In this document: positions 1-64,000 of the stretch, one piece after another
Layout: every line of letters starts with the position of its first letter
Position numbering within the stretch: the stretch's first letter is position 1
NCBI GenBank assembly: GCA_004431415.1
Contig: QPMI01000261.1
Location: 54,827-118,826, forward strand
Direction: 5' to 3'
Origin: Cyanophora paradoxa CCMP329
Lineage: Eukaryota > Plantae > Glaucophyta
DNA length: 64,000 nucleotides
Made by a program: the position numbers and the translations under genes
The notes under the pieces: generated by a model
Seen by the model: the letters and a program-made list of their open reading frames with translations, nothing else
The model's database searches: none
What the model was told of the DNA's origin: nothing

Positions 1-1321
1 GCCCCGCCGACGAGGCCCCGCGCGCCGCCCCGCCGCCCCGGCCCTACCGCGGCGGCGTGCGCGGCGGCGGGCGGGCGCGGCGGCGGGCCGTACGTGAGCT
101 TCGTGCTCGCGGCGCCGGCGGGGGCGGCCGGGGCGGCGCGCCTCCAGCTCTTCGTCGACGCGACGGCGGCGCTGTGCAGCCGGTGCGCGGGCGGGGCGCG
201 GGGCGGAGCTTTGGTGCGGGACCGACGGGGGTGCAGGACGGGCCTGGAGGCGGAGCTGGTGGTGGTGGAGGGGCCCCCGCGGGGGGCGAGGGCCGCGCGG
301 CCGACGGGGTGCGCTGGGGGGCCACCAACGCCACCCTCCTCCCGACGCGCCTCCTCTCCGTCCCCGAGGAGGCCCTCCCCCGTGCGCCCCACGCGCCCCT
401 CCACCCGCTGCCCGGCCCTGGGGCGACGGCGGGCAGGGGCGGGGGGCGGGGAGGCGCGCTGGGCGGCGCTGGTGAACGCCGGCGTGCGGCGGGCGCGCGG
501 CGAGTTCGTCTTCGTCACCAACCACGTGCGCCGCCGCCGGCGCGGGGCGGGGCGGGCGGGCGGGCGGGCGGGCGAGCGGGCGGGCGGGGCGCAGGACGTG
601 GTGCTCTCGGAGGCGCTGGCGGCGGCGCTCGCGACGCGCGCCCTCCGCCCCGACGCCGTCTACCTCGCCCGCTCCTTCGCCGCCCGCGCCCTCCTCCCCG
701 TCCCCGCCCGCACCCCCGCCCCGCCCGCCCCGCCCCGGCTCACGAAGGCGCGCGCGCAGCCGGGGATGCCGCTGGAGGAGCTGCTGCGGGCGTGCATGGA
801 CGGCGGCGTCGCGGCGCCGGCGCCCCACCTCGGCGTCCCGCGCGAGCAGTGGCGCGCGGCGGCGGCGCGCGCGGCGGCGCTGCACGGGCCGGCGCTCGAC
901 GTGTCGGACCCCGCCGACGTGCTCGTCGACCAGCCGCAGGACGGCCTCCTCCTCCACCGCACCGCCTGGTGCGCCCCCGCGCCCCCACCGCCCGCGCCCC
1001 GCCCTCACCACGCCCCGCAGGTGCCTGCTGCGGGGGTGCCGGAGGGGCGGCGGCGGGGAGCGCGCAGGAGCGGGGGCGGCGGTGGTGGCGATGGCCGTGG
1101 CGCGCGGCCTCCGCCCCGTGCTCTTCAACGCCCCCGCCGCCCTCTTCCGCCTCGCGCCCGCCCCGGGGGCCCCCGGGAGCCCCGAGGCGGCCTTCCCTCC
1201 GCGGGTGCACATCCCGGGCCCCGAGGCGCTGCACGCCGCCCGCACGCGGCCCTTCGCCCTCGCCAACCCCGACCCCTGGGGGCTCCCCTCCCACCCCGCC
1301 CTCCGCGAGACCCCCGCCTAG
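1..1321 (+). CDS. Glycosyltransferase family 2-like (GT-A fold) protein, 5' truncated, multi-exon
   Basis: Spliced peptides YVSFVLA, ELVVVEG, LVNAGVRRARGEFVFVTN|HDVVLS and C-terminal NPDPWGL; GTGCGC..GCAG introns; TAG at 1319-1321. Confidence 0.6.
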
Positions 1322-1712
1322 CTGCACGCCCGCCCACTCGCCTCCACGCCGAAGCTCTCGTGCCCTCTTCCGTCCTCCATTCTAGGTGGAAAGGACCCCT
1401 GCCGCAGTGCAGCCTGGAGCCCTGCATTACGGCGGGCGCGGCTGAGGGGGGGAAACTGAGGGGGGGGGGGGGGGGGGGCGGAAGCTGAGGGGGGGGGGAG
1501 CTGAGGGGGGCGAGGGAAGACGCGGAGCTCGTTGCTTGCTTGCTACTGAGTTAGCCGCTGAGCAGTCCGCAGCTAATTCGCACGCTGGGCCAGTGGTGCC
1601 CCCTTCATCAACGGGCTGGAAGCATCCTCCAGAGCCGTGGAATCAGTAGTGTAGTAATTCGTAGCGCGATGAGCTTAGCCACAGCATTAAGCGAATAGCC
1701 GAGCCGGGCGCA

Positions 1713-2461
1713 ATGGGCGGATGCGCTTCTCAACCCCGTGTGAATCAGGAGCCCCTCAGCGTCCCACAAGCCCCCAGACCGGCACCGCAGCAGCTAGAGA
1801 CGCCGTCCCAGCCTGCAGAACCTCCTCCAGCGATTCTGCCGTCCCAGCCTGCAGAACCTCCTCCTGCAGAAGAGCCTCCTGGATTGGCAGGAACGGAGCC
1901 CGTCTCCGACGCTGTGATCGAGACTCGGGCGCCAGAGCCGCAGAAAGAGATTTTCAATGAAGAGCTCGTTGCAATTCTCCGTAAGGAGGAAGCGAGGACT
2001 CCCCTGGAATGGGCCCGCGTGCGCGCTCAGGCGCAGCGATCCTCCGCGACCCGTGCGGTGCGCGGCGCGCGCCCGCTGCGAGAGGATGCGCTTTATTGAC
2101 CGCGCTGCAGCGACTGTGGGAGGAGATCGTCTCGTGGGAGTGCCGGTCGACGCTGAGGGGCCCGGGAAGCAACGGGGCGACCATGCAGAGCGCCGCCTTC
2201 GCCGCGCGCCTGCTGAAGGAGGGTCCGCCCCTGCCGCCCCCGCGCTCGCCCCGCCCGGGCATCCCTCTGATCCGCATGCCAGCCGGCGAAACGGATGTGG
2301 ACAAGCGGTGGCAGAAGCTGCAGCGGGAGGCGCCGGCGCCGTTGGACGTGGGCGGGGCGGGGCCCCGGCGGGGCATGAGCGGCGGCGAGGCGGCGGCGGC
2401 GGCGGCGGCGGGCGGGGCGATCCTCGGCGTCCTCTCGGCCTTGTCCTTCGCCAGCACATAG
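1713..2461 (+). CDS. Hypothetical protein with MGGCAS N-terminus (likely myristoyl/palmitoyl anchor) and hydrophobic C-terminus; one intron at about 2058-2110
   Basis: A phase-0 GT..CAG intron joins ORF 1713 to RLWEEIVSW...; duplicated PSQPAEPPPA motif. Confidence 0.6.
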
Positions 2462-3868
2462 CTCCGCCACCGCCACGCGCAGCGTGGCCCCCACTCGCCA
2501 GCCCTCCTAGCCGGCGCCCTGTGCCCACAGACGATACGTATACTATACTGCCTTCCCAGTATATTTCCTTTAGTTTTCAGTTCAGACTATCATTCAGTTT
2601 TCCAATCGATATCGAGAGATCTAGATCTAGACTCTCCGAGCTCGCCGAGTCGAGGCTCGCGCGCGCTCGCCGAGTCGCGTGCAAGTGGGCTCCAGCCGGC
2701 CCGGGCGGACGCGCCCCAGGCCTAGCTATAGGCTAGGCCTGCGCATGCAAGCGCAGACTGCAGCTGCTGCCTGATCGCGCGCCGCCGGGCCAGCGCTAGC
2801 ACTGCGCTTAAAGCTTCCACTAGCTATAGCTATAGCTATAGCTATATATAGCTAGCCGCTGAGCGCGCGCTAGATCGGTGCTCGGTGCGGTGCATCGGCG
2901 GGGGTAGATACTGCTGAGGGACACGGCGCCCACGTGTTGTCGTGCCCTCAGCCCTGGCAGCCGCGGCGCCGGCGCCGCGGCCCGGCGGCCGGGCGCGCGT
3001 TTGCAATTGATCATCGGATCAGATGATCATGAAGCTTTAAGCCGGCGGTGAGTTCGGGTTGATTGGGGCCGAGTTCGAATTCGCGATCGATCACCGGTAC
3101 CTGCGCATGCAGACTGCAGTTGCCAGTTTCGGGGTACAGTCGCTTCTGGAAAGGCACCCAAAGTTCTGGCGGGTTCTTCCGTTCTGCCGCACCAGCAAGC
3201 CAGCAAGCCCTGCAATCGGAGTTCTAGATCTCAACATCTAGATAGTCTCTCGGCCGCCTTAGCTTCCCGCCGGAGACACTCAAAAGGCCGGTGGCGACAA
3301 ATCATCGCCAGCAAGCAGGTCCGCTCATTCGTGTTGATCGCCGGGCAGCAGAGTGTGGGAATGACCAACTAAACCGGCTGGGAGTCCCCGCGGCGGCCAT
3401 TTGGACGGTCTAGACGTTGATCGGCCTCCCCAACGAACTATCATAGTGGGTCTCGCACATCGGAAAGAGATCAGCGGCGTGAAATGCTCTAGATGTGGGT
3501 TGGATTAGCACCTAAAGACGACCTGAGCCGGCGACGGCGGCCTGGGCCGGCACCTTGATCGAACGCTCGCTGAGCCGTCGTCATCCGACGCAGGTCGTCC
3601 AGACCTCCCAGCGAGTTTTTACTCGCATCATGGACATTGAACAAACCTTTGGGTGCGTCTTGCGCAGTCCCGCGCAGCCGGCGTTTCGCGTGATAACTGA
3701 ATGTACCTGGTCGCATCTCCAGCCGTCGGCGCGCATCTCCGGAACCCTTTGATCGGCCGACTTCCCGAGATGTCTTGAGTAGTCGTGTGCGCTCTCGCAG
3801 TGCCTCTTACCCCGACGAGACGAAATCGAGGGTCCGCAAAGTTTGCCCGCCATCCGATCACTTCTGAC

Positions 3869-4473
3869 ATGGGTCCTCAGACGCCCTCACCGACGTTCAC
3901 AACCTTTGGTCCTGGCGTGGATGAGGATGAAGGCATCCCGAGTAAAGCTCGGCGCACGGCGCAGACACCCAGTCCACTATCCTTCGCCTCGAACTTCGGC
4001 CATCGCACGGACGAGGCGGATTCTGATGCGGACAATCACGATTCGGAGCGTTCCTGCGATCATTGCGGTGAGCTGTTCGGGGCTGACCGCGCCAGCACCA
4101 CTTTCGCAGCGCCCGTTTGACCGCCGTCGCCGCAGGGTCCAAGCACACCTCGCAGTGGCGCAAGGGGCCCAACGGCGCGAACACGCTTTGCAACGCGTGC
4201 GGTCTGCACTGGAGCAGATCGCAGAAGCGGGGCGGGCGGAGTCAGACGCGGAACGTGACGCCGCCGGCGAAGCCCGCGGCGGTGCGCCCCGCGGCGCTCA
4301 CGCCGGCCGCCACGGAGGTCTCCGCCTCGCCCATCGCCTTTCCCGCGACGGCGGCGCGGCCTGCATCGCCCCTTCCCGCCGGCTTCTCGATCCTCCTCGC
4401 CGCCGCCGCCCGCGTCGACGGCGGCTTCGACTCGGCTTCTTTCATTCGCACCCAGCGATCCATCCTTGCCTAA
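3869..4473 (+). CDS. GATA zinc-finger transcription factor
   Basis: Removing intron 4068-4135 gives [30 protein letters not shown] (C-X2-C-X18-C-X2-C). Confidence 0.9.
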
Positions 4474-4786
4474 TATAAGCAGATGCGATCGACAGTATGC
4501 AGGAGCCATCCTGCTTGCCAGCAGTTGTTCATGTGATTTTCAGTCAGCGTACCTTTCTGCTTTGCAACTCCAGCAGTGAAATTATTTACCCTTTCTCATG
4601 CCCTTTCGTGTTTGTTGCTCCCCGTTTATTATGCTAGGCTCTTTGTATGGCGTTCGTCATGTGACGGCTGGACGAGCCACAGTCAGCCCTTTAAGCAGTG
4701 CACAATCTTTGTGTGAATATCGTATCATAGCAGCTACCTGTTTGTCACCTACCCAGAGTCCCCCTGTACTAATATACGCTTTGCTT

Positions 4787-7624
4787 CTATATTGGTTTGA
4801 AGTCGTCGCCTTCGGGCGCCTCTGCATTCGCTTCGGGGGCGACCTTGGGGCCGCCGCCGCCTTCCCGCGGGAGGGGCTCCGGGGCCCGCGAGAGCCACTT
4901 GGGCTGCCCGGGGGGCTTCGGAGGGTCCGCCCAGCCCTCCTTGGGGGTCGGCGGAAGCCAGAAGCGGCCGGCCGGCTGCGCGGGGTGAGGCTGGGCGGGG
5001 CGGGCGGGGCGGGGCGGGCGGGGCGGGCCTTGGGGGCACTGATGGCCTGCACGCCGCTCTGCTCGACGAAAAGGCCGCCGGCCGGGGGCGCCACCCCCAC
5101 CCCGGGGTCCTTCTCCGACACCTGCCGCCCCGTTGCCCCCGCGCCGCTCCGCGGCGCCCCGCCCCCGCACGCACCCAGGGGCCGACGGGCCGCTTCTCGG
5201 CCTCGGCGAGGGGCGCGTCGCCCTTGCCGTCGCTCGCGAGGGTGCGGGGGGCGTCGGCGACGCGGGAGGGGCGGAACCAGCGGGCGCTGAGGGGGCAGCA
5301 GGCGACGAGGGCGAGGGCGGCGGCGGCGACGACCAGCACGACGCCCCGCCGAAGAACCCGGCTGCACCCGGTCCGCTGCCGCCCCCCCCCCCCCCCGCTC
5401 GCCCCGGCCCCCGCCTCGCAGCGCGCCGCCGGCGGGCCGGGCCGCGCACCAGTGAGTGTGTAGTTGACGGGGATGGTGAAGTAGGTGCGCGCCTCGGTCG
5501 CCACGCTCAGGTTCACCTGAGGCGGCTTCGTGGGAGGCGGCGGGGCGGCGGGGGCGGCGGGGCGGACGGCGACGGGCTGGTAGGGTGTCTGGGGGAAGAA
5601 GGGGTCCGCGAGGCGGGGGTAGTGCCTGCTGAGCTCCGCGGCGTCGGGGGTCACGCACTGCACGAAGTTCTCCCGCCCCACGCTCCTGATCCCCGTCACC
5701 TGCGCCCCGCCGCGTCCCTCCCTGCCCGGCCCCGCCCCCGCGAGGCGGCGCTCGCCTTGCCCTCCACCGTGAAGTTGAGCTCCGACTCGGGCGCCCGCCC
5801 CGAGATGCGGCACGTCAGGTTCAGCTTCGCGAACTGCGCCCGACCCGCCCGTAAGCGTCGCCACGCCGGGGCGCGGCGGGGCGGGCGCCTGGTTGGGGCT
5901 GGGGACGCTGTAGCCGCCCACAAGGACCTCGACGCTGCCGCGGATGCCGCCCTTGCGCGGCGCCATCCCCTCGAAGAGGTCTGCGCCCCCGCCTCGGCCC
6001 CCGCCCCGCGGCGCGCGAGCGCGGGGGGCGCGCACAGCCGGGGCGGGTGATCTGGTAGAGGAGCTGGGCGGAGGTGGTGACCTTGCGCTTGCGGAACCAG
6101 TTCACGGTGTCGTACTCGATCGACTCGAACTGGATGTTCGCCCCCGAGTCCGGCCCCGGGTCGATTGAGTTGACCAGCAGCGTCCCTGGCGGGGCCTCGG
6201 CGCCGCCCCGCACCCCGCCTGCCCCGCGGCCGGCGGCGCACCGTCGCCGGCGTAGAAGGAGGTGCGGAACGGGTGCACGTACCTGCGCCCCGCGTCGGCA
6301 GCCGGGGCGGGGCGGGGCGGCGCGGGGCGCGGGGCGGGGCGGGGCGGGGCCGGGGGCGGACTCGAGGTCCTGCTCGAGGTAGCGCTGGCGGCGGCCGGTG
6401 TCGGCGTCGTAGGCGACCACCTGCGGGCGGCCCACCGACGTGTCGTACCCTGCCGGGCCCCCCGCGTCGCCGGGGCGCGGGGCGCGGGGGCGCGGGGGCG
6501 CGGGGGCACCGAGGGCGACGACGCGGGAGCGCTCGGGGTCGAAGTTGAGGGAGGTGACGCGGGCGGGGACCGCCACGAAGCGCGCCGTCCCGTTCTCCAC
6601 CGCCACGCTCACCAGCAGGTTCTCCCCCGAGCTCCCGTTGTACATCGTGCAGTAGTACACCGCCGTCGCCGGGTTCAGCGCCGCTGCCCGCCCCGTCAGC
6701 CGCGCGGCGCGGGGCGCGGGGCGGGGCCGGCGCACAGGGCCCCGGGACGATGGCGAGCTCGGGGGGGAAGATGTACTTCGCCGTTGCCTGCGCCAGGTCG
6801 ATCTGCGCCCCGCCCCGTCGCGCGCGCCGCAGCCCGGCGCGGCGCGGCGCGGGCCGGGCCTCGAAGGCGATGAGGGCGGAGCGGTCGGTTGGGAGGGCGG
6901 GCTGGGAGCTGTCGGCGCCGCCGCCGTCAGTGGTGAGGGTGGAGACGACGGTGCCGACGGCGGCGGAGATCCATCGGGAGGCGAGGCCGTAGATGGTGCG
7001 CCGCTCCTCGTGGTACTCCCAGTTCGAGCGCAGGTACGGCACCCGCTGCTCCGTCCACGTCCCGTCCCTGCGCCCCGCTCGCCCCGGCCCCGGCCCCGCC
7101 CCGCGCCCCGCACCGGATGTCCACCACCCGGATGAAGCCCTGCGGCGCGCCGCTCGGCGCGGGGCTTGGGGGGCGGGGGCGGGGGCGGGGCGGGCCTGGG
7201 GCGTCTGGTAGAGGAACTGGACGCGCTCCGTGTCGAAGGCGGTGCAGCCGTGGACGATCGGCTGGTTCATCGCCTCGTCCAGGTTCGTCAGCGGCACAAC
7301 CTCCCCGCTATCGTGCACCGCCACCCACCACGTGCTGCCCCCGTCCCTCAGCTCCAGCCCCGGCGGAGGCCACGGTGCGGCCCTAGGCGCGCGCTTGCCT
7401 GCCCCTCAGCTTGGCGATGCCGTACGTGATGCTTGCCATGTCCGGCGTAGGCGTTGGCTCTGCAGGCGACTTAGGGCGCACTTAGAGCTAGGGCGGGTGC
7501 CGCCACCTTGCGCGTGGCCGTAGCTCCAAAGCAGACATGAGGCAAGTAGCATCCACTTAACTATGGAGGCGTGCCGCTGCACAGTCCAGCAAGCCCGTCC
7601 CACAGGGGGCAGCGGCCTTGCCAT
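4787..7624 (-). CDS. Type I membrane protein: signal peptide, probable beta-propeller, IPT/TIG-like domain, TM helix, Pro/Ser-rich tail
   Basis: N-terminal WMLLASCLLWSYGHA; blade-like segments such as VTSLNFDPERSRVVALG; MAPRKGGIRGSVEVLVGG resembles an IPT start; TM VLVVAAAALALVACC; many GT/GC-AG introns. Confidence 0.65.
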
Positions 7625-7905
7625 GCTGGCTCCGCTTGACGCAGGAGTCCTGGAGCCAGCAAGTTTGTTTTCAGCCCTTGCCGCCTCATATAGAGCGTGA
7701 AAGCGCTACGCCATCGCCGCCGTGGCACCGCAGCCGGCCCTGCGGCAGTTGCTCAAGCTTTTGGTACTGTTGAAGCGTAGGTAAATCTCTATACGTAAAT
7801 AAGGAGCTCGCGGCGCTCGCAAGCGGAGGACGGCTGCAGGGTGCTGATGAGCCGTACCCAGGCAACTTTGTCGTACCCAAACCGAGGTTGCGGATCGAAG
7901 AGCGA

Positions 7906-9491
7906 ATGAGTGCCGCAGACGTTGCGAGTCCCGCAGAGGGCGCCGATGTGGCGGTGCGCACGCGCTTCTCTCCCCTTCCAGGCGCGCCGCGAATTGCTGA
8001 CAAACTTCGCCCATCCAAAGCCGCCGTCGCGGTATTTCAACCGCAAGCGCCGCGGATCTGTTAGTGCCGAATGCGATACTGCGAACCCGGAGGATGCGTT
8101 GCCCAAGCGCGTGTTTCCGAAGACAGAAGAGGAGAAGGTTTGTGACCCGCTCGGGCTTCTTTCGGGTGCTGGCGGTGTGTTTCGACGCTAATTACACATT
8201 TCTCGTTTCTCAGCGCCGGATAGAGAAGTCCATCGCCAACAATATCCTGTTCTCGCACTTGGACGACGCGCAGCGGAAAGAAGTGTTCGAGGCCATGTTC
8301 GAGGCCGCTAAGAAGGCGGGCGAGGTCGTTATCAAGCAGGGTTCGCACCGCGCGGCTGCTGGGTGCAAGCCCGCTGTTCTTATGTGGGGGAACTTCCCGA
8401 CCCGCGTAGGCGATGAGGGCGACAACTTCTACCTTGTTGATAGCGGCACCTTCGATGTTTATGTGAAGAAGGAGGACAAGGATGCGCTGGTTCTCACTCT
8501 CCAGGATGGCGGCAGCTTCGGTGAACTCGCGCTCATGTACAACTGTCCACGCGCTGCCACCGTGAAGGTTTGTCGCTCTCCGTGGAGTACGACATGGTCT
8601 TCACCTGCGGTTTGCAGGCACGCACCGACGGCAAGCTCTGGGCAATGGACCGTGCTACGTTCCGGCGGATTCTTATGGACACGACCAGCCGCAAGCGGAA
8701 GCAGTACGAGGACTTCCTTAAGAACGTGCCTCTTCTTGGTTCGCCGGAGATCCAGCTACTCAAGCCTCGTGTTGATCTGCTGCTGACATGCTTTGCTGCG
8801 CAGCTTCTATGGACTTCTACGAGCGTTGCACGATCGCGGATGCTTTGATGCCGGTCACTTTCAAGAAGGGCGAGACGGTTATCAACCAGGGCGACATTGG
8901 TGATGTGTTCTACATCATCGAGGAGGTGCGTGGGTTGCGGGTGCTAAGCTGAGGCCCTCTGGCACGTTCATTTCAAGGGAAATCTCTAATATACGACGGG
9001 CTGCAGGGCGATGCCGTTGCGAAGAAGGCACCCGCGGAAGGCGGCCCCGCCGTCGAGGTGATGCGCTTGAAGAAGGGTGCAGACCCCCCGCCCCTACCGA
9101 CGAGCGCCAGCGCGTGACTGTCCGCGCCGCCAGGTGACTACTTCGGAGAGCTGTCGCTCCTTACCGATAAGCCTCGCGCCGCGTCCGTCGTGGCGGTCTC
9201 CGACCTGGCGTGCGTATCTCTGGACCGGAACTCTTTCGTCCGCCTCTTGGGGCCCGTCGACGAGATCCTCAAGCGCAACATGGCGCAGTACAGTGCGCAT
9301 CCCCCATCGTTTTTGGGCCCGTATTTTTCGTGTCGCGGCGTCCGCCGCTCTGAGCCTCGACCGCCGCCACTTCGGCTGCTGTTGCCATAGCTTTGTTCCT
9401 TCCCCTCGCGGTCACGAGCTGATTCCAGCTTTCCATTGCAGAGAAGTACGAGGACGTCGTGGCAGGCGGTGCCTCCTCCGCGCAGCACTAA
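7906..9491 (+). CDS. PKAR: cAMP-dependent protein kinase regulatory subunit (two CNB domains); start uncertain
   Basis: Inhibitor site KRRGSVSAE; phosphate-binding cassettes [18 protein letters not shown] and [18 protein letters not shown]; TAA at 9489-9491. Confidence 0.95.
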
Positions 9492-9807
9492 GCAGACTGC
9501 GACTCACGCCGCCGGCAACCTCGACTGCGCCATCTGCTCCCCCGCTGGCTTTGGCGCGACGGATATCCCGATAGGCGTTGCTCTTCTGGGAACTTGACGT
9601 TTTGTATTGGTGGCTTGCCGTAGTTCTTCTGATCGTCCACGCTGCTGCAACATGTACATGTAAATGCGGATCAGCGCCGCCCCTTCCAGCTCTCCTTGAT
9701 ATCAGCATGCACTCTGAATCTGATAGAAGCATAAACAGCGTCCGTGCGACGTTCGGCGGGCGCCGCTAACGAGCGAAGACTAGTACTGGGCCCCCGGCCC
9801 ACCTCCC

Positions 9808-9840
<33 letters not shown>

Positions 9841-9910
9841 TTGACCTGGGCCCGCGTACGTATACTGCGAGCTCCTCGCTTGCTGGGTCGTCGTCAATTC
9901 CGGCCCATCG

Positions 9911-12900
9911 ATGGAGGGCGCCAGCGAGCGGGAGCGGGAACAGCAGCGGATTGACGAACGAGAGCGCTTGCGCGTTGAGACAGGTTCTGGCTACGCCCTC
10001 GAGATCCCCGAAGGCATGAGCACGCACGAAGTCGTCGCTCGCGGTGAGCTCTCCTTATGCGCATGTGGCGGTGACAGCTCGCGCTCGCGCCATTTGCCTC
10101 GCCGCCTGCCTGCAGAGATTCGGTTCCGCGCGCTGGTAATGAGCTCCTTCCCGCCTACCCGTGCGCAGCGACGGAGCGAAGAAACAGTCTCGAAGGACAG
10201 CAGGCACGTATGCGCGATCGGCGCTTGCTATTTCCCCCAAGAGTCGTTCAGACGCTCATCGAATGCGTACGCAGGGAGCGGACGCTCAGGCGAAGAAGCG
10301 CGCCTATGAGGAGGTCATAGAGAAGCTTTCCGAGTCAGCGACGGCGCCTTCGCCTCGGCCCTCAAAGGCGGGCGAGTTTTTGTCGCCGTCGCCTATCCCG
10401 GAAGCGGGTCCAGATGCGGGCCTTCGGCGCGCGTCGGTCACGTCGCTAGGCAGCGTGGATCGTGACATGGAGTCTGAGCTCGCGGATGCGGGTGTCATCG
10501 CTGCGCCGAGCTTCGTCGGGGCAAGGGAGCCCAGGCCGCTCGGCGATGGCGACAAGCCAGGGCCAGCGCACACCGCCGGCGCGGCAGCAGCGCCGGCGCA
10601 GTGCGCGTGGTGCGCACCATCGCCGTCTCCGCCGGCGATCGCCGTCACGGTCATCCCGCCGCCGGAGGCCGCGAGGTCCAAGTCGCCTCCGCCGTCCCCC
10701 GCTACGGCGCCCTCGCCCTCGGCCCCCATGCTGCCGCACGGCCGCTCGTGCGCCCCGCCCCCGCGCCCCGCCGGGCGGCGCCGACGGGTGGTGCGGGGCG
10801 CAGGAAGAGCATCGTGTCGCGCAAGGCGGCGGTGCTGAAGCTGGAGAGCCCTATGGAGCGGGCGCGGCGCATCTTGGACGAGATGAAGGAGAAGTACAGT
10901 GCGCGGGGCGGGGCGGGGCGGGGCGGGGCGGGCGGGGCGGGGGCGTGAGGGCGGGGGGGCAGGCATGGCGGGGGAGGACCGGCGGGCCCTCGACGTCGCC
11001 CTCGGCCTCCTCACCAGCGACCGCCCCTTCCTCCCCAAGATCGTCGACCGCCTCGCCGCACCCTCCCCGCCCCTCCCCCGGCCCCCGCCCTCCCCGCTTC
11101 CCCCCTCCGCCCCGCCTACCCCCATCGCCTCGCCGCCGGCCCCCTCGCCGCCGCCAATCGGGCAGGCTCCGCGGGCGGGGCCGACGGTGTCGCCGGAGGC
11201 GGCTGCCTCGCGGGCCTCGTCGGGAACCGAGGAAGACGACGAGCCGGCGCGCTCCGACGACTATATCCTCGCCCCGCGCCCCGCCCGCGCCGCGCCGCCG
11301 GGCCGCGCCGCTGGGCGCGCTGGGCCCTTGACGCTGAGGCGGGGGCGCACTCGTGGACGAGCTCGAGCGCTGGCTCCTCTCCGAGTACAAGGTCCACGAG
11401 CGGGACAGGCCCCAGGCCCGCTCCCGCCGCGCCTCCGTCGCCGCCCCGCAGCCCGACGAGGAGCAGCGCCCGCGCCCCGCCGGCAAGCGCCGCTCCTCCG
11501 ACGAGTGCGCCGCCCGCGCGCCGCCGCCTCCGCCGGGGCCGAGGCGCCCGCAGGAGCAACATCAAGCACACCAAGCAGACGCACGTCCAGCTCAGCCTCG
11601 CCCTCGTCCTCAGCAACACGTCCGCCCCGCCCCGCCCCGCCCCGCCCTGCTCCGGGCGGGGGCGAAGGATGCGGCGGGGGCAGGGCGCAGGGGCAGCTGC
11701 GGGAGGTGCTGAGCACGACGGACGAGTGGGACTTCGACTGCTTCCGGCTGGCGGGGATCACGCGCGGGCGCCCGCTCTTCGCCTTCTCGTACATGCTCTT
11801 CCTGCGCTACGACTTCGTGCACAAGTTCAACTTCAAGGAGAAGGCCCTCCGCAACTTCCTCAAGGCCCTCGAGGACCGCTACCACGCCAACCCCTTCCAC
11901 AACTCCGCCCGCCCCCGCCCTCCGCCCCCGGCCCCGGCCCCCGCCCTGACCCCGCCCCAGACCCACGCCACCTGCGTCATGCACGCTTGCCACTACTTCC
12001 TCACCCGCTTCCCCCCTCTCCAATATCCTTGCTGCCGCCCCGCCCCGCGCCCGCGCCCGCGCCTGCGCCGGCGCCCGCCGGCTCCTCTCCGCACTGCCTC
12101 CTCGACCTGCCGCGGCACGCAGCTGAGCGACGTCCAGACCTTCGCCGTGCTCCTCGCCGCTGCCGCGCACGACATCGGGCACCCCGGTACGCCCCCCGCC
12201 CCCGGCCCCGGCCTCCGCCGCCGGTGCGGGGCGGGGGCGCGGGGGTGAGCGGGAGCGGGCGGGGGGCGGGGGCAGGGGTGAACAACACGTTCCTGGTGAA
12301 GACGGGGGCGGAGACGGCGATCGTGTACAACGACCGGTCGGTGCTGGAGAACTTCCACGCGTCGCAGCTCTTCGGGGTGGCGGTGAAGGAGGGCCTCTTC
12401 GCGGGCCTCCCCGAGGAGCGCTACCGCGAGCTCCGCTCCCTCGTCATCGACATGATCCTCGCCACCGGCCCGCCCCCGCGCCCCCCGCGCCCCGCCCCGC
12501 CCCGCCCCCTCTCACCCCCCGCCCCGCAGACATGACGCGCCACTTCGAGCTCCTCTCGTCGTTCAAGGGGCGGGTGACGACGCCCGGGGCGGCGCCGCTC
12601 GACATGAGCATCCCCGAGGACCGCTCCCTCGTCCTCCAGATCGTCATGAAGTGCGGTGCGCTTCATGCCTCCCCCGGCGCGGCGCATGGCATGGCGGGGG
12701 CGAGGGGGCGCGGGGGCAGCGGACGTGTGCAACCCGACGAAGGAGGTCGGGCAGATGCGCAAGTGGGTCGAGGTCCTCGTCGAGGAGTCCGCGCCCCGCC
12801 CCGCCCCGCCGCCCCCGCCCCGCCCCCAACCCCCCACCGCCCCAGGTTCTACGGCCAGGGCGACCGCGAGCGCGACGCCGGCATGCAAATCAGCCCTTTC

Positions 12901-13325
12901 GTGCGCCCAGCCCCGCGTCCCGCCCCCGCCCGCCGGCTGACGCGGCAGCAGATGGACCGGACGAAACCGGCGGTGCCGCAGTCGCAGCTGGTGCGCTTCC
13001 CGCCTGCCCCGCTCCGCCCTCGCCCCGCGCCGCGCCGCTGACTGGCGGCCGCGCAGGGCTTCGTCGACTTCGTGATCGGTGCCGGCGGGGCGGGGGCGGG
13101 GCGGGGGGCGGGGCGGGCGGGGCTGAGGCCGCCGCAGCGCCGCTGTTCGGGGCGATGGAGGCGTTCGTGGGGGCGGAGCCGATGGCGGAGATCACGAGGC
13201 GCCTGCGCGACACCCGCGACTACTGGACCGCCGAGGCTCGCCCCGCGCCGCCTTCCCCCTTCCCCCGCCACTCCTCCCGACGTCGACTCCCCCCGCAGGC
13301 CGCCAAGAGCGCCCCGGAGGCCTGA
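9911..13325 (+). CDS. Class I 3',5'-cyclic nucleotide phosphodiesterase
   Basis: NPFHNS|THA, HDIGHPG|VNN, YNDRSVLENFH, ILATD|M, KCADVCNP, EEFYGQGDRE, SQL|GFVDF after splicing. Confidence 0.93.
11263..11350 (+). other. AT-AC (U12-type) intron 1 in PDE gene
   Basis: 5' ATATCCTC, branch CCCTTGAC (11325-11332), 3' GCAC; removal gives in-frame DD-F-VDELERW. Confidence 0.85.
12023..12118 (+). other. AT-AC (U12-type) intron 2 in PDE gene
   Basis: 5' ATATCCTT, branch TCCTCGAC (12099-12106), 3' GCAC; removal gives PPL-Q-QLSDVQTFAVLLAAAAHD. Confidence 0.85.
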
Positions 13326-13862
13326 GCGGCGGCTGCGGGTCCCGCGCGGCCCCTCCAGGCAGGCCGCCCAGTTTTGCTCGGACCTGCGGCCCTTCCCTTT
13401 CGCACCGTAGGCAGCGCCTTCGGACGCTTCTTTGCACGTGTCTCTCCCGAGTCCCCCCTCTATCTCAGCGTCTCTTTGATTTAACCCCCAGTTGCTGAAG
13501 TCTTGTAGGGCTTGGTTAGCTGGCACGTTCCTTAAGCTTCCCCTCTTGCATGTCCCCGCTTCCAGGCCTCCATCGTTCGCATAGATGCAGAGTCGACGTC
13601 CGGATCCGCATGCGTAGATGCTTAGGAGCAAGTTATTGTAAGCGCACATCGCACAGGAATTCGAAGAGGCAGTTAGGCCGTTCATTACTACTAAGTTACA
13701 TGCATTCGCATCTGTACATGTTCAACTTCTTTGGCAACCGTTGAACTGTTCTAGCCAAGCAGACGAGGGGCGAGGCGAAGGGGAGATTTAGTAGGAAACT
13801 TCAAAGGCTTGAAAGGGTCCGACGGTCTGGATCCGGTGGCCATGGAGGGGCGGGTGCGGGCG

Positions 13863-16520
13863 CTAGCCGGACTCGGCGGTGCTGGGGGCGGGGTGGCTGA
13901 GGGAGAAGGCGCGGAGGAGGGGGTTGACGAGCTCGGGGCGCTCGTCGTGCGGGCAGTGGCCGGCGTCGAGCAGGTGCAGCTCGCCCCGCTCCCCGAGCAC
14001 GGCCGCCAGCCGCTCCGCCCGCCCCCGCGCGTCGTTCAGCGGGTCGTGCTCGCCCTGCAGCACCATCACCGGCGCCTCGCTCGCCGCCACCAGCGCGTTG
14101 ATCGTCCGCGGCTTCGGCAGCTGCGCGGGGGCCCGTCAGGGGCGGGGGGGCGCGGCGGGGGGCGCCTCACGGTGAAGCCGGCGGCGAGGACGCCCGTGGC
14201 GCCCGGGTCGAGCGCGTCGCGCTTGATCTCCGCCGCCAGCCGCGCGTCTGCCGCCGCCGGGTTCCGCGGGTACACCCGCACCAGCGTCTTCTCCACGGAG
14301 CGCAGGAGGTACTGGGGCGGGGTGGGCGGGGGCGGGTGCGGGGGCGTCGGGGCGGGCGGGAGGGCCGGCTGGGGCGCACCTGGAAGATCCCCCAGGCGAC
14401 GGCGTCCGTGAGGCGCCGGCTACGCGCGAACACGTTCGGGGCCGCCTCGCCCGGCGCCTCGGGGCTGCCCGGAGGCAGCAGGGGCCCCGCGGTGTTGAGC
14501 AGCGCGACGCCGCGCACGAGCTCCTTGAAGTCCGCCGCCGCCGACATCGCCACGTAGCCCCCGATGGAGTTGCCTGCGGGGGGCCGGCTGCAGCTCGCGG
14601 GGGCGAGGGGCGGGGCGGGGCGGGGCACCGGCGACGAGGGCCGGCTCGCGGACGACCTCGCGGAGGAAGTCCCCCACGAGGGGCACCCACAGGTCCTGCC
14701 CGTAGCCCCCGCCCCCGCCCCCCAGCTCCGGCTTCTCTGCCGCCCCCTCGACCCCCGCACCCCCGCCCCGCGCCCCCGCCCGCCGCACCGGAGCGGCCGA
14801 AGCCGAGGAGGTCGAGTCTGGTGCGGGGTGGGCGGGGGCGGGGGCGGGGCGGGGCGGGGGCGGCGGGCGCACGCGAAGACGCGGTGGTCGGTGGCGAGAT
14901 CGGCGATGTTGCGGCGCCAGTGGCCCACGCTCGCCCCGAACCCGTGCACCAGGAGGATCGCCGGGCCCGTCGAGCCGGCGCACACGTAGTTCACCAGGAA
15001 GCCCCGCCACCGCCAGTACCGCACCCCTGCAGCTCGCCCCGTCGGCGATGCGGGGCAGGAAGGGACGGGGCAGGACGGGGCGGGGCGGGGGCCGCACGCT
15101 GGGGCTCGAGGGCGGCGCGCTGGGCGGCGGCGCGGGCGTGGAAGTCGTGCCGCTCGGCCGCCTGCAGCGCCGACGCCACCGTCGCCAGGCTCACCCCTGC
15201 CGCACCCGTCCCCGCCCGCCCCGGCCCCGGGGCCCGGCGGGGCGCACCGAAGGGGTAGCCGCGGCGGCGCTCGCAGCGGCGGGCCGCGGCGTAGATCTGG
15301 CGCGGGCTGAGGCAGCCGTGGGCGATGGCCGTCGAGAAGTGGCGGGGGAAGGCGGTGCGCCCCTCGGACTCGCCGTGCTCCTGCGGGGCGCTCGGGGGCG
15401 GCGGGGCGCCGCGGGGCGCGGGCGGCGCGCACGAGGAAGCGCTCGAGCTCGGCGAGGGCGGCCGCCTCGCCGCCGGGCACCTCGAGGCCGCTGCGCCGCT
15501 CGAAGCCGGCCTCCCGCGGCAGCTCCCGCCCTCCAGCCCCGCCGGCACCCCCGGCACCGCCCCCGGCGCCTCCAGCGGCCGCCCCGGCTTGTACGCTGCC
15601 ACGAACCTGCGCGGGGGCGGCGTGAGGGGCCGGCGGGAGGCGGGCGGGGCGCGGGGCGGCGGGCCGCTTGTAGTCGCGGTAGTTGTCGGGGAGGCGCTTC
15701 TCGGGCATGCGGCCGTCCTGCACCCCCGCCGTCCCGGGGATCTCGCGCAGGCAGCTCCGGTACGCGTAGAGGCGCACGCCGCGCTCGGCGAGGGCGGCGC
15801 TGACACGGCGGCGCGTCTCGAGGTCGCGGTGGGGCAGCTCCTCGTGGCAGAGGAGCGCCCCGGCGCCGGCCTCCGCCGCCAGCGCCGGCAGCAGCTCCTC
15901 GGGGGACCCCGTCCGCACCAGCAGCTCCGAACCGAGCGCACGCAAGCTCGCGCGCAGGTCCGCCACCACCTCGAGGAGGGAGGGCGGCGGGAGCCCGTCC
16001 GCCGTCGCCCGCGGATCGAATATGTACACAGGTACAACCGCCTTCGCCTTCGCCGCCGCCGCCACCAGCGCCGGGTGGTCGTGCACGCGCAGGTCTGCCG
16101 CCGGGCCGGCGAGCCGCTCAGGCCGCAGGCGTGCCGGGGCCGGGATACCGGACATGCGCAGCGGTCTGAATGCATATATGATGTGGGCGCACCGTGTCTA
16201 AACCAGACGAGAGCGACGTCGACGTTGGGAAGCTCCTTGATGGGATGCACGTTGACAGTTGTTGAGGCGCTCGCCACGCTTTCGCCCAGACCGCGTGCAG
16301 ATGCGACGGCGCTCGATGACAATCTGAATCGGCACGCAGAGCTGAATGTAGTTGCCGCGCGCTGCTGCGGCGCGCCGAGTTGCTCGCCGAGAAACTCTCG
16401 CGTCAAACGCCGGGCACGCGGGGCCGCTGGCGGCGGAGAAAGGACGAAAGAGGCTGTAAGAATCGGCGACGCCGACGCCGCCAACGGCGCCGGCGCCAAG
16501 GGCGAGATGAAAGCGGGCAT
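13863..16520 (-). CDS. Plastid-targeted photolyase N-terminal domain / alpha-beta hydrolase fusion (plant At4g25290-like)
   Basis: Transit-like MPAFISPLAPAPLAASAS; VWFRH|DLRVHDHPAL, VPVYIFDP, PGGEAAAL; hydrolase LLVHGFGAS, GNSIGG, QGEHDPL, AGHCPHDE. Confidence 0.88.
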
Positions 16521-17004
16521 CTCCGATTGCGCGATACCCTCCCCCCGCTTGTCCCGCCCACTCAGCACCGGGGTACTCCCCAAACACTAGGCGGCTGAAG
16601 ATGACGCCGCAAGTAAACGAGACTCGTCGATGTCCTGCACGAACTCTTCGCCCTTTGTAGCGAGACGTTTGCATTACCTTGTGTTCTCGGCTACCGGCAT
16701 GCACGCACATGCCTAGCTAGGGCGCTTAAGCTTTAATACCAGGCGGATAGCACATCAACCGACTGTTGCGTGCGCCCCGGCCTCCCCGCCGCTGAGCGCC
16801 TGCGAGCGCTGCGGCTTCGAATTCTTCAACCGGGCTGACGCCGCGCAGATTCCAACAGCGCTCGCGCAGCCAAGCTAAGCAGCATCGCCGCGCCTGTGCC
16901 GTCTCGCAGGTCCGCGCGCGGCACGATCACCGCCCGCCCGCGCGCGCCCCAGCGTCCTCGAATTCGGGCATACGGCAAGCCCACCGACCTCTAGAGGCCG
17001 GCAG

Positions 17005-17795
17005 ATGCATCAACCGTCCCAGAAGGGTGCAGGGCGGAGGCGGCTGCCGCGTCGACGTCTGCCGCAGCTCGTGGGTGGGTGCGCGTGTGTCGATCGCGCA
17101 GCCCTTCTTGCTCCCTTTCTTCCGGACGAGATCCTGGCATATGCTCGCACAAAAAGAACGGTGGATCTCTGGGCTTTAGATGAGCCCACCTTTCGCGCTG
17201 GGAGCGTACGCGTCAGCCTCCTATCGCTTAGCCGCCCCTCTCGGCGCTCTCTGCAGCGCCGCTCCATCTGCGGCACGATGAAGCGCGGAAGAGGATGCTC
17301 ACTCCGTTCTGTTTCGCGGCGTGAACCCTACCAGGCTCCCTTGCAGGACCCTCGGCCCAACCTTTTCGCCGGCAGACGCTGCCTTCTTCCCGGCGGGAGC
17401 GCCGGGGCTCTCCTCCGAGGGCACGGCGGGGTGGTCGCAGCGCGCATCGAGCCTCCTACAGGGTGGAGGAGGCATCGCGACGTCCCTCGGCATGGAAGGC
17501 TCCCAGGCCGCTCGAGCCGGCGCCCCGCCGTCTCCGTGAAACGCCTGGCCCGCCAGCGGCGCCGCTTCGCTCCCGCCGCTGCACACCCTCCGGCGTGCCC
17601 TCTCCCCTGCATCCTCGCGATCGCTTCGTATCGGCTGACTTCGATTTCATCCCATGCGCAGCGAGGAGCGGGCGTGTCACCGCCGCGCCGACCTGTTTGA
17701 CAGGTCGGTGGACCAGCCTCGCGGGCGACGGGCGGCGCCCCGGCAGGCTAGGAGCTCGAGTGACGGCGTATTGGCTACATCAGTACGCGATTTAA
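17005..17795 (+). CDS. Possible small hypothetical gene; structure unresolved
   Basis: Exon-like stretches flanked by plausible splice sites; no recognisable motif. Confidence 0.25.
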
Positions 17796-17912
17796 CCGAT
17801 AGGCCCCGGGGTACGCGAACCGCCGCGAAGCGGGTCCACGGTGAAAGGTGCAGCGAAGCGGTATGGCGTTGCGGCGGGCGACGGGGCGGCGGGGCGGCTC
17901 GCGGCGGCAGAG

Positions 17913-19446
17913 ATGTCGCTCGAGGAGCTCGGGGAAGCGCTGGAGGAGCTCGAGGAGCCGCCCCGCTTCCGCCTCCGCTGGGCCCGCCCCATCACGGCCC
18001 CGCCCGCCCTCCGCTCCCCTCCCGCCTCCTCCCCGATCTCCGACGCCGCCGGGAGCTCTCGAGAAACCCTGAGCGGCGCGTGGAGCTGCCTCGCGCGGCG
18101 GCCGTTGCTCGCGGTGGCGGCGGCGGCCCTCGGGGCGGCGGCCTGCTGCTTCCTCGTCCGGCGCTGGTGGGATCGGGAGAAGAGGAGGCGAGCGAGGCGC
18201 GTGCACGGCGGGCGGCCGCGCCGATCTCGGCCTCGCTGGCGGGCGTGGAGGGCCCCGGCGGCCGCGGGACCGCCTGGCTCGCCAGCCGCCCCGCCGGCCT
18301 CCTCGTCACCGCCGCTGCCCTCGTCGCCCCGCCCCACACCCACACGCCCTCTTCCGTGAGGCCCCGGCCCGCCCCGGCGCCGCCCCGCGTCTGCTGACCG
18401 CCTTTCGCGCCTCGTGGCGGTCTCTCTCGGGGGCAGGGTGTGCGGGTGGAGGCCGGCGGGCGGCTGCTCGCGGCTGCGGTCGTCGCCTCGTGCCCCGCCC
18501 GCGGCATCGCCCTCCTCCGCGTCGACCCCGCCGAGCTCGCCGTCCGCTCCCGCCTCCCCCTTCCCCCTTCCTTTCTTCTCCTCTGAGCGCGCCGCCCGCT
18601 CTCAGGAGGAGCTCGTGGCCGCGAGGTGGGAGGAGCGGCGAGAGGACCGGCGGCGCGGGGCGAGGGTGACGGTGGCGGCGCGGCCCTTGGGCGGCGCCTT
18701 GGCCCTCGCCGCCTCGCAAGTGCGGGGGGTGGCGCGGGGCCACGAAGCCGGCCTGCGGCACGGGGCGCGCCTGCTCTGCGTCGACGGCGCCCTCCCGCTG
18801 GGGGCCCGCGGCGCGCCCCTCGCCGCTCCCGATGGCGCCGTCCTCGGCCTCTGCCTCCCCGTGCCCTCCCCCCCCGCCCCTTCCCCCTCTCGTCTCTTGC
18901 TTCTCACGCCGGCCAGCGGCGCAGACGCCGGCGAGCACGCCTGACGCCCCTTTCACCCTCGCCATCGACGTCGAGGAGGCCCGCGCGCGCCCCTCGGCCC
19001 CGCCGCCCGCCGCTGAGCCGCCCGCCGGCAGGTCGACCGCTTCGTGCGCGCCGTGGCGGCCGGCAGGCAGCCGCCGGCCCTGCCCTTTCTCGGCGTCTCT
19101 GGTGCGCGTCCTGCTCCTTTTCGAGTGGACGCTTTCCCTGAGAAGAGCCGGCGCACAGTGGTCCCGACCGGGGCGGGGCTGGCGGTGACGCGGGTGGCGC
19201 CGTGGACGGGGGCGGAGGGCGCCGGCCTGCGCCCCGGGGACCTCCTCCTGCGGGTCGGGCACCGGCCGCTCCGCGCCCCCGCCGACCTCGAGCGCGAGGT
19301 GCCGCTCCCGCCGGCCCCCGTGTGGCCGGGCCGGCGCCGACGGGCCGCAGGTCTTCGCGCGGGCGGCGGGCCAGCGCCTGCTGCTCCTCGTGCGCCGCGG
19401 CACCCGCGAGCTCCTCCTCCCCGTCCCCCTCGACGCCGCCCCGTAG
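17913..19446 (+). CDS. Degenerate HtrA/Deg-like trypsin-fold plus PDZ protein with N-terminal TM segment; start uncertain
   Basis: [20 protein letters not shown]; GTAWLA..GLLVTAAALV; DGALPLGARGAPLAAPDGAVLGL; PDZ PFLGVS..GLAVTRV..AEGAGLRPGDLLLRV; TAG at 19444-19446. Confidence 0.7.
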
Positions 19447-19624
19447 AGACAGAGCCGAAGGTCGCTTAGCTATAGCTGATTTGGTTGGGCGGGGTTAACG
19501 TTGGCCTTCGAGTTCTCTGCTTGTTTCTGTGCCTTCGCTAGACTAGTACTGCTGCAGCAGTTTGTATTGCACGGTGAAACGTTGACATCGAGCGCCGGGG
19601 GGCGCGGGACGGGGTGCCGCGGGG

Positions 19625-22600
19625 TCAGGAGCGCCCGGTGGACTGGCGGCCCTCGGAGCCGCCGCCGAGGCCCAGCATGCCGGCGCCGAGGCGCAGGGCG
19701 TTGGTGCCGACCTGCGGGGGCCCTCGGGAGGGGCCGGGGGCGGGCGAGTGGGCGGGGCGGGGGCGCCTGCTCGAGGTAGGTGAGGGGCGCCACCGTCGTT
19801 CCCGCCCGCTTGGCGTCCCCGACCGCCGTCGCGCCCTTCGTGGCCGCCAGCACAGAGGCCCCGCCGCCGCCCGCGGCGCTGCGCCGGCCTCAGTGGCGGG
19901 GGCAGCGCGGGGGGCGGGCGGGGCGCGCACCCTGGGAGGCGGCGCCGGCGACGGGGACGGAGACGGGGAGGTACGTGAAGCGCGGCACGGGCTTCGCCAG
20001 CGGCAGCACGTTCGTCTCGTACCGCTGCCCCGCCCCCGCCCCGCCGGCCCCCGCCCGCCGCGGAGCCGCAGAGTGGGGCCTGCGGGGGGCTCGGGGGCGG
20101 GGCGGGGCGGGGCGGGCGGGGCGGGGGCGGACATGGGGAGGAGGCGGTTGAGCTGGACGAGGTAGCCGAAGAGGACGGCGGAGCGGGTGTAGTAGCGCTG
20201 CACGGCCCCCGCCACGGGCCGCTCGTACGTCGCCCAGTCGATGGGGTCCATCAGCCGCTGCACCGTGTCCAGCACGCTCTCCGCCTTGAAGCGCGTCCCC
20301 GAGGAGCGCCGCCCCTCGGGGGAGGCCCGCGGGTCGCGCCCCCGCGCCCCCTCGGGGGCCCACCCCGCCCGCAGCACCTCCAGCAGGAAGCGCACGTCGA
20401 AGAGCAGCTGCAGCAGCTGCGCGGACCTCAGCCGCCCGCGCCCCCCAGCGCGGGGCCGGAGGGGCTTGGCGGGGCGGGGCGGGCGGGGCGAGCCTCGGGG
20501 TCAGAGAAGGCGGGGCGGCTCTGGGACTGCTGGCTGGCGATGTGGGAGGCGAGGAAGGCGCCGTAGACGCCGCAGACGCGCTCGCAGAGCTCCTCGGCGA
20601 GCAGCAGCAGGACGTCGGGGTTCAGCGTGTAGCCCCCCGCCCGGTGCACCTCCCGCACCGCCGCCGACAGGAACGCCACTACGTGCGTCGACGCCTGCCC
20701 CGCGCTCAGCGCCCGCCCCGCGGGTGTGGCGGGGCCGGCGGGGGCGGTACCTGCACTGGGATGCGGATCTTCTCCTCGGGGCCCTCCGGGGCGGGGGCGC
20801 CCTCGTGCAGGCTCACCTCCTCCCAGGCCGCCGAGGCGGCGAGGCGGTGCCGCACCTCGGCGAACATGCCTGCCGCAGGCGTCGCGAGGGGCGGGGCGGG
20901 GCGCGGGGCGGGGGGGCGGGGGGACCGTGGACGGAGGCCTCGAGGGCATCGCCGAGGCGGGCCCCGACGTGGCGCACCCACAGCCCGAAGGCCGCGAGCG
21001 TCACCTCCCCGAGGCCCCGCCGCGTCTCCTCCAGCAGCCCGCCCGCCCCCGCCTCCCGCCCCGCCTCCTCCCCCTCCCGCCCCGCCGGCGACCCGAACGA
21101 CGCCGCCCGCCCCGCCAGCGGCGTCCGCGGCGGCGGGCTCGCCCCCGCCGAGACGGGCGAGGGGGCGGGGCGGCGGCGGGGGCGGGGCGGGCGAGGGCGA
21201 GGGGCAGGGCGCGGAGGAGGTGGCGAGGGCGGCGCAGAGGCGCCCGATGAGGAGCGCCCGCTCCAGCTCTGGCGACTCCTCGGAGGCCCCCGCCTCGCCC
21301 CCGGCACCGCTCCCGCCGGCCTCGCCGGCTACGGCGGGGGCGGGGGCATCTGCTGGGGTGTTGGGGCGAGGCGGGGCGGGGCGGTGGCGCGGGGCGGGGG
21401 GACCGGCGACGAGGCGCTCGATGCGGGCGGACTCGATGGCGGTGGCGAGGTCGCGCACACGCTGCTTCAGGCCGCCCACGATCGCCCCCACACGCTCCAC
21501 GCACGTGCCCTGCACGAACCCCGCCAGCTCCTCCGTCGCCCCCGCCTCCGCCTCCCGCGCCGGCGGCGGCGTTCCCGCGGGGGCCTTGGCGGCGGGGAGG
21601 GCGCGGGAGGAGGGGGAGCGGAGTGGGAGGGGGCCGGCGGGGGCGGGGACGTCGGGGCGGGGGGGCTCGAGGAGAGCGCGGCACTCGGCGAGGAGGCCCC
21701 GCAGCTGTCCGTCGAACTCCGCCACCAGCGCCCCGATCGCCGGCAGCCGCCCCGCCGCCCCCTCCACCTCCACCCCCTCCTCCTCCTCCTCCTCGGGGGC
21801 CCCCAGGGGGGCCCCCGGGGTGCCTGGGGCGCGGCGGCGGGTGGCGGGCCCAAAGGAGAGGGAGCGGCGGGGGAGGGCGGGGGCGGGCCCCTCCTCGGGG
21901 GCGGCGGGGCTCCAGAGGAGCTCGGCGAGGTCGGGGGCGGGGCCGGGGCCGGCGGGGGAGGGGGCGTGGAGGAGGGCGGCAAGCGGGGCGTCGAGGGAGA
22001 GGCGGGCGAAGAGGGCGGCGACGAGCTGCTGGGCGCGGGCGAGGAACATGTCGCTGAACGTGACGCTCCACACGTCCACCGGCTCCCCCAGCACCGCCTC
22101 GCACGCCCCCGCGAAGCTCACCCTCCCCTCCCCGCCCCCCTCCCGCCCCTCCCCGCCCCGCGAGTCCGGCGCCTCGAAGTTCGTGATCATCTTCTTGACG
22201 GCCGCCTGCACCTCCGCGAGCTCGCGCTGCGGCGGGGCCGCGGTCGGGGGCGGGGCGGGAGGCGGGAGTGCAGGGCGGGGCGGGGCGGACCGGGGAGTCG
22301 ACATGAGAGAGGAGCTCGAGGCCCTTCTGGCGGATCTCCCGCTTGCAGTTCTCGACCCAGGCCCGGCACGCCTCCCGCATCTCCGTCGCCGCCAGCAGGC
22401 CCACCTGCTCCTCCAGCTCGTCCACGCTCGCCGCCCACGCTGCCCCACCCTCCCCCGCCTCGCCGGCCCCGCCGCTCTCGGCGAAGTGCTGCTGGGAGGC
22501 GCGGAAGAGGGCGACGAGCAGGGGCGGCGTGCGCTGGCCGGCGGGCGCCGTCTCGTACGTGAAGACGGTGAGCACGTGGCAGAGCGTCAGCTGCACCGCC

Positions 22601-23825
22601 TCCGCCATGCTCCCCAGGCAGTCCCGCACCGCCCCGCACACCCCGCCCCGCCCCGCCCCCTCCGCCTCCTCCCCGCCGCCCCCCGCCCCGCCCGCCGCGA
22701 GGAGCTTGTTCGCCTCGGACAGGTAGCGGTTGAGCCAGGCCGTGCGCGACTGAAGCAGGGTGCTGAACGCCTGCACGCGGCGTCGGCGGGGCCGGCCCGG
22801 CCGGGAGAGGGGCACGCGCCTGCCGTGGCGTGAGGTGGTCCAGCAGCAGCAGCGCCGTCAGCGCCCGCCCGTACTCCTGCGCCGGCGTCAGCGCCGGGGC
22901 CCCCGCGTGGCGGCGCGCGGCGGACGGTGTCGGCGAGGCCGGGGCGGTGCAGGCGGGAGCGGCAGGCGCGGAGGACGTGGGGTCTGAAGACGCGGATGGT
23001 GGACCAGAGCTGCTGCAGCAGGGGCCAGGAGGACTGCGCGCGGCGTCGCCCGCAGCGCCGGGCGGGGAGGGCGGCGGGGGGCGCACGAGGAGCTTGGCGG
23101 CCTCGGGGTCCTGGTCGTTCAGGAGCTGCCCGTACACCGCCTCCGACTCCCGGAAGCGGTTCGCCGCGTCCAGCAGCTTGTGCTGGTCCAGCAGCGCCCA
23201 CAGCTGCACTCGCCTCAGCGCCCTCGACGCCTCTCGCGCCGCGCCCCGCGCACCTCTTCCGGCGTGTCCGCGAGCAGCTTCACCAGCGTGCCGATCGTGA
23301 AAATCTTCCGACGTGCCGATTGCTCTGCGTTTCCACGTGAGTAGGCAGCGCGGCGGGATGGGCCTCATCACAGCGCACCGCGCTGGCTTGGCGCGAGCAC
23401 GGATTCCTCCGGGCTTATGACCATGCTGTGGATGTCGGCACAGCCTCGATGCAGCGTGTTGATTGAATCGACGACTTGCTTGGACAGACGCTTCATGTCC
23501 ACAATCGAGTCGGCCGACTCGATGAGGTCACGGTAGCGCGCGCTGCGGCCAGCGCGTAAGCTCACGAACGCCAATGTGAGACGCCAGCTCTGCGCACCCA
23601 ACGAGCTGCCGCAATTCCTCTTTCTTGGACTCGATGTCCGCCCTGCGCGGGTGCTGGTCGATTTCTCGACGCTCCAATGGTCCGGACGACGCACCATGCT
23701 TTCCGTTCGGTGGTCCGGACGGTCTGGAGGTCCGACTCGCAAAACAGGTCCTCCGCATCGCGCAGGCCTGCTTCCTCGTTCTTTTTGCTCGAGGCCGCGG
23801 CGCCAGTGACCGCCGGCCGCGCCAT
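19625..23825 (-). CDS. COG1: Conserved oligomeric Golgi complex subunit 1
   Basis: N-terminal Vps51-like IESKKEELRQLVG|ARYRDLIESADSIVDM; QLLFDVRFL; LMDPIDWATYE; RSAVLFG. Confidence 0.88.
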
Positions 23826-23950
23826 GATGGGCTGTTTCAGAACGCCGCCTTCCCAGAGCAGCTAATACACGCGCCCTGCTTTCGCGCTCCGAAGTTGCGT
23901 ACCCACGCCCCGCCTCTACCCCCCCCCCCGGGCTGGTCGGGTTCGTGAAC

Positions 23951-26432
23951 ATGAAAGAAAGCGCGCCCGGCGCTGGAAAGCCCGCCGCACATGACGCGGC
24001 TAAGCCAGCAGAGAAGCAGTCGCCGATGCCCCAGGTCCGCGTGTCGCCTCTGCTGTCGGTCCCGTCTGATGTCAAGACGGCCGACGCTGACGCGTCTCTC
24101 TTTCTGCAGCGCGGCAAGAGCTGGGCGACGGCGGCAGCGGGTTCTGGTTCGTCCCGCCATTCACGATGTCGCCGCGTTCCGCACCATTTTGACGCGCGCG
24201 GAATCGCGCAGGAACGCCTCCGCAAGGCAGTCCGACGCCGTCCAGGCCGCCGCCGGCTCCGCGGACGCCGGAGTCGGCTCCATCCCGAACTCCACCGCAA
24301 GGCGGTCGACCGCAGCCCGTCCTCTCTCCTCTCCTTCCTCTTGCAGGTGGTTCCGGAAGCGGCGGTGCAGCTGGCGCCTCCGGACATTCGCCTGCTCCCG
24401 CGGGGCCTCCCGCCACGGCTGTTGCATCGGGTGGCGCGAAGCTCGATAGCCATCCGGCTGCCGCTGGCGGTGCTGGCGGGAAACCAGTGCCTGCAAAAGG
24501 CGGTCACGGCGCTGGGGACTCCCATGGGCGTCCCAACGGGGAGGCGGCAAGTCACGGGCGCGGGGACGACGGTCGGGGCAAGCGCGGCGGTGGTGGCGGA
24601 GGAAAGAAAGGAGGAGGAAAGGGACGCGACTCCGGTGGTGGCAGCGGCGCCAGGAGGTCCGGCTCGGCGGACGAGGATGAAGAGCGGACACGGGAGGCGA
24701 GCGGCCCGTCTGGGGGCGACGGTCACGGGGCCCACCATCCGCCCGGTGCGCCAGCGTCGGGCCATGCAGCAGCAGCGCCCAACGCGGCGGCTTCGGAAGC
24801 CGCGCGCCGGCACCACAAGGAGTCTCCCACGCCGCCGCTCCCCGCCCGCGGCTGGGAAGGCCCGGCACGCGTGTTAGCCGCCCAAGGCCCGCCTCAGCCG
24901 CCACAACTGCCTCATCACGCCGGCGCCCCTGCCCAGTCTCAGCCCCATACGCAACAGCACGGACAACCGCACGGGCCGCAGGCGGCTTCGACGGCGGGGA
25001 GCCAGCAACACGGACCAGAGGAGCACGCGCCCCCGCCCGCACCCGGCGCGCAGGGGGCGCCGGGCGTGAGCGGCGGTGCGGGCGGGCCCTCCGCGGCGGG
25101 CGCGCGGGGCCGGCAGACGACGACGCCTCCCGCGAGGCAGCCCTCCCCGCCGCCCCGCGGGCCCCCGTGCAGCCCCAGGCCCTCGCCCCGCCCCAAGGTC
25201 AGCCCCAGCCGCCCGATTCCAAGCCGGTCCCTGCGCCGCCGGCCCCGCAGCAGGCGGGCGCTCCGGGCGCGCACCCGCCCGGGCAGCAGCGCGGGCCCAT
25301 CCCAGCGCTCCCGCTGCCGGCTCGCGGTCCGGCGGAGCAGCAGCCGTCGCCGCGGTCGGGCCGCGCGTCGGGGGGACCCGGAGCGGGGCCGGCGTCGCCG
25401 CCGCAGACGGGGCCGGGGATGCCGCCGGGGTCGATGTTCGGAGCGCTGCCGGCGATGGGCCTGGCGCACGCGCTCGGGGAGGAGCAGCACCGGGGCATCC
25501 TGCCGGCGCCCCCCGGGCCGGCCGAGGCGCACCACTTCCTCGCCCAACACGGCCCGCACCTGCTCCAGCACCCGCCCGGCCAGCAGCTCCCCTTCGGCGG
25601 GCCCATGGCGCACCTCCAGCAGCTACAGCTCGCCGGCGTCATGCCGCCGCCGCAGCTGCCGCGGGGCGCCTGGGGCCCTGCGCCCCACGAGATGGGGCAC
25701 GGGCAGCAGGGCGCGCAGCAGCAGCCGGGCCAGGGCCAGGGCTGGATGGAGGGGCACCCGCACGGGGGGCCCCACGGGCCCACGCCCCCGCCTGGCTTTC
25801 CCCCCGAGGGCCACCCGCCCGCCGACTTCGTCAAGATCCTCGTCGACAAGATCGACCAGCAGGTGCCTTTATGCCCCCGCCGCCGCGCCAACGCCGACGC
25901 GGGGCAGGGGGCGGAGCTGGGCCAGCTGCGGGCGGCGAAGCAGCAGGCCGAGGAGCAGATCGGGAAGCTGCGGGAGGAGCTCGAACACGAGCGCGGCGAG
26001 AAGGAGAAGGAGAAGGCTGCACAGAAGAAGCTGCGCGTCAAGGAGATGGCCCACAACCAGAGCATCGACGAGCTCAAGGCGCGCGCGCCCCGCCGCGCCC
26101 CCACGTCCGCGGCGGGGCGGCTGAGGTGGGCGCAGCAAGAGAACCACGCCCTGCGCGAGCGCCTCCGCCAGCTCGAGGAGCGCCTCGGGCAGACCATGCA
26201 GGTGCCCCCGGGCGCGCCCGCCCCCTGGCGCCCCTCACGCCGCCCCCAGATGCTGCCCGGCCCCATGCACCCGATGCCCGGCGAGGGCGCGCCGATGATG
26301 CCCGGCATGCCCATGGGGCTGCCCCCCATGTACATTGGGGCGCACCACCGGACCCCGCCCCGCGCCCCCTCGCCGCACGAGTTCTTCAACGTCCCCCCGC
26401 CCCCGCCCCAGCAGCAGCCCCCCCAGCAATGA
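23951..26432 (+). CDS. Low-complexity G/P/Q/H-rich protein with C-terminal coiled coil
   Basis: ATG 23951, spliced exons; coiled coil QIGKLREELEHERGEKEKEK..LRERLRQLEERL; TGA at 26430-26432. Confidence 0.65.
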
Positions 26433-27358
26433 CCCTCTCCCTCTTCACCTATAATGCATTTAATTTCATTTCGCCTCCAAGAATGCCCCGTGTTCACAAG
26501 CACTGCCCACACACAAGGAAACGTGTTCACAAAGATGCACAGAGGTTCGATCGGTGGTGCAGAGGACCCCTAGTCTGTGACAGAAATATAACAGTTTAAC
26601 TGATGAGCCGGTGCGAGTCGCCGCGCAGGTTCCGAAGACCCCGGCCCAGGCCGCCGCCCAGCCATCGTTGGTACCCCTCCTCACCTTCAACGTTACCGGT
26701 AGTTGTAAGTTGAACCGAAGTTAAACGCCTCGCCACCTTGCGATCCGGTTGCGAGCCGGCGGCAAGCGAGAAGCCTCGATCGATGAAGATACAGCGTCTG
26801 GCCCAGTGGAGGCTCGCGTCGACGCGGCGGGCCGGGAGGTCGTCGTCTTGGCAGACGTCGCCGCGCTCCTTGCCACGGGTTGCGCGGTGTATATATATAT
26901 GCGACGACGCTCGCATTAAATATTCCAGGGGCTCACGCGCCGGCAGGAAAGAGCCAGCTCGCGCGCGACGCTTTCAGCGCCAAGTTCACAATTAGTAGTA
27001 CAACGCTGTGTAAAGGGGTTCGTTGGGGGGGCTCGTTGCAATTGGGGTTCCGGCCCCCTTGGGCAGCATTCCTCTCCCTTAGCGGCCAGTCCGTGGCGGG
27101 AACGGGCGAGCCTCCGGCCGCGGGCACGGCCCGCACCTTAAGCTTGATCTTTTGATCTTAAGCCCGTAGAGCAAGTAGACCTAGGTTTCGATCTCGAGCT
27201 TCGGTATTCGATTTCGATCCCGACGTCACTTGCCTATCCGACTGAGCCCTTACGATTCGACCGGCGGCCCACTGCTAGCCAAACAGCTACTAGGGCTAGT
27301 CCAGATGTTGTCGGTCGTCTCTGAAATGCACAAGGAAAGCGTTGCGCTGCCACAGTCC

Positions 27359-27784
27359 CTAGGATGCGTTGATCTTCTCACATTCGTCGATCCACTCGCT
27401 GTACACATCGACGGGCTCGCTCAGCTCTGCCGCAGTGCGCCCGATCATCAGCCGGCGACGTTTGTTCCGGCTTCGCACGCTCGCGCACTGTTCGTGACGA
27501 CCTGGTAGCTCTCCGCGCACACTCGGCAGTTCACGCGCCCCGTGTTCTTCTCGCGGTCGCTGCAGCGATAAATCAGATGGTGGCGCATGCGCGGCGGATG
27601 CCAGCGCTGACGCACATCTTGACGTCGACGCTTCCGGAGTGATTGCAGAAGGGACAATCGAAGCTCGTTGGGATGGTCGGCCTTTTCGCCTTTACAACCT
27701 GATGTGCGCGGTCGTCTACCGAGCTGCGCGGTCGGCGGGAGCCTCGGAGCGCCTCACCTTTGTCTTTTTTGCGCGCTTGCCCAT
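27359..27784 (-). CDS. ELF1: Transcription elongation factor Elf1
   Basis: MGKRAKKTK|..FDCPFCNH..NCRVCAESY..LSEPVDVYSEWIDECE. Confidence 0.93.
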
Positions 27785-28136
27785 CTGTCTGGCTTGTGCC
27801 CGGCGCTTCCTGCTGTCCTTTCTACGTCCCGCGCTTCCCGCCTTGCTGCCCAGAAGCACAATGCAAACGGATCTCACTTCACGCTTCTGATCTCGGTAAC
27901 GCTTCCGCTGAGGTTCGGAAGGCTTCAAGCTTAGTTGCGCACGAAGTCGACCGCGGTACCCCGTTCAAATTCGAAACCCGCGCCGGCCTGCGCCGGTACC
28001 GGTCCAATTTCAATGTACATGACCCCGAATCTGGCTAGCTATATAGCGCTGGCGCCGGCGTTGCAAGCTTAGCTTTAGCTTATAATATTAATGAAGCGTG
28101 TTCAACACTACTCAAGCTAAAGCGCTTGCAGCAAAG

Positions 28137-29690
28137 CTACGCGCGCGTCCCAACGGTGCCGACTGTCCCAACGGAGGCGGCGCTCTTGACAGATCCGGCG
28201 ACGGACTGGGAGCGCGTCCGGTTGCCGGCGGACTTGACGGAGCCCGGCCCCGCGGAGCCCGCCTTCGCGCGGAGCTTCTCGAGGCGCTTCTGCCGCCTCG
28301 CCGCCCGCCTCGCCTCCCGCTCCGCCTCCGCCTTGGCGACGAGGTGAGCCATGAAGCTCGAGACCCCTTCCAAGTACTGGCGCGGGCTGAGGAGAGCAGG
28401 GGGTGTGGAGGGGGCCGGGGCGGGACGGACCTTCTCGGCGTACTCGGGGACAAGGGGGTTCCCGTGGAGGGCGAGCACAATGAGCGTCCGCGAGATGCGG
28501 CCCAGCTCGATCGGCACCCTGCCCGCCCCGCCGCTCGCCGGCCGTGCGGGCGGGGGCGGGGGCGGGGCCGGGGGCGGACGTGGAGATGACGTTGTTGGAG
28601 AGGTAGAGCTTGCGGAGTCGGTGGAGCTTGAAGACCTCCGCCGGCAGCTCCGCGATCTTGTTCTCCTGCAGGTCGAGCAGCTGCGCGGCGGCTCGGGCGG
28701 GGGCGCCGGGGCGGGCGCGGGCGGGGGGCACCTCGAGGTTGTAGAGCTCGAACAGCTCGGCGGGGATGGAGAGGAGGCCGCGGCCGGCGAGGATGAGGCA
28801 GTTGGTGGAGTGCGAGAGCGTGACCGCCGCCGCCATCTCATCTGCCATCTCCGTCCCATCTCCGATCTTCAGCAGCGCCTCCCGCCGCTGTGCCTGTAGT
28901 AGCTCCATCTTCTCCTTCTCCGCCCTGCCCGAGCCCGCCCCGCGTCGGCCCCGCGTCGGCAGCGCGTCGGCCGCGCGGCGGCAGCGATCCGGGCGGCGGG
29001 GGCGGACCTGGCGATGGCGCGCAGCTTGCCCTCCTCGAGGGCGACGTCCTCGCGCTTGATCGGCCGCGAGTTCTCGATCGACTTCAGCCGGATCAGCGCC
29101 TCGCTCAGCTTCTCGATCCGCAGCTTCTGCGTGAACTGCCGTCCCCGCTCGGGCCACCGCGCGCCGGCAAGGCGGCCGCACCCTCCCGCACCTCTTCTTG
29201 GTACTCGGGCGAGCCCTCGGGAAAGAGCTCGATGTTGATCTTCTTGCCCTGCAGCAGCCCCGGGGCAGACATATGCTGCAAAGCGAAAGACCATCAACTT
29301 TTGCCCTGCAGCAGCCACCTGGATCGCTTACCCATATGTTGACTAGACCCAAGCGATCCATCATCTTCACTAAAGTATCAGCAGCTGTGCAGGCTGTCAG
29401 CGCGCTGGACCAGAGCATCGACGGTTTTTTACTTGACCTTGTCTGTATGCCGACTCTCGCAGCGTCGGCTGCCGGAGTTGATTGTCAAAGAATTCGTTTG
29501 TCTCTCGGGTCTTTTCCTCAAACTCGGCGTACCGCGTACTGCAGCAAACGCATGAGAGAGCGCGCGGCATACGATGAGAGAGAGCGGTCGAGTCGGCGTG
29601 CCTGCAGTGAAGCAGTTTCCGACCCAGCGCTTTGTCCCATGCCAAGTCTTTCTGCCCGGGCGCACTGGATGGCCCGGCGGCGCTTGCCAT
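28137..29690 (-). CDS. Leucine-rich repeat protein with N-terminal coiled coil
   Basis: LLSIPAELFELYNLE|LLDLQENKIAELPAEVFKLHRLRKLYLSNN, LIVLALHGNPL. Confidence 0.8.
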
Positions 29691-30146
29691 GAGCAGTGGC
29701 TAAATCTTTGACGCTTGCGTGGACTATCGCAGGTGCTGCGGAGGCGTGTGACTGGAGCACTAGCGAGAGCTGTCTCTGCAGCCTGCTGGCTTGTGAGCTT
29801 AGCTGAGGCTTTTGTCCTTTGTATGTCTCGACGTACAGCTACGAAGTGCAACTTTTTTTGATTCGGACGGGTAGATGCTGTTTGAGGAGCCACCGCGCGC
29901 AACATAAGCCAGACCCGTTCAGCCGTTCGGCCGTGCAAATAAGCTACAAAGCTGTTCGCGCAGTTAGTTCGCCCGGTGCCCAGGCCCAGCGCATACTCGG
30001 CAGTTACACGTTCTGCCCTTTCCGGCTTTAACCGTCCGGCGCGCGGTTCCGTCCCGTGCAAAATGCTGGCGCATGCAGAGCTAGCCGTAGCCGCCTCGCA
30101 AGAAGCTTGGCGGCATGCAAGTCCTGTAAACCTCAACGCCGCCACC

Positions 30147-31732
30147 ATGCCCCGGCGCAAGCGTGTGACCGTTCTTGGTGCCGGATCGTGGGGAACGGCA
30201 ATCGCCAAGATCTGCGGTGCGATGGCGCGCGGCGCGGCGTGGCGCGGGGCGCGCGCGCGGTGCGATGGCGCGATGCGCGTCCTCACGTATGCGCGTCCCC
30301 GCGTCGCGCAGGGGAGAACACGCGGATCCACCGCGGGCTGTTCGAGGAAGAAGTGCGCGTGTGGGTGTACGATGAGATGGTGGAAGGCCGCTGGCTCTCC
30401 GAATGGATCACATCACATCAAATCAACCCGCGCTACATGCCCGGGGTGAAGCTGCCGACGAACCTGCGGGCGGTGACGGAGCTGGAGGCGGCGGTGAAGG
30501 ACGCCGACGTGCTCGTCTTCGTCATCCCCCACCAGTTCCTCCACTCCATCTGCAGTGCCCCGCCCCGCCCCGCCCCCCCGCCCCCACCCCCCCGCCGCCC
30601 CGCCGCCGAGGCCGGCCGCAGAGCAGATGCAGGGGAAGATACTGCGCACGGCAAAGGCGATCTCCCTCTCGAAGGGCGCGCCCATGCCCCGCCGGCCCGC
30701 CCCGGGGCCGCCGGCTGAGGCTGAGCTGCGCAGGCGCCGAGTACCATGAGGAGACAAAGCAGCTCTGGCTGAGCTCCGACACCAGTAAGCCGTTGCAAAT
30801 TTACAAAAAAGTTTTTTTCTGATATGGCATCGTTAATAGTCAAAGCGGAGCTCGGGATCGAGACTGCCGTGCTGATGGTGCGGGGCCCCGCCCGGGCACG
30901 CGGGGGTGGCGGGGAGTGGGGCCGGGCGCTGGGCGGCCGGTCTGAGGGGGCGGGCAGGGGGCGAACATCGCGTCGGAGATAGCGGAGGAGCGGTTCAGCG
31001 AGACGACGGTGGGGTGCTACCTGGAGCAGGACGGGGAGATGTTCCGCATGCTCTTCGACCGCCCCTTCTTCCGCGTCTCGGTCATCCACGACGTCAAGGG
31101 GCCCGAGCTCTGCGGCGCCCTCAAGAACGTCATCGCCCTCGCCGCCGGCTTCTGCGACGGCCTCAAGATGGGCGACAACACCAAGGCCGCCGTCATGCGC
31201 CTCGGCCTCATGGCGCGCGCGCCGCCCGCGCTGCGCGGGGCGGGGGCGGGTGCGAGCGGGGCGCAGGAGATGATGAAGTTCAGCAAGACCTTCTTCACGG
31301 GCGTCCTCGACCGCACCTTCCTCGAGTCCTGCGGCGTCGCCGACCTCGCGCGCCCCGCCCCCCCGCCCCGCCCCGCCCCCCGGCCCCGCTCACCGCGGCC
31401 GGCAGATCACGACCTGCGCGGGGGGCCGCCACCGGCGCTGCGGGGAGGCCTTCGTGCGGACGGGGAAGAGCTGGGAGGAGCTCGAGGCGGAGCTGCTGAA
31501 CGGGCAGAAGCTGCAGGGCCAGGAGACCTGCGTCGACGTCTACCGCGTCCTCTCCGCCCGCAACATGCTCCACGAGTTCCCCCTCCTCACCCGCATCTAC
31601 AAGATCGCCTTCGAGAAGGTGCCCCGCCGCCGCGCCCCGACGCCCCCGCCCCGCCGCCGGCGCCCCGCCGGCCCCCCGCCGAACGCGAGCGCCCCGCAGG
31701 CGCCCCCCGCCTCCCTCTTCGAGGACCTCTGA
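30147..31732 (+). CDS. GPD1: NAD-dependent glycerol-3-phosphate dehydrogenase
   Basis: VLGAGSWGTAIA, FVIPHQF, SLSKG, MGANIA, ELCGALKNVIA, GDNTKAA, ESCGVADLITTC. Confidence 0.95.
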
Positions 31733-31899
31733 TCGCCCGCGCCCCGGCCCCCATTCTTTGAAGCGCCCTGTACTCCAGCCGCCCCTTCCCTGCCGCCCCC
31801 CCTCCTTATTTGCATACTGTAGAGACCCCTGAGTGCCCGAGCGCTTGTATACGTTTGTATCGATACTCCCCGAGTGCGGTTGTGTGATTTGGGGCGGGG

Positions 31900-32743
31900 C
31901 TACCGGAAGCGATCCTGGGGGTCTATGCTGCGCTTGCAGACCGGGCAGTTCTTGTTGATCACGCACCACTGCGCCGGCGGGGCCTCAGCGCGGCGGCGCG
32001 GCACGCGGCGGCGAGGCGCACCTGGTCGGCGCAGGACTTGTGGAACTGCGGCCGCGTGAGCAGCGGGGGCGGATGGGGCAGGGCGGGGCGGGGCGGGGGC
32101 GGGGGCGCACGGCGTGGAGGCAGGGGAGGGTGCGGACCTCGACGCCCTCCTCGTAGTCCTCCAGGCACACCATGCACGACGCCTGGTCCCGCGACGCCGT
32201 CCCCCGAGACCACCGCGCCACTGCGCCCCGGCCCCGCTCGCCCCCGCGGCCGCCGCCGAGCTGCCCGCGCAGGCAGCTAGCTGGAGCGGCAACGGACGCG
32301 TACGCACCGGGGAGCATCTCGATGACGGCCACGGACGCGCCCTGCATCTTCGACTGCGCTTCTGCGTCTCTTTCCAGTTCTCTTATCATCTCCTGGATTC
32401 TCGCTTGCGACGCCCTGTTGACCTGCGGCGCGGCCGCTAGCGCTGCTCAGCTGCTCCTCCGCGCGCGTGGCAGCCCAGCGCGTACTGTGGGTTGCTTCGC
32501 CTCTACGTCGATCCGCGCCATCGCCGCGCTGAAGGCCCAGTCGTTCTGCGGCGGCAGGCGTCGCTGCTGCGCCCGCCGCGCCTCCTCCTCTGCACCCCGC
32601 CAGCCCGACCCGTCATGCGATGCGAGTCTCTTTGCACCGTCGCGGCAGGAGCCACGCAGCGCCCAGAGCCCCGGCCGCAACGGTCCTTGAGCTGGTCAAG
32701 GCGCACCAGCACGCGCGCGGGCCTGCGCCACCGGGTCCTCCAT
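31900..32743 (-). CDS. RING-H2 E3 ubiquitin ligase; start approximate
   Basis: CMVCLEDY..LPCLHA|FHKSCADQ|WCVINKNCPVCK. Confidence 0.88.
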
Positions 32744-32872
32744 CTTCGACTCTTCCCCTCCCATCGTCGCTGTCTGCTGTGGCTAAGCCGTTTCCGCGCT
32801 TTCCAGGCGAACGAAGGCCCGATAAGCCGGGGTATCGGGGTTTGGCGCTGTTTGAGAGCAAACAAACAGCGA

Positions 32873-34485
32873 ATGAGAGCTGCGCTGTTTGCATCCGTCG
32901 TATGTGTTCCCGCGAATCGAGCTAAGGTAGAACTTCCGACCGGGCTCCGGGGCTTCAGCGGCGTCGCGTACGACAGCTGCCAGAAGCAGCAGCGCGCAGT
33001 CGCATCGACCCGCTCGGCGTTCGCGGGTCAGCTCGTCCGGTCGTTCGGACGTCGCGGCGTGTTCTCGACGCCTGCCGCGCGCAAAATCATGCCGCCGGTC
33101 GCTCTGCTCGCCCCCGATGAGCCCGGCAAGCGCAACTACGACATCGTCGTCATTGGCTCGGGCGGCGGCGCGAAGGTAGGCCAAGAAAGCAGCTACGCGA
33201 TGCGAGCGTTCGGCGCTCACTCGCCGCGGCGCACGTGCGTAGATTTCGACTCCGTCCTCCAAGCTCGGCTTCAAAGTGCGCGAGCGCGGCGTACGCGCAT
33301 CTCTAAGTCAGAGGGAGTTTGACTGCATGCAGGTCGCACTGTGCGAGAAGGGGCCGCTTGGCGGAACGGTAAGAAACTTCGTAATATGGTCGTGCGGTTT
33401 AGAGTTTTGACCATCGCCTCGTTCAGTGCCTGAATCGCGGGTGCATCCCGAGTAAGATGTTGATTCATGTGCGTCTTTTTCTATCTGAAAGCTCGGAGCC
33501 CCCCGCGCCCCGCGCGCCGCCCCGCGCGCCGCCCCGCGCGCCCTGACCCGGGTGGCAGGTGTCGGACATCACCCGTGAGATCGACGAGAGTTCCCGCATC
33601 GACGTGCGTGTTTTGCCGCCCGCGGCGCCGTCGCCCGCCGTGCCCCGCGCGCGGCGCCGAGGCGGGGCGGGGCGGGGCAGATCAAGCCGGGCCCGTACAC
33701 GGTGGACTACGAAAACCTCATCAAGCGCGTCGCGGACGAGTGCGCCGCCCGCCGCCGGCCGTGGCTGGGGCGCGGGGCGAGCGGGGGGTGCAGGATCGAC
33801 GCGGAGAGCGCGTCGATCAACCCGAACATCGAGAAGAACGAGAACATCGACTGGTACCGCAGCCCCGTCCGCTTCGTCGGGCCCAAGCACCTTGTCACCG
33901 AGGACGGCCGGGTACGCCCCATCCCGCCCCGCCCCGCCCGCGGCTGACGCAGCCGGCAGGAGATCACCGGCGAGCGCATCTTCGTCGTCGCCGGCAGTGC
34001 GCAGGGCGCGGGGCCGGGGTGGTGCGCGCTGCGGGCCGACGGCTTGGGGCGCAGCGCGGCCGACGATCCCGGACATCCCGGGGCTGGCGGGGACCCCATA
34101 CATGACCTCCACCGAGGCCCTCCGGCTCCAGAAGGTGCGGCGCCGGACCCCCGCGCGCCGGCCCCCGCCCACGCCCCCCGCAGAAGCCGCAGAAGATGGT
34201 GCGCGCACCCTGAGCGGCTCCCGGTCGGCGCGAGGCGTCGGCGGGGCGCGCCGACGCGGGCGCAGATCGTGCTGGGAGGGGGCTACATCGCCTGCGAGCT
34301 GGGGCATTTCTTCGGGGGTGCGCTCGCCCCTTCCGGCGGCGCCGGCCGCGCGGGGGGCGCTGAGCTGTGCGGGGGCCAGGGGTGGGCGTGGACGTGCACA
34401 TGCTGGTGCGCTCGACGCTGCTGCGCTTCGAGGACGGCGAGGTCGCCGAGGAGTTCGCCAGGGTGCGCCCGCCCCGCGCCCCGCG

Positions 34486-34522
<37 letters not shown>

Positions 34523-35720
34523 CCGCGCCCGCGGCAGGTCTTCAAGCGGCGCTACCGCACCTCCGAGCGCGTCAAGACGGCGCGCGCCCCGCCCCACGCC
34601 CCGCCCCGGCCCCCGCCAAGGCGGCGGGAGCGCAGACGCGCGTGGAGCACGACGGGCGCCTCTTCACAGTGCACTACACCGACGCCGACGGGAAGGCTCG
34701 CAGCGCGCCGCCCGCGCCCCGTCGATTCCCGGCGGGGCGAGCGGGGGCGGCGCAGGAGCACTCGGACACGGCGGACGCGCTGCTCGTCGCGGTCGGCGTG
34801 ACGCCGAACAGCGACCTTCTGGAGGTGACGAAGGGCGGCATCGAGGCGCGCGGGGGCCGCGGGGCGCTCGCGGGGGGCCGGGGCGCGGGGCGACGGGGCG
34901 GGGCCAGGTTGACGAGCGCGGCTTCGTGAAGGTGGACGAGCGGCTGCGGAGCACGGCGCCCGGCGTGTGGGCCTTCGGGGACATCGCCGGCAACTACCTC
35001 TTCCGCCACAGCGCCAACTTCGAGGGCGAGTACCTCTTCGAGACCGTCATCCGCGCCGCCGACGACTACCCCATCGACTACACCGCCCGCCCCGCCCCGC
35101 CCCCGCCCCGCCCCGCGCGCTGAAATCCCCGCAGGGCATGCCGCACGCCGTCTTCAGCTACCCGCAGGTGGTGCGCGGGGCCGAGGGTAGGGGGGCGGGG
35201 AGCGAGGGTGACGGCGCGGGGGCCAGGCGGGGGTCGGGGAGACCGAGGAGCAGCTGAAGGCGCGCGGGGCGAACTACGTGAAGGCCGTGAACAAGTGCGC
35301 GGGGCCGGGGCGGGGCGGGGCGGGGCGGGCGGTCGGGGGGCGGGGGCGAGGGGCGGGGCCTGGCAGGTACGCGAACTCGGCGATGGGGATGGCGCTGCGC
35401 TCCGAGTCGGGCTTCGTCAAGCTCCTCGTCGAGCGCGGCTCGCGCAAGATCCTCGGGCGCGCCCCGCCCCCCGCCCCCGCGCCGGGCGGCGGGGGCGGGG
35501 CTGAGGGGGCGGCAGGTGCCACATCGTGGGGGACCAGGCGTCGGTGCTCATCCACGAGGTGCTGCCCCTCTTCCGCCTCGGGGGCAGGCTCGACGACATC
35601 CTCTACACCATCCACATCCACCCCGCCCTCTCCGAGCTCGTCCGCAACGCCGCCCGCCGCGCCCGCGACGCCCTCGCCGCCGCCGGCGACGACCTGCCCC
35701 TCCGCCTCACCCTCAAGTAG
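32873..35720 (+). CDS. Plastid-targeted pyridine nucleotide-disulfide oxidoreductase (mycothione reductase / bacterial DLD-like), about 20 exons
   Basis: Transit-like N-terminus; IVVIGSGGG, GGT|CLNRGCIPSKML, VLGGGYIACE, WAFGDIA, IHIHPALSE. Confidence 0.9.
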
Positions 35721-35897
35721 CGCCCCAGACCACCCGCCCCGACCCTCCCTGTTCTCCTGCTGTATAAATACTATTCGGATGCGTTCGAGGTTACGGTTAC
35801 AGGGGACTCGGGGGGAGGTGTCGCGCGTGGTTCGGATGGGGCGGCGGGCGCTGCGGAAGCGCGTGCCGTGCGGGCCGGGGCGGCGTGCGGGCGGGGC

Positions 35898-38045
35898 CTA
35901 CTCGTCGTCGTCGGCAAACTCGTCGCGCTCGGCGCGGGTGTAGTGGTACTCGACGCTCCACTGCCGCACCTCCCGCAGCCGCCGCTGCGCCGACCCCAGC
36001 ACGCCCCGCATGAACTGCCCAGCCCGCCCCGCGGCGTCAGCGGGATCGAGGAGGGGCGGGCGCGGTGGGCGGGCGCACGGGGTCGGCGGCGACGTCGAGG
36101 AGGGCGCGCTCGAGGGCCTTCCGCACCGTCCCGTGGCTCGTCCGCCACTGCCCGTCCGACGTCGGGCAGTCTGCGCCCCGCTCTCATCAGAACAGGCCCC
36201 CGCGCATGCCCCGCGCAGCCGGCGCTCGGGCGCCTGGCGCCTACCGTCATCGAAGTCGCTGCGGGGAAAAGTATCAGCGGGCGCAGCAGAGCAGTGAAGG
36301 CAGCGGCAACGGCGCACAACTCGTCTCGGGCGTTCCGGAAGGGGCGGGGGCAGGCGTCGCTCCACGTGAGCACGTCCCTGCGTGGCGTCAGGGGGGGCGG
36401 GGCGGGCGGGGGCGGGCGGGGCGCGCCGCTCGCGATAGACGGGGAAGGCAAAGGGGCGGGCGGTGTCGGGGTCCGCGAGGGTGCGGAAGGAGTGCGGCTC
36501 GGGGCGGGCCGCGTCGGGCGCGAGCCCGAGGAAGGCCTCCTCCGCCTCGACCTCCTCCCCCCGCAGCGACTCCACCTCCTCCTCCAGCGCGCCCCCGCCC
36601 GCCCCCGCCGCCCCCGCCGAGAAGTCCAGCGCCGCCGGCTCCGCCGCCGCCCCGCACCCGAGCGGGCGGCACTCGGGCACGGGGTCGAAGCCGACGACGG
36701 GCCGCTCCGGCGTGATCTCCCAACCGGCGTCCGCGCCCGGGGCGGCGCCGTGAAGCGCCGGCGTGCCCACCGCCGGCGAGGGCGGGAAGGCCGCTGGGTG
36801 GCGGGCCCCGCAGGGGGACGGGGTCGCGTCGACGGCAGGCCAGCGCTGCGGGGGCCCGAAAGGCTCCCCGACGCCGCGCTGAGGCCGTCTGCCCGAGCCC
36901 TCCAGCCGGTTGCCCGCTTCGACGCACGGCGAGACCGGCGAGGGCGCCTGCATGCGCGCCAGCGGCTCGAACGGGGGCGGGCGCTGCGAGGGAGTTGCCT
37001 GCGGCTCGCTTGCGGAGCTGATGCCGAGTCGGGCGAGGGAGGACGGCGGGGAGGGTTGCGCGTGCTGCTGGCCGCTGGGTCGGGGCGAGGAAAGGGCGTG
37101 GGGCGGGGAGGGCCCCTCCGGGGGGCTGGAGGTGCTGATGAGGATCTCGATGTCGCAGGCGCCGTCGTCGGCCTCGCGCGGCGGGACGAGGAAAGCGGTG
37201 CCCGAGTCAGAGAAGAGGCTCCCGTCCAGGTCCGAGTCCGGCAGCGCCGGCTGCGAGAACGCGTGCGGCGGGCCTTGCGACGCCGTCAGCGGCTGCGACG
37301 TTCTCAGAAGCTCCGGCGGCTGATCCCCCTGCGACGACTCGCCCATGCCCGGCTGCGGAACCGGAAGATCAAAAGATGTCGACGTACGCGTACGCATATG
37401 CATGGGCGCCGGCACTTTCCGGAAGGCGAACCAAACTGAGGGAGCGCGGGCGCTTCACGTATTGGTGGATTGTTGAGCTCGATGGATATAAGTTCTCCTT
37501 GTCCTCGAGCAGCTGGAGGCGGGAGAGAGGAGGCCGTGACCCGGGAGACGCGGCCGTTCGAGCAGCAATCGCAGCGTTCCTGGGCGGACTGATGGTGGCT
37601 GTATCATCGCAGAATGCATTCTCAATGCGCTGATCTGCGCATTTGCGGCTGGGGCTCGAGCTCGAGGATCCAGCCGCCGATTGGGCATGGGAAGGCCATG
37701 GCCAAGGCCCTCCACGCGAAACTGATGCACTCAAGGCGTGCTCCGAATGCTGTTTCGCGGCATTTTCTGCTGCTAGAGCAGCGTCGAGAGGTGCGCTGCT
37801 CCTCCTGCGCTTCGGTACTCGAAGCGGGGCCCACGCGCTGGATGTGCCGATGGAACTGAGGAGGGAGCAAGCGTTCGCGTAGATGCTCTGCGACACAGAC
37901 GATCGCATTGGTGAGTAGGCAGAGTTCCAGCTCGCGTATGCGAGCGGCGCGAGGTCTCAACCGAGATCTCGTGATTTGATCCGCCAGAACGCACATTGAA
38001 GGAGGAGAGTGACGCGAGCCAGCGACCTGTAAGGCCCTCCAGCAT
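35898..38045 (-). CDS. Hypothetical protein, disordered N-terminal half with KEN motif; start uncertain
   Basis: Spliced exons joined by GT-AG introns; EDKENLYP; ordered C-terminus ending WSVEYHYTRAERDEFADDDE. Confidence 0.5.
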
Positions 38046-38292
38046 GTCTTCCTTGCTTGCTAGACGGTCCTCAAACGAGCTCTGCCTGGCTCTGCGCGCA
38101 GAATTTCGAATCACAACGCACGGGAGGCAGCTCGCAGGTCGCGAACTGTGGTCTCTGGAGCACCTCGTGCGCGTCGTGAGAGGTAGCACCTCGTGCATCG
38201 CCCCGCTGGCGTGCCTGGCGGGTCGGCTCTTTGAAGCGACGCTGTACTCCTTTGTCGCTTTGCCCCCCTCCCGAAACAATTTGATCTGAAAA

Positions 38293-40477
38293 ATGAGCGC
38301 GCTTGTTCTAAACATCGGCTCCTCGGTATTGCACTCCCGTCCCATTCAAGGGCTCGAACTGATCTTGGCGCCCACCCAGAGCCTCAAATGGGCGCTCGTG
38401 CTCCTCCCCAGTCAGGGCTATCCAGCGGACGGGATCGGAGACGACGAGACCATTCGAGTTGCTTCCGGTAGCATTGAGGATATTGGCGCGCCTGCTCTCG
38501 CGCCATCCACCGCGCCCGCGCAAGTTGGCGAGGCCTCGCTTTGAGCGCAGCGCAGGATGTAGCGCTCGGGTGTGCTTTACGAAGTACGAGAAGCGTGTAA
38601 AGGGCAGCGCCCAGGTGCGCCGCGCATCCGCGTGCAGGTGTCAAAATGCATCCGCTCATGCATCCGCGCGTCGGGGTGCAGGTGTCGAAATCGTGCCACG
38701 ATGCGTCAGAGGAAATCGGAACACAGGACGCAGCCTTGAAACGCATCCTGGAGCTCGTTTGCAATGAGCAAACCGGCTCGCTTGCGAGCGTAGACGACAT
38801 AGCGATCGTCGCGCATCGAGTCGTGCAGGGCGGCCCGCAACGCTCGCCGCTCATTCTCCGCGACGATGCGGACCTCGAGCCCTTCCGCGCCCTCGAGCCG
38901 CTCGCCCCGCGCGCCCGCGCCCGCCCATCGCCGTCATGCGCTGCGCCCTTCTCTTACTCGACGAGCTCGCAGCCTGCATCAGAAGTTCGAGCTGGACGGT
39001 CGGCGCTCGACGCCTCGCTCCAGGGGCGGCGAGGGCGCTGATCGCACGGGGGGGGCGGCGCAGGCGTGGAGCTGGCGCGGCGCGCCCTGGGTAACGTCCC
39101 GCACGTCCTCGTCTTCGACACGATGTTCCGTGCGCGCCAGCCGGGACCCCGGCGGCCGCCCCCGCCCGGCCCCCGGGCGTGAGAGGCGGTGCGCGTGCAG
39201 ACACGGCGATGCCGGCGTACGCGTCGACGTACGCGATCCCGCGGGAGCTGCGGGAGGGGCAGCCGCCGGCGCGCAGCTTCGGCTTCCACGGCGCCTCGTA
39301 CGCGTACGTCTCGCGCAAGGCGGCGGAGTGGCTCGACACGCCCCTCGAGTACCTCAGAATCGTCGCCATCCACTGGGGCAACGGCGCCTCCGCCGCCGCC
39401 ATCCAGGCCCGCCTCCAGCGCCTGGCCCCCGTGCGCCGCGGTGCTGACGGGGCGCCGGCAGATGGGCCGCTCCGTGGACTGGTGCGCGGGGCGGGGCGGG
39501 GCGGGGCGGGGGCCGGGGCCGACGCGTGCAGCTCGATGGGGATGACGCCGAACTCGGGGCTGGTGATGGGGACGCGGAGCGGGGACGTGGACCCGGGCCT
39601 CCCCGGCCACGTCGCCCGCTCCCGCCGCCTCCCCCTCGAGGAAGCCGAGCGCCTCCTCGACGAGCACGGCGGCCTCAAGGCGCCCGCCCCGCCCGCCCCG
39701 CACCCGCCCCCGCCCCCCTTACCCCCCCCGCCTCGCCCCCGCCAGGGCCTCTGCGGCACCCCCGACATGCGCGAGGCGCGCCGGCGCCTCCCACGCGCCC
39801 CGGCGGCGCGGCGCGAGCGGGCGGGGGCGGCGCAGGTGCTGCGGCGGGCGGCGGGGGGCGACCGCGACGCGCGCCTCGCCCTCGACGTCGCGTGCTACCG
39901 TCCGCCGCCCGCCGGCGCCGCGCCGCGTCGCTCGGCGCTGAGCGGGGCGCAGGGGTGAAGAAGTACGTGGGGGCGTACGCGGCGGCGATGGGCGGCCTGG
40001 ACGCGCTCGTGTGGACGGGCGGCGTGGGGGAGAACGCCCCCGAGGTCCGCGCCCGCTCGCTCGCCGGCCTCGACTTCCTCGGCATCCGTCCGCCCCGCCC
40101 GCCCGCCCGCCCTCCCGCGCGCCGCCGGCGGGGCGAGGGGGGCGCAGGGCTCGACGGGGCGAGGAACGAGGCGGCGCAGGCGGGCCCCGGGGCTCGGTCG
40201 CCGCCGTGCACGCCGAGGCGCGCCGCGGGCCCTGGCGGCGGGGCCGGGGCTGGGGGCGGGGGCGGGGCCGAGGCGGGGGCGCAGGTCTCGCGCGTCAAGG
40301 TCCTCGTCGTCCCCACCGACGAGGAGGTGCGCTGCGCGCTGCGGCCGCCGGGGCCGGGGCGGGGACCGGGGGCCGGGGCGACGTGCGCGGCAGATGGAGA
40401 TCGCGCTGCTCGCGGAGGGGGCCCTCCTCGAGCGCGGCATCCACATCCCCCGCGTCCCCCTCCCCCGCGAGCTCTAG
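38293..40477 (+). CDS. ackA: Acetate kinase
   Basis: VLNIGSS|SLKW, HRVVQGG, LAP|LH, VFDTMF|[45 protein letters not shown]. Confidence 0.93.
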
Positions 40478-40585
40478 CCCCCCGCCAGCTCCAGCCGAGC
40501 ACCCAGCCCCGAGGCCCCTCCCCGCCCGCCCCCGGCCCAGCGCCTGCCGCACTGTACATTGGACTGCTGGGGCGCTGCCTGCGTG

Positions 40586-42132
40586 CTACCAGCCGTACTT
40601 GCCCCAGGTCTGGCTCTTGGTGAGCTTGCACTGGGAGCGCTTCTCCTCGAGCTCGGCGGCGCGCTGCTGGACGTCGTACGCCAGGAAGGTGATCTGGTGC
40701 TTCCGCCGCGACGTCATGTCCGGCCGGAACTGCGCCCCGCGTCAGCGCGGCGCCGGCGGGGCTGGGGGCGGGGGCGGGGCGGGCCATGGTGCGGCCGGTC
40801 TGGAAGACGGGGGCCTTCTTCTTGTGGTGGAAGGCCCAGCTGGCGAGCGTCGGGTCGTTCCGCACCGCCTCCGCGTTCACCTCCCGCACCCCGAGCCCCT
40901 TGCCCCGCTTCGCGCTCTTCTCCAGCTGCGCCCCGTCCCCCTCAGCCCGGCCCCCGGGGACCGGGCGGGGCGGGACGGGGCGGGGCGGGGCGGGCCTCGC
41001 GGCGGAGGTTCTCGTCGACCTCGGCGCCCTCGGGGAGGGCCCCCGCGAGGCCCGTCGAGTGGAGCATCTCCTCGTAGCTCGGCACCTCGCTGAACCCCGG
41101 CACGCTCCCCTCCCCGTGCTCTGCCTGCCACGCCGCCAGGTACGCCGCGTAGCTGCCGCCCCGCCCGCCCCGTTAGCCCCGCCCCCGCGCCCCGCCCCGC
41201 CCCCGCACCTTTCGGGGTCCATGTACGCCCCCGTCGCCTCTCCGTCGCTCCCCGACTCCGCCCCGGGGTACGGGCCCACCGCGCTCGGGTACGGCTCCGT
41301 CACGTCCGAGTACTCCCCCGGCGGCGGGGAGGGGCCCTGCGGCCCCTGCGCCGGCCCCTGCGCGGGCGTCAAAGAGGGATCCTGCGCGAGCGCGAGCCGC
41401 GCATATATACCTCATCGCTCTCTCCCGCCGCGCCTGAGGGCCCTGCGCGCCGCACGTGAGCGCTGGAGCGCCGACCCGTCCGCAAGCACCGCCCCGCGCA
41501 CCGGCGCTGTCCGAGTCGAAGAAGCCCGCTGGAAGGCCCGGAGGCGCCAGCTTCGGCTTGTCCGCAGGTTTGGAAGACGAGGAAGCGCTTGCACTGTCCG
41601 AAGGGGGCGCCGGCGCTGGCTTGGAGCGCTTGGGCGCTGGGAGCCAGCCGAGCGCCGAGGGCTCCTCGCTCGGCGCGGGCGCCTCCTGCTGCTTCTTGGG
41701 CTTCTCGTCTTCGTCGTCGTCCTCCTTCAACGCCTCCATGTCGATGGGCACGAGGAACGCAGCGCGCTTCTTCTTCTTGCCCTTCTTCGGCGGGGGCAGT
41801 CCAAGCCCGTCGCCCGAGGCCTTCGGTGCGGGCATGAGATCGAAGAGACCCAGGCCGCTCTCGGAAGCGCTCTTCCCGGCTGGCGCGTCGAAGATGTCGG
41901 CGTTGAAGCCGCCCTTCGCGGCCTTCGCCTTGGCCGCAGGCGCTTCTACGGGCGCCGCCGCTGCGCTGCTGCTTGAGCCTCCGAACAAGCTCCCGAACTT
42001 TGGCACGCCCGGCAGCGCCGAGGGCGGCGGCGGCACGCCGCGCGGTCCGCTCGGCTGCTCCTCCTGCTCTTCGGCTTCTTGCTGCTCCTTCTCGTTATCA
42101 TCATCACTTCCGTAACCCGCGAGAAGGTCCAT
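40586..42132 (-). CDS. PRCC: PRCC-like proline-rich protein
   Basis: N-terminal [12 protein letters not shown]; C-terminal [22 protein letters not shown] matches the PRCC C-terminal motif. Confidence 0.85.
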
Positions 42133-42289
42133 TTGCCCGAGGCTAGCTGGTTCCTGCTTTCGTGCCTTACCCCCCGTCCGCTCTTTCCCCCTGCTCTTCG
42201 TTCGCATGGAAAGATTTGATCGTGCCTCGGCCTTCCAGGCTCTGCCGTAGAGAGCAGAAACTCGACGCCCTGGCCTCGGGTCTACGCAG

Positions 42290-44178
42290 CTACGTGGCGC
42301 AGCAGAGGAGGCCGCCGGCGGCGGTTGCCTGGGCGAGCGCCTCCCGCCCTGCAATGGGTGTCGGCAGGGCGTGGGCAGGGCGGGGAGGGCGCGGAAGCGG
42401 GCCGCACCGGCCTCGCCGATGGGGTTCCCCTCGAGGCGGAGGGCGCGGAGCGGGGGCAGGCCGCTCTCGAGGCGGCCCTCGAGCACCAGGCCAAACGCCA
42501 GCGCCCCTGGCGGACGCTGGGCTCCAGGGCGCGCGGTGCGGGGGCGGGCGGGGCGGACCGTCGTCGGAGATGGCGCAGCGCTGGAGGACGAGGGTGGAGA
42601 GGAAGCCGGCCACCCGCACAGCCCGCGCCAGCCGCACCGCCCCTGCGCCCCCGTCGCCGTCGCCCCGGAGCGGGGCGGGGTGCGGGGGGCGGGGGGCGGG
42701 CCAGCGTCGCCGATGGGGTTGCCGGAGAGGTCGAGCTCGCGGAGGAGGGGCGGCACGGCGAGCGAGTCGGTCTCCGCGGCGAGCGCGTCCGCCAGCGACT
42801 CCACCGCCGCCCCGTCCCCGTCACCGCGCAGTCCCGCAGCAGCAGCCGCAGCCCGCGCCCCGCCGCCCGGGCCCCGCCTGCGACCCCCGCACGCCCCCCG
42901 ACTGCGACGCCCGCAGCGCCGCCGCGCCCCGGCCGAGGGACGCGGCGCGAGCCGCACCGCCCGACCAATGGCGCCGGCTGCGAGGCAATGAGACGCTGGG
43001 GAGGGGGGGGGGGGGGGGGGGGGGCGGGGCGGGCGCGGGTCGGCGATGGGTTGCGGGAGAGGTCGAGGAGGCGGAGGGCGGGCTGGCGGCGGCGCCGCGG
43101 AGGAGCTCGACGGCGGCGAAGTGCGTGAGGGCGTTCCCCGAGAGGTCGAGGGCGGTGAGTGCGGCGCAGCGGGGCAGGCCCTCCGCCAGCGGCGCCCCGC
43201 CGCGTCCGTCAGCCCGCACTCCGCGAGCCGCAGGGCGCGCAGCCCGGGGCCCAGCCCCAGCGCCAGCTGCCGGCACAGCGCCCCCGCCCCCGCCCGTCTG
43301 CGCGTGCGCCGGCGTCGTGCCGGGCGTGCGCGGGCGGGGCGGGCGGGCGGGGCGGACCGGCGGCGCGGAGGGCGGCGGAGGCGGCGAGGTCGAGGCGGGC
43401 GGTGGAGGGGAGGCGGCGAGGGCCTCGCAGAGGGCCGGCCAGAGGCGGCGGGGACGCGCGAGGCGCGCACGGCGCGGGGCGCGGTGAGCTCGGCGGCCCC
43501 TGGCACGCGTGCCACACCGCCTCGACGTCTGCCCCGGGCGGGCCGGGTGAGGCGGGGCCGGGCGGGGGGACGGGGCGCCAGCACCGGGGTAGGGCCGCTC
43601 GAGGAGGGCCGCCTCCTCGTGCCCGGCCCGCCACGCGGCGTCGTCGCCCCGCCCGCGCCCCGCGCCCGAACACCGCCCGCAGCACGCCGTGGTAGCGGCC
43701 TCTGCCCGCGTGAGGCCAGCCGCGGGCGGCGGGGCGGCGGGGCGCACCGGCGGCGGCCCAGGCGGGGCTCTGCCGGTCGCGCTCGGCGGCGACGTGCGCG
43801 CAGGGGCCGCCCGTGGCGGCGTCGGACTCCCAGCCGGCCACGGCCGCCCCGGGGCCCCGCAGCCGGCCTCGCAGGGCAGAGGTAGCGCTCGCGGCGGCGG
43901 CGGCGGCGCAGGGGAGGCGGGGGCGAAGAAGGGGTGCGGGGCGGGCCCCGGGGCGGCGAGGCCGGCGGCGGCGAGGGCGTGGGCGAGGCGGGCGAGGGCG
44001 AGGTCGGGAGGGGGCGCCCGGCGCGCAGCGCGGCGGCGAGCTCGCCGGCGTGGAGGCCGCCGCGCGAGCACAGCACGAGCCCCGCCGCCTCCCGCACCAC
44101 CTCCCGCCCAGCGCCCCCTCCGCCTCCGCCAGCGCCCCCGCCGCCGCTCCCGCAGCGTCCCGGCAGGCCCGCCCCGGC

Positions 44179-44212
<34 letters not shown>

Positions 44213-46595
44213 GGGCGAGGGCGGCGAGAAAAGCGGGGCGGCCGGCCTCGGGGGCGGGGCGTGGGCGAGAAGGCGGCGCGGGCGGCGGGGCGAGGGGGCG
44301 GCGGCGGCGAGGCAGGCGTCGGCATCGTCGGGGCCGAGGGGCGGCACGTCGAGCACCGCCACGTCCCGCCGCCCCGCCCCCGCAAACCCCTCCGCCACGG
44401 GGCCTGCCGCGCCCTCAGGCGCCGCCGGCGGGGCGGGCCGGGCGGGGCGGGGGCACCGGTGGAGCGGGCGGCGAGGAGGAGGCGGAGGGGGCGGGGAGGG
44501 AGGCAGGGAGCCAGGCGACGTCCCCCGCGGGGCGCAGCCGCTCCAGGGCCCCCACGAAAAGCGCCAGCCGGCCCGCCCCACCCGCCGCCCTGCCGCCCCG
44601 CCCCTCGCCACCCGCCCCGCGGGGGAGCCGCCCGGGGCACGCACCGGCGGCGGCGAGGGCGGGGCGAGGCGGGAGGCGAGGAGGCGGGCCGTGGCGCGTT
44701 CCTCGGCGAAGGGCTCCTCCTCGTCCCCTCCCCTCCCCTCCGCCATCGCCCCGCCGCCCCTCCGCCCCCGCCCGCGCCAGCGCCCCACCCGCTGCCGCCC
44801 CGTCACCCCGCGCCGCCCTCCCGCGCGCCCCCCGCGGGCGGCGCACGCGAAGGACGAAGGGGAGTGCGGGGGCGTGGCGGCGGCCCCCGGGCGGTAGATC
44901 TCGACGGGCTGCCCCGCCGCGGCGCAGAGGCGGGCGGCGGCGGCGAGGACCGCCTCCGCGTCCTCCGGCCACGCCGCCCGCACCAGCAGCACCCGCTCCC
45001 CGCCCCGCCCTCCCCCGCGCGAACGCCGCGGCCGCCTCGCGGCGCGGGCGAGGGCGGGGCAGGGGCGGGGCGGGGGCGAGGGCGGCGCGGTGGGCGGCGA
45101 GCTCGGCGGCGGCGGCCGGGAGGGGCGGGGCGGGCCCAAGGAAGGCCCCGCGTGAGCCCAGCCGGGCAGCTCCCCGAACTCCGCCTCCGCCGCCCCCGCA
45201 CTGCCCTGAGTCGGGCCCGCCCAGCGCCCCGGGGCGGGGCGGGCGGGGACGCGCACGGGCGTCGACGGCGGCGCGGTAGAAGGGCTCCAGCGCCGTCATC
45301 GCCACCTCCTCCCCCTCCCCCCCCTCCAGCGGGTACTCCCGCAGCACGCCCGCAGCCCCCGCCCTGCGCTCCCGCCTCGCCCCCGCGCACCGCCGCCGGG
45401 AGGAAGAGGCGGGGGGACCGGTGGCGGAGGGCGGCGAAGGGGTGCGCGGCCTCGGAGGGGGCGTCGGGCGGGCGGGGGCCTCGCGGGCGAGGACGGCAGC
45501 GCGGCGGGCGGCCGGGGCTACGGCGAGGGCACCCCACTCGAGCTCCTGCGGGGCAGTGAGGGGCGGCGGGCGGGCGGGGGCGCGGGGCGGACGAGCTCGA
45601 GGAGGGTGCGGCGGCGGGAGGGGCCCGCGGCCGGCCGCTCAGCCAGCAGCGCGGCCCGGGCCGGCTCGTCCAGGGGCCCTCGGGGCGCCCGCCGAGGAGG
45701 CCGAGGAAGAAGGGGCGGCACTCGTCGATCTGCGGGGCGTGAGGGGCGCCCCGCGCGCGGCGCCGGCGGGGCGGACGGCGTCGAGGGCGCGGGCGGGAGG
45801 TCGGGCCGGGGCGGGCCCCTCCTCGGAGAGGCCCCAGCGGAGGTCGACGGGAGGAAGAGGAGGCGGCGGGGCCGGCCCAGGCGCAGAGCTTGGGGAAGAC
45901 GGCGCGGCGGAGGGCCGTGCGCTCCGAGGCGAGGCCAGCCCGGGGCCCGCCACGTAGACGCGCACCGCCAGCCAGCCCCTGCTCGCCCTCGAGCTCAGCA
46001 CCCGCCCGAGAGGCGGCGCGGCCCGCGCCGGCGCCGGCGGCGCACCGGCGTCGTACACGCGCCGCCACGCCTCCCGCCGTCCCTCCACCACCCGCTCCGC
46101 CTGCCCCGCCCCCGCCAAGGCCCCTCCCCGTCCTTGGCCGGCGCGGCGGAGCGGCGCGGGGCTCCGGCGTGGCGGGTGCGGGCGAGCTCTGCGGGAGCGC
46201 CCGCTGGAGGCGTCGCTGCCATCGAGCGAGTCGCTGCGCGCGAGCCGGGCCGCTCCGCGACGCCCACCGGCGCCCGCGCCCCGCCACCGCTCGTGCCCGG
46301 CGGCGACGGCATCCGCGCGGCCACGCCCGACGCTGCGTGCGTCGGGACCGCCGCCGGCGCTGCGCGTGCGTGGGCGGGGCGCGTGGCGGGAGGCAGGCTG
46401 GGCCAGGAGCGCACCGTGTGGGCCGTGCGCGGAGGCCGTGGGCGGTCTCGGTGGTCGCGCCATAGCGGAGGAGCCCGGCCTCGCGCCGCTCGCCGAGTGC
46501 GGAGGCTCCACAGCCGCTGCAGGGCCCGGGCCGTCGAGGAGGACCAACCCGCCCCCGCTCGGCGTAGCGGGCCTACGAGCGCCCCCGAGCGGCAT
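42290..46595 (-). CDS. DUF4062 (TEP1/NWD-type), degenerate NACHT-like and RI-type LRR protein
   Basis: VRVYV..ERTALRRAVFPKL..VDLRWGL..IDECRPFFLGLLGGR..MTALE; LALFVGALERL..WLP; LRRs LTALDLSGNALT, LRELDLSGNPIGDAG, LRALRLEGNPIGEAG. Confidence 0.75.
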
Positions 46596-46800
46596 AACTT
46601 TCAGCTGCGCGACTTATCCGCCCGCACGCGCGGGCGGAGGCGCACCGGACGACCCGCGTTACACTGGGGGTCCGCTTCATCGTTGGACCTGCTGTATTCG
46701 GTCTTTATAAAGCCCTGCAGCTGCTGCTAAAGCCCTATAAGAAGCAATGGGAGCGCTAGGGGCTGAACTCCATCGGTGAGAAATCACCTACCCCTCGTGC

Positions 46801-46862
46801 AGAGCAGCGGCTCAGCAGCCGCTCAGCAGCGGCTCAGCAGCCGCAGCAGCGGCTCAGCAGGC
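46801..46862. repeat. Short degenerate tandem repeat (GCTCAGCAGC[C/G])n in divergent intergenic region
   Basis: About 5 degenerate units visible. Confidence 0.8.
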
Positions 46863-47087
46863 TTGCAGCCAAGCTTCAGCTTGCAGGTCGTCGTCAACGC
46901 TCATCGACGCACTCGCAGCGCTTTGCGAGCAACATTGCCTGGTGGGTCACTCGCCCACGCCGGCCCCACGGTGCGACCCCCGGACGGCGAAGCGAGCCAG
47001 CTGGGGGTCGCGCTGCGTCCGTCCGTTGTCTAGTGCAGAGCTTTTCTCTGTACCGGCCTCGAGTCAGTGCGCTGGCACGCGGGCGCA

Positions 47088-50000
47088 TGGAGCGGCACAG
47101 TCCAGCATATTTAGAAGCGTGCTGCACGCAGCCCGCACAGTGCAGCACACGGCTCCCGCAGGGGGGGGCGCGCGGCGCTCAGCTGCGCGTCCAGCGCAGC
47201 ATCTGGCCGTGGGCTGCTCTGGCAGCTTTGATGCTGCTGGCGGCTGAATGCATACAGGCGGGCCCGATGGACCCAGCAGCGAGCTCGCTCTCGTGCGAGA
47301 CGAATGCGTTTCTCGTGGGTGAGGACTTCTTGTGCACAGTCATCGCACGTGACGCCGCCGGCGGGCCGGCCAGTGTCCCCCTGGAGTACCTCTCGGTGCA
47401 GCCCCCCGCGCGCCCGGCACCCGCCCTGCCCCCGCTGAGCGAGCAGCGCATCAGGGGTCGTGGAGTTACGTGTGTCCAGCGTCGCCGCCGGACGGGCCAT
47501 GCCCGAATTTTGCAGTGGAGGTGCGCTCTCCTCGGTCCATGGCGGAGGCGGCGGCGGCGACGGCCGTGGCGGCGGGCCCCGGCAAGAACGAGACGCGGCA
47601 GACGTGGAAGTTTAAGGCGGTGCGCAGCAGGGCGGGGTGGGGCGGGGCGGGGCGAAGCGTGACCCCGTCGGCAGGTCTACTCCTTCCGCTTCTCCATGAC
47701 CCTCACCCTCCGCCGCGTGCCCTTCAAGGCCCGCCGGCCCCCCCCACGGGGCCCCCTCTCGGCTGAGAGGGGCGCAGGGGAGCCCCTCGGAGACGCTCAC
47801 GGCGTACGCGATGCCCGACGAGACCTCCTCCTGGTGCCCCCGCCACGCCCCCGCGCCCCGCCGGCGCCCGGCCGCGAGCCCTGCGCGCAGGGCCTGCCCC
47901 GAGACGGCCGTGCGCGCCCGCGGGAGGACCATCGCGTGCACCCTCACCCTCCGGTGCCCCGCCCCGCCCCGCCCGGCCCGGCGCGGGGGCAGGCGTGCGA
48001 GGGGGCGGCAGGCGGCGGGTGACGGGGGGCGCGGAGGCTGTGTTCGCCCCCGAGGAGGCCCTCGGGGTCTCCCTCTCGGAGCCGGCGCTGGGGGAGCTCG
48101 CGGTGGAGCACGCGGCGGGGTACGCGCGCTCGCTGGTGGCGCGCTTCACGTCGGGCAACGCGACGGGGGTGACCCTGCTGCTCGCGGCGCTCGACGGGCT
48201 CGAGCTCCCCGCCCCGCCCCGCCTCGTCGTCTACGAGCTCGCCGACGCCAGCAGCTCCCTCGACGGCCCCCGCGGGCCCCTCCCCCGCCTCCTCAACGCC
48301 TCCGCCGCCCCTTTCCTCCTCCTCGCGGGGGGCGCCCCCCTCGCCCTCACCCTCCGGCCCCGCCGCGACGGCCGCCCCGTCATCGGTGGCGCCGCGCAGT
48401 TCGACCTGCGCCTCACAAGCGATCTCGCCGAGGCGGCCATCGCCCCCGCGGCCCGGCGCCCACCCGGCGCCCGGCGAGCCCGATGCCGGGGGGGCGTGGC
48501 GGCGGCGGCGGCTGCGGTGGAGCTGCCCGTGGTGGTGCGGGGCCGCGCGAGCGGCTGGAGCGTGCTGACGCTGGGCCTCGGGAGGCGCCGGTGGCGGGCC
48601 CGCTCGCCTCGGCGGCGCTGCTGGTGCACGAGCGCCCCGACGGGACCTCCTCCCTGCGCTGCTCCTCCCAGCTGCTGCAGCCGGCGACGGCGGCCGCCGC
48701 CACGTGCACCTTCGAGGCGCGACGCGCGGGGGAGCCGATCCTCGCCGATGTCGCCGCCCTCGCCCTCTCCCTCGCCCCCGCCACCGCCGCCTTCGCGGGG
48801 CCCCTCCAGCCGGCCCCGCTCCCCGCCTGGGCCGGCGAGCCCCTCAGCCCCCCCGCCAGCATCGCCGAGCGGGCGAGCTTCGCGGTGGGGACGCTGGAGG
48901 CGTCGGGGGCGGCGCGGGTGCGGGTGGAGGCGGGGGGCCGCCTCCTCGCCGAGCTCCTCCTCGTCGTCCTCGGCGCCCCCGACGCGACCTCCTCCGTCGC
49001 CCCCGCCGCCCTCGCCCTCCGCGCCGGCGGCGCCGCCTCGGCGACGCTCACGCCGCGCCGCGCCGGCGCCGCCGTCTTCGCCGCCCCGGCGCCTTCGCGG
49101 TGGCGGCGTCGGGGTCGCTGGCGGGGGCGTGGCGGCGCTGGTGCCGCTGGAGGCGGCGGGGCTCGCGGCGGGGGCCTCGGATGCCCTCGCCCTCACCTTC
49201 CGCGCCCCGCCGGGGGCCGCGCAGGGCGCCATCGCCCTCTCCCTCGCGGGGGCCCCCGCCCCCTTCGCCTCCCTCCCCATCACCGTCTACGACGCCCCCG
49301 ACGCCACCTCCTCGTTCGGGGCCAACTGCGGCGGCGGCTCGGGGACGGCGGCCTTCCCCCCGGCGCTCTGCGTGCCCCGCTCCGCCCTCGCCTTCCGCGT
49401 CGCCTTCACGCCCCGCGTGCGCCCGCCCCGCCCCCCGCTCCGCCCCCGCTCACCGCCCCGCAGCGCGCCGGCGCCCCGGTGCTCGCCTCCGCCGAGGACC
49501 TGCTCTTCGCCTGGCGGCCCCTCGGCGGCCTCGCCCCCGCCCAGCCCGACGCCGCCCCTACTGGGCCGCCGCCCTCGCCGGCCCGCCCCCGGCGCCCTCG
49601 CCGCGAGCTTCGAGGCGGCCGCCGTGCTGGCCCCCGCGCGGGAGCCGCTGCCGCCCGCCAACGCCTCCCTCCTCGACCCCGCCCCCGCCGGGCCCTCGGG
49701 CCCCGCCCCGGCGGCCTGCTCTACGCCGCGCTGCGCGGGGGCGGGGCGCCGCTGGCGGCGCTCCGGGTCTTCGTGACGGAGCCGCCTGATGCGACCTCGC
49801 GCCTCGTCGCCGTCTGCAACGGCTCCTGCGAGGCCCCGCCGGCCGCCTCATCCTCTTCCTCGCCCTCCTCCCGCGCTCCCGCAACGCCTCGGCCCTCGTC
49901 AACGGCCCGCCGCCCCGCCCCGCCCGCCCCGCGGGGCCGCGCTGACGGGGCCGGGCCGGCAGGCGCCGACCTCGTGCTGGCCTACTCGGGGTGCGCGCCC

Positions 50001-51227
50001 GCCCCGCCCCGCCCCGCCCCGCCCCCGCCCCGCCGACCCTCGCGCAGGAGCTCGAGGTGGAGTCGGTGTCTGGGCTCTCGGGCTTCGTGGCCTCCTCCTT
50101 CTTCGCGACAATCGCGCTCCGCGCGCGCGCCGCGCAGGCCCGCCGCCCCCTCGCCGCCGCTCGAGGCGCACTCGCCCTCGCCGCCCGCCCCTGCGAAGCC
50201 TGCTCCCCGGGGCCCCGCTGGCGGTGGCGGCGCCCCTCTCGGCCGCCGAGTTCGCTGCGGGGCTCGCGGCGGGGCCGAGAACCCCTTCGCCGGCGCCCCG
50301 CTCTCCAACCCCGTCACCAACCCCCGCCTCCCCGCCCCCCTGCCGAGGCCCGAGGCCCGGGGCGCCGCGGGGGGCGGCGGCGGGGGCGGGGGCGGGGGCG
50401 GGGACGGGAGCACGAGCACAATCATCGTGGGGGCGGTGCTGGGCGGGGCGCTGGTGGCGGTGGTGGCGGTGGGTGCGGTAGCGTACCGGCGGGTGCGGGG
50501 CCGGAAGACGCGGACGCTGGTGCAGGTCGTGCAGGTGCACCCCGCCACCGAGCCCGTCTACGGCACCCCCGTCGGTCCGCCCCCGCCCCGCCCCAGCCAG
50601 CGCCCCCGCCCTCGAGCGCCGCGGCAGACGAGCTGGCGCCGCGGGGCCCGCACCCCGTGCTGGCGACGGCCGTCGAGGGGCCCCCGCCGGGCCACGACGA
50701 CTTCGTGGAGCCCTTCGTCGGGGCCCCCGCGCGCGCCCCAGCGGCCCCCCCGGCCCCTCCGCCGCCACGCGCGTCGTGCCCTCTTCATGATGCACGCCCG
50801 CCGCCCCCGCCTTGCCCCTCCGCGCTCCCTGAAGGGGGGCGGCGCAGGGCGGCGGGGCGCGGGGCCGGGGGCGCGGGGAGGCGCTAGGGGCGCTGCAGGA
50901 CCTGCAGGACGTGTACGGGGCCGGCGAGGTCGTGCAGCACCCGCCCCTCCAGCACGGCGTCGGCATCCGCGAGTACGCCCCGCCCCCGCGCCCAGCCCCG
51001 GACCCCGCCCCGGCCCCCGCCCCGCCCGCCCGCGCCCCTCTTCGCCCCCTCCGCCCCCCCTCCGCCTCCGCCGCGGGCACCCCGCGCCCCGCCCCGGCAT
51101 CAGCATCGCCCTCGAGCGGTGGGTGCCGCCGCCGGCGCCCCACCCGCCGCCGCCGCCGGGGGGCAGGCGGGACGCCGGCCGCGGGCAGACTCGCAGCGCC
51201 CTCTCCTTTCTCGGTCGCTTCGTGTAG
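47088..51227 (+). CDS. Large type I membrane protein with repeated Ig-like (PDxTSS) modules
   Basis: Signal WAALAALMLLAAECIQA; recurring PD[A/E/G]TSS motif; TM IIVGAVLGGALVAVVAVGAVAY followed by RRVRGRK. Confidence 0.7.
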
Positions 51228-51855
51228 GCCACTCGGCCATGGACAGCTCTCTACACGTCACCTGTCTTTCAGCCTGGCAGATCTAGAGTGAACCCCCGGG
51301 CCCGCGGGCTGCAGCTCAAGGCTGGAAAAAGGGTTCTTGTCAACTGCAGGCTGGTTGCCAAGTAGGCCCGGGCAATTGTGCACGGCATGAGACTGTAGAT
51401 CATCGGATCATCGGATCTCATGATCATGATCAGTCTCCGCCGGGCCGGGGCTCAATTGCACCGCCCAAAGCGCTAGCACGCGTACGTGCAGTCTCATTGA
51501 TCAGGGCTCATTCTCTGCAGGCTGCATGTGGCACGCCGTGACGTGCACAATATATACTAGCAGACCGCGCCCGGCCCTGTGGAAGTGCGGCAAGTGCGGG
51601 CCGCGCGCGGAGGTGCAAGGGGGGGTACTTTTACACATTGCAGGGTACTTGGGGGGGGGGGGGGGGGGGGGGGGGGGCGGGGGCCCGGGGCCGGGGGCAG
51701 AGAGGCAATTGCAAGGCGGGCGGCCGGGAGAGGGGGGCGGGGTGGCGAGGCGGGCGGGTGGGGTGGCCCAGTGGCGGGGCGGACGGATGGGGTGGCGAGG
51801 CGGGCGGCGGCAGCAGGCTGGCGGGCAGGCGAGGCCTAGGGCGGCGGCGGGCGGG

Positions 51856-52335
51856 GAAACGGGCGGAGCGGCAGGTGGCGCCTGACCCTGCGCATATATA
51901 GCCTGCACATACGTAGAGCCGAGGCGTCAGCTCGCCCCGGACAGCGGCCGTGCGGGGGCGGGGCCCGGCGGCGGCCGGGCCAGGCGAGCAGCAGCAGCGG
52001 CGGGGTGAACCTGGAGTCGACGAAGCTGAAGCAGCCGGAGGGGCGGCGGGCGAGGAAGCGGGCTAAGCGGCAGGTGGCGCCGGGCCCTGCGCATAGCCTG
52101 CGCAGAGCCGAGGCGTCAGCTCGCCCCGGAGAGCCGCGGCGCGGAGGCGAGGCCCAGCGGCGGCGGCCGCGTAAGGTGCGCAGCAGCAGCGGCGGGGCGA
52201 ACCTGGAGTCGACGAAGCTGAAGCAGCCGGCGGGGCGGTGGGCGAGGAAGCGGGCGGAGCGGCAGGTGGCGCCGGGCCCTGCGCATAGCCTGCGCGCGCA
52301 GAGCCGAGGCGTCAGCTCGCCCCGGACAGCCGCGG
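51856..52335. repeat. Degenerate tandem repeat, about 2.5 copies of a 190-197 bp unit
   Basis: GAGCCGAGGCGTCAGCTCGCCCCGGA recurs near 51917, 52106 and 52301; AACCTGGAGTCGACGAAGCTGAAGCAGCCGG occurs twice. Confidence 0.9.
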
Positions 52336-54179
52336 CGAGGGGGCGGGGCCTAGCCCGGCGCGGCGTACTAGGAGCAGCTGCGAATACTGCGACGCCGCCA
52401 CCCAGCAAGGTCAAGCCACGCATACGCGTGTGTGCGTGGGCGGGTCGACGTCAATACGTACGCGTGTGGGCGTGGGCGGGTCGACGTCGAAACTGCGCTT
52501 GAAGGGCGAGCAAACTGCTTCCCGCAGCGACTGCATTTGCCGCCGGGATGGACAGAGCTGATACTCATCTTCTTCTTCGTACGCGTGGGCGAAACGCCGC
52601 GGCGCCGGCCGCGCGGCCCGAGACCGCAGCTAGCGGGGCGCGCACCGGAACGCCGCGTAGCTATAGCGGGCGCCTACAGGTTGTCGCCTGCATGCGCAGT
52701 GCTTCCCGCAGCTAGTGCATTTGCCGCCGGGATGGCAGCCGCGCTGGTCATTGCAGGTCCCTGGACAGGACACTCATCTTCTTCTACGCCGCGCGCGGAA
52801 CCGAGCTCTCGCCCGCCGGCGCCGCACCGTGCCATGTGCAAAGCTGATGTTTCTTGTACCCAACAAAAACTCAAACTCGCAGGAGCTCTTTTTTCCGGCG
52901 CCCGGTACAACAGGTACTTGAGGCGGCCTAGCGCGCCACGCGCCACTTCTCGAGCCCGGGCATGTATGACAGAGTTTGTAGAGCGCATTGAGAGCATTCA
53001 GGAGCACGTGGTCTGGCGCATATAGCGATAGCAGGTGAGGCGCGACCTCGACATGTTTGCGCAGCCCCGCCCCTGCATTTTTTTCCGCCGCTCGCAGCGG
53101 CTACGATGCGATCCCACCTATACGAGAGCGCATGCAAAGAATCTCATCTTACAAAAAATGCTAACACAGAAAGTACGCCGCACCAATTCACCAGGGGAGC
53201 AAGGGAGGGGGTACCCCCCCTTGCAATAACACCGCCAAATTTAAAAGCACTGCGGCACCGTGGCATGCCGCAGTGCCGAAGAATTCAAATGATTTCGTGC
53301 CACGCCGTGACGGGCCGGGCCATGCATATGACCGTCGGACCGTTGGACGTGACGTGTCAGCGCCATGCCATGATGATCACGAACTCCGAGGCTCAGAACT
53401 CTCGGAAGCCCCGGGCCCGGAGAGCCTTGAACTTCGGAAAGTGACCGTCGGACTCAGTGACCGTGTGAGTGACCCGGTGACCCTTCGAATTCACTTCACT
53501 TCTCTGAAATGTGATCAACTTGGCAAGGGCCCGGCCCGGTCGACACAAGCTAGGCGGCAAGATTTGTAAAAAAAGACATAGCGTCACAGCGGACGCGGCT
53601 CGGGGGGTACTAGCAAAACCGAGAAGCACTAGCCACGGGTGGGAAGAGCTCGAGAGTGCATGGCGGCGAGCAACCAGCGCAAGCCGGAGCGAGCGCTCTT
53701 GGCAAACGTTGACCTGTCACTCAATCTCTTAACCTGCGCGACCGGCCAGCTGTTTCTGCCCGCTTCCCGGATCGACGACCGAAGTCTGGCCGAAGTCTTT
53801 CCGGCATCGGCACACGGCTCAACGATCTCTCTGGACGTAGTATAGCACTTTCGGGCGCTTCGCGCGCGCCCGGCGGCCCGGCAGCGCATCTCGGGCGCGG
53901 TAGCGAGGAGCGACTCTCGGATCTCTGGGCGCAGCTCGCCGGCAGGTGTCTTTCCTGCCTCCTCGATGCATATCCATCCGCTAGATATGACTTAAGCCGC
54001 CCGCGCAGCGTCTGCGTGCTGCGACGGAGGGGTGCCTCCCGGCGGCCCTCCTCCCGCGTCGGCAACGTGGCGCCGCTCACCCTGTATGCGTTTCGGGGCT
54101 CTATTATCGATGTGCGTACCTCTCCCGGCGGTCGTGGCTCGGTTCCGCTCACGGGAAGCGATCGCGCGCCGCAGATCAC

Positions 54180-54781
54180 TTTGCCCCCATCGCGTTTCGG
54201 TTGCACCTCGCTCTTCTTCGATGCCAGATGCCTCTAGCGGTACGGCCGCACTTCGACATGCATGTGTACTATCCGCGTGCAAGCTGTGACCCGCCGCCGC
54301 GCAGCCGGTGGCGCGCCCGGCCTCGCTGCGCCAAGGGGGGTGGTTCGCGGACCGCCGACCTTGAAACTGAGCCCCGCCGCCCGGAAGTGCGTGCTTCTCT
54401 TTCTCTATGTTAGATATGAACTATACGCGCTGCCTCCCGCCCAGGCGCTGCGCTTTGCGCCCGTAACTCTGCACCACCAGTTTGCCCCCATCGCGTTTCG
54501 GTTGCACCTCGCTCTGCTTCGATGCCAGATTCCTCTAGCGGTACGGCCGCACTTCGACATACATGTGTACTATCCGCGTGCAAGCTGTGACCCGCCGCCG
54601 CGCAGCCGGTGGCGCGCCCGGCCTCGCTGCGCCAAGGGGGGTGGTTCGCGGACCGCCGACCTTGAAACTCAGCCCCGCCGCCCGGAAGTGCGTGCTTCTC
54701 TTTCTCTATGTTAGATATGAACTATACGCGCTGCCTCCCGCCCAGGCGCTGCGCTGTGCAACCCTAACTCTGCACCACCAG
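54180..54781. repeat. Recent 301-bp tandem duplication
   Basis: 54180-54480 versus 54481-54781 differ by only a handful of substitutions; duplicated ORFs at 54262 and 54563. Confidence 0.95.
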
Positions 54782-56125
54782 ATAGAGACCTGCAGTCAGT
54801 TCACCACCACGGCGCCCACGGCGTGTCTAGGTGCGCTTTCACGGTATGAAACCACTTCATTGTCGACATAAGCTGGCTAAACTTCTGATATGCAGCGAGC
54901 GTCGCCGGGATGGCGAGGATGACCAACATGGCACCTCGGGAGACTTGCTACCCTGGTGCACTCGCCGGCCTCTTTTCGCTGTTTCTGGCTTCTCTAATCG
55001 ATGCGCACGTAGGCCGCTCGCTGTCGGTGGCGGCGGAAGCCCGCCGCTGGTCCTGCACCTTGGTGCCATCCGGAGCTGGCCGCATCTACTCCACTTCCGG
55101 AGCCGGCCGCCAGGAAAGCTGCGCTAGATCGACTAGATAGGAGATGAAATGCAATAGCTACAGACGCGATTGTGCCGCGCGTGCTTGGTTGTCGGGCTGC
55201 ATCACGTTTCTTGTTGGCATTTGAAATGGGATGCGGGTCGCGGGAATCCGCTCTGTAGCAATTGCATTACGCACGCCAACGGCACGCTAGCTGCGATGAA
55301 ACGGGAGCTAGCTGCACGGGAAGGGAGCGGGTGCGTTTGTATGGCGACCCTACTGTACCCCCCTATGACGTATGTCCGCGTCCGGACCATCTTGAAGCCT
55401 TGTGCGACGTCAGGCCTCGAGCTCATGATCAGATCAGGGCCTCAGGGGCCTCCGGGCCTGGCAGCACTTGTTCGAATTCTAGATCTGTGCAGTACTAGTA
55501 CTGTACATGTACATGTACATGTGCGGCTCCGAGGCTCGTCGAAGTCGACGTCGAGCCTCGGAGATCTAGAGAGACGTCGACGTCGACGTTGACCGTCGGA
55601 CCGTCGGACTAGTACTCCGCGCGCGGCCGGAACTTCGGGATCCGGTACCGTAGCCTAGTATACGTACTACGGTAGTACTACGCGCGCCGGCGCTCCGGCC
55701 GCGGCCCGGCCGCGCGGCCGCGCGCGGCGGGCCGTCGTCGTCGTATACGTATACCGTAGACTCCGTAGCTATAGTACGTGCGCCTTGTCTATCGATCGCG
55801 AGCCGCAGAGCTCCCGGAGTCCGGCACTGCTAGAAATTCAGTGATCGTGAGAGCTCCACCACGCGCTTAGCGGATCCGGATCGTCAGCGCAAGAGCTCGA
55901 TCGTGAGCGCTAGCTATGGCTGAGCTCCAGCGCTAGCGCTAGCGCCGTGCGAGAACGACAACATTTGATCGCAGACCGGGGAGGAAGTCTGGCTGGGGTA
56001 TAGGTTTGCACTCTGCAACGGGCCGCGACCTCTCGCTTTCGACTAGCCTCGTGCGAGGCTTCTACAGATAGAAAGCTCGTGCGAACGGGATCACTGCGAA
56101 CGGGATCCGAGGCTCTCGTGGCTCG

Positions 56126-59100
56126 ATGGCGGGCCCGGAGCAGAGCGTGATCCTCGAGGAGGAGATAGACGAGAACTATGAACCGACGCAAGATGGCGCG
56201 TGCCCCGCTCCTCCCCTCCCTCGGCAGCTGATCCGGCGACGTGCAGAGATTCTCGAGTACGCCAAGTGGCTCGGCATGGACGCTGATGATGATAGGGATC
56301 TGTTCTGGATCGCACGGGAGGGCCTGAAGGCGCCGCTCCCTGAGAACTGGAAACCCTGGTGCGGTTGGTCTCTCGATCTGCTAGCTACCGGAGCTCCTGC
56401 GGCCCATACGCCATGGCGTCGATAAAAGTTGCTGAGGCTGCTGCGCGTCGCAGCAAGACGAGCGACGGCGAGATCTACTACTTCAACTTCGCAACCGGCG
56501 ACAGTGTGTGGGACCACCCGTGCGACGAGTACTACCGGAACCTCTATCAGGAGGAGAAGAAGAAGAAAGCCAACAGAAAGGGGACGGGAAGCCAGGTTCG
56601 GCCCCTAGCGGCTGATCAAATCATTCGCCGCGCTGACCGTGCGCAGCAGGCAGCGCCGGCCAGCCAGCCGGCAAGAGAGCGGAAGAAGCGCGTTGGGACG
56701 CCGAACATGGTTCGCGGGGCGCTCGGGGGCGGGGCGTGCAGCGCGCGGGGGCGGACTGACCGACCGGTGCAGCCGGGCGCGCTGGCCGACCGCGACCGCG
56801 ACGAGCTGATCTCCCCCAAGGTCCTTCCTTTTTGCTTCCTTTCTGCAGGCGCCCCGAGCCTAAGGCGGCGCAGGGAGCGCCGGCGGCCGGCTCGGGGATC
56901 TCGCTTCTGAAGCCGCCGCTGGGCAAGCCGCCGCTGCTCTCGAAGAGCCCGGTGTCGGGCGGGCTGTCGCCGCTGGGCTCGTCGGGGAGCGCGGGGCGGC
57001 CGCCGCTGCCGAGCCCGGGGCTCTCCTCGTCGCCGACGGGGGCGGGCGGCGCGGGGAGCCGCTGGAAGGAGGAGCTTGACGAGGCCGAGAAGCGCGAGCG
57101 CGAGCGCCTCACCCGCGAGAGCAACGAGCGCCTCGACCGGTGCCGCCCCCCCGCGCGCCGCCCGGAGGTGACGGGCGGGGCTGAGGGGCGGGGCCGGCAG
57201 GCTGCGGGCGGAGGAACGGGAGCGGGGGGAGAAGATGGAGCGGGAGATGCAGGAGCGGCTGGACCAGCGGCGGCGGGCGTTGGAGGGGGAGCACACGGCG
57301 GAGCTGCAGCGGCACCGGCAGGAGATGGAGCGGCGCTTCGAGCGGGAGAAGGAGGACCTGGCGAAGACGCAGGAGCTGCTGCGCAAGACGCGGGAGGAGC
57401 TGCTCGAGCGGGAGAACAAGGAGCGGCGCGAGAAGCAGCTCAAGGAGTTCAGCGAGCGCGCCGCCCGCGAGCTCCAGCAGCTCGAGCAGGACCACGAGGC
57501 CAAGAAGGCCCGCCTCCGTCGCGAGCGCGAGGAGCAGGAGGCGCGCGACAAGGCCGATCACGAGCGCCGGCTCCAGGAGCTGCGCTCGGGGCAGGAGGGG
57601 AAGCTGCGGGGCGAGGAGGAGGCGCTGCTCCGCAAGGCCCGCGAGGAGATGCGCGCCCGCGTGGACGCGCAGGCGGCGCGCGAGGAGGCCGAGCTGCGGG
57701 CCGAGCAGCAGGAGCGGCTCGCGCGGGTGCGGGCCGAGCAGGAGAAGGGGGCGCACGAGGCGGCGGGGGAGCTGCGGGCGGAGCTCGTGCGGCAGGCGGA
57801 GGCGGAGGTGCAGCGCGAGCTCGAGGCCCGCCGCGCCAAGCTCCGCGCCGAGGCCGAGGAGGCCCTCGTGCGCGCGCCCCGCCCCGCGCCCGCCCCGCCT
57901 CCTCACGGCGCGCAGGCCCGCGAGGGGGCCCGCTCCCGCTCCGAGACCCTCGAGCGCATGGAGCGCGAGGAGCAGGAGCGGGTCAAGCGGGTGCGCCGCC
58001 CCCGCACCGCCTCTGCCGCTGCCTCACGCCGCCGGCAGGCCAAGGCCGAGGCGGACGCGGAGGTGCGGCGGGCGGAGGAGGAGTGCAGGCGCCGCGTCGA
58101 GGCGGCGGCCCGCGAGGCCGACGCCGAGATCGAGCGCGCCCGCGCCGAGGCCCGTCGCCGGGCCCAGGAGGAGGAAGGTGCGCGGGGCGCGGGGCGGCGC
58201 GTGGCGGGGGCCGAGGCGGCGAGGAGCAGGGCGGGCGCTGGAGGCGGAGCGGGCGGCGGCTGCGGAGCGGGTGCGGCGCAAGGCGGAGGAGGACGAGGCG
58301 GTGCTCGTCCGGTCCGCCCCGTGCGCCCCGCCCAGCGCGCCGCCCTCACCCCGCTCCCCAGCGACGCCGAGGCCCGCCTGCGCGAGCGGCGGCGGCGCCG
58401 CGAAGAGGAGGAGCGCGCGGAGGAGGCCGACTGGCAGCGGCGGCGCGAGGAGCGGCGCAAGCAGGCGGACGAGGAGGCGCGCGGGGCGGGGCGGGGCGGG
58501 GGCGGGGCGGGGGCGGGGCTGACGGGGCGGTAGGTGATGGCGGAGATGGAGGGGCCCTCGCCCAGCGCCGCGACGCCCTCGCCTCTGTGTGCCCCGCGCC
58601 CCGCCCGCCCCGCCCCCGTGCGCCGCCCGTGCGAGGGGATTCGTGCGCAGGCGCGGGGGCGCTGGAGGGGGAGGAGGCGGCGGTGCGGGGCCGGCAGGAG
58701 CGCGCTCGCCGGGCTGCCGAGGAGGCCGAGCGGGCCGAGGCCGAGGTCTGCACCTCGCCTGCGCCCCGCCCGCCAGCGCCCCGCCCACGCCCCGCAGGCT
58801 GCCCGCGCCGCTGCCCGCGCCGCCGAGCGAGAGGCGAAGCTGCGGGAGCAGGAGGCCGAGGTCGAGCGGCGGGAGCGGGAGCTGCGGGAGCGGCTCGCCG
58901 CCCTCGGCCGGCGACGGCCTCCGCGGCGGCCGACGCCGAGGCGGCAGAGCGGAGGGCGCGCGAGCGGCAGCGCGCCGCCGAGGCGGCCGAGCGCACCGCC
59001 TCCGAGCGCCAGCGCGCGGCGGAGGCGGCCCAGGCGCAGGCGACGGCCGCCGAGGCCGACGCCAAGCGCCGCTCCGCCTCCGCCCTCTCTGCGGCCAGCG

Positions 59101-61309
59101 CGGCCGGCGCGGCAACGGGGCAGGGGAGGCGGAGGCGCGGCGGCGGGAGGCGGCGCTGGCGGAGGCGCGCGGGCGGCTGGAGCGGGAGGAGGCGGATCTG
59201 GAAGCCCGCCGGCGGCAGGCGGCCGAGTGCGCTGGGGCGCGGGGCGCGGGGCAGCGGGCGCTGACGGTGTGCAGGCGGCGGCGGGAGGTGGAGGAGGAGC
59301 GGGGGCGGCTCGAGCGCGAGGAGGCGGAACTGAGGGGGCGTGCCGGCGACCTGCCGCGCGCCCGCTCGGGGGCTCCTCGCCGCGCCTCGCCTCGGCGCGC
59401 GCGGAGCTCGAGCGGGAGCGGGCCGAGGTGGAGCGGGAGCGGGGCGAGGCGCAGGCGGCCCTCGAGCGCGCGCGCCGCCACGAGGCCGCCGCCCGCGCCC
59501 GCGAGGAGGAGGCGCGCGCCGCCCTCCGCTCCGCCGGCGGCGGCTCGGCGGCGGCGGCCCTCGACACGCACGCCCTCCTCGACGCCATCCGCCGCGAGTT
59601 CGCCGACAAGGCCCGCCGCCCGCGCCGCGCCCCCGCCGGCCCTGACGCGCGTCGCGCAGCTGCGGCAGCCGGCGCAGGGGGCGCTCGGGGCGGGGTTCGG
59701 GCCCGAGGTCGGGGCGGGTCCGGCGCCGTACCTGGCGATGGTGGAGGCGGTGCGGCGCGAGTTCGACGAGAAGCTCCGCGCCCTCCACGAGCGCGAGCGC
59801 GAGCGCGAGCGCGAGCGCGAGCGGGAGCGCGACCGCGAACGGGAACGCGAGCGCGACCGCGAGCGCGAGCGCGGTGAGCACCAGGCCGGCGCCGCCGCCC
59901 TCGCGCCGCCGCCCGACGGCCCCGCAGAGCGCGAGCGGGAGCGGGAGCGGGAGCGGGAGCGGGAGAAGGAGCGGGGGAGGTCGCTGTCGGCGGGGCGGGA
60001 GCGGCGGCTGACCGGGGGCGGCGCCTCGGGGGTGCTGCGGCTGGAGACGGGGGAGGAGGTGCTGGTGCTCTCGTCGCCCCGCGGGTGCGGCGGGCGCGGG
60101 CGTGGGGCGCCGCCGACGAGGAGCCCGAGGAGGAGGAGGCCGCCCCCGCCGCCTCTCCTCCGCCCCAGCCGCCGCGCCTCCCCGCAGCGCCCCCGCTCCG
60201 CGGCGCCCCGCCCCCGCTCCGCGGAGCGCCCCGCCGACTCCGGGAGCACCTCGGCGGAGGGGCGGGCGGGGGCCGGGGAGGGGGCGGCGCGGGGCGGCTG
60301 GTGACGCGGGAGCTGGACGAGGAGCGGCGGCGGATCAAGCGCGCGGCGGCCTTCCTCCACGAGCAGAAGAAGCTCATCCGGATGCGGCAGGGGGCGCTCG
60401 AGTCGGCGCGCGCCGACTGGAAGCGGGACCTCGCGGGGGCCTCGGGCGGGGAGCGGGAGGTGCTCGGCGAGGTGCGCCGCATGCTGGACGCCCAGGCGGG
60501 CGCGTCAACGAGGACGCCCGCCAGCTCCACGCCGCCCGCCGCCTCCTCTCGTCCGCCCGCCCGGCCCCGCCCCCGCCCCGCGCCCCGCTCACGCCCCGCA
60601 GCCTCCGCGAGCAGCGCCTCAAGCTGCTCGACCGCTACCTGCGGCCGGGGCGGGCCGGCTGCTGTGGGGGCCGCGGAGGGGCGGGGCGGGGGCGGCGCTC
60701 GGGTGCAGGTGCGGGGGAGCTCGAGGCGCTGGACCGCGAGATCGGCGCCCTGCTGCCCCGCTGCGCCGCTCCTTCGCCGACCACCACGAGGCCCCGCCGG
60801 CGGCAAGGAGAACCGCGCCCCCGACTGGGCCCCGACGGGCCCGACGGGCCCCGGGCAGCCCTGGCGCCGCGCCTCGGGCCCGACGGGAGCGGGCCGAGTG
60901 GGCGCGCGCGGGGCCCTACGGGGCGGCCTTCTCGTCGCTGCCGGGGAGCCCCGCGGGGAAGGCGGGCCGGGGCTGGGGCGCGCGCGAGGAGGGCCCCCTC
61001 GTTGCACACACGGCCTCCGCCACCCTCGTCACCAGCAGCCTCAGCAGCCGTCCCGCTTCGGGCGCACACGCCCCCGCTGCCGCCGCCGCCGCCGCCTTTC
61101 TCGGCAAGCAGGCTCCCGGGGCCGGCGACAGCGGCCTGCGCGCCAAGTGGCAGCGCTACTTCAGCGGCGGGGGGAGGAGGGCGGGCGGGTGGGCCCGGGG
61201 CCCGGGGCCCGCCCTGGAGGGCGACTACGTGAGCGACCTGCTGAAGGGCCACAGCGCCTGGCTGCACGACTTCGTCGCCCAGCTCCCGCAGGGCCCTCGC
61301 CGCCCGTAG
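56126..61309 (+). CDS. CEP164: Centrosomal protein CEP164-like (WW domain, long coiled coil)
   Basis: [64 protein letters not shown]. Confidence 0.9.
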
Positions 61310-61814
61310 TCGCGACTCCTCCCGCTCCGCCACCCCTCCGGCGGATCCCGCCTCTCCCCACCCGCCCCCGCAAGTAGAGTAGACAAGTGCTCCTTCCGGC
61401 CTTGCCACTTCCCACTCCGTATGGTATTTCAAGTTTTACCGTAGTACGCATAAATACAGACTGAATATAGGTTTTACCCGCGAATAAGACTCTCTTGAAG
61501 AGAGCCACTGGTAGAGATCATCGTGGCGCGGCATGACTAGCACTGTGGCACCGTTGAAAGAGTACTACGGTAGGTCTAAGCGAATCGAAAGCTCGCCAAC
61601 TGGTTGATACTCGATATCAATATCGATAAGCGAAAGGGCTGACATGCTAGAACCGTACGCGTTGGACTAGAATCGCGAACTATTCGGTCTCTAACATGGT
61701 GGGGCCGCCTACTATTAAAATCTTCGCGACGAGAAGGGTCGCCTGTCCCTCCTATCCTATGACTGTCCTACTAGGCTAACCTCTGCCCTCGAGCGCTGCG
61801 TTGAGCTCGCTTCG

Positions 61815-64000
61815 CTACGCGCTAGGGAATGATGAGAGCGGGGGCGGCGGGGCGGGGTCACGGGGAGAGGAGGGCATCGATCTCGCGCATGGACTCGGAC
61901 CACTCGTCGCGCGTCCGCTGCAGCCGCGCCTGCAGGCTCTCCAGCGTCCCCTTGAGGTCCCCCCCGCCCTGCGCGCCCCCTCAGTGGCCCTCCCAGCGCG
62001 GGGCGCGGGGCGCGGCGCGGGGCGGGGCCGGCGCACGAGCGGGGCCGGCTCGCCGCGGGAGACGGGCATGGACACGGCCGAGCGCCACGAGGCGCCCGTC
62101 GTGAAGCTCCGCCGCCCGCCACCGGCCCGCCAGCCCAGCCGCCGACGCCCCCGCCACCGCGAGGTGGGCGTGGGGGGCGAGTGCGGGAGGGTGCGGCGGG
62201 GCGCGGGGCGGGAGGGGGCGCCTGCGTGGCGGGGCCGCCGCCGGGGCGTGGGAGGCGAGGCTGAAGGCGCGTTCGAGGGCCGCGAGCCACTGCCCCTCGC
62301 CCCCCGCCGCCACCCCGCCCCCGCCCGCGCCTGCGTCGCCGCCTCCGTGCCTGAGGCCGGCGCGGGCGCAGGGGCCGGGGCCGGGGCCGGGGCGGGCTCC
62401 CAGGCGGTGGCGCGGGGCGGGAGGGCGCGCTGGAGGGCGGCGGCGACGGCCTCGGCGCTCACGGCCTCTGTCCGCGCGCCGGCCGAGGCGGAGGAGGGTG
62501 ATGAGGCCGCCGAGGAGGAGGCCCCCGCCCGGGAAGGGGAGCGGGGGCAGCGGGTCGGGGGCCGACCCCAAATGCGGGTGGAGCGCGTCGAGAAAGGCCT
62601 CGGGGCGCTGCGCCGGCTGCTCGTAGGCGGTGCGGAGCAGGGTGGACGGGAGGGGGCGTGGGCAGGGAGCTGCGCGCCGCAGGCGGGGGGCGCCGGCGGG
62701 GAGGCGAGGGCCCCGCAAAGCCCGGCGGCAGGAGGGCCGCAGCGCCTCTTCCCCGGGCCCCTCGGCGGGCGGGGCGGGGAGGGGCCGAGGGCCTCGGAGA
62801 AGGCCGGCGGGGTGCGCGGCAGCGAGCGGGCGTCGAGGGCGTCGCGGGCGAGGCGGGCCTCGAGGCGGCAAGCTGCGCCCCGCGCGCCGCGCTCTCCCCG
62901 CACTCTCCTCGGCCAGCGCCTGCGATCGCGCCGCCTCCTCCTCCGCAGCTGCTGCCCGCTCCTGCGCCCTGCCGCCACTGTCGCGGGCGGAAGCGGGGCG
63001 GGGCGGGCGGGCGGGGCGGGGCGGACTGTGCGGCGGCGGCGCGGGCGGCGGCGGCGTCGGCGCGGGCGGCGGCGAGGTCGGCGTCGAGGGCGGCGAGGCG
63101 GTCGGCGTGGGCGGCGTCGCGCCCGCGCAGCGCCGCGAGCTCCTCGTTCAGCTGCACGTTGTCCGCCCCCATCCCCTGCAGCATCGCCGTGTCCCGCTCC
63201 AGCCTGGCCCCCGTCAGCTCCCCCTCTGCGACCACCCCGCGCCCCCGCGCCCCGCGCACTCGAGCCGCAGGCGGGCCGACTCGGCCTCCAGCGCGGCGAC
63301 GCGGGCCTGCGGCGGGGGCGCGTCGGGGGCGGCGGGGAGGGGTGGCGGGGCGAGGGGCGGGGACCTTGGTGATGGCGGCCTCCTCGCCGGCGGCGCGGAG
63401 GGCGTCGCGCAGGGCGGCGGCCTGCTGCTCGCGGCGGCGAGGCGGGCGCGCAGGCGGTCGGCCTCGGCGGCGGCCTCCTTGGCGGCGGCGCGGTGCTCGG
63501 CGAGGTCGTGCTCGAGGGCGGCGGCGAGGCCGGCGAGGCGCACGTTCTCGTCCAGCCGCCGCTTCACCGCGTCGCGCTGCTCGCAGAGCTCCGCGTGCTG
63601 CGCCCCCACCGCCTCCAGCTGCACCCGCAGCACCCGCACGCTCTCCTTCAGCGCCCGGTTCTCCCCCTCGAGGCGCCCCTGCTCGGCGGCCTGCTCGGGG
63701 CGAGCGGCCGGGCGTGGGAGCCCGAGGAACCCGAGGAGGCGGAGGAGGCGGAGGAGACGCTGGAGGCGACCGAGGCGACGCTCGACGCCAGCGGGCTTCC
63801 GCACGCCCGCCCTCCTCGAACCCCGCCCCTGCCCCCTGTGAGGCGCGCCAGTGGGCGGGCGGGGCGCCGTGGGGACCTGGGAGGGGAGGTCGAGGTGGTC
63901 GGCGTGGCGGGCCTCGAGCTGCTGCAGCTCTCCCGCATCGCCAGCCAGCGCTCCATGATCGCTCGCAGCTCCGCCGCCTCTGCGCACCGCCGTCGCCCAA
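61815..64000 (-). CDS. Coiled-coil protein, 5' truncated by window end
   Basis: Heptad-rich exons (LEGENRALKESVRVLRVQLE, LESLQARLQRTRDEWSESMREIDALL) with typical introns; stop approximate. Confidence 0.6.

Follow-up and report, generated by a model that had tools for sequence, protein, structure and literature searches.

The closest described counterparts of the introns reported here are the minor (U12-type) introns of the same organism. Larue & Roy (2023) counted 77 minor introns in Cyanophora paradoxa and, among the minor snRNAs, obtained a significant match for U11 only; U12, U4atac and U6atac were not found, and the authors suggested that the minor-splicing machinery of this alga is possibly transformed (PMC10639083). 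A hypothetical C. paradoxa RBM48 is listed in a preprint on maize RBM48 (bioRxiv 10.1101/341917). Expanded and transformed minor introns have been described in Physarum polycephalum, as far as that system is summarised in the work that cites it (PMC10639083). The C. paradoxa gene set was built with BRAKER1/Augustus and comprises 25,831 genes with 9.2 introns per gene; its authors caution that the models require curation (PMC6704402). The program intronIC takes annotated introns as its input and can shift their boundaries by no more than ~10 bp.

The stretch of C. paradoxa DNA analysed here (64 kb; hereafter, the window) carries gene tig00001094_g6997, which encodes a class I 3',5'-cyclic nucleotide phosphodiesterase (PDE). 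Its exon pieces match Pfam PDEase_I (PF00233), and the spliced product contains the His/Asp metal-binding motifs and the invariant Gln of class I PDEs such as PDE1 and PDE4. Unlike these, it belongs to a glaucophyte group of sequences and has a long, Pro/Ser-rich N-terminus. In the corrected gene model (Table 1), 15 of the 17 introns are short, GC-rich and of the GT-AG or GC-AG type. The remaining two, nos. 5 and 9 (introns A and B), start with AT and end with AC. Eleven introns have a listed RNA joint, and the rest follow from contig pieces or from the reading frame. GC donors are frequent for a single gene, occurring in four of the 15 major introns (10204, 11907, 12468 and 13236).

Table 1. 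Features of the PDE gene and of its two AT-AC introns (positions are those of the window)
Feature	Position	Strand	Basis
Class I PDE gene g6997, corrected: 18 exons, 17 introns, 744 aa	9911–13325	+	Open frame once spliced
U12-type AT-AC intron A: intron 5 of 17, 88 nt, phase 1, at D-D-F/V	11263–11350	+	Sequence, RNA joint
Intron A, U12 5' splice site ATATCCTC	11263–11270	+	Sequence
Intron A, predicted branch site CCTTGAC; A at 11331, 19 nt from 3' end	11326–11332	+	Sequence; branch use inferred
GT-AG stretch, 67 nt, an intron only in the public model	11385–11451	+	Protein comparison, length and frame arithmetic
PDEase_I catalytic-domain exons (~residues 420–736)	11684–13235	+	Pfam matches, homologue comparison
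U12-type AT-AC intron B: intron 9 of 17, 96 nt, phase 2, codon Q514, catalytic domain	12023–12118	+	Sequence, RNA joint
Intron B, U12 5' splice site ATATCCTT	12023–12030	+	Sequence
Intron B, predicted branch site CCTCGAC; A at 12105, 13 nt from 3' end	12100–12106	+	Sequence; branch use inferred

Both introns fit the 5' consensus RTATCCTY and both end in CAC. The branch consensus CCTTRAY, located 10–20 nt from the 3' end, is matched exactly in intron A and with one mismatch (CCTCGAC) in intron B. Taken by itself, the 5' motif is not significant, as it occurs three times in the window with 1.15 occurrences expected. The full set, consisting of the 5' site, the branch and a YAC end at the right spacing, occurs twice, with 0.02 occurrences expected per window in 200 composition-matched simulations. 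A relaxed scan of both strands (one mismatch, AT-AC or GT-AG ends) retrieves only introns A and B in the 64-kb window. The first-pass annotation of this DNA, made from the sequence alone, had proposed the same two introns and noted no other of this type among the introns that it parsed; its coordinates, branches and ends hold without change. A third ATATCCTC copy (38483, minus strand) is not accompanied by a branch and an end to match, and the ATATCC and GTATCC sites elsewhere in the window (8242, 9563, 16148, 37489, 38483 and 53970) likewise have no correctly spaced branch and end.

The 3' part of intron A contains the word GCTGAG (11333–11338, + strand) directly 3' of the U12 branch, which resembles CTGAG/CTGAC words found ~17–21 nt before the 3' ends of major introns nearby. 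Intron A ends in GCGCAC, and several neighbouring major introns end in GCGCAG. The AG at 11337–11338, 12 nt upstream of the end of the intron, lies in frame and could act as an acceptor; its use was not seen. We also considered that introns A and B are copies of one another and rejected this idea: their similarity ranks fifth among the 136 pairs of g6997 introns and lies within the low-complexity background.

Four presumed RNA runs from two studies were aligned to positions 9800–13500, where many spliced joints identify them as transcript-derived. The joint 11262→11351, which excises intron A from AT to AC, is present in run X15 (short side of 26 letters, no positional ambiguity, depth 2.9), i.e. 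in a single low-depth contig from one study. In run X16, which comes from the same sample as X15, an aligned piece of a contig begins at 11351 and is preceded by nine letters, consistent with the same joint. The joint 12022→12119, which excises intron B from AT to AC, is present in both X15 and X17, i.e. in two studies, with short sides of 60–62 letters and no ambiguity. Both introns, proposed from motifs by the first-pass annotation, are therefore truly spliced. The frame could in principle also be kept by other, GT/GC-AG parses around the two introns, but these are absent from the RNA: none of the contigs contains such a joint, including one to the acceptor at 12122, which the first-pass annotation had named as evidence that would count against AT-AC splicing. 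No contig retaining intron B is found in X15, X16 or X17, the runs with depth at this position, although contigs lose rare forms and may miss retention at a low level; the depth of the intron B bin in these three runs equals the contribution of the downstream exon alone.

The best match to g6997 is the 783-residue EukProt protein EP00741_Cyanophora_paradoxa_P007233 (tig00001094_g6997.t1), which is identical to the corrected model except for three junction regions. The public model translates through intron A and then regains the frame by means of the 67-nt GT-AG "intron". The RNA reads this stretch as exon, in continuous pieces 11351–11505 of X15 and X16. Intron B is retained in the public model as 32 codons. 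At the other differing junction, intron 2, the public model uses a GT donor 4 nt downstream and an acceptor at 10278, so that the product has equal length and differs in two residues (GA versus AP). One contig of run X18 backs the GC donor GCACGT and the acceptor at 10274 of our intron 2 (10204–10274, + strand). As anticipated by the first-pass annotation, which had remarked that gene predictors miss such introns, neither A nor B is part of the public model. Joining all exons gives the open product of 744 residues, and the excision of A restores the motif E-x-x-W-L-x-S/A-x-Y/F, which is common to two Gloeochaete proteins and the paralogue tig00000802_g4280, in line with the earlier claim that removal of this intron repairs the frame. 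The claim that removal of B deletes 32 codons from the catalytic domain also stands: the 32-residue insert is found in no close homologue, and its excision sets the spacing of the His motifs to the standard 36 residues, compared with 68 if it is kept. The RNA joints and the homologues rule out the reading of A and B as coding sequence. The frame and the conserved protein are intact only after the exact AT-to-AC excision of both introns. The public model of paralogue g4280 reads cleanly through both intron positions; either this gene is without both introns or the introns there have been predicted correctly.

The explanation that best accounts for these observations, to which we assign a probability of roughly 0.88, is that C. 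paradoxa still has its minor spliceosome, which removes A and B as ordinary U12-type AT-AC introns. With described introns of this type they share the ATATCCTY site, the CCTYRAC branch 13–19 nt ahead of a terminal YAC, phases 1 and 2, a location among major introns and exact excision in RNA. They differ in their very GC-rich bodies (81–85%), in the CCTCGAC branch of B, in the C at position +8 of A and in their host, a class I PDE gene. By analogy with what is established for U12 splicing, the ATATCCTY 5' site would be recognised first by U11 and later by U6atac, the CCTYGAC branch would pair with U12, its A bulging out, and the first AC 13–19 nt downstream of the branch would serve as the acceptor. 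In pairing with canonical U12, each branch site would form a single mismatch and a single G-U pair, a tolerable departure.

It is highly improbable that the major (U2) spliceosome, or a hybrid of U11 with U2/U6, removes A and B. U2-type AT-AC introns are known in humans (PMC11347168), three of the four minor snRNAs have escaped detection in C. paradoxa, and the major-like CGCTGAG beside the U12 branch of A has parallels in several neighbouring major introns. An intron of the U2 type is expected to lack U12 motifs and to have the 5' site and branch of a major intron, but A and B both combine RTATCCTY with CCTYRAC, a pair found in no major intron of g6997, and their 5' sites differ from those of all 15 major introns, which start with GTGCG, GCCCG or GTCCG. 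The reports of U11 and of a hypothetical RBM48 for the species also speak against this route. The minor spliceosome of C. paradoxa could also be transformed in the manner of Physarum, with diverged U12 and U6atac and a U12 branch-reading region suited to CCTYGAC, a view that refines the best explanation and does not compete with it. The detection by Rfam models of U11 alone, with a transformed machinery suggested by the authors (PMC10639083), is in its favour, as are the G that precedes the branch A in both introns, the C in place of the second T in the branch of B and the C at +8 of A. Yet CCTTGAC lies inside the standard consensus, the 5' sites are textbook examples, deviations of this kind are expected from an intron background of 81–85% GC, and no consensus can be drawn from just two introns. 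We regard this refinement as possible but doubtful. The likeness to Physarum, as that system is summarised in the citing paper, consists of a possible lineage-specific gain of minor introns in Cyanophora and a hint of diverged snRNAs; unlike in Physarum, the signals here are near-canonical and minor introns are few, the relaxed scan having yielded two candidates, rather than massive numbers, in the 64 kb of the window.

Minor introns are slow to be spliced and are regulated in some animals and plants. The first-pass annotation had suggested that PDE output may be gated by minor splicing, i.e. that controlled intron retention sets PDE activity. Retention of A would indeed cause a frameshift upstream of the catalytic domain. 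However, the form with B retained is absent among the contigs, and its retention would be in frame, adding 32 residues to a loop that tolerates insertions: a goby PDE3-type protein has 44 extra residues at this loop, a nematode protein 33 and the Gigaspora protein 21. Such gating is very unlikely and the suggestion finds no support here; both introns look constitutively spliced, with no hint of a regulatory switch.

That C. paradoxa retains minor splicing, as the first-pass annotation concluded, is right but has already been published (n=77, U11; PMC10639083). Of the machinery, U11 and a hypothetical RBM48 have been reported in the species; Rfam scans find no snRNA in the 64-kb window. New here are introns A and B themselves, both absent from the public gene model, and the corrected model. 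They share species and intron class with the published minor introns, but the count of 77, being annotation-based, very probably leaves them out. Since the public model misses both, 77 would be a lower bound, assuming that Larue & Roy used the EukProt annotation. At n=77, the probability that one 17-intron gene holds two minor introns is ~1e-5, and in a rough model ~0.2 genes with two minor introns are expected genome-wide; this expectation rises to 1.5–6 genes at n=200–400. The presence of two minor introns in one gene was therefore discarded as a special signal, being unremarkable if the count of 77 is an underestimate. With two RNA-confirmed minor introns added, the published count for this model glaucophyte is probably too low.

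The first-pass annotation had also proposed comparing intron positions among PDE orthologues. The available comparison is with ten intron-bearing PDE genes of other lineages (Gigaspora, psyllid PDE4, Micractinium, Borealophlyctis, Gonapodya, Phlyctochytrium, ant PDE8, falcon PDE1B, leech PDE1 and Perkinsus, the last compared by flanking residues), which are distant paralogues and not orthologues. In all ten, positions A and B are without an intron, and neither AT-AC introns nor RTATCCT donors occur; in this respect, too, A and B stand apart from described U12-type introns. A phase-0 GT-AG intron common to psyllid PDE4, falcon PDE1B and leech PDE1 is located exactly 2 nt upstream of B in an ungapped block. 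By rough estimate, the chance of such a neighbour ranges from 0.8% (counting positions shared by three genes) to 16% (counting any homologue position). Elsewhere, an exact positional match was found for one of the ten catalytic-domain introns of g6997. The introns of this gene thus look mostly lineage-specific and, with only one of ten matched, the AT-AC pair may be lineage-specific too. In the phylogenetic tree, g6997, its paralogue g4280 and two Gloeochaete proteins form one group (support 89/98), PDE1 and PDE4 form a separate one (93/77), and the backbone is poorly resolved. A metagenome scan for intron-bearing PDE homologues returned loci that are essentially intronless and uninformative.

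Two origins of the introns can be weighed against this comparison. With about even odds, one or both were gained within glaucophytes, either as new U12 introns or by major-to-minor conversion of a nearby site. The vacancy of both positions in the ten genes, which include those of a bird, an insect, a leech and Gigaspora, and the mostly lineage-specific introns of g6997 agree with a gain, and C. paradoxa has inserted many introns into genes that it acquired horizontally (PMC6704402). This must be set against the paralogy of the comparison genes, evident from the tree, the fact that several of them are intron-poor or come from lineages possibly without U12 splicing, the presence of C. paradoxa as the only glaucophyte genome in the comparison, the poor alignment around position A, and the great rarity of U12 gain in general (PMC2831892). 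An ancient origin of B, as a homologue of the phase-0 GT-AG intron of animal PDE1/PDE4 that underwent a 2-nt slide and a switch of class, would explain why three animal genes have an intron exactly 2 nt upstream. The slide could have proceeded through an exon ending in GT before ATATCC, which would create a GTATAT donor 2 nt upstream. We consider this origin unlikely, as the neighbour was spotted post hoc, intron sliding is reported to be very rare, a second cluster of near positions at residue 697 makes near pairs nothing unusual in this family, PDE1 and PDE4 cluster together and apart from the glaucophyte clade, and the intermediate state is found in none of the sampled lineages.

Returning to a gain within glaucophytes, a more far-reaching version can be put forward tentatively: Cyanophora may be creating new AT-AC minor introns and may hold several times 77 of them, overlooked by its gene models, A and B being glaucophyte gains spliced, possibly, with diverged U12 and U6atac. 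Ongoing gain of this kind would place Cyanophora next to Physarum as another example of minor-intron gain. If A and B are lineage-specific gains, they bear on an open question, as U12 gain is thought to be extremely rare, and Cyanophora would offer a culturable system for studying minor-intron gain and for finding the three undetected minor snRNAs.

The cluster at residue 697 is formed by the phase-0 intron that precedes GFVDF in g6997 (12991–13056, + strand). It occupies the same position as an intron in the Borealophlyctis and Gonapodya PDEs and lies 1 nt from an animal PDE1 intron and 3 nt from a PDE4 intron (offsets 0, +1 and -3).

The surroundings of the gene have features of their own. 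The upstream neighbour on the same strand (~8200–9492, +) resembles, by eye, the regulatory subunit of cAMP-dependent protein kinase, with motifs for cNMP binding (for example FGELSLL...PRAASV). The PDE gene may therefore have a cAMP sensor gene as its neighbour. Immediately 5' of the PDE start codon lies a long poly-C tract (9807–9840, + strand).
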